From positions 160,001 to 224,000 of the forward strand of contig CAWJRG010000001.1 of assembly GCA_963845185.1 (NCBI GenBank): a stretch of 64,000 nt of DNA, given 5' to 3'. Of the stretch, positions 1 through 64,000 are shown piece after piece. A program made the position numbers and the translations under genes. The DNA comes from an uncultured bacterium. Its GTDB lineage: Bacteria; Oederibacteriota; PGYV01; CAWJRG01. Positions within the stretch are counted from its first letter, which is position 1, and every line of letters starts with the position of its first letter. Under the pieces are notes generated by a model that made no database searches, had not been told where the DNA came from, and saw only the letters and a list, made by a program, of their open reading frames with translations.

Positions 1-3000
1 TGTAGGTGTATTTGTTGGTGTACCTGTCGGTGTCCAAGTCGGTGTATTCGTCGGTGTCCATGTTGGCGTACTTGTCGGCGTCCATGTCGGCGTATTCGTC
101 GGTGTCCATGTCGGCGTATTTGTAGGCGTCCATGTCGGTGTATTTGTAGGCGTCCATGTCGGTGTATTTGTAGGCGTCCATGTCGGCGTATTTGTAGGTG
201 TGCCTGTCGGTGTCCATGTCGGTGTATTTGTCGGTGTCCATGTTGGTGTATTCGTCGGTGTCCATGTTGGTGTATTCGTCGGCGTCCATGTTGGTGTATT
301 CGTCGGCGTCCATGTCGGCGTATTTGTAGGTGTGCCTGTCGGTGTCCATGTCGGTGTATTTGTCGGTGTCCATGTTGGTGTATTCGTCGGTGTCCATGTT
401 GGTGTATCCGTCGGCGTCCATGTTGGTGTATTCGTCGGCGTCCATGTCGGCGTATTTGTTGGTGTGCCTGTCGGTGTCCATGTCGGTGTATTTGTCGGTG
501 TCCAGGTTGGCGTATCCGTCGGCGTATCTGTCGGCGTACCAGTTGGTGTCCATGTCGGCGTATTCGTCGGTGTCCAGGTTGGCGTATCCGTCGGCGTACT
601 TGTTGGCGTCCATGTCGGTGTATTTGTCGGTGTCCATGTCGGTGTATTAGTCGGTGTATTTGTTGGTGTACCTGTCGGTGTCCAGGTCGGCGTATTCGTC
701 GGCGTATTTGTCGGCGTATTTGTCGGCGTCCATGTTGGCGTATTTGTCGGCGTCCATGTTGGCGTATTTGTCGGCGTCCATGTTGGGGTATTCGTCGGTG
801 TCCATGTTGGCGTATTCGTTGGCGTCCACGTTGGTGTATTCGTCTGTGTCCATGTTGGTGTATTTGTCGGTGTACTTGTAGGCGTATTTGTTGGTGTACC
901 TGTCGGTGTCCATGTCGGCGTATTCGTCGGTGTCCATGTCGGCGTATTTGTCGGTGTCCATGTCGGCGTATTTGTCGGTGTGCCTGTAGGTGTATTTGTT
1001 GGCGTACTTGTTGGTGTCCATGTTGGCGTATTCGTTGGCGTCCACGTTGGTGTATTCGTCTGTGTCCATGTTGGTGTATTTGTCGGTGTACTTGTAGGCG
1101 TATTTGTTGGTGTATTTGTCGGCGTATACGTCGGCGTACTTGTAGGCGTATTTGTTGGTGTACCTGTCGGTGTCCATGTTGGGGTATTTGTCGGCGTACT
1201 TGTCGGTGTATTCGTCGTGGTCCATGTCGGCGTATTTGTCGGCGTCCATGTCGGCGTATTTGTCGGTGTCCATGTCAGCGTATTTGTCGGTGTGCCTGTT
1301 GGTGTATTTGTTGGCGTACTTGTTGGCGTCCATGTTGGCGTATTTGTCGGCGTATTTGTTGGCGTCCATGTCGGTGTATTTGTTGGTGTCCATGTCGGCG
1401 TATTTGTCGGTGTGCCCGTCGGTGTCCATGTCGGTGTATTTGTTGGTGTCCATGTCGGCGTATTTGTAGGCGTATTTGTCGGTGTGCCCGTCGGGTCCAT
1501 GTCGGTGTATTCGTCGGTGTATTCGTTGGTGTGCCTGTAGGTGTATTTGTTGGCGTATTTGTCGGTGTCCATGTTGGCGTATTCGTTGGTGTATTTGTCG
1601 GCGTATACGTCGGCGTACTTGTAGGCGTATTTGTTGGTGTACCTGTCGGTGTCCATGTCGGCGTATTCGTCGGTGTCCATGTCGGCGTATTTGTCGGTGT
1701 CCATGTCGGCGTATTTGTCGGTGTGCCTGTAGGTGTATTTGTTGGCGTACTTGTTGGTGTCCATGTTGGCGTATTCGTTGGCGTCCACGTTGGTGTATTC
1801 GTCTGTGTCCATGTTGGTGTATTTGTCGGTGTACTTGTAGGCGTATTTGTTGGTGTATTTGTCGGCGTATACGTCGGCGTACTTGTTGGCGTCCACGTTG
1901 GCGATGTAGTAGCTGTCCATGTTGGCGTACTCGTCGGCGTATTTGTTGGTGTCCATGTCGGCGTATTTGTAGGCGTATTTGTCGGTGTGCCCGTCGGGGT
2001 CCATGTCGGTGTATTCGTCGGTGTATTCGTTGGTGTGCCTGTAGGTGTATTTGTTGGCGTATTTGTCGGTGTCCATGTTGGCGTATTCGTTGGTGTATTT
2101 GTCGGCGTATACGTCGGCGTACTTGTAGGCGTATTTGTTGGTGTACCTGTCGGTGTCCATGTCGGCGTATTCGTCGGTGTCCATGTCGGCGTATTTGTCG
2201 GTGTCCATGTCGGCGTATTTGTCGGTGTCCATGTCAGCGTATTTGTCGGTGTGCCTGTTGGTGTATTTGTTGGCGTACTTGTTGGCGTCCACGTTGGCGA
2301 TGTAGTAGCTGTCCATGTTGGCGTACTCGTCGGCGTATTTGTTGGTGTCCCTGTCGGTGTCCATGTAGGTGTATTTGTCGGCGTGTTTGTCGGTGTACTT
2401 GTCGGCGTCCATGTCGGTGTATTCGTCGGTGTCCATGTCGGCGTATTTGTCGGTGTCCATGTTGGCGTATTCGTTGGTGTGCCTGTTGGAGTCCAAGTTG
2501 GCGTATTTGTAGGCGTCCATGTAGGCGTATTCGTTGGCGTCCACGTTGGTGTATTCGTCGGCGTCCATGTTGGTGTATTCGTCGGCGTCCATGTTGGTGT
2601 ATTTGTTGGTGTGCCTGTCGGGGTCCATGTTGGCGTATTTGTAGGCGTCCATGTCGGCGTATTCGTTGGCGTCCACGTTGGTGTATTCGTCTGTGTCCAT
2701 GTTGGTGTATTCGTCGGTGTACTTGTAGGCGTATTTGTTGGGGTGCCTGTTGGTGTATTCGTCGGTGTACTCGTTGGCGTATTTGTTGGTGTACCGGTTG
2801 GTGTATTCGTCGGTGTACTCGTAGGCGTATTTGTTGGGGTGCCTGTAGGTGTCCATGTTGGCGTGCTCGTCGGCGTATTTGTAGGCGTATTAGTAGGCGT
2901 ATTTGTAGGCGTCCACGTAGGCGAAGTCGTAGGCGTCCATGTTGGCGTATTCGTCGGCGTGCCGGTCGGTGTATTCGTTGGTGTCCATGTCGCCGTATTT

Positions 3001-6000
3001 GTCGGCGTATCTGTATATGTGGATGTTAAAGTCACTGTATCTGTGTATGTAGATGTATAAGTAACTGTCACTGTATATGTCGGCGTTAATGTAAGCGTGT
3101 ATGTGTATGTAAGCGTATATGTCGGCGTAAATGTAGGTGTATTTGTTGGCGTCCATGTCGGTGTAAATGTCGGTGATATGGTGTCGGTCAGTGTTGACGT
3201 TGGCGTCCATGTCGGCGACGCTGTGTATGTCGGCGTATTCGTCGGGCTCCATGTCGGCGTATCTGTGTATGTAGACGTCAGCGTCACTGTCACTGTATAT
3301 GAATATGTATATGTAACCGTAACTGTGTATGTCGATGTCAATGTAAGCGTGTATGTGTATGTAGGCGTATATGTCGGCGTGAATGTTGGCGTATTTGTTG
3401 GCGTCCATGTCGGTGTAAATGTCGGTGATATGGTGTCGGTCAGTGTTGACGTTGGCGTCCAGGTCGGCGACGCTGTGTATGTCGGCGTATTCGTCGGGCT
3501 CCATGTCGGCGTATCTGTGTATGTAGACGTCAGCGTCACTGTCACTGTATATGAATATGTATAAGTAACTGTAACTGTGTATGTCGATGTCAATGTAAGC
3601 GTGTATGTGTATGTAGGCGTATATGTCGGCGTAAATGTTGGCGTATTTGTTGGCGTCCATGTCGGTGTATTTGTTGGCGATATGGTGTCGGTCAGTGTTG
3701 ACGTTGGTGTCCAGGTTGGCGACGCTGTGTATGTCGGCGTATTCGTCGGGCTCCACGTCGGTGTGTCCGTGTATGTAGACGTCAGCGTCACTGTCACTGT
3801 ATATGAATATGTATAAGTAACTGTAACTGTGTATGTCGATGTCAATGTAAGCGTGTATGTGTATGTAGGCGTATATGTCGGCGTGAATGTTGGCGTATTT
3901 GTTGGCGTCCATGTCGGTGTAAATGTCGGTGATATGGTGTCGGTCAGTGTTGACGTTGGTGTCCAGGTCGGCGACGCTGTGTATGTCGGCGTATTCGTCG
4001 GGCTCCACGTCGGTGTGTCCGTGTATGTAGATGTCAATGTCACTGTCACCGTATATGTGTATGTATAAGTAACTGTAACTGTGTATGTTGATGTCAATGT
4101 AAGCGTGTATGTGTATGTAGGCGTATATGTCGGCGTGAACGTTGGTGTATTTGTTGAAGTCCATGTCGGTGTAAATGTCGGTGACATCGAGTTGGTCAGT
4201 GTTGCCGTCGGCGTCCATGTTGGTGACGGTGTATTTGTCGGCGTGTTTGTCGGGCTCCACGTCGGCGTGTCCGTGTATGTAGATGTCAATGTCACTGTCA
4301 CCGTATATGTGTATGTATAAGTAACAGTCACTGTATACGTTGACGTTAATGTAAGTGTGTATGTATATGTCGGTGTATTAGTCGGCGTATTTGTCGGTGT
4401 ATTAGTCGGCGTATTTGTCGGTGTATTTGTCGGCGTTCCAGTGGGCGTATTTGTCGGTGTCCATGTCGGTGTCCATGTCGGTGATGTAGTCGGTGTGTTA
4501 GTCGGCGTATTTGTCGGTGTGCTTGTCGGCGTATTTGTCGGTGTCCTTGTAGGCGTATTTGTCGGTGTACCTGTCGGCGTATTTGTCGGTGTCCACGTAG
4601 GCGTATTTGTCGGTGTGCCTGTCGGCGTATTTGTCAGCGTCCACGTAGGTGTATTTGTTGGTGTGCCTGTCGGCGTATTTGTTGGTGTATTTGTCGGCGT
4701 GCTTGTCGGTGTCCATGTCGGCGTATTCGTCGGCGTCCACGTAGGCGATGTAGTAGATGTCCACGTCGGTGTATTCGTCGGCGTCCATGTAGGTGTATTC
4801 GTCGGGGTCCATGTTGGCGTATTTGTTGGTGTGCCTGTTGGCGTATTTGTAGGCGTCCAAGTCGGCGTATTCGTCGGTGTGCCTGTTGGCGTATTTGTCG
4901 GTGTCCATGTCGGCGTATTTGTCGGCGTGCCTGTCGGTGTATTTGTAGGCGTCCATGTAGGCGTGCTTGTCGGTGTCCATGTCGGCGTATTCGTCGGTGT
5001 CCATGTCGGCGATGTAGTAGATGTCCATGTTGGTGTATTAGTAGGCGTCCATGTTGGTGTATTTGTAGGTGTGCTTGTTGGTGTATTCGTCGGTGTACTT
5101 GTCGGCGTATTCGTCGGTGTCCACGTCGGCGTATTTGTAGGCGTGCCTGTCGGTGTATTCGTCGGTGTCCACGTCGGTGTATTCGTTGGTGTGCCTGTCG
5201 GTGTATTTGTCGGCGTCCACGTCGGTGTATTCGTCGGTGTTCCTGTCGGTGTATTTGTAGGTGTCCATGTCGGCGATGTAGTAGGTGTCCATGTTGGCGT
5301 ATTTGTCGATGTCCATGTTGGCGTATTTGTCGATGTCCATGTTGGCGTATTCGTCGATGTCCATGTTGGCGTATTTGTCGGCGTATTCGTCGGCGTATTT
5401 GTTTTTGTATCCGTCACTGTCACCGTATAAGTTGGGGTTGCCGAAGGCGTTGCCGTATATGTTGGCGTAATGGTAGCTGAAAATATTATTTGCGTAAATG
5501 TCATTGTTATTGTGTACGTCGGGGTGTTGGTCGGGCTCCACGTGGGTGTTGCCGTGTATGTTGACGTCAGTGTTACTGTCACTGTATATGTATATGTGTA
5601 TGTAACCGTCACTGTGTACGTCGGCGTCCATGTTGGCGTATTTGTCGGTGACACAGTGTTGGTTGGTGTTGATGTAGGCGACCACGTCGGTGTATTTGTA
5701 TATGTCTGTGTCCATGTCGGAGTATTTGTCGGCGTGCCGGTCGGTGTATTCGTCGGCGTCCATGTCGGAGTATTTGTTGGCGTGCCGGTAGGTGTATTTG
5801 TCGGCGTCCATGTCGGAGTATTTGTCGGTGTTGCTGTAGGCGTCCATGTTGGCGTAAATGTCGGTGACATCGAGTTGGTCAGTGTTGCCGTCGGTGTCCA
5901 CGTAGGTGATGGTGTATTTGTCGGCGTGTTAGTCGGGCTCCATGTCGGCGTTGCCGTGTATGTTGACGTCAGCGTTACTGTCACTGTATATGTGTAAGTG

Positions 6001-9000
6001 TACGTTACTGTCACTGTATACGTTGATGTCAATGTCAGTGTGTATGTATATGTCGGCGTATTCGTAGGCGTGTATGTCGGCGTATTTGTTGGTGTCCACG
6101 TTGGCGTGAATGTCGGCGATATTGTGTTGGTCAACGTTGCTGTCGGCGTCCATGTTGGTGACGGTGTATTTGTCGGCGTATTCGTCGGGCTCCATGTCGG
6201 TGTCGCTGTATATGTTGACGTCAGCGTCACTGTTACTGTATATGAGTATGTGTACGTTACTGTCACTGTATACGTTGATGTCAATGTCAGTGTGTATGTA
6301 TATGTGGGCGTATTCGTCGGCGTGTTCGTCGGCGTATTTGTCGGCGTCCACGTCGGCGTGAATGTCGGTGACATCGAGTTGGTCAGTGTTGCCGTCGGCG
6401 TCCATGTAGGTGAAGGTGTATTTGTCGGCGTGTTCGTCGGGCTCCATGTCGGCGTTGCCGTGTATGTTGACGTCAGCGTCACTGTTACTGTATATGTGTA
6501 TGTGTACGTTACTGTCACTGTATACGTTGATGTCAATGTCAGTGTGTATGTATATGTGGGCGTATTCGTCGGCGTCCATGTCGGCGTATTTGTTGGTGTC
6601 CATGTCGGCGTGAATGTCGGCGATATTGTGTTGGTCAACGTTGCTGTCGGCGTCCACGTTGGCGTCCAGGTCCATGTTGGCGTGTTTGTCGGGCTCCATG
6701 TTGGCGTAGCCGTGTATGTATAAGTTGAAGTAACTGTTACTGTATATGTGTATGTGTACGTAACCGTCACTGTATATGTTGATGTCAATGTTAGCGTGTA
6801 TGTGTATGTCGGTGTATTTGTTGGTGTGTATGTTGATGTATTTGTTGGTGTCCACGTCGGTGTAAATGTAGGCGATATTGTATTGGTCTTTGTTGCCGTT
6901 GGCGTCCACGTTGGCGTCCAGGTCCATGTCGGCGTGTTTGTCGGGCTCCATGTTGGCGTAGCCGTGTATGTATAAGTTGAAGTAACTGTTACTGTATATG
7001 TGTATGTGTACGTAACCGTCACTGTATATGTTGATGTCAATGTTAGCGTGTATGTGTATGTCGGTGTATTTGTTGGTGTGTATGTTGATGTATTTGTTGG
7101 TGTCCACGTCGGTGTAAATGTAGGCGATATTGTATTGGTCAGCGTTGCTGTCGGCGTCCACGTTGGTGTCCATGTCCATGTTGGCGTGTTTGTCGGGCTC
7201 CATGTTGGCGTAGCCGTGTATGTATAAGTTGAAGTAACTGTTACTGTATATGTGTATGTGTACGTAACCGTCACTGTATATGTTGATGTCAATGTTAGCG
7301 TGTATGTGTATGTCGGCGTATTTGTTGGTGTGTATGTTGATGTATTTGTTGGTGTCCACGTCGGTGTAAATGTAGGCGATATTGTATTGGTCTTTGTTGC
7401 CGTTGGCGTCCACGTTGGCGTCCAGGTCCATGTCGGCGTGTTTGTCGGGCTCCATGTTGGCGTAGCCGTGTATGTATAAGTCGAAGTAACTGTTACTGTA
7501 TATGTGTATGTGTACGTAACCGTCACTGTATATGTTGATGTCAATGTTAGCGTGTATGTGTATGTCGGTGTATTTGTCGGCGTCCATGTCGGCGTATTTG
7601 TTGGTGTCCATGTTGGCGTGAATGTCGGCGATATTGTGTTGGTCAGCGTTGCTGTAGGCGTCCACGTTGGCGTCCAGGTCCATGTCGGCGTGTTTGTCGG
7701 GCTCCACGTAGGTGTTGCCGTGTATGTGGACGTCAATGTTACAGTCACTGTATATGTGGATGTGTAAGTAACAGTTATTGTGTACGTAGGCGTGGGTGTC
7801 AGCGTATATGTGTATGTAGGTGTATTCGTCGGTGTCCATGTCGGTGTCCTGGTCGGTGTCCACGTAGGAGTGAATGTCGGTGATATCGAATTCGTCGGCG
7901 TATTTGTAGGCGTCCACGTTGGCGTCCAGGTCCATGTTGGCGTATTCGTCGGGCTCCATGTCGGCGTTGCCGTATATGTGAACGTCAGCGTTACCGTCAC
8001 TGTATACGTGGATGTGTAAGTTACAGTCACTGTATACGTAGGCGTCGGTGTCAGTGTGTATGTGTATGTCGGCGTATTTGTCGGTGTGTATGTCGGTGTA
8101 TTTGTCGGCGTATTCGTCGGTGTCCACGTCTTTGATATCGTGTTCGTTGGTGTTGCTGTAGGCGTCCACGTCGGCGTAAATGTCCACGTTGGCGTATTCG
8201 TCGGGCTCCATGTCGGCGTTGCCGTATATGTGAACGTCAGCGTTACCGTCACTGTATACGTGGATGTGTAAGTTACCGTCACTGTATACGTAGGCGTCGG
8301 TGTCAGTGTGTATGTGTATGTCGGCGTATTTGTCGGTGTGTATGTCGGTGTATTTGTCGGCGTATTCGTCGGTGTCCACGTCTTTGATATCGTGTTCGTT
8401 GGTGTTGCTGTAGGCGTCCACGTCGGCGTAAATGTCCATGTTGGCGTATTCGTCGGGCTCCATGTCGGCGTTGCCGTATATGTGAACGTCAGCGTTACCG
8501 TCACTGTATACGTGGATGTGTAAGTTACCGTCACTGTGTACGTAGGCGTGGGTGTCAGCGTGTATGTGTATGTAGGTGTATTCGTCGGCGTCCATGTCGG
8601 TGTCCTGGTCGGTGTCCACGTAGGAGTGAATGTCGGTGATATCGAATTCGTCGGCGTATTTGTCGGCGTCCACGTCGGTGTCCATGTCCATGTCGGTGTG
8701 TTTGTCGGGCTCCACGTCGGTGTTGCCGTGTATGTATAAGTCGAGGTATCTGTCATTGTATATGTAAATGTGTAAGTAACCGTCACTGTATATGTCGGCG
8801 TCGGTGTATATGTGCGTGTCCATGTAGGTGTATTAGTCGGTGTCCAGGTCGGTGTTGCTGTCGGCGTCCACGTCGGCGTATTTGTCGGTGTCCATGTAGG
8901 CGTTGCTGTAAGTGTATTTGTTGGCGTCCACGTCGGCGATGTTGAATTTGTTCTTGTTGCTGTAGGCGTCCAAGTAGGTGTATTAGTCGGCGTCCAGGAC

Positions 9001-9400
9001 GGTGTTGCTGTAGGCGTCCATGTCGGCGTATTTGTTGATGTCCATGTCGGTGTAAATGTAGGCGTCCACGTTGGCGTATTTGTAGGCGTCCACGTAGGTG
9101 TTGCCGTAGGCGTATTTGTCGGCGTGAATGTCGGCGACATTGTGTTGGTTTTTGTCGCAGTCAGCGTCCAGGTTGGTGTCGATGTCCATGTCGATGTGCC
9201 GGTCGGGCTCCACGTCGGCGTCCATGTCGGTGTCCATGTAGAAGTATTTGTCGGCGTGCCCGAATACGTCAATGTCGGCGAGTTTGTATAAGTATAAGTC
9301 GGCGTTGCCGTATATGTGAATGTCAGTGTCCGCGTCAATGTCGCCGTCAGTGTTGTCGTGGATGTCGGTGTCCACGTATCGGTTATTACAATAAGTCCAA
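1..9400 (-). repeat. Coding tandem repeats: 12-nt (TPTN/TPTW) units and a higher-order 252-nt (84-aa) unit
   Basis: The 252-nt period is visible directly, e.g. near-identical blocks at 6748/7000/7252/7504, 3577/3829/4081 and 8056/8308. Confidence 0.95.
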
Positions 9401-11564
9401 CGAGATTCGAATTTCCTAGGTTCCAGTCTGCCATGTTCTGCACGCCTGTAGGCGTTGCTGACGGCGGCGGTATTGGAGTCAGTGTCATTGTGTATGTCAG
9501 CGTCGGTATTGGTGTCAGTGTCCGTGAGTATGTAGGCGTAGGAGTCCTCGAAGGCGTCGCAGATATTGTCGGTGTGTTTGTAGGAGAGCCGTTTGACACG
9601 GTAAATGCAATACATGCCTGGTTTCCTATGCTGAGGCTTGGATTCGCGTAAATGTTGCAGTCCCTCACCGCCACTATCGCGTAATATGTGCCGTTTGCCC
9701 AATCCGAGGGCACTGTCATGTAAATCGGGCCGCCGCCAGGTTCCATTCCACAGGAAGCGTCCGTGGTATTGTGCCATTGGCAGTCTTCCGAACACTGGCT
9801 TGTCCTTCCGCCGGCTACCTCGAGGTTCAAGACATCCATGCCTGCTTCGGAAACAAGTACCACCTGCCCATTAGTCGTGGTTCCGTCCGCCTGCACGGCA
9901 CACTGGTTTGAAAGAGCTGCGAAATAGGAGAGTTTGCAGCCGCTGTTTGCGCCTCCGAATTGAAATGTGACTGTCACATTCTGCCCCGGCGCCACTGAGC
10001 CAGGTGATACTGCGAGGTTGCGGATGGATGAAGCCGGAATGCATGTGGGAGTCTGGCTGGGCGGAGGGGTAAGCGTCCATGTCGCCGTAGGTACAAACCA
10101 TGTAGCTGTCTGCGTTTGCCAGTATATTGCGGTCTGTGTCGCGATATAATTTGCTGTTGCTGTCTGTACTACTGCTGTTTGCTGCACTGCTGTTTGTGTT
10201 TGTCCTACGATCGCTGTTTGTGTAGCTTGGTATTGAGCAGTGGCTGTTTGTTGTGCTGCTGCTGTTTGTGTTAAATTTGGTGTCGGCGACAATGTATACG
10301 TCGCCGTAATAGTTGTCGTATACACCGGTGATATTGTGCTGGTCGGCAATATCGTGCCTGTTTTTGTGTTTGTTGGCGACCATGTCGGCGAATAAACCGG
10401 CGTATTTGTCGGCGTCCATGTCGGTGAATAAATAGGCGTGTTTGTCGGGCTGTTCGAGCCACTATACTCATATGCCCCTATGGAATATTTCCCGTTTCCA
10501 TTCGGCCTTGCTTTCCCGTCGTAGTCTACGGACGGCGCTCCTGTGGCGGTCGCGTTGTTTATGCTCTGTGCGCCTGCTTTCAGGTGCAGGTCCGGTGTCC
10601 CGCTTGTCGTTGGGTTTACCACCTCATTTGCCGGTACGACGCCAAATATATTACCAGTCCCCGAAAAACTCGCCTGCTGCGAAAATGCATTGTATGTGAT
10701 CACAGCATCGTCATTTGTCGTTGTCAAACTCAGGTCTGTTGTATTACTGATAAAAAGGCTGTTCGTTATGTAACCTACATTTCCGTTGTTCTGGCTTGCA
10801 TTATCCCAGTATGCTATGTTGTTGTTAAAAAATGTGCAGTTCATTACATCAGTCATCATTTGCCTGTTGGCGCCTGTGTTATATACAGCCGCCGAGTTGG
10901 CTGCCGTGAAACCATATAACAGGTCATTTTCCAGGTATGGCTGATCGCCCGCGTTTCCGTTTTGCTGGGCGTTTTCTACGCCGTATTCTGTTGTCGTCGA
11001 GCTCCCGAGTATTTTGGACTGCTTTATATATAAATTCTTTGCATCCCCGGCATTTGCCAGGTAAACTACGGCATTATTGGTAGTTGAAGTATCTGTCCTC
11101 TCAAGAACGCATGAATCAAAAGTGACGTTCGCGTTGGTATTGCTGAGTTCCACCGTGTAACCGCCGCCCGATGAGTGGTCTATAATTACGTTGGAAATTG
11201 TTATAGGTGTCGTACCGCTCCAGTTGGGATGAAAGTACATGGTAGGATTTGAACCGGTTCCTGTTATTGAATATGTATTTCCGGACTGGGATGTAATATT
11301 TACGTATTTTACGTTTGACCCAAAATCAATATTATCAGTTATGTTCGAAATAAGCTGCAGGGTATCCCCGCTTGCCACTGAACCGCTTGCCAATGCCAGT
11401 GTTATTGTAGCATACTGCCCGCCAGACCCTATTGTCCATGTCGCTGAAAATGCAAAAACAGGCAGTAGAATAAGCCCTATTGCCACGAAGCAGCATTTCA
11501 ATTTTCCCCTAAAAATAGATAGACTGGTCCTGCGACTTTCCGGAACCAGTCTTATCTTTCTCAT
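1..11564 (-). CDS. Giant secreted Thr/Pro-rich surface protein: signal peptide, beta-helix with choice-of-anchor-Q-like end, Cys-rich domain, very long T-x-T-x stalk; one frameshift near 1494; 3' end beyond the window
   Basis: ORF 11564->1275 (3429 aa) has a hydrophobic N-terminus ([16 protein letters not shown]) and the motif [26 protein letters not shown]. The TPTNTPTW repeats continue in another frame from ~1493 to position 1. Confidence 0.85.
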
Positions 11565-11619
11565 AATTACACTTCCCTCCCGTATTTTTTCCCGCCTAAA
11601 AATCAGCGGGGTTCATGCG

Positions 11620-13875
11620 TCACGGGCTTCCCCGTGATATTTCAATCATTGAGGAAATCCTTTTTTCCGGCTCTGTTAGACTCTGGCTATGGGCTGCACG
11701 GTCAAAATATTTTTCACTGTCAACCATGGCAAACAATTCCTTGTCGTCCAGCAGATAAGGTATGCTGGTGACCTGCACAGTAAAGCATACCGAAGTAGAA
11801 GAATTTGCCGGCACGCTTACGCCCGTCCACCATACAACGACATTTGGCCCGTATGTCGTTGTCGAACACCCGCCTGTGCAGCTGACGAAAGTCATAACCG
11901 ATGGTATGGTGTCCCACAAATTGACCGAGGCTGCGGAACTGGCGTTGTTATAAGGCTGCAGGCAGTATTGCACCTGGCCTCCCAGAGGGACTTGCTGTAA
12001 GCTTTCGGTTTTTGTAAGTGTTATCTGCAGGGCCGGCGTGGATGTATATGTCGACGTTGCAGTATAGGTATAAGTTGGTGTTATAGTGTATGTCTTTGTA
12101 GGCGTAAATGTGGGTGTATATGTCGGTGACTGCCCTACAGTGGGTGAAATAGTAAATGTCGGCGTCCATGTCGGCGACTTGCATGTGTCCGCCATGTTTA
12201 CCGTGGATACAGGCGATGCCGCCTGCCCGGGGTAGGACAGCGAAGCGTTATTGTTCCAGTTGCAGGTGCTGTATGCCGAATTGTTGCTTAAATACATTTG
12301 CCATGTAAAGCATCCTGTAAATCCCGCTGCTGTCGGCACAAGTATGAACGTCGCTATGTAAGCGCTTGAGGAACCGGACAGGGATGCCAGACCGGGCCCT
12401 GGATTGCCGGTATAATACGGCCCTTGATATTGCCACCCGTCGCCTGCGTCGCTCGAGTAGTCGTCAATAACCGTGATATCCTGAGTCGCAGCTCCGCTGT
12501 TATTGCATATCGAAAGGGTAAAAGTCAGATTGGTATTTGTGGAACTAATTGTTGTTATGTTGGATGTTTTTACAAGAGTAAATACCGGCGTGGGCGTGAT
12601 TGTGAATGTCTTCGTCGCTGTCGGTGTTGCTGTATATGTCGGGCTGTTTGTCGGAGTGAAAGTTTTTGACGGGCAGAAATTCGTCACAGGCACGCCGCTG
12701 CTTGCATTACCGACCTGCCATGTTAGCGTCACGCTGTTGTACCAGTTCTCGCAGTAAACAATGTTCCATGACTCGGCCAGCCATGTAAAATCGTAGCAGG
12801 GCGTTGTGCAGCCCGTGCATGTAACTCCGGGAAATCCTTCCTCAAAAATAAGATATGGGTTAAGGTTGTTCGCTAAGGCGTTGGATGAAATGTCTCCGTA
12901 ATAAAATCCCCCGACGAAACCTGCACTGTTGGCGCCATAAGGCCCTTGGTACTGGTAGCCGCTGCCGCCACTGCCGACGGGTTGGTCTGTCCACTGGTCA
13001 TTTGTCCAGACTGTTTGAGTAGTGCCGCCGCCTGTGTTGCATATATGAAAAGCAAAACTTACAATTTCATTGTTGCCTCCTAAAAAAGTATTGCTCACAA
13101 GAGTTTTTGATATTGTCATGGCCGGTGGCTTGGGCGTGGGCTCTTCATTTAAGGTAAAACCCTGCCTGTAAAATACCTGCTGGCAGCCGGTCGCTATGCT
13201 TCCAAAACCCAAAGGAGGCAGCGGGCTGTGGAACTCAAAAGAACTGATTTTCTGGCCGTATTCCGTGCCGTTATAGACTATGGTTGAAGCAGACGCCCAT
13301 GTGCCGTTTTCATTGTATAGCGGGTTATACCATGTGAGTCCGCCTTCAGTTGGGCCCAAGTCACATGATACTGCGGTGCCCACTGGTGTTGCTGTCGGGT
13401 TACAGCATACATTGGTGTCCTCTGAATAATCAACCCCGTTGCCGCTGTCGCTGTCCACATAACTGTGCCCCCCGTCTGTACAAGTTATATCCATCGACCA
13501 TGTTGCCCACATTTCGCAGCATTCTGTGTTCTGGTCATGCACTGCAATGACATTTGTAAATGGTGCCAGCGCCAACGAATTAAGCTGTGCAGTGTTAAGT
13601 TGCATGCATTTGGGAGCTACCTGGCCTGTCAAACTTACATCCACGTATCCAAAAGTCGCGAGATATATCCCGTTGATGTAAACGTCGGCTATGTCGTCAA
13701 CAGCTGCGCAAAGCACTGCGGCTTGAGGCGTGCAAACAGTTGCAGCATGTAGGCTGAAATTAAATAAAACAAAAAATAAAAACACACATAAAATTATTTT
13801 TAGTTTCCCGTCAATTCCCCGTTTGGCATTAAACGACAATTTTGAATCCCTGTTCTTGATTTTTTCAGGGCTCAT
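11620..13875 (-). CDS. Secreted Cys-rich protein with DUF11-like Ig modules, Thr-Pro linkers and a C-terminal RGSP tail
   Basis: 751 aa; GGAGG RBS at 13884-13888; signal peptide (IILCVFLFFVLFNFSLHA); DUF11-like pattern ITLTKT..GGQVQY..NLWDTIPSVMTFVS..FTVQV. Confidence 0.8.
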   Translation of the reverse strand: MSPEKIKNRDSKLSFNAKRGIDGKLKIILCVFLFFVLFNFSLHAATVCTPQAAVLCAAVDDIADVYINGIYLATFGYVDVSLTGQVAPKCMQLNTAQLNSLALAPFTNVIAVHDQNTECCEMWATWSMDITCTDGGHSYVDSDSGNGVDYSEDTNVCCNPTATPVGTAVSCDLGPTEGGLTWYNPLYNENGTWASASTIVYNGTEYGQKISSFEFHSPLPPLGFGSIATGCQQVFYRQGFTLNEEPTPKPPAMTISKTLVSNTFLGGNNEIVSFAFHICNTGGGTTQTVWTNDQWTDQPVGSGGSGYQYQGPYGANSAGFVGGFYYGDISSNALANNLNPYLIFEEGFPGVTCTGCTTPCYDFTWLAESWNIVYCENWYNSVTLTWQVGNASSGVPVTNFCPSKTFTPTNSPTYTATPTATKTFTITPTPVFTLVKTSNITTISSTNTNLTFTLSICNNSGAATQDITVIDDYSSDAGDGWQYQGPYYTGNPGPGLASLSGSSSAYIATFILVPTAAGFTGCFTWQMYLSNNSAYSTCNWNNNASLSYPGQAASPVSTVNMADTCKSPTWTPTFTISPTVGQSPTYTPTFTPTKTYTITPTYTYTATSTYTSTPALQITLTKTESLQQVPLGGQVQYCLQPYNNASSAASVNLWDTIPSVMTFVSCTGGCSTTTYGPNVVVWWTGVSVPANSSTSVCFTVQVTSIPYLLDDKELFAMVDSEKYFDRAAHSQSLTEPEKRISSMIEISRGSP

Positions 13876-14092
13876 TGCTCATGCCTCCATAATTATAAAA
13901 TTGATATTTTCCTTTTACCTCTAATTCTCTTCCACAATAAGTATAATTAAATTTTACTATTTTGTCAAGAAAATAGTTAATAATTTTTTCAATTGTTGAA
14001 ATGGATGTTCCATTCTTTATATATTGATTAATTCTACTATATACTAGCATTATTCCGCTTTTTATGTATTTTAGTCTTTGATTTTTTTTCAT
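13865..14092 (-). CDS. Small basic hypothetical protein (75 aa), or a gene remnant
   Basis: Strong AAAGGAGGT RBS at ~14101-14109, downstream of an ECF-type promoter motif; no recognisable domain. Confidence 0.35.
   Translation of the reverse strand: MKKNQRLKYIKSGIMLVYSRINQYIKNGTSISTIEKIINYFLDKIVKFNYTYCGRELEVKGKYQFYNYGGMSNEP
13941..13968 (-). promoter_or_regulatory. Sigma70-type promoter upstream of the surface-protein genes
   Basis: Minus strand TTGACA-N17-TATACT. Confidence 0.6.
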
Positions 14093-14145
14093 TGTTAATA
14101 ACCTCCTTTCATTTTTAACTACTCAAAACATACTTTACATTATAT

Positions 14146-14172
14146 TTGACAATATAAATGCCAAAAAGTTCC
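14146..14172 (-). promoter_or_regulatory. ECF sigma promoter motif GGAACT-N15-TGTCAA
   Basis: Same motif and spacing as upstream of the ECF sigma gene and the VIT gene. Confidence 0.55.
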
Positions 14173-14458
14173 GGTATTTTTACGGTTTTTTTTATAATAT
14201 CAACATATTACTTAACCAATAGCCTTATAATCACATCATACTGTCTGCAAATATATCACTAAATTATCTTTCGCTAAGATATTTTTCGTAATTTTTTAAT
14301 TGTAATTTTATCTTAATGATTATAACAAAATGGTTATTTGAAAACTGTATTTAGCAGGTTATAAAAAAATGGGGTTATTGAATATCAAGGCTGCAATGAA
14401 ACATTGAATAAGCAGCAACGGTAAAATAATCGATATGTATCTTTTCAATTTTTCATCC

Positions 14459-15025
14459 TCAATACTGTAAGCAATATTCTTTTTCCTTTTTTAAGCTGAA
14501 AATACAAATTATAAGCAGCATTAAAAATATCCTTGCCTGCAGGTTCATTACGCGCTCAAAAAAGAGAAAATCAAAAGAAAGCGCAAAAAATACAAACGTG
14601 AAAAACGAAAATAATATGCTTTTTTCTCTGTTTATTAAATACCTGTAAAAATTCGCTGAACACAAAAAAAGTATGATGAAACTCACCGGCATGAAAAGTA
14701 CGTTAAATTCCTTAAAACCCGTTATAAAAAAGGTAAAAAACGCCAGCATGGATGTGGTTTCGTAAATTAAAAGGTTCGAATTTACACTGCCATAAAGAAA
14801 GTTAAAAGCCGCTGCAAAAAAAACATACATGGCAAAAATTGAATAATTATCAAGTATTAATGCGTGCTTTAGAATTAAAAAAATGCAATTTAAAACCAAA
14901 ACTGTTGTGAGAAAAATAATTTCACTCAGTTTGGGTTTTTTCGCCAATTTAATTTTGCGTATGGCATCAAAATTAATAATGCAAAAAAACACTGTCATTG
15001 ATAAAATTATTATGCCTTCCGCCAT
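14459..15025 (-). CDS. Hypothetical polytopic membrane protein
   Basis: 188 aa, about 6 hydrophobic segments, start abuts the stop of the upstream small ORF. Confidence 0.7.
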   Translation of the reverse strand: MAEGIIILSMTVFFCIINFDAIRKIKLAKKPKLSEIIFLTTVLVLNCIFLILKHALILDNYSIFAMYVFFAAAFNFLYGSVNSNLLIYETTSMLAFFTFFITGFKEFNVLFMPVSFIILFLCSANFYRYLINREKSILFSFFTFVFFALSFDFLFFERVMNLQARIFLMLLIICIFSLKKEKEYCLQY

Positions 15026-15184
15026 TTATTTATCCTTCCCGAAAATATTGATAAACATCACAAGGTTTACGATAAAAACTCCCGAGATAATAAAAGAACT
15101 TAAAGATGCAGGCATAAAAATAAAAATGCCTGTTGCAACAGCGGTTATCAGCATGATATATAAAAGCATTATTTTGTTTTTCAA
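15026..15184 (-). CDS. Small two-TM membrane protein (52 aa) absent from the ORF track
   Basis: The TTG start overlaps the upstream TGA and its TAA abuts the downstream ATG; translation MKNKIMLLYIMLITAVATGIFIFMPASLSSFIISGVFIVNLVMFINIFGKDK. Confidence 0.55.
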   Translation of the reverse strand: MKNKIMLLYIMLITAVATGIFIFMPASLSSFIISGVFIVNLVMFINIFGKDK

Positions 15185-16461
15185 ATCATCACCTGCGCCG
15201 CAAGCGCCGCTATAAGCGCTGCGAATAAGACAATTTTTACAATTATCCTGCTGTTTAAGGAATTTTTTATCATCCGCGCATCTGTCCTTTTCATCATGGA
15301 AAGCAGTATGAATATCTTGTTCAGCATATTTATCGCGTAAACCGCCCCTCCAAAAAGTGTTATTGCGGAAATAAAAGAATTCGCCTTAAATTTCAGGTAA
15401 AACATGGTGAATATATAGATTTCAATGGCCAGCATGCTCGTCATATTTACTATAAGCCAGGCACTATTTTTTATTTTTTTGAAATTATACCTCACGTCTG
15501 ATACTTTATATCCGCTTGCCTGGTTATTTGGCTCGTCAAAAAAATCGGAGAGTATGATGCCCTGTATTAAAATAAGCGCCACCACTGCAATGATTCCTCC
15601 GGCTGCAGGCTTTAGGGCCACTGCAAAAGCAACCACGAGCAGGAACGCGCTTGCCATATCACCGGCGGCAAACGCAGAATATTTCTCCTCGGTTATTGTA
15701 TTGAAAGCCGATAAGCACAAAAATACCAGAATAATGGGAATGAGCGCCTCAATTATAACAAATCCGCCGTATAACGATACTATTCTGTAAATAATCACAG
15801 CTTCCGCTGCAGAGCATAAGGCCGTAAAGCCGTTGAAAGTTTTTTTCTCACTTGTCAATAACACCATGTTTGCCGGCGTGGAAAAAAAAACGAGGAATAT
15901 AATTATCGCCGTCAATGACATCTTTGCGTATTTTGTGTTTTCCCGCAAAGCGATAAAAACCCCCGCAAAAAAAAGTATTCCCAAAAAATAGAAATATTTA
16001 TTTCTTGTCAAAACAGAAGTATTTTGGTTTTTATTGCCTGCCATGTTAAGAAAGCAGACAAAATCAAACGTAATAAAAGCTCCGGCTAAAATTATGATAT
16101 TACCGTAAATAACCGCGGCGGATAAAGCAAAAAGCATTATATAAATCCCCCCTGCATTCTCGTTCTCCACATGTTTCTTGCCGGCAGCCAGCATGACAAA
16201 CGCGGTTATTATTATAAATACGCCCACCATGCTTTTATCAACCTGGCTCCACAATATAATTTCTTTTGGGCGTGATATAAAAAGATATAAAAAAATACTG
16301 GATAAAAGCACTGTGAATATGGCAATGAAAAAAATGGCTGTTTTCGCATTTTTGTTTTGAGGCCTGCCGCTTACGGAGATAAAAAACGACGTCATAAAAC
16401 CCATTCCTAAAAAAAACTGGCTTGAATAGAGCAGGTATTGCTGGATATCCGGAATAATCAT
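15181..16461 (-). CDS. Multi-pass membrane protein, possibly a diverged MrpD/NuoN-like antiporter subunit
   Basis: 426 aa, ~13 hydrophobic segments; GNIIILAGAFITFDF...KYF loosely resembles the GDLFNLFVFFE...KY pattern of that family. Confidence 0.5.
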   Translation of the reverse strand: MIIPDIQQYLLYSSQFFLGMGFMTSFFISVSGRPQNKNAKTAIFFIAIFTVLLSSIFLYLFISRPKEIILWSQVDKSMVGVFIIITAFVMLAAGKKHVENENAGGIYIMLFALSAAVIYGNIIILAGAFITFDFVCFLNMAGNKNQNTSVLTRNKYFYFLGILFFAGVFIALRENTKYAKMSLTAIIIFLVFFSTPANMVLLTSEKKTFNGFTALCSAAEAVIIYRIVSLYGGFVIIEALIPIILVFLCLSAFNTITEEKYSAFAAGDMASAFLLVVAFAVALKPAAGGIIAVVALILIQGIILSDFFDEPNNQASGYKVSDVRYNFKKIKNSAWLIVNMTSMLAIEIYIFTMFYLKFKANSFISAITLFGGAVYAINMLNKIFILLSMMKRTDARMIKNSLNSRIIVKIVLFAALIAALAAQVMI

Positions 16462-16464
16462 GAT

Positions 16465-17691
16465 TTATATAAGACCGTTTGTTTTGACTATTATTATTTT
16501 TTTTGTGTGCTGCGCCGCTATATACAAAGTCTTGCCGTTTGGCGATAAAGTAAGCCATTTGGGGAAATCGTCCTTAAACTGTATTTCAAACACTTTTTCC
16601 CCTTGCTTTATATCCAAAAAAATAATTTTGTCCTTTCCCGGCACGGTCAGAAACAGGTACTTTTTGCTTTTTGCCAGCTCGCCGCTGTAAACGCCTCCGT
16701 CAATAAGTATACTTTTGACCACTGAATATTTGGTTCTGTCTATTATTACTATGTTGCTCTGGTTATTAAAGGCATATTCCCATTCGTGTACTATGGCAAG
16801 ATTTTTACCGCCAATTGGTATTATTGACACAGGAGACGTCCCCACCGGTATGGTGACGAGTACGTTGCGTTCTTTCTCTGTATCAATGAGCTCAATTGTA
16901 TTTGTATACTGGCATGTAACGTAAAGGTATTTTTTGTCCGGGGCAAGATATAAATCAGAAGGCCATTTTCCGGTCTCTATCTTTGCCTCCACCGTCAGCG
17001 AATTTAAATCTATCACAGCCACATTGCTGCTCGTGATATTGGCAGTGTATAATTTTCTTTTTTCAGGATAAATGCTCAAGGCTACTGGCCCGGCTCCCCC
17101 TGATTTAATATCGTGTTTTTGCTTTGTCTCCATATTGTACACCGTAACACTGTCGCTTGCCTTGTTTGCGGTATAAAGAAATTTTCCATCGATTAAAATA
17201 TCATAAACCATGTTGCCCGCCTCGATTTGTCCTTTTTCCGCCTTACTTTTAATGTCAAAAACGTGTACTATATTACCTCTCTCCTCGCTTACAAAAAGAT
17301 CGTCGTTATAGCAAAGAATTTTTGCCGGTATGAAGCTGAGGGTTATTTCCCCGTCAACCTCAGGCAATTTCCTTGCCCCGCATCCTGAAAAAATCAGCGC
17401 AAGTATTAGGAATCCCAGTATTAAGAAATAATCTATTTTGCTCAGAATGACTTCCTGGATTTTGCCGTTAGCCGTGACCGCAGCGATAAAAGTGAAAATC
17501 ATAACTGCTCCCGCGCAAACCCAGAGCAGGAGCGGCGAAATATCGGTTTTTAGCATTAAAAGCGTAATAATCCCGGTTTTCACAAGCACAAGTGCTACAA
17601 ACATTGCCCTGCGGAAATCCCTTCTGTATAAAATCAAATTGGAAAAAATCAGGAATAATACGGCCTGCCATGCAAAAAGTATTTTAATCAT
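16465..17691 (-). CDS. N-terminal membrane domain (NuoK-like) fused to a YncE/YVTN beta-propeller
   Basis: Three hydrophobic helices with LYRR, then a lipobox-like LIFSGC, then repeats of the LYTAN..SDSVTV / P..L.LSPDGK.LYV type. Confidence 0.7.
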   Translation of the reverse strand: MIKILFAWQAVLFLIFSNLILYRRDFRRAMFVALVLVKTGIITLLMLKTDISPLLLWVCAGAVMIFTFIAAVTANGKIQEVILSKIDYFLILGFLILALIFSGCGARKLPEVDGEITLSFIPAKILCYNDDLFVSEERGNIVHVFDIKSKAEKGQIEAGNMVYDILIDGKFLYTANKASDSVTVYNMETKQKHDIKSGGAGPVALSIYPEKRKLYTANITSSNVAVIDLNSLTVEAKIETGKWPSDLYLAPDKKYLYVTCQYTNTIELIDTEKERNVLVTIPVGTSPVSIIPIGGKNLAIVHEWEYAFNNQSNIVIIDRTKYSVVKSILIDGGVYSGELAKSKKYLFLTVPGKDKIIFLDIKQGEKVFEIQFKDDFPKWLTLSPNGKTLYIAAQHTKKIIIVKTNGLI

Positions 17692-18130
17692 TTTTATCCG
17701 GCTCCCGGTTTTTTATGAAAAAATACCCTGCGTATGAAAATAGCAAAAGCAAAAATGCAATTATGATGATTTCTTCAAAACTTGCGGATTTGCCGGTTTG
17801 GGGTAATGCTGGCGTTTTAATTATGAATACCACGCTCAACACAACAATAGCAAAGTTAAGTATGTATATAAAAATCTCCTGTAGCCAATTTGTTTTTTTG
17901 AGTTTTGTTTCGGCATCCGCGCCAGGTTTGATGAAATATATTATCGCGTTTAAAACAAGGGCTGCGACAAGAAAAACGAATGCCTGCCGTACGTCCGCTA
18001 TTTTTGATTTAAGGGAAATAAAAATCAGAAAATCAACAATGCTTAAAACAAAAAGTTTTAAGTTGTTGTCGCGTATGAAGATTGCCGCCGGATAACCCGC
18101 GATTCCGAGTGCAATAATAATGTCCGCCAT
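17684..18130 (-). CDS. Membrane protein, possibly a diverged NuoJ-like subunit
   Basis: Probable start MADIII at 18130 with a GGGGAAG RBS; five hydrophobic segments; last helix SFEEIIIIAFLLLLFSYAGYFFIKNR. Confidence 0.55.
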   Translation of the reverse strand: MADIIIALGIAGYPAAIFIRDNNLKLFVLSIVDFLIFISLKSKIADVRQAFVFLVAALVLNAIIYFIKPGADAETKLKKTNWLQEIFIYILNFAIVVLSVVFIIKTPALPQTGKSASFEEIIIIAFLLLLFSYAGYFFIKNREPDKND

Positions 18131-18170
18131 TGTCAGCTTCCCCGTGTTTAATATGTTGATTGCGTACAAG

Positions 18171-19094
18171 TTATTGTTTATGCTTTTGTTTTTCTTCCCA
18201 TTGTTCCCAATCGACAATCAGGGGGCTTGCCAGAAAATCAGAGGAATAAGTTCCAACCACAACTCCAATGACAAGGGCAAGCGAGAAAGTGTGAAGGACG
18301 TTTCCGCCGAACAAAAAAAGCGAAGTGGCAACGCTGAAAGTGGTGAATGAAGTTATGATGGTCCTGGACAGGACTTCGTTTATGCTTATATTTACAAGAT
18401 CGAAAAAAGTCGTTTTCAAAATATGCCTCATGTTTTCCCTTATCCTGTCAAAAACAACAACGGTGTCGGTTAAGGAGTACCCTGCTATGGTGAGCAGTGC
18501 TGTTATCACTAGTAGGTCTATTTCTTTATTAAAAATGACCATAAATCCCAGCACTACAAGCACGTCATGAAGCGTCGCAATGGTGGCAGCCACGGCAAAC
18601 TTAAACTGAAACCTAATCCATATATAAACAAGTATCCCTATCAGCGCCCAGAAAACCGCCAGCAGGGCTTTTTGCTTTAACTGTACGCTTACCATGGGCC
18701 CTATTTCATTCTCTTCCAGAACTGTCATTGCTTCATCGCCTGTTTCTTTCTTAAGCATAGCCGTCAATTTGCCCGACGCGTTCTCTTCCTTTAAATCCCT
18801 TGAGCCTACCCTTATCAGGAATATTTTGTCCGTATCCGCGCCGATCTTTTGTATTACAGACTCCTGAAAATTATTTTTCAGCATTATGTTTCTTATGTCG
18901 TCGACTTTTATAGGTTTAACGAATTTAATCTGTATCGTGGTTCCACCTGTAAAATCCAGCCCCATGGCGGCTTTTCCCGTCGCAATTTTAACAACCGACC
19001 ACAGGCCATTGAGCACAAGTAAAGCCGAAAGTACGTATGTAATTTTTCTCGCACCTATGAAATTAATTTTCGTGTTCTTGATTATCTCTAGCAT
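18171..19094 (-). CDS. secF: Protein translocase subunit SecF
   Basis: GLDFTGGT and GYSLTDTVVVFDRIREN motifs; CAGGAGG RBS before the ATG at 19094. Confidence 0.97.
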   Translation of the reverse strand: MLEIIKNTKINFIGARKITYVLSALLVLNGLWSVVKIATGKAAMGLDFTGGTTIQIKFVKPIKVDDIRNIMLKNNFQESVIQKIGADTDKIFLIRVGSRDLKEENASGKLTAMLKKETGDEAMTVLEENEIGPMVSVQLKQKALLAVFWALIGILVYIWIRFQFKFAVAATIATLHDVLVVLGFMVIFNKEIDLLVITALLTIAGYSLTDTVVVFDRIRENMRHILKTTFFDLVNISINEVLSRTIITSFTTFSVATSLFLFGGNVLHTFSLALVIGVVVGTYSSDFLASPLIVDWEQWEEKQKHKQ

Positions 19095-19162
19095 CTTTTC
19101 CTCCTGATAATAATTTTCTTTTATTTTACTTTTAAACAAATACCATACTCTAATCTATGATT

Positions 19163-20506
19163 TTATATGCTTAATTTGTTGTATTGTTTCCTTATATCGA
19201 ATATTGTCTGGGTTATAAAATATGCCGTGAACAGGCTTATGACAAGGCCCCAGAATAAAGTTACCGCGAACCCTCTTATCGGGCCCGTGCCGAACTGGAA
19301 AAGTATTGCCGCGGTAATAAGTGAGGTTACATGCGAGTCTATAATTGTCCATAAAGCCCTTTTGTATCCGGCGTCTATCGCAGCCCTTATGGTTTTTCCC
19401 GTCCTTAGTTCCTCCCTTATCCTTTCCAGAATAAGTACGTTGGCGTCAACTGCCATACCAAGGGTTAGTGTCAGTCCCGCTATGCCCGGCAATGTCAGTG
19501 TCGCATTTAAGGCAGACATGATTCCCAGGACAAACAGCAGGTTAAAAATAAGCGCAATATCGGCGATAAATCCTGAAAATCTGTAATAAAATACCATAAA
19601 AATCACGACAAGCAGCGCGCCTATCATTATTGACTTTTGGCCTGCTTTTATTGCGTCAGCACCGAGCGACGGCCCTATTATATATTTATTTATAATTTTA
19701 ACAGGCGCCGGAAGCGCACCGGCCCTCAGCACTAGCGCCAGGTCTTTTGACTCATCAAGTGTGAACGAGCCTTCTATTATTCCCGACCCGCCGCCTATCC
19801 TTGTTTTAATTACAGGCGCGGAATAAACTTTATCGTCAAGTATTATTGCGAGGCGCTTTCCCACATTGTCGCCTGTTATTTCTCCGAATTTTCTTCCGCC
19901 TTCAGGCGATAGTTTAAATGCTACCACCGGCCCGCCATATTGCCCCATTTCAACCTTCGCGTCTATCAGTTCAGCCCCGGTTAAAATAGTGTTCTTGTCG
20001 ATCACCATCCTGTCGCCTTCTTCTTTTCCTTCAAGCACTTCGACTTCCGGAGGTATTTTATCAGCCACTGTATTTCCCGCTGCATCAAGCATGTCCGTAA
20101 TTTTATATCGCTCATTGACAAGCTTAAACTGCAATTGCGCTGTTTTCCCTATTATATCAAGCGCGCGTTCTGGATTTTTTATCCCGGGTAACTGTACGAC
20201 AATAAACTGTTCGCCTTCCCTTTGTATTAAAGGTTCGGCAACTCCGAGCGCGTCAATCCTGTTTCTTAATATTTCAAGCGCCCTTGAAACAGCTTCCTCA
20301 AGTTTTATGTTAGGCGGCAGTTTGTCGGAGTCAATGGCTAGCTTTAGATACATGCCGCCCTGCAAATCAAGGCCGAGTTTTATCTTGCCCTTTTCTATTA
20401 TGTTGCCGTCTGTATCCTTTATGTCAAAAGGCGGATAAAGTTTCCAGACAGAAAGCACAAGCATGACAAGTGTTACAAACGCTATTATCTGCTGTTTTCT
20501 ATACAT
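19163..20506 (-). CDS. secD: Protein translocase subunit SecD
   Basis: LGLDLQGG, LRAGALPAP and GMAVDANVLILERIREE motifs. Confidence 0.98.
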   Translation of the reverse strand: MYRKQQIIAFVTLVMLVLSVWKLYPPFDIKDTDGNIIEKGKIKLGLDLQGGMYLKLAIDSDKLPPNIKLEEAVSRALEILRNRIDALGVAEPLIQREGEQFIVVQLPGIKNPERALDIIGKTAQLQFKLVNERYKITDMLDAAGNTVADKIPPEVEVLEGKEEGDRMVIDKNTILTGAELIDAKVEMGQYGGPVVAFKLSPEGGRKFGEITGDNVGKRLAIILDDKVYSAPVIKTRIGGGSGIIEGSFTLDESKDLALVLRAGALPAPVKIINKYIIGPSLGADAIKAGQKSIMIGALLVVIFMVFYYRFSGFIADIALIFNLLFVLGIMSALNATLTLPGIAGLTLTLGMAVDANVLILERIREELRTGKTIRAAIDAGYKRALWTIIDSHVTSLITAAILFQFGTGPIRGFAVTLFWGLVISLFTAYFITQTIFDIRKQYNKLSI

Positions 20507-20764
20507 TAAATTTCCTCCGTATTTGTTTGTTATTAATAGATTTATTTAACGAATGCGTTAATAATAGCATATTACAAGGTTATTTGACAACAGGAATTTT
20601 ATAAGGAAATAGTTGGGGTATCTGTTATTCAAATATATTATTTAGAATGTTTAATAAACTTTTTCTTGTAAATATCGATACTTTTAATGTATACTATTTC
20701 AACTTATTTATTACCTGGCATTTTTGTAAGTGGCCGGATAAATCCTGTAATGGAGGTTTCTGAA

Positions 20765-21445
20765 ATGATTGACTATATGGAAATAATATACTGGTGCATC
20801 TTTGCGGCTTTAATGATAGGCGAATTTTTAGTCGCGAAAGTTTATAAGCTTGATAAAAAACACGTCGTACGCGACTGGGTTGAGCCTGCTTATGAGGCAA
20901 TCATAATAGCAACGATTTTAAGGATTTTTGTCATCCAGTCCTTTGCCATACCCTCAGGTTCAATGGAAGATTCGCTTAAAATCGGCGATCACCCTATGGC
21001 GATAAAATTCGCTTATGGATTATACAACCCTCTTCAGGATAAACTGATTTTTGATTTTATTAAACCCAAAAGGGGCGATGTTATTATTTTTCGGGACCCC
21101 ACGGGAAAAACCAATGAAATGTGGATAAAACGCTGCATGGCAATCCCGGGCGATACAATTGAAATGAAAGACAAAGTTTTTTACTTAAACGGGAAAAAAC
21201 TCGATGAACCGTATATAGTACACAAGGACCCGCACATATATCCTTTTCCTCAGACCACGCGTGATAATTTCCCCCAGATAGTTGTTCCAAAGGGTTATAT
21301 TTTTGCCATGGGTGATAACAGGGATAATTCTTATGATAGTAGGTTCTGGGGGTTCCTGCCTTACAAAAAACTCCGCGGCAAGGCTTTCTGCGTTTACTGG
21401 CCCCCGAATAGGATCAAAATAATCAAGCATTACAAAATAAATTAG
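20765..21445 (+). CDS. lepB: Signal peptidase I
   Basis: IPSGSM (catalytic Ser), IKRC (catalytic Lys), GDNRDNSYDSRFWG; GGAGGT RBS before ATG 20765. Confidence 0.96.
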   Translation: MIDYMEIIYWCIFAALMIGEFLVAKVYKLDKKHVVRDWVEPAYEAIIIATILRIFVIQSFAIPSGSMEDSLKIGDHPMAIKFAYGLYNPLQDKLIFDFIKPKRGDVIIFRDPTGKTNEMWIKRCMAIPGDTIEMKDKVFYLNGKKLDEPYIVHKDPHIYPFPQTTRDNFPQIVVPKGYIFAMGDNRDNSYDSRFWGFLPYKKLRGKAFCVYWPPNRIKIIKHYKIN

Positions 21446-21535
21446 TAGTCATATGAAAAATATTTTTTTGCAGTTGGCGGTTTAAATCCCTATATGGCAG
21501 ATGCAGAATCTTTCATATCGAATTTCTTGTCTGAT

Positions 21536-22669
21536 TTACGGTATTATCTCAACTGACGGAGTATCTTCCAAGGATTTTATTTCTTTGCTTGCCTCAACTC
21601 CGGTTTCAACTATAAAAGATGCAACTCCGGCAATATCCGGTATTGTTACACCCCTGCCGCCTTCTCCCTTATCGCCGTACGCTACGATTATTTCTCCGGT
21701 TACTGCTGCCAGCCCATAAACAGTGACGGTAATTACCCTGCCTTCGGCTGCCTTTGATATAAGCTTGCCTCCCTTAACCTCAACCGTAATATAACCATCG
21801 TCCTGCGCGACAGTGCTGGGAATGGGCCAGCCTTCGGGTATTGTTATCTTTAATATCCTGAATTCCGGCGAATCCTCGCCGACATTATAGATTATGTGAA
21901 TTGTGTTCCCAGCGCTTCCGGCCTTCAGCTGCACAGGTGATATGCGTGCTTTGCCGCTTCCAGCGATGTCTTTTGGTAATGCGTCGGCAGGCCTTTCAGG
22001 TATAAAAGCCGTCTCTCCCGGTTTGTTTATTACGGGGCCTTCCTCGCCTATTTCTTCCTCAAATTTTTCAGTGGGTTGCGCGGCTTCTTGTTCCGGTATT
22101 TGTTCCGGTTCCGGAGTCGTTGGCTCTTGTTTTTCTATTTCCCGCGCCGTCTTCTCCTCAAATATATTTTCTTGTTCTTTTACTGCCTGCACTTCCGGTT
22201 CTTTAATATGCGGAAATTTCTCTTCCTTAAATTCTGTTTTATCTTCTTCGGTTATTGTTTCTTTTCTTTTTTTCATCAGAAAAACTATTAATATTATTAG
22301 CCCCATACCAAGTAAAAAAAGCAAAACTGCGGCTAACCAATTTGTTTTATTTTTTGTTGTTGTTTCTTTTTCCTTTATTTTGACTGGCGTCTGTATTATT
22401 ACAGGTTCTTGCTGTTTAGTTATTTCTGTGGGTTTTACTGCGACCTTTTTTTCTATAGGCCCTGCTGTTTTTTCAGCCTTGGCTGTCATTGATAATGCTT
22501 GTGCCATGGCTGTTGACGTAAGCGGACCTGATTCGGATAATTCAGCCGGAGCAACTTCAAGTTGTTTTTTAAATTCTTCCATTGCTACGCGTTCTTTGGT
22601 AGTAAGGCAGCTGGATAATAATATGGTTAAAAATGACATGATAAAAATCATTGCAAAAAGTCTTCTCAT
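21536..22669 (-). CDS. Hypothetical lipoprotein with an internal TM helix, acidic linker and C-terminal beta domain
   Basis: Lipobox LSSC, TM segment WLAAVLLFLLGMGLIILIVFLM followed by KKRK, GGAGGTG RBS. Confidence 0.75.
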   Translation of the reverse strand: MRRLFAMIFIMSFLTILLSSCLTTKERVAMEEFKKQLEVAPAELSESGPLTSTAMAQALSMTAKAEKTAGPIEKKVAVKPTEITKQQEPVIIQTPVKIKEKETTTKNKTNWLAAVLLFLLGMGLIILIVFLMKKRKETITEEDKTEFKEEKFPHIKEPEVQAVKEQENIFEEKTAREIEKQEPTTPEPEQIPEQEAAQPTEKFEEEIGEEGPVINKPGETAFIPERPADALPKDIAGSGKARISPVQLKAGSAGNTIHIIYNVGEDSPEFRILKITIPEGWPIPSTVAQDDGYITVEVKGGKLISKAAEGRVITVTVYGLAAVTGEIIVAYGDKGEGGRGVTIPDIAGVASFIVETGVEASKEIKSLEDTPSVEIIP

Positions 22670-22939
22670 ATCACACCTCCCTCGTTTTCTTCATTTTACA
22701 CAATTCAGTTTGGAAAGTAAAGGCAAAACGGGGATATATCGTAATTCCACGTTGACTTTAATCAAAAATAGCAGTATCTTAATGTAAACCTTTTGTACAT
22801 TTTCTGCGTCAAAAATTCATTAAAAGAAATATCAACATATACGGAAAGGAGGCTCTTTGAATACTTTAAGCATGGATGCAAGAAAGAAAACCAAAAATAT
22901 CAAAAATAAACGGCGCAATGCGCAAAAAAGGAGGAAATT

Positions 22940-23326
22940 ATGAAAAGATTTATCACGGTGTTATTAGCTTTAATGTTTGTGTTTTCCGTCGTGGCTGTTG
23001 CTTTTGCTGACAATTCCGCGCCAACAGGCCAGCCGACTGTTTCATCGGGTAATAATGGCAAACCCGGCGAAATAGGTAAAAGGCAGTTGAACCAGAAAAG
23101 AAGGATCAAACAGGGTATAAAAAGCGGTGAACTTACTAAAGGCGAGGCAAAGAATCTTAAAGAAGATGAAAAGATGATGCAGAAGGAAAAGAAAGATATG
23201 AAAGCCCAGAATGGCGGCAAGCTTACAAAAGGCGATAAAAGATTGATGAACAAGCAGCTCAACCAGGAAAGCAAAAAAATATACAAGAAAAAACATAACG
23301 ATGTGAAAGAGCCTGTAACAAAATAA
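22940..23326 (+). CDS. Small secreted Lys-rich hypothetical protein
   Basis: AAGGAGG RBS, signal peptide ending AFA, two G.LTKG repeats. Confidence 0.8.
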   Translation: MKRFITVLLALMFVFSVVAVAFADNSAPTGQPTVSSGNNGKPGEIGKRQLNQKRRIKQGIKSGELTKGEAKNLKEDEKMMQKEKKDMKAQNGGKLTKGDKRLMNKQLNQESKKIYKKKHNDVKEPVTK

Positions 23327-23327
23327 A

Positions 23328-23372
23328 ATAAAATAAAAAGCCCCGGCTTAAAGCCGGGGCTTTTTATTTTAT
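23328..23372. terminator. Bidirectional intrinsic terminator
   Basis: Perfect inverted repeat ataaaataaaaagccccggct-taa-agccggggctttttattttat between convergent genes. Confidence 0.85.
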
Positions 23373-23406
23373 GCGGAATTTCAGCAACAAACCTTTTAAT
23401 TAAATG

Positions 23407-24183
23407 CTATTTTTGAAACGGCCTGTACCTTACTCTGTAGTCGACATTATCCTCCACCCATTTCCACAATTCGACCTGCTCTTCAAGCTTTGCGTTTTCT
23501 TTTATTTTTTCTTTCCAGCCGTTCATCACTTCATTATCAACCGTCCATATCCTTATCCTTTTCCTGGATATTTCTTTTTCCCATTTATCAGCTATCACGG
23601 GAGTCGGATACAATATCCTTATGGTTATATTGCGCGCCAGGTACTCAAGCGGTGTAATGTTTATATTCTTTATGGGCGCGCTTACGACCTTTCCGCCTTT
23701 TGTAAATTTTGCCGGCTCGCCGTCGCTTACTATTACTATATCTATTGGCGAAAGAATAAGACTCCTTTTCTGTATCAACTCTTTTACTTTTTCAAAAAAC
23801 ACATTGAAATCGGTTATTGTTTCTTTGTGCCCTATCCATTCTTTCAAATCCTGCTCTATCTGTTCCACTTTTTTCGACTCGAAATCCTGTATTGGCCTGA
23901 AAGATTTTGGTTCATCCGCCGAAAATCCGCCTATAGTTGCCACAAAAAGCGCCTTTGGTTCTTTCAATCCGCCCAAATTGTGCAAATGCCCGTAAATATA
24001 ATAGGAAATAAATTTTAAGGAGTCTTCGTAATAAGGAGAATCCACAAAAGAAGTACTCGCGTCTATGCCGATAAATATGGTGTGTTTTATCATTCTTTGC
24101 TCTGTTCCGGTGCCCATCGTGCATCCCGAAAGGAACAGCATTGCTGCCACAGCCAGTATTTGTAAATTTTTTAAGTTTTTCAT
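23407..24183 (-). CDS. vWA-like domain lipoprotein
   Basis: Lipobox LSGC; MIDAS-like IGIDASTS...T...VSDG. Confidence 0.75.
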   Translation of the reverse strand: MKNLKNLQILAVAAMLFLSGCTMGTGTEQRMIKHTIFIGIDASTSFVDSPYYEDSLKFISYYIYGHLHNLGGLKEPKALFVATIGGFSADEPKSFRPIQDFESKKVEQIEQDLKEWIGHKETITDFNVFFEKVKELIQKRSLILSPIDIVIVSDGEPAKFTKGGKVVSAPIKNINITPLEYLARNITIRILYPTPVIADKWEKEISRKRIRIWTVDNEVMNGWKEKIKENAKLEEQVELWKWVEDNVDYRVRYRPFQK

Positions 24184-24197
24184 TTTTATCGCCTCCT

Positions 24198-24297
24198 ATG
24201 CAAAAATTTATTTTGCAAACGCTCGGGAGTGCAGCAAAATATTACTCTTGCTTGCACCCGCTCAAGTCCAAGGCATAAGCCGAGGACAAGTGGTGCT
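24198..24297. repeat. Two-hairpin structured repeat, copy 1
   Basis: Core acccgctcaagtccaaggc-ataa-gccgaggacaagtggt shared with copies at 28244, 48376 and 54575. Confidence 0.85.
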
Positions 24298-24301
24298 ATG
24301 C

Positions 24302-25546
24302 CTATTCTTTTTTCTTAAACAGGCCTGCCAGAAGGTCTTTCGTGTCCATCACATTTTCCATGCTTTTAAACGGCAGGTTAAAAAGTGTCTTTGCGCTCAC
24401 CAGCACTATCACAATGTTTATTGCCGCTGCTATTATTTGAAACACCGGCAGAGATGCAGCCTCGAGAAATTTTTTGCCCGTGGCATCAAACCATTCCATG
24501 TTGTTCTTAAAAACGCTTATAAAATCCTCCCAGGTCTGCTGCAACACTTCTTTTTTGGTTTCAACCGGTTTTCCTTCACCGTTCATCTTCTGGCGAGATA
24601 TCACGGCTATCAATGTCGGCGTGCCAAACCGCGCGAATAAAAACCACGTCATGCCCCTGATGCCTGTCCAAAGAAAGGCAGCCAGTACAAGCGTGGACAC
24701 GAGACCCATCCTGACCTGTTCGCCTGTCTGCTGGGCTATCCACGGCGTAAGTGCATCTACCAGTTCCCTGTAGAGAAATACAACTTCAAAAAACAGCACA
24801 AACATTTCAACCAGCACCATCTGGATTATCTGTTCTGCCTTTTTGTTCTTTATTGCCTCAAACAAAACGTAGAGGCATGCAAAGCTTCCAGAAATAAGAA
24901 AAAACAAAAACAGCCACAAAAAAGGTATTATCAAGTGCTGCGATTCTATGCCTGTCACGTCGGCCAGCACCTCGCTTATAGTCGGCAGCAGGGTGTAAGT
25001 GAATATTATCGCTTCGAGCACGCACCATGCGATTGTTATTGTCACTGCAACCCATGGCACACCGCCCTGCGAATACCTGCGCGCTATTTCACCCGCTCCT
25101 TTAAACGGCAAAGTTATAAGACGCAGTATCCCTATCACAACCGCTCCTACGGTGAGCTTGATAAGCTCCCACGCCCACCCAAAACATAGAAAAATAAACC
25201 TTGCCGCACCGACCCAGTAGTTCCAGACTGATGTAAGTATATCCCACCACGCGAGTGCCATAGTTCCGATAAAACGTATTCTTCCCCCTCTGAAAAGTAT
25301 TGTATAAACCGAGGCCATCGTGATCCACATCCCGACAATAAAAAGCAAAACAGGCAGCAGGATAATGATAATTTTCAGGAGCATAACAAAGATATTGCCC
25401 GGTACAAAAATAAAATCAAGCAATGCTTTTTGCACTCCAGGAATCCACGACAAAGGCAGGAGAAGTACTTTTGGGTCAATTGCAAATGTAATCTTGTTTG
25501 ATACGTCTGCAGCTTGAGCTAAAGCTGTTACGGTTTGTTCTGTCAT
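24302..25546 (-). CDS. Hypothetical polytopic membrane protein, upstream partner of the vWA lipoprotein
   Basis: 414 aa, many hydrophobic segments, AGGAGG RBS. Confidence 0.8.
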   Translation of the reverse strand: MTEQTVTALAQAADVSNKITFAIDPKVLLLPLSWIPGVQKALLDFIFVPGNIFVMLLKIIIILLPVLLFIVGMWITMASVYTILFRGGRIRFIGTMALAWWDILTSVWNYWVGAARFIFLCFGWAWELIKLTVGAVVIGILRLITLPFKGAGEIARRYSQGGVPWVAVTITIAWCVLEAIIFTYTLLPTISEVLADVTGIESQHLIIPFLWLFLFFLISGSFACLYVLFEAIKNKKAEQIIQMVLVEMFVLFFEVVFLYRELVDALTPWIAQQTGEQVRMGLVSTLVLAAFLWTGIRGMTWFLFARFGTPTLIAVISRQKMNGEGKPVETKKEVLQQTWEDFISVFKNNMEWFDATGKKFLEAASLPVFQIIAAAINIVIVLVSAKTLFNLPFKSMENVMDTKDLLAGLFKKKE

Positions 25547-25825
25547 TTTGTTTTCCTCCTTTCATGTGGTTTTGATGTTCAAGTATCTATATCAAAGACC
25601 CGGAGTTTTGTCAAGCCGGGCATTGTTGCTTCTTTCCTTAAACTTAACTGCCCTTCTAACTCAAAATTCTTTTCAAGGAGGTCTTACTTTCAATTTCTGT
25701 TATAAGTATAGCATATAATTCCCAAAAGTCAAGCAAATAATTTCATTATTCAAAATTATTATTTCATATAATGAAATATTATGTGGATAATTACAAATAA
25801 TTCTTAATAAGTCTTTCAAATAGAA

Positions 25826-25886
25826 AACCCTTCCCCTGAACAGGGGAAGGGTTGAATGGTGAGGGCTAATATTTTAACCCTCACCC
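25826..25886. repeat. C-run/G-run palindromic REP-like element, possibly also a terminator
   Basis: aacccttcccctg-aa-caggggaagggtt, followed by a ggtgaggg...ccctcacc inverted pair. Confidence 0.65.
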
Positions 25887-25900
25887 GGGAGGGATGGATG

Positions 25901-28231
25901 TTACATTATTTCCATTGTCAACTCTATCGTGCCTGTGACCTTATCAAAAATAACTTTTGAGAAAAGGCTGTCAAGCACATCCTGTTTATACTCTTTGCCT
26001 TTATAGCTTAAAACTTTTACTTCCTTGACTTTTCCGTTTTCTACTTTCAGTTCAAACTCTATTCCGCTTAAATTCCATTGCTGCATAAAATTCTCAAGCT
26101 CTGCCTTGATTGCGCCGAACACTGCTTTTTCAGCCTCGTCAAGAGTATACCCTGAAGGTGTTTTGCCGTCACTTATGTAAATAGTATTTCCCGTGCTTTT
26201 TGTTCCCTGTTCATCAACTTCTTTTTCTTCAGCGCTTGACACTTCAACCGGTGCTTCAGCTTTTTTACAAGCTTTGCTGACAGTTCCCATGTTATAATAT
26301 CCACGCGTCTGGCTAGCCGCAGGCAATGCTTCACTTAACATATTCTTTCCGCCTACAGCGTAATCACTTACTCCCTGTGGCAACGGTAACGGCTGCTTTA
26401 CTGTCATGGTCTCGCCAGTTTGCCTTACGACTTTGTCAACTGCCACAAATGATGTGAATTCAGTCATGAGATGGTATTTTAATCCCAGGGCTGTTACCTC
26501 TTCTTTTGTATCCACGCCGACTTTTGCGTAATCAGCAAGCCTTGCTATTTTCTCGCGCGCCCAAAGATATTTTACTGCTTCGTTTTTGTTGTCTTCTTTG
26601 TAATCGCCTATGTTGATTGTTTTCTCAAAATTCCCGTTTGCAGTCCTTCCTGTTATTATTATCTTGCCTGACGCATTTTTGTATTTTCCCGATATCACAA
26701 GAGGTCTCTCTGCGAATAAGTCAGGCACAGATATTGGTTCCACATCATAAGCGTCGAATCCGTCGTATTTCACTTTTATATCGGTCAGGACCGGGCTTTT
26801 AATGTAATTTATAAACTTCTGCGCAGCCTGTTCGGCCTCTGACGGGTCTTCCACAACAAAAGGCTCGCCCTTGCCCACTCGCGCCATTCCTTCTATTATG
26901 TACCTGTTTACAGCCGTGCCTATTCCAAAGGCAAAAAAGTTTGCTTCGCCCATTTTATTTTCAATCAGGTCAAACACATCCTTTTCCACAGGCACATAGC
27001 CGTCTGTCAATGCCACTATTATTCGCGACATGCCTTTTTTCTTTGGCAAGGCAGAAGCTTTTGTAAAAGCGTCTATTATCTCAGTGCCGCCGCTTCCCTG
27101 TGCGTTTTCAATCATGGCTACTGCTTTTTTCCTGTTTGCCTCGGTAGCAGGCATTGGTTTTGAAAAAAGCACGTTTGACCCGCCCGAAAAGAACATTACA
27201 TTGAAATAATCCTGCCCTCTTAGGTTTGACAATATGCTGCATACTGTCTTCTTTGATATTTCAAGTGGGAAACCATACATCGAGCCTGAAACGTCCATGA
27301 TAAAAAGATATTCCCTCGGCGGTATCATGCTGGTTTCCACTTTGGCAGGCGGTTCAATCATGGTAAGAAAGTATTTTTCATCTTTATCCTGGTAAAGCAG
27401 GGTTCCTGTGTTAATCGCATCTCCTTCAAGCGAATAGTCCAGGATAAAATCCCTGTTCCCGCCGTTTTTCTCCTTTGCCGCAAGTGTAATTTTTACGTTA
27501 TTTTTGTCTTCAAAATTCGTTTCAATTAGGTGAGACGTTGACCATACTTTGGCCACTGGAATGCCTGATTTTAAGCCCACTTTTAAACTGAATTCATACG
27601 GTGCCTGTTTGCCTTCATGTAAATACGGGTTTACTGTCCAGTTATCCTTGCCCTTTAAATCTGATTCTTTTGCCTCGCCTGTAAACCTGGGCCCTACCAC
27701 AGTCGGGAACATAAATTCGTAAACTCCCGCGTCCGGTACAAGGCTTTCAGTATAAGACACAGTTACCTCTACTTTATCTCCCGGCATTATGTTTGCCACG
27801 CTCATCTGGAAAACATTTGGCCTTTTTTCCTCGAGCAATGACGCTGTCTGGCCTTTGTTCTTTGCGTCATTATAAATCTGCTGCGCTTCCTCTGTTTTAT
27901 GTATGTCCGCCTCTATTATCCTTGTGCCTATCTGCATTTTCATCGCGTTTATTGCTGTCTTTGTGCCGAGCGGAAAAACATAAATTGCCTCTATTGTCTT
28001 TTTGCCGTCGTTCTTGTAGACCTGCTTTAATTCTGTCTGTGCCGTCATCCCTGCTATGCTGACGTCCGCCGATGTGGATAAAAGAGGAAAGCTCTCCACA
28101 TCCCCGCTGCCCTGTACTGCAAAATAAGGCGATAAATTTTCCTTTCCTTTGTCTTTCTGGATAGAATAACCTGATACTGCAAGTAAAACCATTGCCAAAA
28201 CCATCGCTCCCAAAACTTTTGCCTTTTTCAT
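25901..28231 (-). CDS. Secreted VIT + vWA domain protein (inter-alpha-trypsin-inhibitor-like)
   Basis: VIT motifs EAIYVFPL..ASLLEEKRPNVFQMSVANI; vWA DVSGSM, LTDG, FGIG; C-terminal TSFVAVD. Confidence 0.92.
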   Translation of the reverse strand: MKKAKVLGAMVLAMVLLAVSGYSIQKDKGKENLSPYFAVQGSGDVESFPLLSTSADVSIAGMTAQTELKQVYKNDGKKTIEAIYVFPLGTKTAINAMKMQIGTRIIEADIHKTEEAQQIYNDAKNKGQTASLLEEKRPNVFQMSVANIMPGDKVEVTVSYTESLVPDAGVYEFMFPTVVGPRFTGEAKESDLKGKDNWTVNPYLHEGKQAPYEFSLKVGLKSGIPVAKVWSTSHLIETNFEDKNNVKITLAAKEKNGGNRDFILDYSLEGDAINTGTLLYQDKDEKYFLTMIEPPAKVETSMIPPREYLFIMDVSGSMYGFPLEISKKTVCSILSNLRGQDYFNVMFFSGGSNVLFSKPMPATEANRKKAVAMIENAQGSGGTEIIDAFTKASALPKKKGMSRIIVALTDGYVPVEKDVFDLIENKMGEANFFAFGIGTAVNRYIIEGMARVGKGEPFVVEDPSEAEQAAQKFINYIKSPVLTDIKVKYDGFDAYDVEPISVPDLFAERPLVISGKYKNASGKIIITGRTANGNFEKTINIGDYKEDNKNEAVKYLWAREKIARLADYAKVGVDTKEEVTALGLKYHLMTEFTSFVAVDKVVRQTGETMTVKQPLPLPQGVSDYAVGGKNMLSEALPAASQTRGYYNMGTVSKACKKAEAPVEVSSAEEKEVDEQGTKSTGNTIYISDGKTPSGYTLDEAEKAVFGAIKAELENFMQQWNLSGIEFELKVENGKVKEVKVLSYKGKEYKQDVLDSLFSKVIFDKVTGTIELTMEIM

Positions 28232-28243
28232 TTTTCGTCTCCT

Positions 28244-28344
28244 TAGAGTCCGTTGATTTTACCGAGCGTCGACAGCGAAGGTAAAATCTTACGGAGTCTT
28301 ATACCCGCTCAAGTCCGAGGCTGCAGCCGAGGACAAGCGGTATT
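28244..28344. repeat. Two-hairpin structured repeat, copy 2
   Basis: Core atacccgctcaagtccgaggc-tgca-gccgaggacaagcggtat; abuts the VIT gene RBS. Confidence 0.85.
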
Positions 28345-28361
28345 CTTTCTTTCACCCCACA

Positions 28362-28387
28362 TGACACCAGTACCGCAAAAAAGTTCC
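28362..28387 (-). promoter_or_regulatory. ECF sigma promoter motif GGAACT-N15-TGTCA upstream of the VIT gene
   Basis: Matches the motif upstream of the neighbouring ECF sigma gene. Confidence 0.6.
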
Positions 28388-28479
28388 ATGAAAAATGAAA
28401 AAGCTGGATTATTTTTATTGGGATGTTGCAATATGATTTGGATAAATCTAGAGATTGGTTTTAAAAATAAAAATTCTTG

Positions 28480-29598
28480 TTATTGAACCTTCTGAAATTC
28501 AACTGGCAATGTAGTATTTTCAATTGCCTTGATGCAATACGGATAAGTGATTACCTGCGCTTCTATGGCGCCTTCTGCAGGGGTATTCTCCCTGTATTTC
28601 ACTATAACCTTGTCCGCTGTTTTTTCAATTGAAATGATTTCTATAGAGTATCCTGCCGTTGGTTTCTCACCCATAAATAAGGCAACCAGCATATCACTGT
28701 TAAAATCCGTCATTTCTATATCAGGGTGGTCTGTTTTTATTGCGCTGTTGTTTGCAGTAAATTGCTGCCATGACGCCGAATCCTTGAATACCAGGTTGGA
28801 AGGTGTCGTCTGCCCGCTGTTTGTTCCTGCCCATTGTTTGCTTATCATACCCGCGACTGGAATATTTGCCTGTTTTAATTGCAGCGGCGCTGCTTTTGGT
28901 TTTGACATCGTTTCTATTTGTCCGGAAGCAGCTTCTTCTTTTGACGTAATGTCCGCGGCCTGCTGGGTTTCAGCCTTTTTTGATTTAAGTTTTGCTTCTC
29001 CATAATTTGCGCCTGCCAAAGTTTTGCTTTTATCCAGTTCAATGCTTGCCTCAGTTTCCACTTTTTCTTCAGGCGCCATTGCAGGCGGCAGCTGCGCAAG
29101 GCTTCTTGTCTTAGCCATTGGTTTCTTGGCTGCGATTTTGGCTTCATCTTTATTATACATGGCTGCTTTTGCCGGTTCTGTGTTTTTTGACCCTGTTGCC
29201 TGCTCCTCGGACCAGCCTGCCTCTTTAGCAGGGACGCTTTGCTTTGTGGATATGCTGCTGAAATTATTTGTTTCTTTCAGCGTGTATCTTGTCATGACAA
29301 CGACAAAAACAAGCGCAGCTGCTGCGGCAAGCCCTTTCATATATATGTTGAAATTAAAAGCACGTCGCGGCTCTTTCCCTTCTGCTATATCAAGCTTCGC
29401 GCTCAGGCGGCTCAAGTATCCGGCCGGAAGCGGCTTATCTTTTACTTCGTGAAGGGCACTCAATGCTTTTTTTGTTTCTTCAAGCAATTTTTTGCATTTC
29501 TCGCACTCGTTTATATGCTTTTCGAATTCTGCCATTTCTTTGCCTGGCATCATGCCGTCTATGTAAGCTGAAATTTGCTCATTTATATGTTTTGCCAT
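28480..29598 (-). CDS. Zinc-finger (zf-HC2) anti-sigma factor with a C-terminal PrcB-like domain
   Basis: H..ECEKC (HxxxCxxC), one TM helix, then FMGEKPTAGYSIEI...QVITYPY. Confidence 0.88.
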   Translation of the reverse strand: MAKHINEQISAYIDGMMPGKEMAEFEKHINECEKCKKLLEETKKALSALHEVKDKPLPAGYLSRLSAKLDIAEGKEPRRAFNFNIYMKGLAAAAALVFVVVMTRYTLKETNNFSSISTKQSVPAKEAGWSEEQATGSKNTEPAKAAMYNKDEAKIAAKKPMAKTRSLAQLPPAMAPEEKVETEASIELDKSKTLAGANYGEAKLKSKKAETQQAADITSKEEAASGQIETMSKPKAAPLQLKQANIPVAGMISKQWAGTNSGQTTPSNLVFKDSASWQQFTANNSAIKTDHPDIEMTDFNSDMLVALFMGEKPTAGYSIEIISIEKTADKVIVKYRENTPAEGAIEAQVITYPYCIKAIENTTLPVEFQKVQ

Positions 29599-29600
29599 TT

Positions 29601-30194
29601 TTATACCTCTAAATATTTGCTTAGTTTTTCACGCAGGGATTCCCTTGCGCGGGCTATGCGCGATTTTACCGTGCCCAGAGGCGTTTCCATGATTTCAGAT
29701 ATCTCCTCGTAACTTTTTTCCTGCATATCGCACAAAACTATCATTATCCTTGCTTCTTCGTTTATTTCCGACAGTGCCTTTTCTATGATTTCAGACCTAT
29801 TTTTTTTGTCAAAGTCTATTGCCGGATCCTGCCCTTTATCCGCGATTTCTTTTTTTATCCCGCCGTCTTCTGTTTCCCTTTCCTCCTCAAGCGAGTCATG
29901 CTTGCTGTACAGCCTGCGTTTATCATGCCTGACCGTGCCTTTCCATTCATTGACTGTTATCCTGTAAATCCATCCCGCAAAAGGGCATTTATGCTCAAAC
30001 CTTGATATGCTTTTATAGGCGTTGATAAAAGCTCCCTGCGAAATGTCTTCGGCAGTAGTCGGGTTGCCGCACAGGCGCAGCGCGAGGTTATAAACCTTTT
30101 GCGCGCAGGACTTGACAAGCGTTTCAAAAGCGCGCCTGTCGCCGTTTTTTGCCTTTTCCACAAGCTGTTTTTCCTTGTCGTCTATTTCCGCCAA
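29601..30194 (-). CDS. ECF RNA polymerase sigma factor
   Basis: AFETLV, AEDISQ, WIYRITVN, SYEEISEIMETPLGTVKSRIARAR. Confidence 0.95.
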   Translation of the reverse strand: MAEIDDKEKQLVEKAKNGDRRAFETLVKSCAQKVYNLALRLCGNPTTAEDISQGAFINAYKSISRFEHKCPFAGWIYRITVNEWKGTVRHDKRRLYSKHDSLEEERETEDGGIKKEIADKGQDPAIDFDKKNRSEIIEKALSEINEEARIMIVLCDMQEKSYEEISEIMETPLGTVKSRIARARESLREKLSKYLEV

Positions 30195-30210
30195 AATTTT
30201 TCTCCCTTTA

Positions 30211-30237
30211 TTGACGCCGAATATTTATAATAGTTCC
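30211..30237 (-). promoter_or_regulatory. Probable autoregulatory ECF promoter GGAACT-N15-CGTCAA
   Basis: Lies directly upstream of the sigma gene and resembles the common ECF GGAAC...GTC consensus. Confidence 0.7.
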
Positions 30238-30286
30238 CTATATTTATTCTGATTTTATTGCCCAACCCACTCCAGCAAATTACTCA

Positions 30287-31786
30287 TTACTCGAATAATT
30301 TCTTTTTTTCTTCCGCGAATTCATCTTTTCCGCAGGCAAGCACAGCGGTTATAGGAGCGACCTTTTTAACCTCTTCCACCATTTTGCCCGATATATCCTG
30401 AATATCCCACTGCGCGTGTTTGTCCATGCGAAGCCTTGCTATATGGTATATTTCACGTAAATCCGCGTTTATTATAATCCTGCGCCTGTGGCTGTTTGTC
30501 AATATGTAATCCGCCGCATATTTCTGTGATTTTTTCAGCTTTTTATATGTTTTTTCCGTCTCGTCAATTATTTTATTGAATACGCCTGTTTGTTTTGTTT
30601 CTGTAATCGAGGGCGGCACAGTGACGCCGAGCGCAGGGTCATACTGTTGTTTTAGTATTGTCATCATCCTGTGACGTTTCATCTGAGCGAACGCGCTCGA
30701 GCTTAAAATTACCTCAAAAACAAAATTAACCATTTCAAATTCCCTGAACAAAGAATCATATTCGTTTAAATCAGCGAATAACGTCCTTACAAAATCAGTT
30801 TGTCCTTTTTTGCCGAGCTTTTTTGCGGTTTTCAGGCATGTTAAGTAATCCTTGCCTGTCGCCGTGCTTATCAGTGCGGCTATTATTTTCGTATCAGCGT
30901 CTTCCGTATTATAAACAAGTTTAACTTCCTGAATTTTTTTAATTGATTTGGAACTTGGGATTCTTGGTATTTTTTTCATTGCCTTTGCAATTGTATTTTT
31001 TCCTGTTGCAAGCAGGCCGTCAGACACTTCAAACCCGAACTGCTTTTTGAAAGTTTCCGGGTCAGAAAGTATTATTAGCGACGGCACTATGGTTTTGGCG
31101 CTGTCAAAAAATTTCTGCCCAAGCTCCCTTGACTCAGCCAAAGGATTGTATTTAAGCTTTCTTATTATATATTCAAGGTTGCGGGAATTTGTCGAAAACC
31201 CAAGCTGGCATTCTGTTGCCATTGACAGCACATAGCGCGCGTCTTCCTTTGCCCAACCCTCGACAGTATTTTGCCCTCCTTTAGTGGAAAGCATATCTGC
31301 GTGGATTTTTTTCTGGTATTCGTACAGTATGGGGAATAATTTCTTATATGCCTCGACCTGTTTTGCAACTGTTTCCTGGAAAACAGCCTTTTCCTGTTCG
31401 TTGAATTCGGCGGGTGTGACATAATCCCCCTGTAAAGTAATATATCTTTGTGATTTTTCAGTATAGGCAGACAACCTTGATTCTTCCAGCGCTTCAACAG
31501 CCAGCCGTGATAAGCCGAGAATATCGAAATTTAACAACGCATGCTCAGCTACGGAATGATGCCCCATTTTAAATACAATGTTTTCATTTGACTTGCGGGC
31601 CTTATCCAGCTCTTCCCTTGCGTCAGCGCGCAGCTCGGTTACTGGCCTTGGATCACGGCTGATGCGCGCATATGCGGCTGAAATGGTCTCAGGCGTAATG
31701 TTGTTTTTCCCGTCCCATCCCGATGTTTTCAGCTTTTCCAGCACGTCAGTATCTACATTATAACCCGCAAGCTTAACAATTAACAT
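30287..31786 (-). CDS. thyX: FAD-dependent thymidylate synthase with tandem ThyX domains
   Basis: GHHSVAEH, YTEKSQRY and EDARYVL in the first half; QMKRHR and AQWDI in the second half. Confidence 0.88.
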   Translation of the reverse strand: MLIVKLAGYNVDTDVLEKLKTSGWDGKNNITPETISAAYARISRDPRPVTELRADAREELDKARKSNENIVFKMGHHSVAEHALLNFDILGLSRLAVEALEESRLSAYTEKSQRYITLQGDYVTPAEFNEQEKAVFQETVAKQVEAYKKLFPILYEYQKKIHADMLSTKGGQNTVEGWAKEDARYVLSMATECQLGFSTNSRNLEYIIRKLKYNPLAESRELGQKFFDSAKTIVPSLIILSDPETFKKQFGFEVSDGLLATGKNTIAKAMKKIPRIPSSKSIKKIQEVKLVYNTEDADTKIIAALISTATGKDYLTCLKTAKKLGKKGQTDFVRTLFADLNEYDSLFREFEMVNFVFEVILSSSAFAQMKRHRMMTILKQQYDPALGVTVPPSITETKQTGVFNKIIDETEKTYKKLKKSQKYAADYILTNSHRRRIIINADLREIYHIARLRMDKHAQWDIQDISGKMVEEVKKVAPITAVLACGKDEFAEEKKKLFE

Positions 31787-31820
31787 TTTACTCCTTTTCT
31801 ATCTGTAGAGACACGCCATG

Positions 31821-33434
31821 GAGTCTGTCTCAAAACTCTTTTAAACGCCTTGCATTGCCTACACTTATCGCGTTTTTTAGCCCCTATCTTTATTATTTCT
31901 CTTCTTTTCGATTTGTGGTTCTTTTCTTGTCAGGTTGCGAACCTTAATTTAACCTTACCTTCCCTCCACAAGGCATACATTGTCTTTATGTTATGGGCGG
32001 CGCATATAAAAGACCATTGTGTTTTTACGCTTTCGATTCCTCTAACACTAAATCTTGTAAAACCAAGTACGTTTTTTATACGTCCCAATAATGGCTCAAC
32101 TATTGTTTTTCTCTTTCGAAGCTGTTCTTTCCAGTTATTGACCCTAGCTTCTTCTCTGTATATTGACACTATCTCCTCATACTCATGCTTATTTGCTTCT
32201 ATTATCCTTCCGGATTTTACCTTGCTGCATTCGTATTTATAAATACAATCCCTATGATCCCCGCATCGGTATATCATTGTCTCTTTTCCGTTTTTCTTCT
32301 TCCTTATACTGGTATATTCAAGCCTGCCATTTTTAGGACATACATATTCGTTTTTTTCTTTGTCGTATTTAAAATGCGCTTTGCCATACGGCCTATCGCT
32401 GTCATCCTCCGGCAAGTTAACAATTATATTCCTTTTTTCTTCTTTGGCTTTTGCCAGTTCTTCCGGTGAATAATACCCTCCATCCGCAAGCGTTACTCCT
32501 GATTTTTGTCCGGTATTCGACTCTGCTTTTTCTATCATATCATTCAGCATGTGAGCATCCGATTCCTTGTTTGTCACATTCTCTGCCACAATTATCTGTT
32601 TCTTTGCGTCCACAACAACCTGTGAGTTATATGCCTGTTGCAGTCCTTTACCTCTTGTCATCATGAACCGGCTGTCTCTATCTGTGGGGTTTTCAGTTGT
32701 TTTTCCTTCACTTTTCATACGTTCTATATGTTCTCTTATTACCTGACGCAGTTTCTCCTTTTCCTGCAATTCTTTTGGCATTCCGCACTTACTTTTGCCC
32801 TCTTCATCGTCTTGTTCGTCATTTTTCTCAATTTCCACCATTATTTTGTCTATTTCTCTGTCTAATTCTTGTATTTTTTTATTCATGTCTTTTATTGTTT
32901 TGGTCTTTTCCTTATTTACATCTGCCTGTATTTTTGTGCCGTCCACGGCTTGAATTTCAAAACCAACCAAATTGTTGTTTGTTGCCACACGCACCGTCTC
33001 CTTCAGTAAAACCCTTATCTGCTCTTTATTTCCTTTAAAAAATCTCCATAGCGTATTATGGTCGGGATGATTATTCCCGGTTATCCATATCATCCCCATT
33101 GAATCGTAAGTCATTTTTTCAACTTTTCTGCTGCTCTTTTTTCCTTCCAGTATGCCGTACATCCATGCCCCAAGTAAAAGATCTACAAAATATCCCGGTC
33201 TTCCGGTTTCTTCTTCCATTTTAAAACCCATCTCTTCAAGCGGTAATTCTTCTACGAATTCTACGACAAATCGAGCTAAATGATCTTTTGAAACCCAATC
33301 TTCTATTGCCGGTGGCAGTAGATACATTTGATTTCTATCGGCTCTTATCGTTGGCATTTGGTTTCTCCTTCGCTAAATTTTGAAACCATTATACCATTTA
33401 TGTCAAAGAATTAAGAGGCTTTTGAGACAGACTC
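31821..33434 (-). mobile_element. IS1182-family insertion sequence (1,614 bp) with a 4-bp CATG target duplication
   Basis: Terminal IRs GAGTCTGTCTCAAAA / TTTTGAGACAGACTC; CATG at 31817-31820 and 33435-33438. Confidence 0.93.
31930..33357 (-). CDS. IS1182-family DDE transposase
   Basis: SSRKVE, PDHNTLWRF, AVDGTKIQA, ADGGY, RKTIVEP motifs. Confidence 0.95.
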   Translation of the reverse strand: MPTIRADRNQMYLLPPAIEDWVSKDHLARFVVEFVEELPLEEMGFKMEEETGRPGYFVDLLLGAWMYGILEGKKSSRKVEKMTYDSMGMIWITGNNHPDHNTLWRFFKGNKEQIRVLLKETVRVATNNNLVGFEIQAVDGTKIQADVNKEKTKTIKDMNKKIQELDREIDKIMVEIEKNDEQDDEEGKSKCGMPKELQEKEKLRQVIREHIERMKSEGKTTENPTDRDSRFMMTRGKGLQQAYNSQVVVDAKKQIIVAENVTNKESDAHMLNDMIEKAESNTGQKSGVTLADGGYYSPEELAKAKEEKRNIIVNLPEDDSDRPYGKAHFKYDKEKNEYVCPKNGRLEYTSIRKKKNGKETMIYRCGDHRDCIYKYECSKVKSGRIIEANKHEYEEIVSIYREEARVNNWKEQLRKRKTIVEPLLGRIKNVLGFTRFSVRGIESVKTQWSFICAAHNIKTMYALWREGKVKLRFAT

Positions 33435-33534
33435 CATGGCGTGTCTCTACTTTAATTCAATCACAGAGTATGCGTATTTTATCACGATATTTTCGGAAAG
33501 CAAGACGAAAAGGAAAGGATAAAAAGATTTGCAA

Positions 33535-33846
33535 TTAAGCGTGGATCATTGTCAGCAGCATTTTAAACTTCTTAATTGCTTTTAACGCGTGCGGCATTTT
33601 TGCCGGCAGGATTATTATTTCGCCTTCATACGCTGAAACCTTTTTCCCACCTATTGTTATTTCAGCCTCACCCTCGATTATTTGCATAAAAGCATCAAAA
33701 GGTGCGGTATGCTCACTTAACCCCTGGCTTTTATCAAAGGCAAATAAAGTTATGGCACCTGCCTTTTTATCAATAAATGTTTTGCTTACAATTGATTTCG
33801 GGGAATATTTAATACTTTCTTTTAAATTCTTTGCCTTGTTTGCCAT
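33535..33846 (-). CDS. Cupin domain protein
   Basis: LFAFDKSQGLSEHTAPFDA...PHAL. Confidence 0.92.
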   Translation of the reverse strand: MANKAKNLKESIKYSPKSIVSKTFIDKKAGAITLFAFDKSQGLSEHTAPFDAFMQIIEGEAEITIGGKKVSAYEGEIIILPAKMPHALKAIKKFKMLLTMIHA

Positions 33847-33886
33847 ACTATCCTCCGCATTTTAATAATATGCATCTTTAAAAAAC

Positions 33887-33925
33887 AAATTGGATACCCG
33901 GGGTTTGTCCACAGGTATCCAATTT
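33887..33925 (-). terminator. Probable intrinsic terminator
   Basis: aaattggatacc...ggtatccaattt inverted repeat with a T tract on the minus strand, after the esterase gene. Confidence 0.6.
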
Positions 33926-33955
33926 TAATTTACGTCCAATATAAAATATTTCTTA

Positions 33956-35770
33956 TCACCAGCCCATTACGCTTTTTATTTGCGGTACTATTTGGTTTAC
34001 GACTTTTGTATGACCTCCATCATTCGGATGCGTGGATCCGTCAGCGTAATCGGATGTAGAAAGCAGCGGTACTCCGGAAGTATTAACCTGCAGATAATGA
34101 ACATTTGAAGTTGTCGGATAAGAATCAACCATGGTCTGTATGTATGTCTTCCCAGTGTAGTCATATCCGTCATACTGCATGCACCATCCCGGAATTGGTT
34201 CCATGCAAAAAATTGTTGCGTTTGGATAAACCGTCCTGGCGTAATTTATAAAAGTTGTGTACGCAGCCTCGTATGCTGCTGTGATAGTGCTGCCTGCCGG
34301 CATAATCCACTGTCCGTTTGTGTCATTGGCTCCCAGCGCAATTACCACTGCATCGGGCTGCCATGTATTGAAATCCCACTGCGGGTAGGCAAAGTGGTAC
34401 AATGTCTGTTTATAATAATCCGGCATGTGCAACTGGTTCGGCGGCCATGATTCGTTCCAGTTATGATACACACCAATCCCTCCCCTGCCAATATTGCTCC
34501 ATTCCGCGTTTAACTGCAAAGCTGTCTGCGGGCCAAATGCCGTATATCCGTTTTCATCAAGATTTGTATTAACTACGCTGGTTCCACAAACCGTGCATTC
34601 ATCGTCTGTACCTACTGAAATTGAATCTCCTATGAATTCTATTTTTCTTGAAGGCCTCGGAGACGGCGCATTCAGCGTAAATGTCCCGCCGTTTACCGCC
34701 GTGAAACCCCAAAAGTTGGTGCTGGCGTCAATGTCGCTCCCGACAGCGGCCTGGCAGTCTGTCCTGCGCATGAATGTAAGCGTATGCGCTGTATTGGACA
34801 GCCCGCTTGCAAGGGCGTAAGCAGTGCTTGTGCTTGCCAGCATCTGCACAAACGGCCCGCCGTCTATACTGTACTGGTAATTATTTTGAGCGCTTGGATC
34901 CCACATATTAATACCCACGCTGGTTCCTGTAAAATTTGCCATTATGTAAACATTACCCCAGTCAGCCCTGTAATTTGTCGGGTCTGATTTATCCCACCGC
35001 CCAAAGTACTGGATTCTTGGGTCATCAGGACTGTTTGGTATGGCCATTGTGGCTGTCTGGGTTGGTGTGTTTGTTGGTGTTGTTGGCCCAGGTGTATTTG
35101 AAGGTATTGGAGTGTTTGAAGCTGTTGTTACTGGAGCTGTATCAAGCTCAACAGCGTCAAGATAAAGGTTTCCTGCAAATACGCCGCTGCTCATTTGTAT
35201 ACCTAACTTCTTTACGTTTGTCAAATCCCCGCCCGTGGCTGTTTCTGTTATTGAATAATACAATACATTCCATTTGCCCGGGGTATAATTTAACCAGTTT
35301 CCCTGCTGCCATACGTAACCGGTTCCTGTTTGAATATAAATTGCACCGCCTCCTGAAGGGAATCCTGACGGCACGTACATCCTTGCTACAACCATTTTCC
35401 CTGTAAAATTCGTCACTAACGGAGGCTGGACGACAAGGCTTCCGCTGGTTGCGCTTGAAGTAAAATTACATTCCACGGCAAGTGAATGAGTACCGTAATA
35501 TGCTATATATGTCGAGTTTGCAGTGCCAGTAATGCCGCCTGACCCTGTCCATCCCATTGTGCCCAAAGTTGGAGTCTCAAAGCCGTACAAAGTATTATCC
35601 GGAATTGTCGCTGTAAAAGTAGGCGTTGGTCCTGAAGGTGTAAATGTTTGAGTAGGCGGTGATGGCGCCGTTGGTGATGCCACTGGCGGCCTCTTTCTCG
35701 CGCAGCCAATAACAATAATTAAAGTTAGGCATAAAACAATAACAGCCCAAATAACAATTTTTTTCTTCAT
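33956..35770 (-). CDS. Lipoprotein with a CBM-like domain and a CE2-like SGNH/GDSL carbohydrate esterase
   Basis: Lipobox IIGC; IQYFGRW; IEFIGDSISVG; LGAND; THPN; Thr-Pro linkers. Confidence 0.85.
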   Translation of the reverse strand: MKKKIVIWAVIVLCLTLIIVIGCARKRPPVASPTAPSPPTQTFTPSGPTPTFTATIPDNTLYGFETPTLGTMGWTGSGGITGTANSTYIAYYGTHSLAVECNFTSSATSGSLVVQPPLVTNFTGKMVVARMYVPSGFPSGGGAIYIQTGTGYVWQQGNWLNYTPGKWNVLYYSITETATGGDLTNVKKLGIQMSSGVFAGNLYLDAVELDTAPVTTASNTPIPSNTPGPTTPTNTPTQTATMAIPNSPDDPRIQYFGRWDKSDPTNYRADWGNVYIMANFTGTSVGINMWDPSAQNNYQYSIDGGPFVQMLASTSTAYALASGLSNTAHTLTFMRRTDCQAAVGSDIDASTNFWGFTAVNGGTFTLNAPSPRPSRKIEFIGDSISVGTDDECTVCGTSVVNTNLDENGYTAFGPQTALQLNAEWSNIGRGGIGVYHNWNESWPPNQLHMPDYYKQTLYHFAYPQWDFNTWQPDAVVIALGANDTNGQWIMPAGSTITAAYEAAYTTFINYARTVYPNATIFCMEPIPGWCMQYDGYDYTGKTYIQTMVDSYPTTSNVHYLQVNTSGVPLLSTSDYADGSTHPNDGGHTKVVNQIVPQIKSVMGW

Positions 35771-35890
35771 GATTTTTACCTCACATTATTAGATTTTTGT
35801 CCCTATATATATTAACGGTACTATGTAATATATACTATTCGAAAACGTTTTTGTCAATATATTTTAGACATACAGCAAATAGACATTTAT

Positions 35891-36811
35891 TTAAATTTTA
35901 AATGAAACCCCTATCCCTATTGAGTTTGATGCCGGGTCAAGCAGCCATGCTGTTGTCATTGTAAGAAAATCATACCAGAAATGGCCTGCCACTGCCTTTT
36001 CAATCTTATAATTATCATCCTGTACTTCATGCCCCAATGCCAAACCTGCAAGCGTAGTAAACACAACAGTACTAAGTGGATTGCCCAGTCCCGGATTTAA
36101 AGCGTGTGCCGCTCCAAAAGTGAAAGCTGTAATTACAAGCCCGGTTTCCTTGCCGAATTCATAATCAAGTACAGGCATAATAATGCCCCTGAATGCCATT
36201 TCTTCTGATACGCCCGCGCCATAGCTTGTCATCAAGGACATGCTCTCATAATATAAAGTCCCCTGGTCCCTGCTCATATTATTTCCCATGGCATGAACCC
36301 TGAATATATCGCTAAATGTTTTTGTGCCGCTGATATGCGTGCTCGCGCCGTCAAGTATGCCGAGACCTGCCATTAAGAATACAAACGGCGAGCATACGAC
36401 CTCCGGTTTAAACGGCGCTTTTAATAGTTCGGTATAAGGGGCGGCATCATAATTAAAATTTTTTCTGTTTTCCTCAGCCCGCTCCTTTAATTCAGCGTTT
36501 TCCTTTTGCAAGTAGCTCCATTTATCTATTATATAAAGCTGGCCGGCAAAAAGCAGCGGCAGGTTCCACTCAGACGTGCTTTGATCCAGCCTGCCATTTA
36601 TTGCTATACCCGTAGCCAGGGCTGATACTTCGCCGGCGGCAAATATGCTGCCTGTAAGAATATCGCCTTCATAAAAATGCGTGCTTCCGGGCAAGATATA
36701 AATAAGGTAAGGCATATCCCCTGCTTTGACATTTATAGCGGCAGATGTAAAAAACATGATGATCAGAATAAAAAATGTCTTTGTTTTTGTTCTCACAATT
36801 ATATCCTGCAC
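35891..36811 (-). CDS. CPBP/Abi-family intramembrane metalloprotease
   Basis: EEMAFRG, FGAAH and H..YD motifs. Confidence 0.85.
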   Translation of the reverse strand: MQDIIVRTKTKTFFILIIMFFTSAAINVKAGDMPYLIYILPGSTHFYEGDILTGSIFAAGEVSALATGIAINGRLDQSTSEWNLPLLFAGQLYIIDKWSYLQKENAELKERAEENRKNFNYDAAPYTELLKAPFKPEVVCSPFVFLMAGLGILDGASTHISGTKTFSDIFRVHAMGNNMSRDQGTLYYESMSLMTSYGAGVSEEMAFRGIIMPVLDYEFGKETGLVITAFTFGAAHALNPGLGNPLSTVVFTTLAGLALGHEVQDDNYKIEKAVAGHFWYDFLTMTTAWLLDPASNSIGIGVSFKI

Positions 36812-36861
36812 CCGCCATGGCTATTGATATGCAAATTAATTTTGAATAGTTATATCACGTA

Positions 36862-37821
36862 TTATTTTTTCTTTTTTGTGGATTTTTTCTTTTCTTTCAG
36901 CATTGCTTTTGCTTCTTTTACAATATGTTTTTCCGTCAGCCCGTATTTTTCATAAAGCGCCTCGGGAGTGCCCGACTCTGCGAATTCATCCTTTAAGCCT
37001 ATCCTTCTCAATAATACCGGATATTTTGATGTCAGGACTTCGCTAACCGCCGAACCCAGCCCTCCTATAATGTTGTGCTCTTCTATCGTTATTATTTTAC
37101 CGGTTGTCCGCGCCGAATTAACGATTGTCTTCTCGTCAATCGGCTTTATCGTAGGCATGTGCAGAACTTCTGCCTTGATTCCTTCTTTTGCAAGCATTTT
37201 ACCTGCTGTCACCGCCTGAAAAAGCATCACTCCTGTGCTTATTATTGTTATGTCTTTGCCTTTTTGCATTACATGGGCTTTGCCGAACTCAAATTTATAT
37301 TTATCGTCAAATAGCACTTCACTGTTCATTCTGGCAAGGCGCACATATACCGGAGAATCATAATACTGTGCCAGATACTCGATTAATTTTTCAGTTTCAA
37401 TAGAATCAGCAGGAGCCACGACTTTCATATTCGGCAGTGCACGCATAATTGCCATGTCCTCGCACGCCTGATGCGTGGGTCCGTCTTCACCCACTGAAAT
37501 GCCCGAATGCGTGACGACTATCTTTACCGGCAGTTTCGGGTAACAGATTGAATTTCTTATCTGCTCCCACGGCCTTCCAGAACCGAACATCGCGAAAGTC
37601 GAGGCAAAAGGGTTCATGCCCATTGCTGCAAATCCCGCAGCCGTACCCATCATGTCCTGCTCCGCAATGCCCATGTCGAAAAATCTGTCGGGAAATTTCT
37701 TGCCAAAACGCAGGGTCTGGGTCGACTTGGCGAGGTCAGCGTCAAGCACGACTATATTTTTGTTTTTTTCTCCCAGGCGCGCTAAAGTATCGCCGTAAGT
37801 ATTTCTCATTGATGTCTTCAT
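36862..37821 (-). CDS. Transketolase C-terminal subunit
   Basis: DADLAKST, GIAEQ, GEDGPTHQ, EEHNIIGGLGSAV; ATGA overlap with the upstream stop. Confidence 0.95.
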   Translation of the reverse strand: MKTSMRNTYGDTLARLGEKNKNIVVLDADLAKSTQTLRFGKKFPDRFFDMGIAEQDMMGTAAGFAAMGMNPFASTFAMFGSGRPWEQIRNSICYPKLPVKIVVTHSGISVGEDGPTHQACEDMAIMRALPNMKVVAPADSIETEKLIEYLAQYYDSPVYVRLARMNSEVLFDDKYKFEFGKAHVMQKGKDITIISTGVMLFQAVTAGKMLAKEGIKAEVLHMPTIKPIDEKTIVNSARTTGKIITIEEHNIIGGLGSAVSEVLTSKYPVLLRRIGLKDEFAESGTPEALYEKYGLTEKHIVKEAKAMLKEKKKSTKKKK

Positions 37822-39608
37822 TTTTTGCAGCTCCTTAATTCCTTCAACGCGCGGTCGCATTCTTCTTCTGTAGGCGCGACCCCATGGTACTCGACTTTCC
37901 TTTCCATAAACGATATGCCTTTGCCCTTGACTGTCCTTGCTATTATTATTGTCGGCATACCCTTAACTTTCGCGGCATCGTTGAACGCCTCCACTATGGC
38001 CTCGTAATTGTGCCCGTCTATTTCTATAACATTCCAGTTAAACGCCCTCCATTTATCAACGACAGGCTCCAATCCTGCTTTTACTTCTCCTATGCTGCCG
38101 TCTATCTGCAGGCCGTTATAATCAAGTATAGCGCAGACATTGTCAAGGTGCCTTGTGGCTGACGTCATTGCCGCCTCCCATACCTGGCCCTCCTGGATTT
38201 CGCCGTCTCCGAGCATTACATAAATCCTTGAATCAAGTCCTTTTAACCTTGCGGCAAGCGCCATGCCGTTTGCTATTGAAAGCCCCTGCCCTAGCGAGCC
38301 CGTAGTCATGTCAACGCCCGGTGTTTTTCTCATATCCGGATGCCCTGACAGGTCCTCGTCGATTTTTCTTAATTTGCTGAGCTTATCTTCAGGGAAAAAT
38401 CCTGCCTCCACCAGTGCCGCGTAAAGCGCGGGCGCTGCATGGCCTTTTGAGAGTACAAACCTGTCCCTGTTTTCCCATTTTGGATTTTTCGGGTCAATGC
38501 GCATAACGTGTAAATATAATGCCGCAATTATGTCCACTGCCGACAGCGACCCCCCCAAATGGCCTGACTTGGCTGCACCGAGCATTTTAATAATATTTTC
38601 CCTCATTTTGTGCGCTTTACTTTCCAGGTTTATTATTATTTCGTTGTAATCCCTGTAAAATCCCCCGCATTTTTTGCGTTCTTTTAGAAAGACGTCGAGT
38701 TCCTCTTTTGTCGCCAGGCTTTCCTGCGCACCTATCTGCCGGGTCACAAGCGCGCCTGCAGCGTTGCCGTAATCAATGGCGTCTATTACGAATTTTCCAT
38801 CCGCAATGGCGACTGCCACAGCCCCGACAAATGCGTCGCCTCCGCCTACGGTATCTTTTACTTCAATACCGTAACCATGGAACACCGTAGCCCCGTGCTC
38901 GTTTACAAGCAATGTGCCTTCCCTGCCCATTGTTATGATAACGTGGTTTACACCAAGTTTCCTTAATTCCCTTGCCGACTGCGTGCCGGTTTCCATATGC
39001 GAGATTACCCTGTCCGTCAGGTATCCGCCTTCCCTCTCGTTCATTATCACTATATCCATGCCGCGCAGGACCTCTTTTATCTCATGCACTTTCTTGTCCC
39101 CTGCCGAACCGATATTAAGCACGGTCTTTACTTTGTTCTCTTTTGCTATTTCAATTGCTTTTTTTGCAGCATCAACAGGAATCTCCGTGCAGATAACTAC
39201 CACTTTTGATTTTTTTATTGCCTCGGACGCGCGTTCGACATCTTCCGGTGTCAACGCATTGTTTGCGCCCATATAAAGCGTCACTTTATTCCCTTTATTT
39301 CCCGTGGTGTTCACAAGCGCCACGCCGGTTATAAGGTTGTTGTCTTCTAAAAAATAATCAAGGTTGATATTCGGATTGTTTAAATTTTTCATGGTTATAT
39401 CAGGCAACGGGTCTTTGCCTTTTTTTGCAACGAAATAAACCTTCTTGCCGAGCCGTGCAATAGCCACTGCCTGGTTCGCGCCTTTACCGCCCGGCAGGAA
39501 AAATATATTATCACCGGCTACTGTTTCTCCCCGTTCCGGCATCTTTGGTGTCTTTACAATGACGTCAAGGTTTATGCTGCCTATGACTGTAATCGCGTCC
39601 TGCTCCAT
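37818..39608 (-). CDS. Ribokinase (PfkB) fused to the transketolase N-terminal subunit
   Basis: GGKGANQAVA and DTVGGGDAF in the first half; GHLGGSLS, LSKGHAAP, TGSLGQG and GDGE..EG in the second half, all in one ORF. Confidence 0.92.
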   Translation of the reverse strand: MEQDAITVIGSINLDVIVKTPKMPERGETVAGDNIFFLPGGKGANQAVAIARLGKKVYFVAKKGKDPLPDITMKNLNNPNINLDYFLEDNNLITGVALVNTTGNKGNKVTLYMGANNALTPEDVERASEAIKKSKVVVICTEIPVDAAKKAIEIAKENKVKTVLNIGSAGDKKVHEIKEVLRGMDIVIMNEREGGYLTDRVISHMETGTQSARELRKLGVNHVIITMGREGTLLVNEHGATVFHGYGIEVKDTVGGGDAFVGAVAVAIADGKFVIDAIDYGNAAGALVTRQIGAQESLATKEELDVFLKERKKCGGFYRDYNEIIINLESKAHKMRENIIKMLGAAKSGHLGGSLSAVDIIAALYLHVMRIDPKNPKWENRDRFVLSKGHAAPALYAALVEAGFFPEDKLSKLRKIDEDLSGHPDMRKTPGVDMTTGSLGQGLSIANGMALAARLKGLDSRIYVMLGDGEIQEGQVWEAAMTSATRHLDNVCAILDYNGLQIDGSIGEVKAGLEPVVDKWRAFNWNVIEIDGHNYEAIVEAFNDAAKVKGMPTIIIARTVKGKGISFMERKVEYHGVAPTEEECDRALKELRSCKK

Positions 39609-39700
39609 TCAAAATCCTCCGAATATTTTTGCGTCTTGTAAAACATGAAATTAACCCAAGATATTTTTGAATTAAAAGCGGGATTATTATACAGATTTTT

Positions 39701-42202
39701 TTAGATTTTTTCTATGACTTTTTTAAGTAAATTTATATATTTTTTTAAAATTGCTTTTGTAGATTTTGCGGTCTTTGCTTCCGCGTAAATATGAAAAACC
39801 GGCCTGTCGTTATCGGGTATAATAAGAGCCCTGCCGCCTTTTTCCTTGAATTGAATACCCTCTATATCGTCGCCACCGGCTTTTCTAATTGTGATAAGCT
39901 GCTTCATTACCGCGCCCCTTATTTCCATGGCAATAGGCATTTCTTCTGTTAATTTTGTGTAATCCGGTATTTCATCAACTATTTTCGACAAAGGTTTGTC
40001 GTAATACGCGAGCAGCTCGAGGAATTTGACCGTGGACATCATGGCGTCAAAAGACGGTTCAAACTCCGAAAATATATACCCGCCCTTTTCCTCAGCCACA
40101 AAATCCGCCTGTTTGGTATCAGCAGCTTTCATCATTGCCCTGTATGTTGTGCCCACCCTAATAACGCTGCCTCCAAGCTTATTTACCATTTCCTCAATTT
40201 TATTCGTAACATTCACCGGCACAGCTATAACGGCTTTCTTGTTTTTATTTAAAAATAATTTGCTCATGACCATAAGCGCGTGGTCGTTTAAAAGCGCCCT
40301 GCCCCTGTCATCCACTATAGATATTTTCTGGCATCCGGCGTCTATCATTATCCCTGCCGAAGCTTTCAGCGTCTTGACCATTTCCGAAAGCTTTAAGAGT
40401 TCCTCTTTTGTCTTTTCGGGTGACCGTGTCAGCCTGCTCTCATCCGTATGCGCATTTAGCGCTATTACCTCGCAGTTCAACTCCCCTAGTATCGAAGGAA
40501 ATATATTCACCGCGCTCGAGTATGAGTAATCAATGATAATCTTAAATTTTTTTTCCTTTATCTTTTCTTTATCAACCGCCCGCATAAATCCTTCCCTGTA
40601 ATATTCAAGCGCGCGCGGAGGATAAAGGACGACTCCCACCTTGTCGTTTTCAACCCTCCTGTATTCCTCCCTGAAAAAAGAAGACTCGATTGATTTTTCC
40701 CAGGAAAAGGATATGTCAAGCCCTTCGCTGTCGAAAAATTTTATATCCAGCATCTTCTCGTCATACGGGGATTTCCTGATATGAAACCCCGGGACTTTTA
40801 AGGATTTACCGACATATTTTGTCACGGACAATGGCATAATCCTCATGTCGTAAATATTAACCCCTGCCGAAAGGATGCCGGACATAATACTGCGCTCAAT
40901 CATAAACGAGCTTCTGTGATAATCCCTGCTAACAAGTACATAGCTGTCTTTTGGCAGGGCAGACGCATAAGCTGCCCCTATTTTCGCGCCTATTTCCGGC
41001 GTAAGTTCCTTGTTTGCCACGGCTGTTATGCCGTAAACGTCAAAAATGTGGTTACTCCACCTCTCGCCCCATATAAGCGACGAGGAAACTGTCGAAAAAT
41101 CATCGACCGTTTTATTCGGCCAAAGTTTTACCTCTGGTTTTATTATTGTCTCCTTGCCAATAAAACAATTGTCCGATATTACCGCGCCGACACCGATATA
41201 AGCTTTCCACCTGATCTTATTGCCCGTACCGAGAACCGCTTCCTTTATGTCGACTTCCTTTTCTATGACGTTTTTATCCCAAATTATTGACTTTACTATT
41301 TTTGCGCCGCTGTCTATATAACAGCCGTCGCCTATAACCGAGTTCGCTATTTCCACGCCTTCTTCTATGGTGCAGTTGTCGCCTATTACAACCGACTCCT
41401 TTAATACTGCCGAAGGGTCGATTTTTACATTATGCCCGATCCATATATCCCGCCCTATATTTCCCTTTCTCTCGCCTTTTATTTCACATTCAATTTCTCC
41501 GTTTAAAATATCCTCATGCGTATGCCTGTATTCGGCAAGTGTACCTATATCCCTCCAGTAGCCTGTTGCAATATGCCCGAATAGTTTTTCTTTTTTTTCA
41601 ACAAGATCCGGGAATAAATTTTTGCTTGTGTCGTAGCTGGTATCTTTTGGTATATAATTGAATATCTGCGGGTCAAAAACAAATATTCCTGCATTTACAG
41701 TATCCGAAAAAACCTCGCCCCATGATGGTTTCTCAAGCATTTTTTTGATTCTCCCGTCAGAATCGGCTATTACGATGCCGTAGCGCAAAGGGTCTTTTAC
41801 ATGCGTCAAAAGCATGGTAGCAATTGCGCGCTTTTTATTATGAAACTCCATTGCCTCGGTTAAATTAAAATTCGTAAGTACATCCCCTGAAATAACAAGG
41901 AACTGGTCAGACTTTAGCTGGTTGGCTGCCTGGCCCAGGCAGCCTGCCGTGCCAAGGTCCCTGTCTGACGTGACATATTTTATTTTTACGCCGTATTTGG
42001 AACCGTCGCGTAAATGCGACATTATTACCTCGGGCTGAAAATAAAGCATTATTGTTATATCTTTTAAATTGTGCTTTTTCAATAAACCGATTGTATGTTC
42101 AATTATCGGGATATTCATGATAGGTACCATGGGTTTGGGGATATTTACTGTAAGCGGTCTTAACCGTGTACCAAAACCGCCGGCAAGTATTACTGCTTTC
42201 AT
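39701..42202 (-). CDS. Mannose-1-phosphate guanylyltransferase-like protein with hexapeptide repeats and a phosphomannomutase-like domain
   Basis: LAGGFGTRLRPLT..PKP, EKP, YWRDIGT, left-handed beta-helix repeats and a PGM/PMM-like C-terminal half. Confidence 0.9.
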   Translation of the reverse strand: MKAVILAGGFGTRLRPLTVNIPKPMVPIMNIPIIEHTIGLLKKHNLKDITIMLYFQPEVIMSHLRDGSKYGVKIKYVTSDRDLGTAGCLGQAANQLKSDQFLVISGDVLTNFNLTEAMEFHNKKRAIATMLLTHVKDPLRYGIVIADSDGRIKKMLEKPSWGEVFSDTVNAGIFVFDPQIFNYIPKDTSYDTSKNLFPDLVEKKEKLFGHIATGYWRDIGTLAEYRHTHEDILNGEIECEIKGERKGNIGRDIWIGHNVKIDPSAVLKESVVIGDNCTIEEGVEIANSVIGDGCYIDSGAKIVKSIIWDKNVIEKEVDIKEAVLGTGNKIRWKAYIGVGAVISDNCFIGKETIIKPEVKLWPNKTVDDFSTVSSSLIWGERWSNHIFDVYGITAVANKELTPEIGAKIGAAYASALPKDSYVLVSRDYHRSSFMIERSIMSGILSAGVNIYDMRIMPLSVTKYVGKSLKVPGFHIRKSPYDEKMLDIKFFDSEGLDISFSWEKSIESSFFREEYRRVENDKVGVVLYPPRALEYYREGFMRAVDKEKIKEKKFKIIIDYSYSSAVNIFPSILGELNCEVIALNAHTDESRLTRSPEKTKEELLKLSEMVKTLKASAGIMIDAGCQKISIVDDRGRALLNDHALMVMSKLFLNKNKKAVIAVPVNVTNKIEEMVNKLGGSVIRVGTTYRAMMKAADTKQADFVAEEKGGYIFSEFEPSFDAMMSTVKFLELLAYYDKPLSKIVDEIPDYTKLTEEMPIAMEIRGAVMKQLITIRKAGGDDIEGIQFKEKGGRALIIPDNDRPVFHIYAEAKTAKSTKAILKKYINLLKKVIEKI

Positions 42203-42340
42203 GCACTCCTCCGTTTTTTACTGTTCTGCAACTGCAATATTTTGTTTTAAATCGTATTTTGTATTATATATGAATTTAAAGGTGATGTCAATTTTTTCGG
42301 CAGGATAGTTGTGTTTTCAGAAGTTCATGCATTTAGAATT

Positions 42341-42655
42341 TTACTGGCCTAAAAACATTTCCACTTTTTCAAGATTATCATAAATTTCAGGAAGTTTTGC
42401 GCAATCCCCCGATTTCGCGTTTTCTATGGCGCTCCGAAGTAGTTTCTCCGCAGCAGTATCTTTAAAAGGCTCAATGACCGTAAGGGTGGAAACTACCCTT
42501 AGCATTCCCTTATCTTGCCTTTCTTTAAATTCCTTATCCATATCTTCGTCTGAATATTCACTTTGAGTTTTATTATTGTTATTATAATTATCCCTATAGA
42601 TAGAAAGCCATGTATCTAAAACTTCAATAAAGTCTTCTGAAGTCACTGCTTTCAC
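42341..42655 (-). CDS. Hypothetical protein
   Basis: 104 aa, GTG start with a GGAGAG RBS, no recognisable domain. Confidence 0.5.
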   Translation of the reverse strand: MKAVTSEDFIEVLDTWLSIYRDNYNNNNKTQSEYSDEDMDKEFKERQDKGMLRVVSTLTVIEPFKDTAAEKLLRSAIENAKSGDCAKLPEIYDNLEKVEMFLGQ

Positions 42656-42961
42656 CTCTCCATCCTGCGATTGTAATTTAAATAATATTGAACCTTCTAT
42701 TTAAATTATAGCATAAAATTGAAAAAAGTCAATATATAGTATATACATTTGTTTACTTAACAACATTAATATCCCTGAAGTTTATATTATTTGTCAAATA
42801 AATAGTTGTTATTTATCATTTTATTGCAGTATTTTTCATTAATAAATTTATATGCTGATATAGTTATACTACTTATATATACATTGCTAATTTTACTTGA
42901 AAAAACCACATAAATATGTTACAATATATCTAACAAATAAATATAATATAGGGATACTTCC

Positions 42962-45070
42962 ATGAAAATTTTAGGCTATGAAGATGTTTTTAATTCACAA
43001 ACATGGGAAGAAATACAGACACAAATGGCCCAGCTACTTTGTATCGGCATACGTGTTGTCTCCGAAGACGGCAAGGTAAGCATTGAGCATGACTCATTAA
43101 AACCAGTTTGCTATTTATTTAAAGACTGTGAAAAAAACAAAAAAGCCTGCAAAGAATTCCATGACAATTACAAAGCCTCGGGCAACGATGTCCAACTGTG
43201 CCCGGGAATGATATACTGGTACAGCATGGAAACCGAATTTTTTTATAAAACTTTCAACCTCATAATCACCGCGCTTTCCGACAGAATCAATGATGACTTT
43301 GTGCGGCAATTGTCCGCTGATACCGGGATAGACACTGCCACAGTAAAATCTGTTTATTCTTCCCTCCCCTCGTATTCCGCTGAAAAAATAAAAGGATGGG
43401 CAAATTTTATAAAAATAATGTTCTCCAAAGTAATGGAACCGGCGATGCAGACAAGCATAATGTATCTGGCTGAAAAAGAAAAAGAAGAGGAAATAAACAA
43501 ACTAAAGAACCTGATGCATTCAAGCGCTGCAATAAACTCCACCAAAGACCTGCACCAGCTTCTTAGGATTATAGATGAAAGCACGGAAAAACTGATCAAT
43601 GCTGAAAAAAGCATAATTTTCCTGGCAGACCATGATATAGGCGAATTATACTATAACAGTGCAGGCACTGACAGGGATTCAATTGTTAAAACTACGCACA
43701 TAAAAATAGGCGAAGGAATCATGGGCACGGTCGTTCAAACCGGCATCTCCCTTATTGTAAACGAACTGGATAAAGAACCGCGTTTTATCGAAGCCGAACA
43801 GTTAAACGGCCTTGAAATAAAATCACTTATCTGTGTGCCTCTCAAAACAAGCGCAGGCATCATAGGCGTGATTAAAGCCGTAAACCAGGTTGACAGGAGT
43901 GGATTTTCATCAAACGACGTGGCTTTTTTGGAAGCGCTTGCGGCGCAGGCATCCATAGCAATAGAAAACGCCATTATATATGAAAACATGGAGGATGCCG
44001 CCTTTAAGCTGAACTACCAGCTAAAAAAAGCCAACTTAAATCTCGAGCTTGAAAAGCGCATGATAGAATCAATAATAAAAAACATGGAAGACGCGGTTAT
44101 CGCAATAAACAGAAACAGCAGGATAATTTTCCTTAATAAAAAAGCGGAAAAAATATTTCATTTAAAAGCCAAGGATGTTATTAATGCACCCGTCGAGTAT
44201 CATATAAAAAAATCTGACATAATCGGCGGCTTTCTTAAATCCGTCGAGACAAAATCCACCATAAAAATGGAATTTGTAATGCCTTTAAGCGAAGAAGACC
44301 ATGTTTTTGCCGCCGTGTTCGCGTCAATTATAGACGAGGAAGAAACATTTGCCGGCAGTGTTGCTGTTTTCAGGGACATAACTGAAGTTAAAAAGCTTGA
44401 CAACCTAAAAACCGAGTTTTTGAATATGATCGCGCACGAACTCAGGACTCCGCTCACCCCTATAATGGCTTATACGCAGCTACTGCTCATTAAGACCCTC
44501 ACAGAAGAAAAAGTAAAAAAATACGCCACCTTGATGTTCCGCGAAACCCAGAGAATGGGTAACATGCTAAACGACCTGCTTGACCTTTCAAGGATAGAAA
44601 GCGGCAAGGGATTAATTATGAATATAATCCCCACGGATTTAAAGCAGCTTGCTGAAAATGTCTACACTACTTTTAAGGATTCCTCGCCGAAGCACACAAT
44701 ATTGCTGGATGCCCCGGAAAATCTTTTGGTAAATGCCGACAGGGATAAAATGACCCAGGTATTGATAAACCTTCTTTCAAATGCCATGAAATACTCGCCC
44801 GACGGCGGTGAAATTAAAATAAGCCTGTATGACGGCGACGGCAACGCTTATATTTCCGTAAAAGATTCCGGCATCGGCATACCCGAGGACCTCATACCGA
44901 ATTTATTTGAAAAATTTTACAGGGTCCAGGATAAAAAAGTAAATAAAATACAGGGTACGGGCCTGGGACTTACAATAGTAAAAAAAATCATGGAATACCA
45001 TAAAGGCGGCATAAAGGTTGAAAGCACGGAAGGCAAAGGCTCCACTTTCACGGTTTATATGCCAAAATAA
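42962..45070 (+). CDS. Sensor histidine kinase (PocR-like, GAF, PAS, HisKA, HATPase), apparently cytoplasmic
   Basis: Cys-containing N-terminal domain, GEGIMG/ICVPL GAF motifs, HELRTPLT, NLLSNAMKY, DSGIG, GTGLGL; no TM segment seen. Confidence 0.92.
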   Translation: MKILGYEDVFNSQTWEEIQTQMAQLLCIGIRVVSEDGKVSIEHDSLKPVCYLFKDCEKNKKACKEFHDNYKASGNDVQLCPGMIYWYSMETEFFYKTFNLIITALSDRINDDFVRQLSADTGIDTATVKSVYSSLPSYSAEKIKGWANFIKIMFSKVMEPAMQTSIMYLAEKEKEEEINKLKNLMHSSAAINSTKDLHQLLRIIDESTEKLINAEKSIIFLADHDIGELYYNSAGTDRDSIVKTTHIKIGEGIMGTVVQTGISLIVNELDKEPRFIEAEQLNGLEIKSLICVPLKTSAGIIGVIKAVNQVDRSGFSSNDVAFLEALAAQASIAIENAIIYENMEDAAFKLNYQLKKANLNLELEKRMIESIIKNMEDAVIAINRNSRIIFLNKKAEKIFHLKAKDVINAPVEYHIKKSDIIGGFLKSVETKSTIKMEFVMPLSEEDHVFAAVFASIIDEEETFAGSVAVFRDITEVKKLDNLKTEFLNMIAHELRTPLTPIMAYTQLLLIKTLTEEKVKKYATLMFRETQRMGNMLNDLLDLSRIESGKGLIMNIIPTDLKQLAENVYTTFKDSSPKHTILLDAPENLLVNADRDKMTQVLINLLSNAMKYSPDGGEIKISLYDGDGNAYISVKDSGIGIPEDLIPNLFEKFYRVQDKKVNKIQGTGLGLTIVKKIMEYHKGGIKVESTEGKGSTFTVYMPK

Positions 45071-45084
45071 AAACGGAGGTGTTT

Positions 45085-45492
45085 ATGTTAAAGACCAGAG
45101 GGACAGTACTTGTAGTTGATGATGAGCCCGGGATTGTATCGGCGCTCGTTGACACGCTTGAAGACGATTATACTGTTTTGACCGCGACAAACGGCAGGGA
45201 GGCTCTTGAAGTAATTGAAAAAACCCCGCCGCAACTTATTCTTCTGGATATTCAGATGCCTGAAATGGATGGGCTTCAGGTTATTGAGGAAATAAAAATA
45301 CGCCATCTCAATATCAAAATCCCCGTAATTTTGCTTACCGCAAAAGGCCAGATACAGGATGTGGAAAAAGGCTTAAAAGCAGGCGCTTATGCCTATATTG
45401 TCAAGCCTTTCCTGCCGGTAAGATTAATAGAGGAAGTCAACGAGGCTTTTGATAAACTCGAGATAAGAAAGCATATGAAAAAACCGAAGTAA
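45085..45492 (+). CDS. Single-domain response regulator
   Basis: VVDDE, LLDIQMPEMDG, LTA, KPF; GGAGGT RBS favours the ATG at 45085. Confidence 0.93.
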   Translation: MLKTRGTVLVVDDEPGIVSALVDTLEDDYTVLTATNGREALEVIEKTPPQLILLDIQMPEMDGLQVIEEIKIRHLNIKIPVILLTAKGQIQDVEKGLKAGAYAYIVKPFLPVRLIEEVNEAFDKLEIRKHMKKPK

Positions 45493-45597
45493 CTATATTA
45501 TTGATTTTAGAGTATATAGGGTGTTGATTGATTTTCCTTGTTTTTATTGCTATTTTTTCACTCAACACTCGGCACTCAACACTCAGCACTTTTTTAT

Positions 45598-46236
45598 CTA
45601 GTCCATCGGCCCCGGAGGTTTTATACTGACTCTCCTGCCTTTTAAAACAAGTCGGTCCTGAAGGAATAGCTTTACCGCTTCCTTATACAGTTCATGCTCA
45701 AGCACAAGGACTTTTTTCTGCAGGGTTTCAGGAGTATCATCGTCTGCCACCGCAACGCTTTTCTGAAGAATTATAGGCCCGGTGTCCGCTTCATAATCCA
45801 CAAAATGCACGGTAGCGCCTGTTACCTTGGCCCCGTGCTCGATTACCGACTGGTGCACTTTTAAACCGTAATAACCTTTGCCCCCGAAAGAAGGCAAAAG
45901 CGCCGGGTGAATGTTTATTATCCTGCCGCTGAAATTGTCTATGAATGCTTTGGTCAGGATTTTCATGTATCCGGCAAGGCACACCAGGCAAACTCCGAAT
46001 TCGTTCATTTTCTGCGCCAGGTATGTATCGTATTCTTCCGGCGTCTTGAATGCCGCAGGGTCAAGATAAAGTGTCTTTATGCCGTGTTTTATTGCACGCT
46101 TAAGGGCATAAGCGTCCTTTTTATTGCTGAATACCACTTCTATAAGGCCGTCCTTTATATACTTTGATTCTACAGCGTCAATCAATGCCTGGAGGTTTGT
46201 GCCTCCGCCCGACGCGAACACCGCGAACTTTTTCAT
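45598..46236 (-). CDS. purN: Phosphoribosylglycinamide formyltransferase
   Basis: ASGGGTNLQA, LAGYM, NIHPALLP, GATVHFV..DTGPII. Confidence 0.97.
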   Translation of the reverse strand: MKKFAVFASGGGTNLQALIDAVESKYIKDGLIEVVFSNKKDAYALKRAIKHGIKTLYLDPAAFKTPEEYDTYLAQKMNEFGVCLVCLAGYMKILTKAFIDNFSGRIINIHPALLPSFGGKGYYGLKVHQSVIEHGAKVTGATVHFVDYEADTGPIILQKSVAVADDDTPETLQKKVLVLEHELYKEAVKLFLQDRLVLKGRRVSIKPPGPMD

Positions 46237-46328
46237 TATTACTTTACCTCATTTTATCAATTTTTAATTTGATACTTATTTTCCTTCTCGTTGCACATCG
46301 CACGTGGCACCTATTTTCCATCCCACGT

Positions 46329-48233
46329 TTATTTCACTCTTTCCAGCATTTTCCCTATCTTCGGGTCATTCGTTTTATCTGCTTCTTTAGCTTTTAAAAG
46401 ATACTCTCTTGCGTTTATCCTGTCTTTCAGCAGGTAATAAGCGCAGCCCGCGTTATAATAATAATCTTTCTCCTGTTTTAAATCAATTGCTTTTTTATAT
46501 GTATCCACAGCTTCCTTGTATTTTTTTTGCAGCATATATATATTGCCGAGGTTGTTGTATAATGCCGCGTCCCTGTTGTCTTTTTCGATTTCCTGTACCA
46601 CGCACTTTTCCGCGCCTGCGTAATCCTGCCCCTGCACGTAAATCCACATGAGCTCGTTTAAAGCAGGCAGGAAATACGGGTCGGTTTTCAGCATTTTCAA
46701 ATACTCCTGCTTTGCCCTGTCATATTCGCCTATGCCGGATAAAATCGAGCCCTTTTTGTAATGAAGCAAGATAAAATCCGGCGCCATGGCCTCAAGCTCC
46801 TTGAATTTTTCAAGCGCCTTATCCGCGTTTTTCTTGTTATCGCTATCGTAATACGCGTTTGCCAGAAAATATTGTGCGTCGAGATTGTATTTTTCGAGTT
46901 TCACAGCTTCCTCATAACCGGCAATTGCCCTGCTCCAGTCCCCTGCCTTTGAAAAAGAAACAGCCCTGAAAAGGTAAATTGATGATTTATACTCCTTGAG
47001 CTGCCTGCCCATTGCAAATATGAAAAATAATATTCCAAGCGCAAACAGGAAATATTTTGCTTTTCCTTTTATTTCAAACTCTTTATCGCCCCCGTTTAAA
47101 ATTATGCCTGCATAAAACGCGAAAAACGCAGAAGAAGAAATATAATTAAGGTCCACCCCGAACAAATTTGTAGCAAGCAGCCCCGAAAACGCAGCTAAAA
47201 AATCTATTTTTCCCCTGCCCCTGCGCATGACAATGTATATAAGAAACAAAAATATTCCGAGCCCTATAATTCCAATATCGGACATGGCCTGTAATAATAT
47301 ATTTTCCGGCTGGGTCACTTCATAGCTGTGCTGCGACGCCCATTTCATTATTTCCATGGGCCTGTAAGACGGATACACAAGCGGGAAACTCCCGGGGCCT
47401 GTGCCAAAAAGCGGATTGTCTTTTATAATGTTTAACGTGCCTTTCCATGTGTAAACCCTGAAAAATATCGAGTCGTTTTTCATGAGCCTGTCTTTATTTA
47501 AAAATGCTGTGATTGCAATCACCATAACCAATGCAGCCAAAATTATTAAAGTTTTTTTCCAGGTTATTTTTTTGCTTAAAAACACTGCCAGAAATATTAT
47601 TATTTCTACCAGCAATCCAATAATGCCTGCCTTTGAGCCTGTTTTAAAAAGGCAGAATAAACTTACCAACAAAAACGCGGCTGCCAGAAACCTCTTTGCT
47701 CCCTTATTTTCCAGTATGAGCATAAAAATTACCGGGATTATTGCCGCTAAATACGCTGCAAAAAAATTCGGGTTGCCCAGCGTTGACGGCACCCTGTCCC
47801 CAAAAACCATAAGCTCACGCGTTGCCCCTGGTATGATTGCCTGAACAAGGCCGATAATGATTGCCGGCAATGAAGACAAAACTATTATGTCCCTGATGCT
47901 GTTTATGTCTATTTCCCTGATATTGGCAATTATAAAGAAAAATAGATAAAGGATAAGCGTTGTCTGCAAAACCTCAAACCCCCTGTATCCATATTTGCTT
48001 TGCAGGGTTGATGTAAGCATCCAGATAATAAAAGCAAGCGGTATAAAGGTTGTCTTTGAAACTTTTATTTCTTTTTGTAGGGAAAAAGCAATAAAAATAA
48101 AGAACACTGCAAGAGTAAATATTATGATTTTTATATAAATGCAATCGTATGCCTTTGGCGAAAACGCCAGCGGCATGATAGTGAACAGGAACAAAAGTAT
48201 GATGCGGACTATTTTATTGGCTTTAGTTTCCAT
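46329..48233 (-). CDS. O-antigen ligase (Wzy_C) family membrane protein with C-terminal TPR repeats
   Basis: STLGNPNFFAAYL, TGSKAG, R...W......I...PLFGTGPG motifs, followed by TPRs. Confidence 0.85.
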   Translation of the reverse strand: METKANKIVRIILLFLFTIMPLAFSPKAYDCIYIKIIIFTLAVFFIFIAFSLQKEIKVSKTTFIPLAFIIWMLTSTLQSKYGYRGFEVLQTTLILYLFFFIIANIREIDINSIRDIIVLSSLPAIIIGLVQAIIPGATRELMVFGDRVPSTLGNPNFFAAYLAAIIPVIFMLILENKGAKRFLAAAFLLVSLFCLFKTGSKAGIIGLLVEIIIFLAVFLSKKITWKKTLIILAALVMVIAITAFLNKDRLMKNDSIFFRVYTWKGTLNIIKDNPLFGTGPGSFPLVYPSYRPMEIMKWASQHSYEVTQPENILLQAMSDIGIIGLGIFLFLIYIVMRRGRGKIDFLAAFSGLLATNLFGVDLNYISSSAFFAFYAGIILNGGDKEFEIKGKAKYFLFALGILFFIFAMGRQLKEYKSSIYLFRAVSFSKAGDWSRAIAGYEEAVKLEKYNLDAQYFLANAYYDSDNKKNADKALEKFKELEAMAPDFILLHYKKGSILSGIGEYDRAKQEYLKMLKTDPYFLPALNELMWIYVQGQDYAGAEKCVVQEIEKDNRDAALYNNLGNIYMLQKKYKEAVDTYKKAIDLKQEKDYYYNAGCAYYLLKDRINAREYLLKAKEADKTNDPKIGKMLERVK

Positions 48234-48270
48234 TTGTCCTTACCGTCATGGTTTCCTGCAGTTTTTTCAT

Positions 48271-48308
48271 TCTCTCCCCCTTAACAAGGGGGAACTGAAG
48301 GGGGTTTG
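48271..48308. repeat. C-run/G-run REP-like palindrome
   Basis: tctccccccttaacaagggggaactgaagggggtttg; related to copies at 54721, 54849, 55734, 63480 and 63520. Confidence 0.7.
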
Positions 48309-48375
48309 CTATGATAGCGTTTACTTTATATACTCTATTTTACTTCCTTTCATTGAAAATTGAAAATTCTTAACT

Positions 48376-48470
48376 CATAGCGTTTGTTTTGTCAAGCCGA
48401 AGGCGCTGGCAAAACATTACGCTATGAAGTACCCGTTCAAGTTTTGAGCTTGCGAAAGACAAGCGGTATT
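48376..48470. repeat. Two-hairpin structured repeat, copy 3
   Basis: catagcgt..gccgaaggc..acgctatg followed by tacccgttcaag...gacaagcggtat. Confidence 0.8.
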
Positions 48471-48476
48471 GATAAT

Positions 48477-49970
48477 TTACTTCACTACCGCCATTTTTCC
48501 CCACGCTTTTTTCTTTGTCTTTCCGTCCGCTGCCTCGATGCTGTAAATAAATACTCCGCTTGCCACTGTCTTGCCGGATTTATTGTTTCTGTCCCAGTAA
48601 ATGCTGTTCATGCCAGGCTGACCCTGCTGCTGGATTTCTTTGACAACTTCACCGCTTATTGTGTATATTTTTACATTTACCTGCGCCTCATCGCATAGCT
48701 GGTAGATTATGTTTGTGCCGTTTGAGCATGGGTTCGGCGAATTCTTGTATAAAGTCAGGCAAAGCGGCGGCGGCGGTGTAAGTGTTATTGTAAAAGTGCA
48801 CGTTATGCTTGGCGTGGGTGTTATTGTTGCTGAAACTGTATTCGTCGGCGATATTGTAAATGTAGGTGTCGCCGTCGCAGTTTCAGTGCATGTTACGTTT
48901 GGCGTTAATGTCATTGTAGAAGACGCTATTATAGTTGGCGTAGGACTGCCGCAAGGGCCGAATTCCTGGATGCTATCATGAAGTGTGTCCGCAACATACA
49001 CATCCCCGCTGCTGTCAACTGCTATTCCTTGAGGAGACTCAAACTCCCCATCACCGATTCCAAAACTGCCCCATTGGGTTATATATGTACCCGAACTGCT
49101 GAATTCCTGGATTCTTTCATTATCCGTGTCTACAACATAAACATCACCGCTGCTGTCTATTGCTATTCCTATGGAGTTATTAAAATCAAACTGCCCGTTG
49201 CCGGTTCCAGCGCTGCCCCACTGGGTTATATATGCGCCTGAGCTGCTGAATTCCTGGATTCTATTATTATGCCAATCCGTAACATATACATCCCCGCTGC
49301 TGGATACTGCCACTCCCTCAGGCCCGTTAAACTGCCCGTTGCCGGTTCCAGCGCTGCCCCACTGGGTTATATATGCGCCCGTACTGCTGAATTCTTCGAT
49401 TCTGTTATTTTCAGTATCTGCAACATACACGTCCCCATTGCTGTTTATTGCTATGCCGATAGGCCCCCCCTCATACGCATCGTTTCCAAACTGCCCGTTG
49501 CCGGTTCCAGGGCCGCTGCCCCATTGGGTTAAATACGTCCCTGTACTGCTGAATTCTTCGATTCTATAATTCCACCAGTCTGTAACATACACGTCTCCGC
49601 TGCTATCCACAGCTACTCCAAAAGAGTCATTAAACTGCCCGTTGCCACTTCCCTGACTGCCCCATTGGGTTATATATGTACCTGTATTGCTGAATTCTTC
49701 TATTCTGTAATTACCCTCGTCTGCAACATACACATCACCGCTGCTGTCTATTGCTACTCCTTCAGGCGTATTAAACTGCCCGTTGCCGGTTCCAGGAGTT
49801 GGAGAATACCAGATACTGCCCCATGCCCTGATAAAGCAGGGCGGCGAGTCAGCTAAGGCATGGGAATTTATTATGAAGAAAACAAATAAAAGAAACAGGA
49901 AATATTTTAATGATTTTGTCCAGCTTCTCTGTTTCTGTACTCCAGAAAAACTTTTTATCCGCATTTTCAT
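48477..49970 (-). CDS. Secreted NHL-repeat beta-propeller protein with a Thr-rich linker and FlgD-Ig/T9SS-CTD-like tail
   Basis: About six repeats WGS.G.GNGQF..P.G.A.DSSGDVYV.D..N.RI.EF; tail NSPNP..VKIYTISG..SGVFIY..KMAVVK. Confidence 0.9.
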   Translation of the reverse strand: MKMRIKSFSGVQKQRSWTKSLKYFLFLLFVFFIINSHALADSPPCFIRAWGSIWYSPTPGTGNGQFNTPEGVAIDSSGDVYVADEGNYRIEEFSNTGTYITQWGSQGSGNGQFNDSFGVAVDSSGDVYVTDWWNYRIEEFSSTGTYLTQWGSGPGTGNGQFGNDAYEGGPIGIAINSNGDVYVADTENNRIEEFSSTGAYITQWGSAGTGNGQFNGPEGVAVSSSGDVYVTDWHNNRIQEFSSSGAYITQWGSAGTGNGQFDFNNSIGIAIDSSGDVYVVDTDNERIQEFSSSGTYITQWGSFGIGDGEFESPQGIAVDSSGDVYVADTLHDSIQEFGPCGSPTPTIIASSTMTLTPNVTCTETATATPTFTISPTNTVSATITPTPSITCTFTITLTPPPPLCLTLYKNSPNPCSNGTNIIYQLCDEAQVNVKIYTISGEVVKEIQQQGQPGMNSIYWDRNNKSGKTVASGVFIYSIEAADGKTKKKAWGKMAVVK

Positions 49971-50062
49971 CCCTCAATTAAAGCAATTGTCAACCTTGAA
50001 CCGCTCATTATCACTCGGGTACAGGGTAAAAATTCTCAATTCCCAATTTTCAATTAAAATCA
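49862..50062 (-). repeat. ~200-bp near-identical duplication of 5' leader plus signal-peptide coding region (second copy 53584-53784)
   Basis: Direct comparison shows only a few substitutions at an offset of 3,722 bp. Confidence 0.92.
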
Positions 50063-50143
50063 AACCATATATATTATATCATATTTTTAGCAGATGAGCC
50101 ACGCTCATGCCTTAAATATCGTTCCAAGGCCATGCAACTAGAT

Positions 50144-53100
50144 TTATTTTAATATAACAATCGTATCTGTCTTGGACCTTGCCTTGATCCCGCCTTTTTC
50201 CCCAATTACCGCATAATAATACGTCCCTGAGCTAAGGCCGTTAAGCACTTTGCTATCGCATGTCAGAATGACTCCGCTTGCTGCTTGTTCCACATTCTGC
50301 CCGGTTCCCTCAAATGTCTCTTCCCTTATCAGCCTGTACGCTGCTGTATATATTTTCAGCGTTATGTTGTCTATATTACCCGGCGTAATATCCACCATAA
50401 TTTTTAACGGCACTATTGCCGGATTGACAGGGTTCGGATACGGCATTACATGGGCTATTACCGGTGTCCCTGCAGGCGCCGCTATAGTTGCCGTAGGTGT
50501 AATTATATAGGTGCATGTCAAGGTTAACATTTGCGTAAAGGTATACGTTGGTGTGAATGTCAGCGTTTTTGTACATGTCGGCGACATGGTAAATGTTGAT
50601 GTAGATGTAAACGTCAATGTCAATGTCAGAGTGGTCGTAGCAGAAAATGTGGATGTTGTTGTCAGAGTCTTCGATATTGCTGGAGAAACCGTCACGGTCG
50701 GCGGCGTCCCGGTTATAGTCGGCGTAGGGCTTCCGCACGCGCCGAATTCCTGGATTCTGTTATTACCCAAGTCTACAACGTACACATTCCCGTTGCTGTC
50801 CACTGCCACTCCTTGAGGAGAAGAAAATTGCCCATTGCCGCTTCCGCCGCTGCCCCATTGTGTGATATATGTCCCCGAACTGCTGAATTCTTCAATTCTG
50901 TTATTACCCGAGTCTGCAACATACACATTTCCGCTGCTGTCAACTGCCACTCCTTCAGGTTGGTTAAGCTGCCCGGGGCCACTCCCGGAACTCCCCCATT
51001 GCGTTAAATATGTTCCTGTGCTGCTGAATTCCTGGATTCTGTTATTAGCATAGTCTGCGACATACACGTTTCCGTTGCTGTCTAATGCCACTCCAGTAGG
51101 GCCATTAAACTGCCCGTTACCGGTTCCAAAACTCCCCCATTGCGTTATATATGAGTGTGTATAGGGGGTGAATTCCTGAATCCTGTTATTACCATTATCT
51201 ACTACATATACGTTTCCGCTGCTATCAACGGCTATCCCAATAGGCCCATTAAACAGCCCGAGGTAACTTCCGAAAGCACCCCATTGTGTTATATATCCCC
51301 CTGTACTGATGAATTCTTGTATCCTGTTATTTGTCAAATCTGAAACATTCACGTTTCCGCTGCTGTCTATTGCTATTCCAACAGGATCATTAAACTGCCC
51401 GAAGCCGGTCCCTGAAACACCCCATTGCATGATATATGCGCCCGAACTGCTGAATTCCTGGATCCTGTTATTACCGCTGTCCACGGCATATACGTTCCCA
51501 CTGCTGGATACTGCTACTCCATGAGGGTTATTAAACTGCCCGTTGCCGGTTCCGGCACTTCCCCAGCTGCGGATAAAACACGGCGGCGGTCCGGATACTA
51601 AAGTTGCAGTATAAGTCGGTGTAATCGTAAACGTGCCTGACGGTGTTATTGTAGCTGTAAACGTCAAGGTCAATGTTATTGTCGGGGTCTGCGTTATTGT
51701 CGGAGAAACCGTCACAGTCGGCGGCGTCCCGGTTATAGTCAAGGTAAATGTTGATGTAGGTGTAAACGTCAAGGCCAATGTCGGGGTTGGCGTCGCAGAT
51801 AATGTGAATGTTATTGTCAGGGTTGGCGTCGTAGATAATGACAATGTCCGCGTCGGCGATGCCGTTAAGAACCCTATGTTTACTGTTTGCGTTGGTGTAG
51901 CTGTAAAAGAAGGTGTATCTGTGCATGAAGGCGTCGGCGAAATGGTTAATAGCCCTATGTTTATTGTCTGCGTGGGCGAAACTGTGAATGACGGCGTAGG
52001 CGTATAGGTTGATGGCGGGCATGCGTCGGACAGGAGTACTGTAGCCACCACAGACGGCATTCCGTTAAAAGCAACAGACACGGCGTTGTGCCAGCTGCAT
52101 GTGTTGTTTGACGTGGCGTTCCCCAATTCCATCTGCCAGGTTAAGCATCCTGTAAATCCGCTACTGGCAGGTACTAATATGAGTTGTGCAGATCCAACAC
52201 CATATGATTTCCAATAAGAAGATATCCCGGATCCCATGAGGGGGGAATCCGCGAACTGCCACTGGTCCGCCAGTCCACTTGACCAGTCGTCATATACTGT
52301 AATATCCTGTCCCGGGGAGCCGCCGGTGTTGCAAATCACCACAGTAAAAGTAAGCTGGTCCGATAAAACAATGTTATTGGTCTTGTTTGATGTCTTTTGT
52401 ACGCTGAAAGTGGGTTGAAGCGACGGCGTCGGCGACGTCGTTAAAAACACTATATTTGTTGTGGGCGACGGAGTGAATGTGCTGGTGGGAGTAGACGTCA
52501 CGGTAAATGTACTGGTCGGCGTCGCAAATGATGTCAATGTTATTGTCGGAGTCTGCGTTATTGTTGGAGAAAACGTCAAAGTCGGCGGCGTCCCGGTTAC
52601 TGTCACGGTAAGTGTCGGCGTATTTGTGCTTGTCGGCGATGCTGAATAAGTGGGCGATATGGTATAAGTCGGTGTAGAGGATACCACCATGGTCTGCGTA
52701 GGGCTTCCGCACGCGCCGAAATCCTGGATTGTATTGATATCATAGTCCGCAACATACACATTTCCTGAGCTGTCTACTGCTATCCCCTGCGGACTCACAA
52801 ACTGCCCGTTGCCAGTTCCAAAACTACCCCATTGTGTTATATATGTGCCGGTGCTGCTGAATACCTGAATTCTGCTGTTATCCATGTCTGTAACATATAC
52901 ATCTCCGCTGCTGTCTAATGCTATCCCTACAGGGGTATCAAACTGCCCGTTGCCAGTTCCTGGATTATTATATGAACTGCCCCATTGGGTTATGTATGTG
53001 CCTGTATTGCTGAATTCCTGGATCCTGTTGTTATTTGAATCCGCAACATACACCCCGTTGCCGTCTGCCGCCACTCCATTAGGGTTATTAAACTGCCCGG

Positions 53101-53692
53101 TGCCGCTTCCGGAAGTCCCCCATTGCATTATATATATTCCTGTACTGCTGAATTTTTGGATCCTGAAATTACTTTGGTCCGCAACATATACGTTGCCGCT
53201 GCTGTCCACAGCTATTCCAATAGGACCAATAAACTGCCCGTTGCCGCTTCCTTTACTGCCCCATTGCGTGATATATGTTCCGTTACTGCTGAATACCTGG
53301 ATTCTTTCATTATTATTGTCCGCGACATACACGTTTCCGCTGCTGTCTAATGCCAATACCTGGGGATAATTAAATTGCCCGTTGCCGGTTCCCGGACTGC
53401 CCCATTGTGTTATATACGCTCCTGTATCACTGAATTCCTGTATCCTGTTATTCTGCGTGTCCGCAACATACACGTTTCTGCTGCTGTTAACTGCTACTCC
53501 TATAGGGCCGATAAACTGGCTATTGCCGTTTCCATTACTGCCCCATTGCGTAATATAACAAGGTGGTAAATCTGCCAGGGCACGGGAATTTATTACGAAG
53601 AAAACAAATAAAAGAAACAGGAAATATTTTATTGATTTTGTCCAGCTTCTCTGTTTCTGTACTCCAGAAAAACTTTTTATCCGCATTTTCAT
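50144..53692 (-). CDS. Secreted protein with two NHL beta-propellers, a Cys-containing Ig-like module, Thr-rich linkers and a CTD-like tail
   Basis: Two blocks of about six NHL repeats; tail PYPNP..LKIYT..LSSGTYYY..IVILK. Confidence 0.9.
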   Translation of the reverse strand: MKMRIKSFSGVQKQRSWTKSIKYFLFLLFVFFVINSRALADLPPCYITQWGSNGNGNSQFIGPIGVAVNSSRNVYVADTQNNRIQEFSDTGAYITQWGSPGTGNGQFNYPQVLALDSSGNVYVADNNNERIQVFSSNGTYITQWGSKGSGNGQFIGPIGIAVDSSGNVYVADQSNFRIQKFSSTGIYIMQWGTSGSGTGQFNNPNGVAADGNGVYVADSNNNRIQEFSNTGTYITQWGSSYNNPGTGNGQFDTPVGIALDSSGDVYVTDMDNSRIQVFSSTGTYITQWGSFGTGNGQFVSPQGIAVDSSGNVYVADYDINTIQDFGACGSPTQTMVVSSTPTYTISPTYSASPTSTNTPTLTVTVTGTPPTLTFSPTITQTPTITLTSFATPTSTFTVTSTPTSTFTPSPTTNIVFLTTSPTPSLQPTFSVQKTSNKTNNIVLSDQLTFTVVICNTGGSPGQDITVYDDWSSGLADQWQFADSPLMGSGISSYWKSYGVGSAQLILVPASSGFTGCLTWQMELGNATSNNTCSWHNAVSVAFNGMPSVVATVLLSDACPPSTYTPTPSFTVSPTQTINIGLLTISPTPSCTDTPSFTATPTQTVNIGFLTASPTRTLSLSTTPTLTITFTLSATPTPTLALTFTPTSTFTLTITGTPPTVTVSPTITQTPTITLTLTFTATITPSGTFTITPTYTATLVSGPPPCFIRSWGSAGTGNGQFNNPHGVAVSSSGNVYAVDSGNNRIQEFSSSGAYIMQWGVSGTGFGQFNDPVGIAIDSSGNVNVSDLTNNRIQEFISTGGYITQWGAFGSYLGLFNGPIGIAVDSSGNVYVVDNGNNRIQEFTPYTHSYITQWGSFGTGNGQFNGPTGVALDSNGNVYVADYANNRIQEFSSTGTYLTQWGSSGSGPGQLNQPEGVAVDSSGNVYVADSGNNRIEEFSSSGTYITQWGSGGSGNGQFSSPQGVAVDSNGNVYVVDLGNNRIQEFGACGSPTPTITGTPPTVTVSPAISKTLTTTSTFSATTTLTLTLTFTSTSTFTMSPTCTKTLTFTPTYTFTQMLTLTCTYIITPTATIAAPAGTPVIAHVMPYPNPVNPAIVPLKIMVDITPGNIDNITLKIYTAAYRLIREETFEGTGQNVEQAASGVILTCDSKVLNGLSSGTYYYAVIGEKGGIKARSKTDTIVILK

Positions 53693-53789
53693 CCCTCAAT
53701 TAAAGCAATTGTCAACCTTGAACCGCTCATTATCACTCGGGTACAGGGTAAAAATTCTCAATTCCCAATTTTCAATTAAAATCAATTAC

Positions 53790-54050
53790 TTATTTTAGCG
53801 GCTCGATTTTGTCAAGCTTTTCATACGCGATTGCTTTCTGCCAGTCATTTTTAAGTTCTTTTTTATATTTATTTGCCCATTCAATTACAAGGCCGATTGC
53901 TCTTGGCGGGAGGTCTCCTGATAATATTGCCGGGGAATCTATGGAAAATATAGCTTCAAACTCCCCGTAAACGGCGTGAAAATGCGCGGGCTGGTGTTCA
54001 CGGTAGTAGATATAGATTACAATGCCGAAGAAACGGCATATTTCCGGCAT
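53790..54050 (-). CDS. DUF4160 family protein (putative TA component)
   Basis: MPEICRFFGIVIYIY..EH.PAHFHA.YG...IEPL pattern. Confidence 0.9.
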   Translation of the reverse strand: MPEICRFFGIVIYIYYREHQPAHFHAVYGEFEAIFSIDSPAILSGDLPPRAIGLVIEWANKYKKELKNDWQKAIAYEKLDKIEPLK

Positions 54051-54056
54051 GCGGTG

Positions 54057-54332
54057 TTATACCCCTGCGCCGGATTTCAGGACTGAGTCAACGCTTTTTC
54101 CCGTGATTTCCGCATAAAGTACGTCCGGGCACAGGTCAATTCCGCCCGGCCAGGAAACTGTATTGCTTTCTTTGTCTATAGTTACAGCGTTAAAGACCTT
54201 TTCATCGTTCCATGCGGAAAAAACGCCTTTGCCCTTCATATCGGACAAATCAACAACACCTTCAACATTGTCCGTAAATTTAATTTTAATTTTATACCCT
54301 TTGACCGGTGAAACGCTTTTAATTTTATACAT
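54057..54332 (-). CDS. DUF2442 family protein (putative TA component)
   Basis: V.PVKGYKI...F.D...G.VDL...WPGGIDLCPD.LY pattern; GGAGG RBS. Confidence 0.9.
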   Translation of the reverse strand: MYKIKSVSPVKGYKIKIKFTDNVEGVVDLSDMKGKGVFSAWNDEKVFNAVTIDKESNTVSWPGGIDLCPDVLYAEITGKSVDSVLKSGAGV

Positions 54333-54366
54333 GCTAACAGCCTCCTAACACAAAGTTCTTTTTGCC

Positions 54367-54417
54367 GAATGTATCAGAATGTATCAATATTATACAGCCT
54401 ATAATTGCCCTCGTCAA
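54367..54417 (-). promoter_or_regulatory. Sigma70 promoter of the DUF2442/DUF4160 module with a 10-bp tandem repeat near the start site
   Basis: TTGACG-N17-TATAAT on the minus strand; gaatgtatca twice at 54367-54386. Confidence 0.65.
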
Positions 54418-54574
54418 GCTTGTGGGAAACCATAAAATTCCCAATTTTCAATTAAAATCGAACCATATATATTATATCATATTTTTCGCTGTTTGGCGGT
54501 AATTTTGCGGCATGTCCCATAAATCCCCATGTGCCTGGAAGTTTAATTTTTATGGAATACGGCAAATCCCCCCT

Positions 54575-54672
54575 AAGATAGCGTTTATTTTGTAAAGCCG
54601 AAGGCGACAACAAAATATTACGCTATCTTGTACCCGCTCCAGTCCGAGGCTTTAGCCGAGGACAAGTGGTAT
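54575..54672. repeat. Two-hairpin structured repeat, copy 4
   Basis: aagatagcgt..gccgaaggc..acgctatctt followed by tacccgctccagtccgaggc-ttta-gccgaggacaagtggta. Confidence 0.85.
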
Positions 54673-54798
54673 CCCCTATTAAAACAAAAGACGGGCGTGG
54701 AAACCCGTCTCTACGATTGCAAACCTCCCTGCCCTCCTTGTTAAGGAGGGAAAAAACCTAAATCCCATGTGTCAAGAAGCAACAACACAACATTTTAT

Positions 54799-54828
54799 CG
54801 TAGAGACGTTTTACAAAACGTCTCTACG
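54799..54828. repeat. GTAG-type REP palindrome (degenerate copy at 54689-54714; IS-split copy at 31805/33450)
   Basis: cgtagagacgtttt-ac-aaaacgtctctacg. Confidence 0.8.
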
Positions 54829-54913
54829 TTTAATTTTTTGGATAAGGCAAATCCCCCTTTGTCCCCCTTTATTAAAGGGGGAATAAAATACGGCCCTGAT
54901 TAAAAACAACCGG

Positions 54914-55246
54914 TCAGGCGCCTACAGATATTCCTTCTTCCATGGCATATCCCACTATCAGTGACTTGCCCGATTTATATTCTTCCGGTGTTTTCATAAT
55001 TATGTCGAAAGGCACCGCAAATTTTTTTATCGTTTCCATCTCCGCAAACCCGACCATTTCAGCCCTTTTAAAAATATCCTTGCCCCTGAAAGATTTTGAA
55101 ATGATTATCAGGTCAATATCGCTGTCTTTTTTCGCGTCGCCCCTGGCGCGGGAGCCAAACAGTATTATATCGGACACCTCTACCCCTCTCTCAGCAAGCC
55201 TGTCCGACAGGTATTTTACAATCTTTTTTATTTTGCTTTTAACCAT
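54914..55246 (-). CDS. Minimal nucleotidyltransferase (MNT)
   Basis: ILFGSRARG....SDIDLIII motif. Confidence 0.92.
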   Translation of the reverse strand: MVKSKIKKIVKYLSDRLAERGVEVSDIILFGSRARGDAKKDSDIDLIIISKSFRGKDIFKRAEMVGFAEMETIKKFAVPFDIIMKTPEEYKSGKSLIVGYAMEEGISVGA

Positions 55247-55617
55247 TTTAATATCCTCTTTGTATTCGCCAGTATCCTGCCTGCATTTGCTTTGCTGAAC
55301 TCTTTTAACATTCCCTTTAAGTCTTCGGGATACCTTGCCGGTATGCTTGCTTCATTAAGCTTCATTATAATTGTATTTTGTTCTTCATCCGCTTTAATAT
55401 CAAGCGCATTTAGAAAATATAATAAGTTGTGCGTTTTAGGCGGGTTCTTTTTAAACTGCCTGACAAATAATCCCTTAAGGGCTTTTTCAATACAAAGATG
55501 GCACAGGAAAACCGAGTATATATACCGCCCGCCTGCAAACATAACAGCAGCGGACTTTATGTCATATTCTGCCTGTTCAAACCACTCTTTACCGCTTTTT
55601 ATGCTTTTGCCGTTCAT
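55228..55617 (-). CDS. HEPN domain protein
   Basis: W.EQAEYD..A, EKALK, PPKTHNL, ARYP motifs; overlaps the MNT start. Confidence 0.92.
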   Translation of the reverse strand: MNGKSIKSGKEWFEQAEYDIKSAAVMFAGGRYIYSVFLCHLCIEKALKGLFVRQFKKNPPKTHNLLYFLNALDIKADEEQNTIIMKLNEASIPARYPEDLKGMLKEFSKANAGRILANTKRILKWLKAK

Positions 55618-55827
55618 TTAACCCTCATATTTTATCAAGGCTGTTTGGTATTTGTATTATATCCCATAAAATCCGGCTGTCAAAGGATATTAATCTCTTC
55701 CATAAAGATACCTGTGGACTTATCAGCTGCTCTAAATCCCCCTTTGTCCCCCTTTATTAAAGGGGGCTAAAGATGGCAGTCAAGCCTGCCGCTACATTCC
55801 ACGTATCCCGCTTCCCGTTTCCCTGTT

Positions 55828-56646
55828 CTATTCCTTCCCTACCAGCGACCAGACCGGCATATATAAAAGCCTGCAGGTTAATTTTACCTGGTCCTGGTAC
55901 CCAAAAAGCACAAGCTCGAGTTTTGTGTTGCCTATGCCCCAAAACACATAAATGTTCTGCGTGGCGCCCCTGATGATATCCGGGCGTTTCATCAACGGCT
56001 CTTTTTCCACGTCGTTTTTTTCAAAAGCCGGCTGTCCGTATAATATTTTAAGTGCCTTATACAATCCGACGAACCTTGCGTAAAGTATTATTTCCGAGTT
56101 TGGCTGCTCTATTGCCTGGCTCTTGGTCTTTTCCGTGTCGCTGAACTCAAATTTAATCCCGTATAATTTGTCCCCGTAAATCCCCAGGCTCATAAAGTTT
56201 GCGTGCGCTATAAATGTTTTAAGCTGCTCCTGCCCCACAAAAAGCGAAGATACAAAATCCGGGTCTTTCGCGTCTTTCCCGAAAGGATACAGCTTTTTCA
56301 GGTCGCTTGCTTTCATGTCCCACGACAATCCTTCTATTATATTTTTGTCCTTCGCGTTCAGGCCCGAGAAAGCCTGCTCGTCCTGGCTCAAGTATTTCTC
56401 GGAATAGTCTTTATAGACTTCCAGTTTCCTGCCCGAATCTATCTGCTTGAACACGAAATATCCCACTATTGCTATGACAGCGGCAACCCCAAAAACCGGC
56501 ATCCAGAAAGATTTGACTGTCGATACATGCGCTGTTCTGGTTTTTATTTCTTTTTCCCCTTTTTTTTGCGGAAGAGGCACTCCGCAACTCGAGCAAAATC
56601 TTGCTTCATCCCTGTTCTCTGTGCCGCACGCTTTGCATATGACCAT
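55828..56646 (-). CDS. Zinc-ribbon single-pass membrane protein
   Basis: CKACG.EN...ARFCSSCG followed by a TM helix. Confidence 0.85.
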   Translation of the reverse strand: MVICKACGTENRDEARFCSSCGVPLPQKKGEKEIKTRTAHVSTVKSFWMPVFGVAAVIAIVGYFVFKQIDSGRKLEVYKDYSEKYLSQDEQAFSGLNAKDKNIIEGLSWDMKASDLKKLYPFGKDAKDPDFVSSLFVGQEQLKTFIAHANFMSLGIYGDKLYGIKFEFSDTEKTKSQAIEQPNSEIILYARFVGLYKALKILYGQPAFEKNDVEKEPLMKRPDIIRGATQNIYVFWGIGNTKLELVLFGYQDQVKLTCRLLYMPVWSLVGKE

Positions 56647-56736
56647 GATGCTTAAATCCTCCTTAAAAAGTTTCTGGTTTCAAGTTTCCAGTTTCAACAA
56701 CCTTCACTTCCCACTTATCACTTACCACAATAGAAT

Positions 56737-59700
56737 TTATGATACCTGCCTGTCTTTTTTTATCTTCCTTATCGCATATTTATTTATTTTACCCGACTCG
56801 TCGCCTTTTGACAATACCTGGTAAAGGTAAATCCCGTTTTCAATGCCGGCCGTATCCCAGTAAGAGCTGTTGTATATGTTGCCTTTTTTTCTTTCTTCTA
56901 TTGTTTCAAGCGTCTTGCCTGCTTCATTGTAAATCTTGATGGTGACAAGCCCGTCTTCCGGTACATAGTAATTAAACATTATTTTATCCGTTGCGGACTC
57001 GTAAAGGGCGAATATTTCACTCGATACGTTCAGTATGGTCTCGGGCTCGTCCTCCTTTAAATGTATGTCGTATATCATCTGCGGCGGCAGGTTCTTGGCG
57101 CTGACTTTTATTTTCACCTTGCCGACAGGCAGGTTGTCTATCTCATAATTGCCGTCCTTGTCCGATATGGACACGCCCAGCGTGGTGCCGTCCTCCTTCA
57201 TTATCTCCACCGTCGCGCTCGCGAGCGGCATGATGCCGTTTGCCTGCGTTATCATTCCCTTTACCTTGACTTTTGATTTTATTTTTACCATGTAATGCGT
57301 CGCGGTCTTGCCGAGCATGCCTTCCTTGTCTACAGATACTATATGGAAATAATATATCCCGTCGTTGAGGTTCGTGAACGCCGTGTTTGTGTCCATGGTC
57401 TTGTTGTTTTTCGAGTTCGGGACGGTAAATTCCGAATTATCCAGGGCGTAATAAAAGCCTATTATTTCGTTTACGTATTCCCTTTGCTTCCACTGTAGCT
57501 TGACCGTGTTTTCCCTGTACCATTTGTCCTCGTCCGGATGCGTGGATGAGAAAACCACCGGCGGCGGCGGTGTCATGGCCACATTCACCTGGAAATGCGC
57601 TGCCTCGGCCGATATGTTCCCGGCGTTGTCTTTCGCGGTCACGTGCAGGAACCACATGCCGTCTGGCACGTCCACAAAAGACGCCATCGTGCCTTTTGTC
57701 CAGCTCGCCGTGACAAGGTCCGGATATGTGTCTTTAATCTGGTTATAAATATAATAAAACCCTTCTATACCCGCAGGGTCAGGCGGCGTGGTCCATGAGA
57801 ACGAAGGCGAGTTGTTGTTGTACCATTGGTTGAAATCCGGGTGTGTTATGGACGCCACAACCGGCGGTTTCGGCAGGCTTGTGTCTATATTTACCTGGTA
57901 ATGCGTGGCTTCCTCGGATATGTTCCCGGCCTCGTCCTTGGATATTATATGGAAATACCACGTGCCGTCCGACACGTTGTTGAAATCCATCTCGTTATCC
58001 ACTATCCACGTGCCTATTTTGGAATCAGGCACCGTTGTGGGTATCTGGTCGAATACAAAGTAATAGCCCAATATCTTTGTCGCGTCAAGGGGCGTATCCC
58101 ATGACAGCTTTATGCTCCTGTTGTTGTACCATTCGTTCTGCATTGGGTGCGTGATGGAACGCGCGACCGGCGACATGGCTATCCTGTCGCATATGGCAAG
58201 CACCTGCTTGTTTCCGCTCTCCCTCTCGTTTCCCGTATTGTCCACTGCCCTCACTGTGTAATAATAAATCACCCCGTCTTCCAGGTCCTGGGATTCGTCG
58301 ATGAATCTCGGCTCTATAACCGCCCCGTCGTCGTTAATCTGCATGCCGAGCTGGCCCGAAACAGACGAACGGTAAATCCTGTAATATGCCAGGCCGCTGA
58401 TAGTGTCCACGGACTTAGCCCACTCGATAAGTATCTTTCCTTCCTTTACCGGCTTGGCAACTACCTGCGTAACCTGCGAAGGAGGGGAAATATCTATAGT
58501 TGTATGGATTTTTTCATCCTCCAGGTAATCCGACAAATTACCCGCGTTATCCCTTGCCTTTATCCTGAAATAATATGTAATGCCGTCCTCTCCCCTGAAA
58601 GTGGCTGCTGTTGTCTTGACTTCATTGACCCACGGTTTCCATTTGCCCTTGTCGCCTTCCTTGTAATCCAGCGTAAAGCAATTGACCCCCGACTCCTTGT
58701 CCTCGCCCCACCACTCCACCTCAAAACTCTCTGAAGCCTGGAATTTTTTCGGCTCTATTATATGCACCTCGGGCGGCTTTGTTTCTATCTTAAAGCTGCA
58801 GCACGAGGCCGTGGTGCCTATGTTTCCCGCAATGTCTTTTGTGACTATATGGAAATACCACTGTCCGTCCTCGAGGCTCTCGGTTATGGTAATTGTGCTG
58901 TCCTTTGTCCATTTGCCTGTTTTCTTGTCGGGAATGCTTTCCTGGTTCTTGTCAACGGCATAATAAAAACCGTCTATCCCCGACAAATCATCCACGTGCT
59001 CGACTATGAATATCGGCCTTGTATTTGCGTAATACTTGTCCGGGTTCTGGTGCGTGGATGACATAATATCCGGGGGGGTTGCCTTCAAATCCACGTTTAT
59101 CCTGAATATTGCCGGCTCTTCGCCTATGTTGCCCGCGTTATCCTCGCCCACCAGGTGGAAATAATACGTGCCTTCTTCCTCCACTTTGAATTCAATTTCC
59201 CTTTTGTCGGTGTTCACTGCCGTTTCGTGCGGTATCTTCAAAAGCTTTTCCTTTGAAAAAATATAGTAAAAACTCTTTATCTTGGACAGGTCCTGCGGTA
59301 CCGCCCATGAAAGCTTTATAACAGGGGAGTTGTACCACTTGCTCTCGTCCGGATGCGTGTTTGAAATTATTTTCGGCGCTTCCACATGGGTGTCTATCTT
59401 GAACTTGTAATGCGCCGCTTCCCAGCCGGTATTACCCCCGTTATCTTTTGATACGATATGGAAATACCACGTGCCGTCGGTAAGCTGCGGCAAAGTCACC
59501 TGGTTCGCTATGGTAAACGCCGCCGTGTCCTTGTTCGGCACGGTATTTGTCTTGTTGTCGAAAACATAATAATACCCCTCTATGCCGGACATGTCCTCGG
59601 GCGTATCCCATGAATATCTGAGGGAGCTGGTTGCTGTACCATGCTTCCTGGTCCGGATGCGTTTTGGAATGTACAAACGGCGGTTTTGCTGCCGTGTCAA

Positions 59701-62296
59701 TGCTGAACTTGAAATGCGATCCGAATGTGCCGGTATTTCCCGCCTTATCCTTTGCAATCACGTGCAAATACCAGACCCCGTCGGCCAGGTCGGGCGATAC
59801 AATCATGTCCTTTTCTGTCCATGTGGCTGTAATGTCCGGAACAGTTTTTGGGAAATTATCGACAATGTAATAGTAACCTTCTATTCCGGATAAATCCTCG
59901 GCCGGGTTGAGCTTGAACTGGCCTTTCTTGATGTTATACCATTTTTGCGAGTCGGGATGGCTGATTGAGGAAATATTGGGAGGCAGCGCAACCGTGTCTA
60001 TATTAAATTTATAATGCGCTGTTTCTTTCGAAATGTTTCCGGCCATGTCTTTTGTCTTTACATGCGCGTACCATGTCCCGTCGGCCTTGCCGCCCGCGGA
60101 AATTTCCGTGGAATTGGTGAAAATCCAGTCGGGCTGCCTCGGCTCGGTATCGGGTTTGTTGTCGACGCAGTAATAAAAACCTTCTATTCCCGATAAATCA
60201 TGCGGCTTTGCTATGTGTATTTCCAGCGCGGTATTCTTGTACCACGAGCCCTTGTCGGGATGGCTCTTCGAGCTTAAAACAGGCGCCAGCGCCTCTGTAT
60301 CTATATTTATCCTGTAATGCGATGTTTTTGTGCCGGTGTTCCCTGCTTTGTCCTTCGCGACTATGTGGAAATACTTTACGCCGTCGTCTATCGGCTGTAT
60401 CTTGCATGTGGTATCCGTAATGAATGTTCCTGTCCGCTCTGTCGGCACCGTGTTCGGCAAATCATCGATTATATAATAATAACCTTCTATGCCCGATAAA
60501 TCGTCGGGCGCGGTCCACTGGAAAACAGGCGTGTTGATGTTGTACCATTTCTCGCGGTCAGGGTGCGTGATCGATGTTACAACAGGCGGCAGCACTGCCG
60601 TGTCTATGCGCAGCGCGAAATGCGAAACCGTGGTGCTTATATTGCCGGCCTTATCCTCGATCAAAAGGTGGAAATACGATACCCCGTCCTCGATGCTTTT
60701 TATTGTTATGCCCTCTTTTACCGTCTTGTGGCAGCGCTCGATTTTCGGCGTGGTATAAGGGCTGTCGTCCAGCATGTAAAGGTAATTATTCACGTCCGCA
60801 TGCAGGCCCCAGAAAAGCTCGGCTTCGCTGGTGTTATACCATTTTTCCTGGTCAGGATGCGTGCGGGAAGTGATGACCGGAGTCACGGCGGCCGTGGTGG
60901 AAAAAACATAATCCTCCTGCATGCCGGAAAAACTGCCCATGTCTGAATAAGTAAGCAGCCTGAAGTGGTACGTGGTGAGCGATTTAAGGTTGTTAAGCGT
61001 AGTCTTATGTTTCGTATTCATGGTCTCGCTTATAATCTTATTGCCGTATGTAATGTCCGTCCCGTATTCAAGTATTGTCTTTGCGTCTTTGTCCGTCTCC
61101 CAGCTTACCTGCACGCTGTGTGACGTTATTTCCCCTGTTTCCGCCTTCAGGACTTTCGGCGGCGGGGTATTGCTCATGGTCGTCCTGAATATCCTGCCTT
61201 TGGGCGACGAGCCGAAATACAAATAGCCGTTGAAGACAAAAAGGTTCCTTATGTCCTCTTCTTCTGTCTGGAAAGCCGTTTCCCATTTTTTTCCATCCGG
61301 CGACTTGTATATTTTGCCGTTGTCGCCGCTGCCGCAGTAAAGCATGTTGCCGAAAAGCGCGAACTTGAAAAAATTCACGTCTTTTTCGCTGAAAAAATTC
61401 TCAACCCAGTTTATGCCATCGTCGGTTGCGAATATCAAGCCGCCCGTGGCTTTTGAAGTCGAGGCGTAAAGCCTGTTTTTGAACACGAAGAAATCGTTGA
61501 CAAACGACTGGTTTGTGTCGAAAATCTTCTGCCAGTTGACCCCATCGGCAGTCCTGTATATGAGCCCGTTCTGGTAGGTGCCTGCGTATAAATAATCCCT
61601 GAACACGCGCAGGGATGTTATGGCAAGCTCAGGCGTGGTGAGGGATATCACCCAGTGCGTGCCGTTATATGTGTATATTTTTCCTTCGTTTGACGTCCCC
61701 GCAAAAAGCCTGCCGTGAAACGCCTCGATGCAGTGTATCCTCGCCTCGCCGCTGTTAAAGGCAAGCGCCCAGTTTTTGCCGTCCTGGGTCTCGTAAATGC
61801 CGCCGTTAGCGTTTGTCCCGCAGAACATTTTCGGCGTGCCCAGGTCGTTGAAGGATTTCAGGCAGTAAATCTGAGGGGTATAATCCCCGAGCGGCATGGT
61901 GCCGTCGCTTTCCGGCGCCTTTGTGGTGCCGACCGGCGGGTTAAAATACGGCGAAAAAATATTGGCGACCGTGATTGACTCCCACGCGCTTATATCCCCT
62001 GTTTTTGTCCTTATTACCACGTCTTTGTTCGTGGCCGCGTAAAGCTGGCCGTTAAACTCCTCAAAATCATAGACTATGTTGTTTATGGAGTCCTCGTACA
62101 CCGGGATGAAAGATTCCTTTGGGACATATTTTATGTAAAGCGGCATGGCTGCCTTTATGTTTTTAAGCACATCGCTTCTGCTCTCCCCGCTCGCGATGAG
62201 CCCGGGCAGGTCGCTGCATTCGCCAATGAATTTCCCGTCATCCTCTTTTATCGTTACCTCAAAATTTACTGTTATGTCCTTTTTGCTTTCCTTCAT
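56737..62296 (-). CDS. ~1,850-aa multidomain protein split by a frameshift near 59613: HicB-like N-terminus, beta-propeller, Fn3, ten ~100-aa Ig-like repeats, carboxypeptidase-regulatory-like domain, FlgD-Ig-like tail
   Basis: ORFs 59441-62296 and 56737-59757 carry the same repeat (S.THP....WY...DG.WYFHI..KD.AGN). Removing one base restores the repeat-aligned WYSNQLPQISWDTP. Confidence 0.8.
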
Positions 62297-62319
62297 GTTT
62301 CTCCTAGAAACCGCCTTTC

Positions 62320-62413
62320 ACCCTCTCTCTGTCTCCCCCGTCAAGGGGGAGAAGATTCTTTTATCTCGCTTCAACACCCTCTCCCTTGACGGGAGAGGGT
62401 TGGGTGAGGGTGA
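62320..62413. repeat. Paired C-run/G-run REP-like palindromes
   Basis: tctccccc-gtcaa-gggggaga and ccctctccc-ttgac-gggagaggg in inverted arrangement. Confidence 0.75.
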
Positions 62414-62431
62414 TGCGTTTTTATTTAAAAT

Positions 62432-62890
62432 CTATTTTATATGGTAAATTACCGCCTGCTCGTCGCACTTCGGAAATTTCGGGCACGAAAAGCAGTCCTT
62501 CCAAATTTTATGGGGAAGATTTTTCCTTGCAATGGCCGAAAAACCTTTGCGCTTGAAATACTCGGGTATCTTGGTCAGCGCAAATACCTTTTTCAGTCCC
62601 AGTTCCTTTGCTTCCTTGAGAGCGTGTGTTATAAGCTTGTCTCCCAGCCCCTGCTTCCTGCATTTTTTTTCAATGACAAACGACCTTATCTCGCCCAGGT
62701 CTTCCCAGTAAACATGCAGGGCAACCGCCCCGTAGATATTCTTCTTTTCATAAAGCACGAAATAATCCCTTATCTGTTCGTAAATATCCTCGAGCGGCCT
62801 TACTATAAGGTCTGCGCCCGGGGTGTATTTTTTCAGCAGGCTCTGGATATATCCCGCGTCTTTTACTCTGGCCCTTCTTATCCTTATCAT
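62432..62890 (-). CDS. GNAT N-acetyltransferase, short ArgA-like
   Basis: ALHVYWEDLGEIRS, VFALT, LPHKIWKDC..CPKFP.CDE. Confidence 0.85.
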   Translation of the reverse strand: MIRIRRARVKDAGYIQSLLKKYTPGADLIVRPLEDIYEQIRDYFVLYEKKNIYGAVALHVYWEDLGEIRSFVIEKKCRKQGLGDKLITHALKEAKELGLKKVFALTKIPEYFKRKGFSAIARKNLPHKIWKDCFSCPKFPKCDEQAVIYHIK

Positions 62891-63441
62891 TTTGCGCTTG
62901 TTTTCCCAGTCACAAAATCCATTCCCGCGTCATAAGCTAGTACGTTTTTGTCGAGTATGTCCTTGCTCCTGTTTTTAAGCGATTCCGCTATTACGCCGCG
63001 TCCGCTTTCTGCCTTAAAAAGCTTTTTTGCTCCAATATATGCGCCTGCTATTACTGTGTTCATGGCCTTTATGAAACCGATCTTCCTCGCCATATCGCCT
63101 GCCGGGATAAGTATTTTTTCCCCGCCGCCAGCCACTGTATCCTGCTGTATCAGGGATATGTTTTCCAGCACAAAAGTATTTTTTGTTGCTTTTGTCCCGT
63201 AAGTATCAACTGCCCTCTGGTCAAAAAATATAAGCGTATCAGGCACGTCAACAAGCGGGGAAAATATTTCCTCGTCTGATATTACCACGTTGCAGAAAGA
63301 AAATCCGCCTCTTTTTTCCGCGCCGTAAGCCGGCACCCAGGAAACTTTCTTGCCCTCGAATATTCCTATATTCGCGAGGAACACGCCGAGCGTCAATACG
63401 CCCTGGCCTCCGCTCCCTGCTATGATTATGTTTTCAGTCAT
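62887..63441 (-). CDS. 2-oxoacid:ferredoxin oxidoreductase gamma subunit
   Basis: AGSGGQGV and PAYGAEKRGG motifs. Confidence 0.93.
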   Translation of the reverse strand: MTENIIIAGSGGQGVLTLGVFLANIGIFEGKKVSWVPAYGAEKRGGFSFCNVVISDEEIFSPLVDVPDTLIFFDQRAVDTYGTKATKNTFVLENISLIQQDTVAGGGEKILIPAGDMARKIGFIKAMNTVIAGAYIGAKKLFKAESGRGVIAESLKNRSKDILDKNVLAYDAGMDFVTGKTSAK

Positions 63442-63479
63442 TTATATTTTCTCCTCAATTCATTTATTGCGCTGCCTTA

Positions 63480-63559
63480 AAACCCCCTGTTATCCCCCTT
63501 TATTAAAGGGGGATGTAATCTCTCCCCCTTAATAAGAGGGAGTATTAGGAGGGGGTTTG
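63480..63559. repeat. Inverted pair of C-run/G-run REP-like palindromes
   Basis: atccccctttattaaagggggat followed by tctcccccttaataagagggag...gggggttt. Confidence 0.75.
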
Positions 63560-63597
63560 CCTTAAATCCCTCTCAAATCAAAGCTACCAAAATTATA

Positions 63598-64000
63598 TTA
63601 ACCAACATCTTTTATCTTCCCTACCGGGAAATATTCTTCCATTTTTTCATCAATCCACTTGTTCGATTCCACTGGTTCCATGCCCCAGTTTGTCGGGCAG
63701 GATGAAAGCACCTCTATAAACGAAAACCCTACTTTATTTATCTGGTTTAAAAAGGCTTTTTTTATTGCCTTTTTTGTCCTTATGACAGAAGCAGCGTCGG
63801 TGACTTTCACGCGCTCCAGATATTTTACGCCCTCGAACTGCGATAAAAGCTCGGAAACTTTTATCGGGTATCCGTAATTTGCCGCGTCCCTGCCCATAGG
63901 CGACGTTGTTGTCACCTGGTTTATAAGTGTGGTCGGCGCGAGCTGTCCGCCCGTCATGCCGTAATTCGCGTTGTTTATGAATATGACCGTAATATTTTCG
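63598..64000 (-). CDS. 2-oxoacid:ferredoxin oxidoreductase beta subunit, 5' end outside the window
   Basis: NNANYGMTGGQLAPTT and FSFIEVLSSCPTNW motifs. Confidence 0.93.
   Translation of the reverse strand, partial: ENITVIFINNANYGMTGGQLAPTTLINQVTTTSPMGRDAANYGYPIKVSELLSQFEGVKYLERVKVTDAASVIRTKKAIKKAFLNQINKVGFSFIEVLSSCPTNWGMEPVESNKWIDEKMEEYFPVGKIKDVG

Follow-up and report, generated by a model that had tools for sequence, protein, structure and literature searches.

The ISRGSP-stop junction between a DUF11-family gene and a giant surface-protein gene looks more like translational coupling than a proven ribosome-arrest sensor

A fixed gene pair and its junction

The window analyzed here is a 64,000-nt stretch from the 3.5-Mb, 99%-complete genome of an uncultured bacterium, and all coordinates are those of the window unless another contig or locus is named. 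On its minus strand, a gene for a secreted protein is followed closely by a giant surface-protein gene:

13940..13968, minus strand: best promoter-like site, TTGACA-17-TATACT with 11/12 matches, upstream of the 751-aa gene
11620..13875, minus strand: gene for the secreted 751-aa protein (P0001), which begins with a hydrophobic signal-like segment and has residues 618-704 as its last DUF11 domain
11623..11763, minus strand: codons of the 47-residue tail at the C-terminus
11623..11640, minus strand: codons of I-S-R-G-S-P
1275..11564, minus strand: ORF (3429 aa) of the giant surface protein with Pro/Thr repeats, its ATG 55 nt past the stop of the 751-aa gene

The product of the first gene ends in ...FTVQVTS followed by IPYLL...EISRGSP and TGA. 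The minus-strand ORFs thus confirm the layout described in the original prediction, a 751-aa protein with a charged 47-residue tail and an ISRGSP-stop ending just ahead of a giant gene. Over its last ~70 residues the 3429-aa ORF reads the repeat out of frame; the Pro/Thr repeat itself goes on in another frame outside the window, up to position 156761 of contig C1, and the gene comprises more than 4,900 codons. The genes secD and secF are found four genes upstream of the 751-aa gene, and neither lies downstream. Two opposite-strand ORFs, 11239-11637(+) and 11689-12000(+), match no Pfam family.

The 751-aa protein belongs narrowly to DUF11 (PF01345) by the Pfam gathering score, residues 618-704 reaching 25.1 bits against a cut-off of 24.6. 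It resembles the DUF11/TIGR01451 "conserved repeat domain" surface proteins in having DUF11 as its last domain and in having homologues labeled at source as TIGR01451 family, and its subfamily differs from them in having Cys-rich N-terminal domains of its own and a charged tail at the C-terminus, and in always preceding a large secreted partner gene. Among 17 listed junctions in this family, 13 have an ORF of 80 aa or more whose N-terminus is signal-like and whose start lies between −4 and +55 nt relative to the stop codon; at L018 and L023 the downstream DNA is too short for ORF listing, and at L038a and L041 the overlapping start was read by eye. Paralogous pairs within the same genome resemble the junctions of relatives. 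The DUF11 "tail" protein and the large secreted Pro/Thr-repeat protein are a fixed gene pair across the bacterial order.

Conservation of the C-terminal tail

The 47-residue tail has 15 charged residues, counted from the translation, and in the Pfam search of the 751-aa protein no family covered it. AlphaFold predicts a confident beta-sandwich (pLDDT >90) that passes into a weak helix, formed by the first ~20 tail residues, which are conserved family-wide, and then into 18 final residues predicted to be disordered (pLDDT <50). The beginning of the tail, LPY-L...E-F-A-L-D-E, is common to the entire family. This corrects the earlier description of the tail, in which the last ~25 residues alone are idiosyncratic.

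An exhaustive HMMER search gave 1406 matches at E ≤0.001, and the best 150 of these, mostly multi-DUF11 giants, contained one additional RGSP sequence, P0049. Word-based searches limited to the C-terminal region returned the queries themselves, one weak match (P0169), and no further RGSP orthologue. In the three nearest homologues (P0001, which is the 751-aa protein itself, P0003, and P0049) ISRGSP-stop is invariant and the tail after the last domain is exactly 47 residues long; EPE at positions −17 to −15 is also invariant in this clade, and positions −12 to −7 vary. At codon level the comparison comprises the DNA of two genomes, the window and the orthologous locus L029; P0049 is encoded on a 952-nt contig and was compared as protein. 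The ISRGSP codons differ from those of L029 at 5 of 18 bases (TCA>AGC, CGG>CGT, CCG>CCA), and all five changes are synonymous. The last 12 nt (GGAAGCCC-R-TGA) are the same in both save for an A/G position, where a start codon persists. A test set beforehand, conservation at the amino-acid level with synonymous variation and a fixed distance from the last domain, is therefore passed in the closest small clade.

RGSP is confined to 3 of the 29 distinct family tails, all in the clade of the window. Homologues that lack the motif, or that keep nothing but the DNA palindrome, had been named in advance as evidence against an arrest peptide. The other 26 tails do lack RGSP, but within the RGSP clade the motif is kept and the palindrome is not kept in L029.

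RNA structure around the stop and start codons

Three hairpins and a Shine–Dalgarno (SD) block lie between the end of the first gene and the first codons of the second:

11620..11637, minus strand: hairpin 1, 7 bp closing a GAAG loop, stop codon included (−12.4 kcal/mol, z −4.2)
11591..11610, minus strand: hairpin 2, in the intergenic spacer (−11.4 kcal/mol, z −2.8)
11570..11583, minus strand: 14-nt SD block, 5 nt ahead of the ATG of the giant gene and identical in L029
11518..11556, minus strand: hairpin 3, in codons 3-16 of the giant gene (−17.6 kcal/mol, z −4.1)

Folding energies and shuffles substantiate the perfect 7-bp hairpin over the last codons and the second hairpin after it, both of which had been predicted; none of 200 shuffles matched hairpin 1. 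This hairpin is lineage-specific, L029 having only a shifted 5-bp stem (−5.6 vs −12.4 kcal/mol). Hairpin 2 begins 8 nt past the stop codon in both the window and L029, with stems of different sequence. Hairpin 3 is retained with compensatory changes at five loci and is conserved more widely than the RGSP motif, and we regard this structure in the first codons of the giant gene as a better candidate control element than RGSP.

Several other identities for these elements were considered and rejected. Hairpin 1 is not a repeat element, its palindrome being unique in the 3.5-Mb genome and the other three of four loose matches differing in loop and flanks; the SD block and hairpin 3 are likewise each unique in the genome. 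No intrinsic terminator was called at hairpins 1 or 2, the single terminator-like site (11357-11371) lying inside the giant gene. Recoding at the stop was dismissed by eye, as both shifted frames hit stops within seven codons. A search of positions 11200-14200 against Rfam at E ≤1 gave no match to known RNA families, and a scan of genome contigs for the pattern of SD block, ATG, and hairpin 3 gave none either.

The original prediction had also proposed that CCCGU at the end of the 751-aa gene can pair with ACGGG beside the downstream SD. The two segments are complementary in the window, where ACGGG is the 5' end of the SD block, but the pairing is lost in L029 (CCCAU). With the footprint of a stalled ribosome forced to be single-stranded in constraint folding, a thermodynamic model only, the unpaired probability of the SD and AUG was practically unchanged (window, 0.55 to 0.59; L029, 0.43 to 0.43). 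Gating of the giant gene by a stall that unmasks its SD thus found no support, and a SecM-type switch is neither needed nor visible in this model.

Translational coupling and its alternatives

The stop codon itself overlaps a possible start:

11620..11622, minus strand: TGA stop of the 751-aa gene, which with the preceding base of the Pro codon reads GTG (ATG in L029), an overlapping start
11603..11623, minus strand: mini-ORF of six codons plus stop, from the GTG overlapping the TGA to the loop of hairpin 2
11553..11564, minus strand: start of the giant gene, codons of MRKI; these 12 nt recur without change from the stop-overlapping ATG of L029 (L029 8331-8342)

Several junctions in relatives have an SD within the last tail codons together with an overlapping or adjacent start:

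L016 and L030: tail ends GRGGLSP; an ATGA overlap opens the partner gene (shown for L016)
L038, first gene: tail ends GEGGRL; an ATGA overlap opens the partner gene
L041: tail ends GRGEDKHG; an ATG 8 nt before the end of the stop opens the partner gene
L019: tail ends KEE; start 4 nt past the stop
Contig C6 of the same genome: tail ends SRR; SD inside the last tail codons

The window and L029 keep the elements of such a junction, with GTGA and ATGA, respectively, preceded at a distance of 3 nt by the SD-like run GGGGAAG or GTGGAAG. The run is broken in L029 (CGT GGA AG) and would therefore be a poor SD there. In both loci the overlapping start opens only a mini-ORF of six codons, begun by ATG in L029, and not a functional downstream gene. 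The 12-nt identity between the start of the giant gene and the overlapping ATG of L029 has a score that none of 2000 shuffles reached (p <0.0005), and on sequence comparison points to an ancestral overlapping start followed by an insertion or duplication. A simple duplication of the junction as a whole found no support in local alignments inside each genome, where the stop region was not significantly similar to the SD/start region (shuffle p 0.37 and 0.68).

We tentatively favor, at somewhat below even confidence, the reading that the ISRGSP-TGA end is a translational-coupling junction, either relic or relay, between the paired genes. In relatives the two genes touch or overlap, with the SD of the second placed inside the last tail codons of the first, producing Gly-, Arg-, and Glu-rich ends, and with the stop overlapping the start (ATGA). 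In the clade of the window the old junction would persist as a G-rich run (CGG GGA AG), a 3-nt spacer, and GTG or ATG over the TGA, behind which ~45-50 nt may later have been inserted or duplicated, a segment that holds hairpin 2 together with a new ATG and a strong new SD. After completing the 751-aa protein, ribosomes could then restart on the six-codon mini-ORF, run into hairpin 2, and be freed just 5' of the strong SD that serves the giant gene, amounting to relay coupling; the R-G...S-P residues and the 7-bp hairpin would be largely by-products of these coupling signals. The layout is that of known ATGA coupling with an embedded SD, as found in L016/L030, the first gene of L038, and L041, and the window retains the G-run, the spacer, and the GTG overlapping the TGA; it differs in that the main start lies 55 nt on with an SD of its own and in that the overlap opens a mini-ORF. 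What we observe is the anatomy, its conservation, and the overlapping junctions of relatives; that the relay is still active and makes do without a peptide-mediated stall is our inference. Against this reading, a start codon arises by default when TGA follows any of three of the four Pro codons, which makes the overlap weak evidence on its own, and the strength of the main SD means that the giant gene may initiate independently. Furthermore, synonymous changes, among them a switch of Ser codon between TCA and AGC, have left I, S, and R in place, and Pro is not required by the overlap; both points suggest some selection on the peptide.

In a nascent-peptide stall, the original prediction in adjusted form, the ribosome would pause or arrest at RGS|P, in the manner of the Mannheimia SecM, or while terminating at Pro-UGA, in the manner of the NSP-stop/NAP-stop peptides and of TnaC, which arrests at UGA, a stop recognized by RF2. 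The last DUF11 domain would have just left the exit tunnel, and its export or folding would relieve the pause and allow termination and passage to the giant gene, the gate working through conditional coupling rather than SD unmasking. The Mannheimia motif named in the original prediction is confirmed: it is listed as RGSP in PMC10987492 and in full as HAPIRGSP in PMC11370347, so that RGSP is the core of an eight-residue arrest peptide. The invariant ISRGSP, EPE, and tail length next to variable positions −12 to −7, the synonymous codon changes, and the nonconservation of hairpin 1 all fit a stall, as does the requirement for Pro at −1 in NSP-stop/NAP-stop peptides, whose stalled ribosomes have the stop codon in the A site (PMC10987492). 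A C-terminal Pro is rare in the genome (51 of 2092 ORFs of at least 200 aa, 2.4%; four end in SP and one in GSP), and no RF3 domain scored above the Pfam cut-off; clades without RF3 have been linked to stronger depletion of C-terminal Pro (PMC7246954). Five of the 29 family tails end in Pro, but 24 do not, and the enrichment is weak once the RGSP clade is counted once (p 0.027). The upstream half of the SecM motif, HAPI, is replaced by IEIS, and six identical residues at a given place have by our estimate a chance of ~0.01 at 47% overall identity. Together with the absence of the predicted SD unmasking and of a conserved CCCGU/ACGGG pairing, these points make a stall unlikely.

The likeness to known arrest systems is likewise partial. 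The 751-aa gene shares with the SecM of Mannheimia succiniciproducens and the RAPP-like "RQH" substrates ApdA, ApdP, and ApcA an RGSP core near the C-terminus, an N-terminal export signal, and a regulated-looking gene after a short structured spacer. The monitoring substrates described in PMC10987492 are uORFs directly upstream of secA, secDF, or yidC, one search in that paper having targeted "short uORFs"; here a 751-aa structural protein precedes a giant surface-protein gene. Pro is the last codon here, whereas SecM runs on past it. Measured against the Sec/YidC monitoring class (SecM, MifM, VemP, RAPP-like), the locus has an arrest-like motif near the C-terminus in the three closest homologues, absent from the remaining family tails, and has neither a short ORF before secA, secDF, or yidC nor, by constraint folding, an SD-hiding helix melted by the stall. 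The NSP-stop/NAP-stop peptides have x-S-P directly before the stop, as do the window and L029 (S-P-TGA), and differ in requiring Asn at −3, where Gly stands here, and, for uA_NSP-stop, Lys at −5, where Ser stands here (PMC10987492), and in being short and upstream of sec genes; the stall here is putative.

Selection on the peptide might instead reflect a function of the mature protein, the disordered EPE...ISRGSP-COOH serving as a short linear motif recognized extracellularly by a partner, a protease, or a factor for sorting or anchoring, and the family-wide helix docking onto the partner protein. This would suit the conservation at the amino-acid level, the invariant residues within a segment predicted to be disordered, the conserved first part of the tail, and the constant adjacency of the partner gene. 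It too seems unlikely, as the extreme C-terminus is free to vary in the other 26 tails and the tail lies outside every Pfam family. We know of no sorting or recognition motif that resembles EPE...ISRGSP-COOH, which also counts against such a role. A predicted complex of the tail with the conserved domain of the partner scored 0.02 against a mark of 0.32 and gave no answer either way. Quite unlikely is the absence of any present function, in which the six identical residues would be inherited within a small clade and the hairpin would be a chance by-product of CGN-GGN...CCN-UGA codons. The motif occurs in three sequences, two of them close to each other; by our estimate runs of six identities are expected several times per 750-residue alignment at 47% identity; and R-G...P-stop codons are inherently self-complementary, the stem of L029 being weaker and shifted. 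On the other side, the adjoining residues −12 to −7 have diverged completely, Ser is still encoded after a change of codon family, and Pro before a stop is disfavored genome-wide.

Coupling and arrest could also be combined. The Ig-repeat protein would carry an arrest module at its own stop, made of the RGSP core and Pro-UGA 47 residues past the last domain, that holds the ribosome until export or folding and then releases it through the mini-ORF relay to the giant gene, whose start region a conserved hairpin closes. We consider this very unlikely; if true, it would be the first arrest-peptide checkpoint within a structural protein, licensing a costly adhesin instead of a sec gene.

The junction thus looks more like translational coupling than a proven ribosome-arrest sensor. 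An embedded ribosome-binding site and a stop-start overlap can account for the presence of such a motif at a junction, and arrest-like C-terminal motifs should be read with the caution that they can have this origin. If the peptide does not stall ribosomes, the locus documents a surface module of two genes that spans the order and has a peculiar charged tail, junctions at which ribosome-binding signals set the last residues of a protein, and a hairpin that is conserved in the first codons of giant genes. If it does, arrest-peptide sensing would extend from small sec/yidC leader ORFs to a large structural protein, and an uncultured bacterium would tie the synthesis of a costly surface protein to the successful export of its partner.

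Surface-protein gene pair and the tail of P0001

The 751-aa DUF11 protein P0001 and the giant Pro/Thr-repeat surface protein are encoded at the end of an operon-like run in a 3.5-Mb genome (11 contigs, 99% complete), of which the window covers C1:160001-224000, and the source labels on P0001-related proteins read Candidatus Goldbacteria. Genes for secD, secF, and signal peptidase I lie just upstream of this run, four to six genes upstream of the P0001 gene and not downstream of it. The stretch between these and the surface genes encodes a beta-propeller protein and has three ORFs with no Pfam match, and the synteny reaches L029, the locus of the homolog P0003, as ORFs of similar size and order.

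Features in the window
11564 (start), (-): giant gene, ORF of 3429 aa, beginning 55 nt after the TGA of the P0001 gene
11620-13875, (-): P0001 gene, 751 aa by ORF translation
18171-19139, (-): secF
19163-20506, (-): secD
20687-21445, (+): signal peptidase I

The anatomy at the RGSP junction is real and as originally predicted, with a 47-residue tail, an ISRGSP-TGA end, a 7-bp hairpin, a second hairpin, and the giant gene 55 nt on. P0001 begins with a long basic N-region, a hydrophobic segment, and LHA-ATVCTP, which, read by eye, would be a signal peptide; this is followed by Cys-rich N-terminal domains and Pro/Thr linkers, and then by the last DUF11 domain (residues 618–704; Pfam score 25.1 bits, cut-off 24.6). 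The tail is the 47 residues that follow FTVQVTS, with EISRGSP at its end. AlphaFold (15-row alignment) predicts a beta-sandwich within the last 140 residues (pLDDT >90 at residues 7–91), then a low-confidence helix, with pLDDT <50 for the last 18 residues. The description of the tail as unlike the rest of the protein needs amending, as its first ~20 residues (LPY-L...E-F-A-L-D-E) are kept throughout the family. This tail start (11704-11763, -), LP-Y/F-L...K-E-F-F-A-L-L-D-E-R-E-K-Y, is common to the order-level DUF11 family, and its modeled helix could be a docking element for an adjacent partner protein.

Pro/Thr repeats make up nearly the whole giant-gene product. The final ~70 residues of the ORF (1275-1700, -) are an out-of-frame repeat (RRAHRQIR...), and the Pro/Thr frame runs on in another frame past the window start for ~1,600 more codons, to position 156761 of contig C1, ending in a beta-rich C-terminal domain; the change reflects a true frameshift or else an indel of the assembly within the repeats. 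Just outside the window, a P0001 paralog (C1:154687-156393, -; 76% identical over residues 1–551) loses its frame at SLSYPG and runs on, in another frame, as a Pro/Thr ORF of 2937 aa. This version of the gene pair, fused or frameshifted, lacks the tail.

Conservation of the ISRGSP end

A word-based protein search with P0001 returned 19 proteins, the best of which, P0003, ends HISRGSP and shares 47% identity with P0001 across the full length. A HMMER search over all 1.84 billion representatives gave 1406 matches at E up to 0.001, and among the best 150 of these is P0049, a 123-aa fragment (56% identical) ending EISRGSP. All three tails are exactly 47 residues long and share PYL-DD, F, M, D, EK, L, EPE (-17 to -15), and ISRGSP (-6 to -1), with nothing in common from -12 to -7. 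DNA could be compared for two genomes, reading ATA TCA CGG GGA AGC CCG TGA in the window and ATA AGC CGT GGA AGC CCA TGA in L029; all five base differences are synonymous and one switches the serine codon family. By the original prediction's own criterion, then, RGSP and not the palindrome is conserved: across three proteins and two DNAs it is kept as amino acids at a fixed distance with synonymous codons, and these sequences point to conservation at the peptide level within this small clade. Our own estimate of the chance of six identities in a row at a given place, at 47% identity, is ~0.01.

Among the sequences with a last DUF11 domain and a tail start no more than 60 residues from the C-terminus the distinct tails number 29, of which two match very weakly. 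Five end in proline, namely the three RGSP sequences, P0006 (SPATP), and P0113 (QQNP); L016/L030 (GRGGLSP) fell outside this filter. Against 51 of 2092 ORFs of at least 200 aa genome-wide, the enrichment has a binomial p of 6e-4, or 0.027 once the RGSP clade counts once. Judging from these tails, the RGSP motif disappears outside the closest clade.

Hairpins at the junction and the giant-gene start

Hairpin 1, a perfect 7-bp hairpin, is formed by the last 18 nt of the P0001 gene (-12.4 kcal/mol, z -4.2, matched by 0/200 shuffles), and hairpin 2 lies in the spacer (-11.4 kcal/mol, z -2.8). While the peptide motif is conserved, the 7-bp hairpin is not kept in L029, which has only a shifted 5-bp stem with one G-U pair (-5.6 kcal/mol). 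Self-complementarity is built into the codons for R-G...P-stop (CGN GGN ... CCN UGA), and a weak stem comes with it at no cost. We rejected the hairpin 1 palindrome as a dispersed repeat because the genome has a single copy of it. A 16-nt palindrome, CACGGG-CAAG-CCCGTG, is present twice (C4:142 and C9:665763), and its flanks are identical over 20 nt or more on either side; the two copies are probably the termini of a repeat or mobile element and are unrelated to the RGSP junction.

An element conserved more widely than RGSP lies beyond the junction.

Start-region hairpin of the giant gene
11518-11556, (-): hairpin 3, -17.6 kcal/mol, z -4.1; in L029 at 8394-8425, -18.6 kcal/mol

Located inside codons 3–16, hairpin 3 closes the start region in the predicted folds, and its folding energy ranks 35 of 2220 gene starts in the genome. 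Across five loci RNAalifold finds 11 pairs, four with compensatory double changes, and other loci have equally strong hairpins of unrelated sequence in the same place. Hairpin 3 is conserved far more widely than RGSP, and the start-region hairpin is likely a translation-initiation or coupling control element. Rfam gave no match to it, nor to the junction (scan of 11200-14200, E up to 1). A strong hairpin ~9–13 nt after the partner-gene ATG was also seen in L038, L042, L027, L016, L019, L037, and L017. Four otherwise divergent loci (L037, L017, L016, L019) carry TTAAAGCGTTTAA, 13 nt with a 5-bp inverted repeat encoding LKRL, identical base for base ~60–80 nt into the downstream genes.

Origin of the RGSP end

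The original prediction read RGSP-stop as a SecM-type arrest gating the giant gene. RGSP is indeed listed as the Mannheimia SecM motif in a genome-wide arrest-peptide search (PMC10987492), and force-profile studies use the eight-residue HAPIRGSP as a standard arrest peptide (PMC11370347). The known peptides nearest to an S-P-stop end are NSP-stop and NAP-stop (PMC10987492), whose arrest occurs when the stop codon occupies the A site and depends on Pro -1 and Asn -3 (for uA_NSP-stop also on Lys -5); unlike P0001, all of these are encoded by uORFs that precede secA, secDF, or yidC. C-terminal proline is reported to be able to stall termination in Escherichia coli and to be more strongly depleted in clades lacking RF3 (PMC7246954). 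The present genome, 99% complete, may lack RF3, a Pfam query giving only a sub-threshold RF3_C match (37.7 vs 40.1 bits, in a 700-aa ORF); C-terminal proline is depleted in it (2.4% of ORF ends vs 4.2% of all residues). Folding from 120 nt before the stop to 90 nt into the giant gene, free or with 28 nt at the P site forced single-stranded, moved the mean unpaired probability of the Shine-Dalgarno (SD) block from 0.55 to 0.59 in the window and left it at 0.43 in L029; for AUG to +15 it was 0.19 and 0.47, respectively, free and forced alike. A SecM-like unmasking switch was not visible in these modeled folds, and the proposed CCCGU/ACGGG pairing is not conserved because L029 reads CCCAU. A genuine arrest or termination pause seems unlikely to us. 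We consider it equally unlikely that ISRGSP is a C-terminal motif of the mature protein. That the end has no present function is a little less likely still.

The most economical account, which we favor tentatively, is that the end was inherited, as a coupling junction, from two genes that overlapped. At 13 of 17 listed junctions, nearly every one with enough downstream DNA, a large secreted protein gene begins between 4 nt ahead of the stop and 55 nt past it, and paralogous pairs in the same genome look alike. Several junctions have the SD for the second gene embedded in the final codons of the tail, with the stop touching or overlapping the next start, so tail-end residues are often dictated by ribosome-binding signals.

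Ends of first genes at related junctions
L016/L030: GGG AGG GGA GGG CTG TCG CCA TGA (G-R-G-G-L-S-P-stop), ATG overlapping TGA
L038, first gene: GEGGRL, ATGA
L041: GRGEDKHG, ATG within the last codons
L019: KEE
Contig C6 of the same genome: SRR

The window junction has the same build (CGG GGA AG, CCC, GTG overlapping TGA), as does L029 (CGT GGA AG, CCC, ATG). In both, the mini-ORF that begins at the stop-overlapping start has exactly six codons and its stop falls in the loop of hairpin 2, which begins 8 nt past the TGA with differing stem sequences. The 12 nt from the overlapping ATG of L029 (8331-8342) equal the first 12 nt of the giant gene (11553-11564, -; ATG + 9), a score reached by 0/2000 shuffles, and past these 12-mers both run into the same hairpin 3 sequence. 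This is expected if an ATGA overlap was later split, and suggests that the ancestral genes overlapped and that an insertion or duplication later placed ~45–50 nt between them, with hairpin 2, a 14-nt SD block identical in both, and a new ATG. A plain duplication of the entire junction found no support, similarity between stop and start regions within each genome being nonsignificant (p 0.37 and 0.68). The inherited junction may now work as a mini-ORF relay, and the R-G and S-P residues would be largely by-products of its signals.
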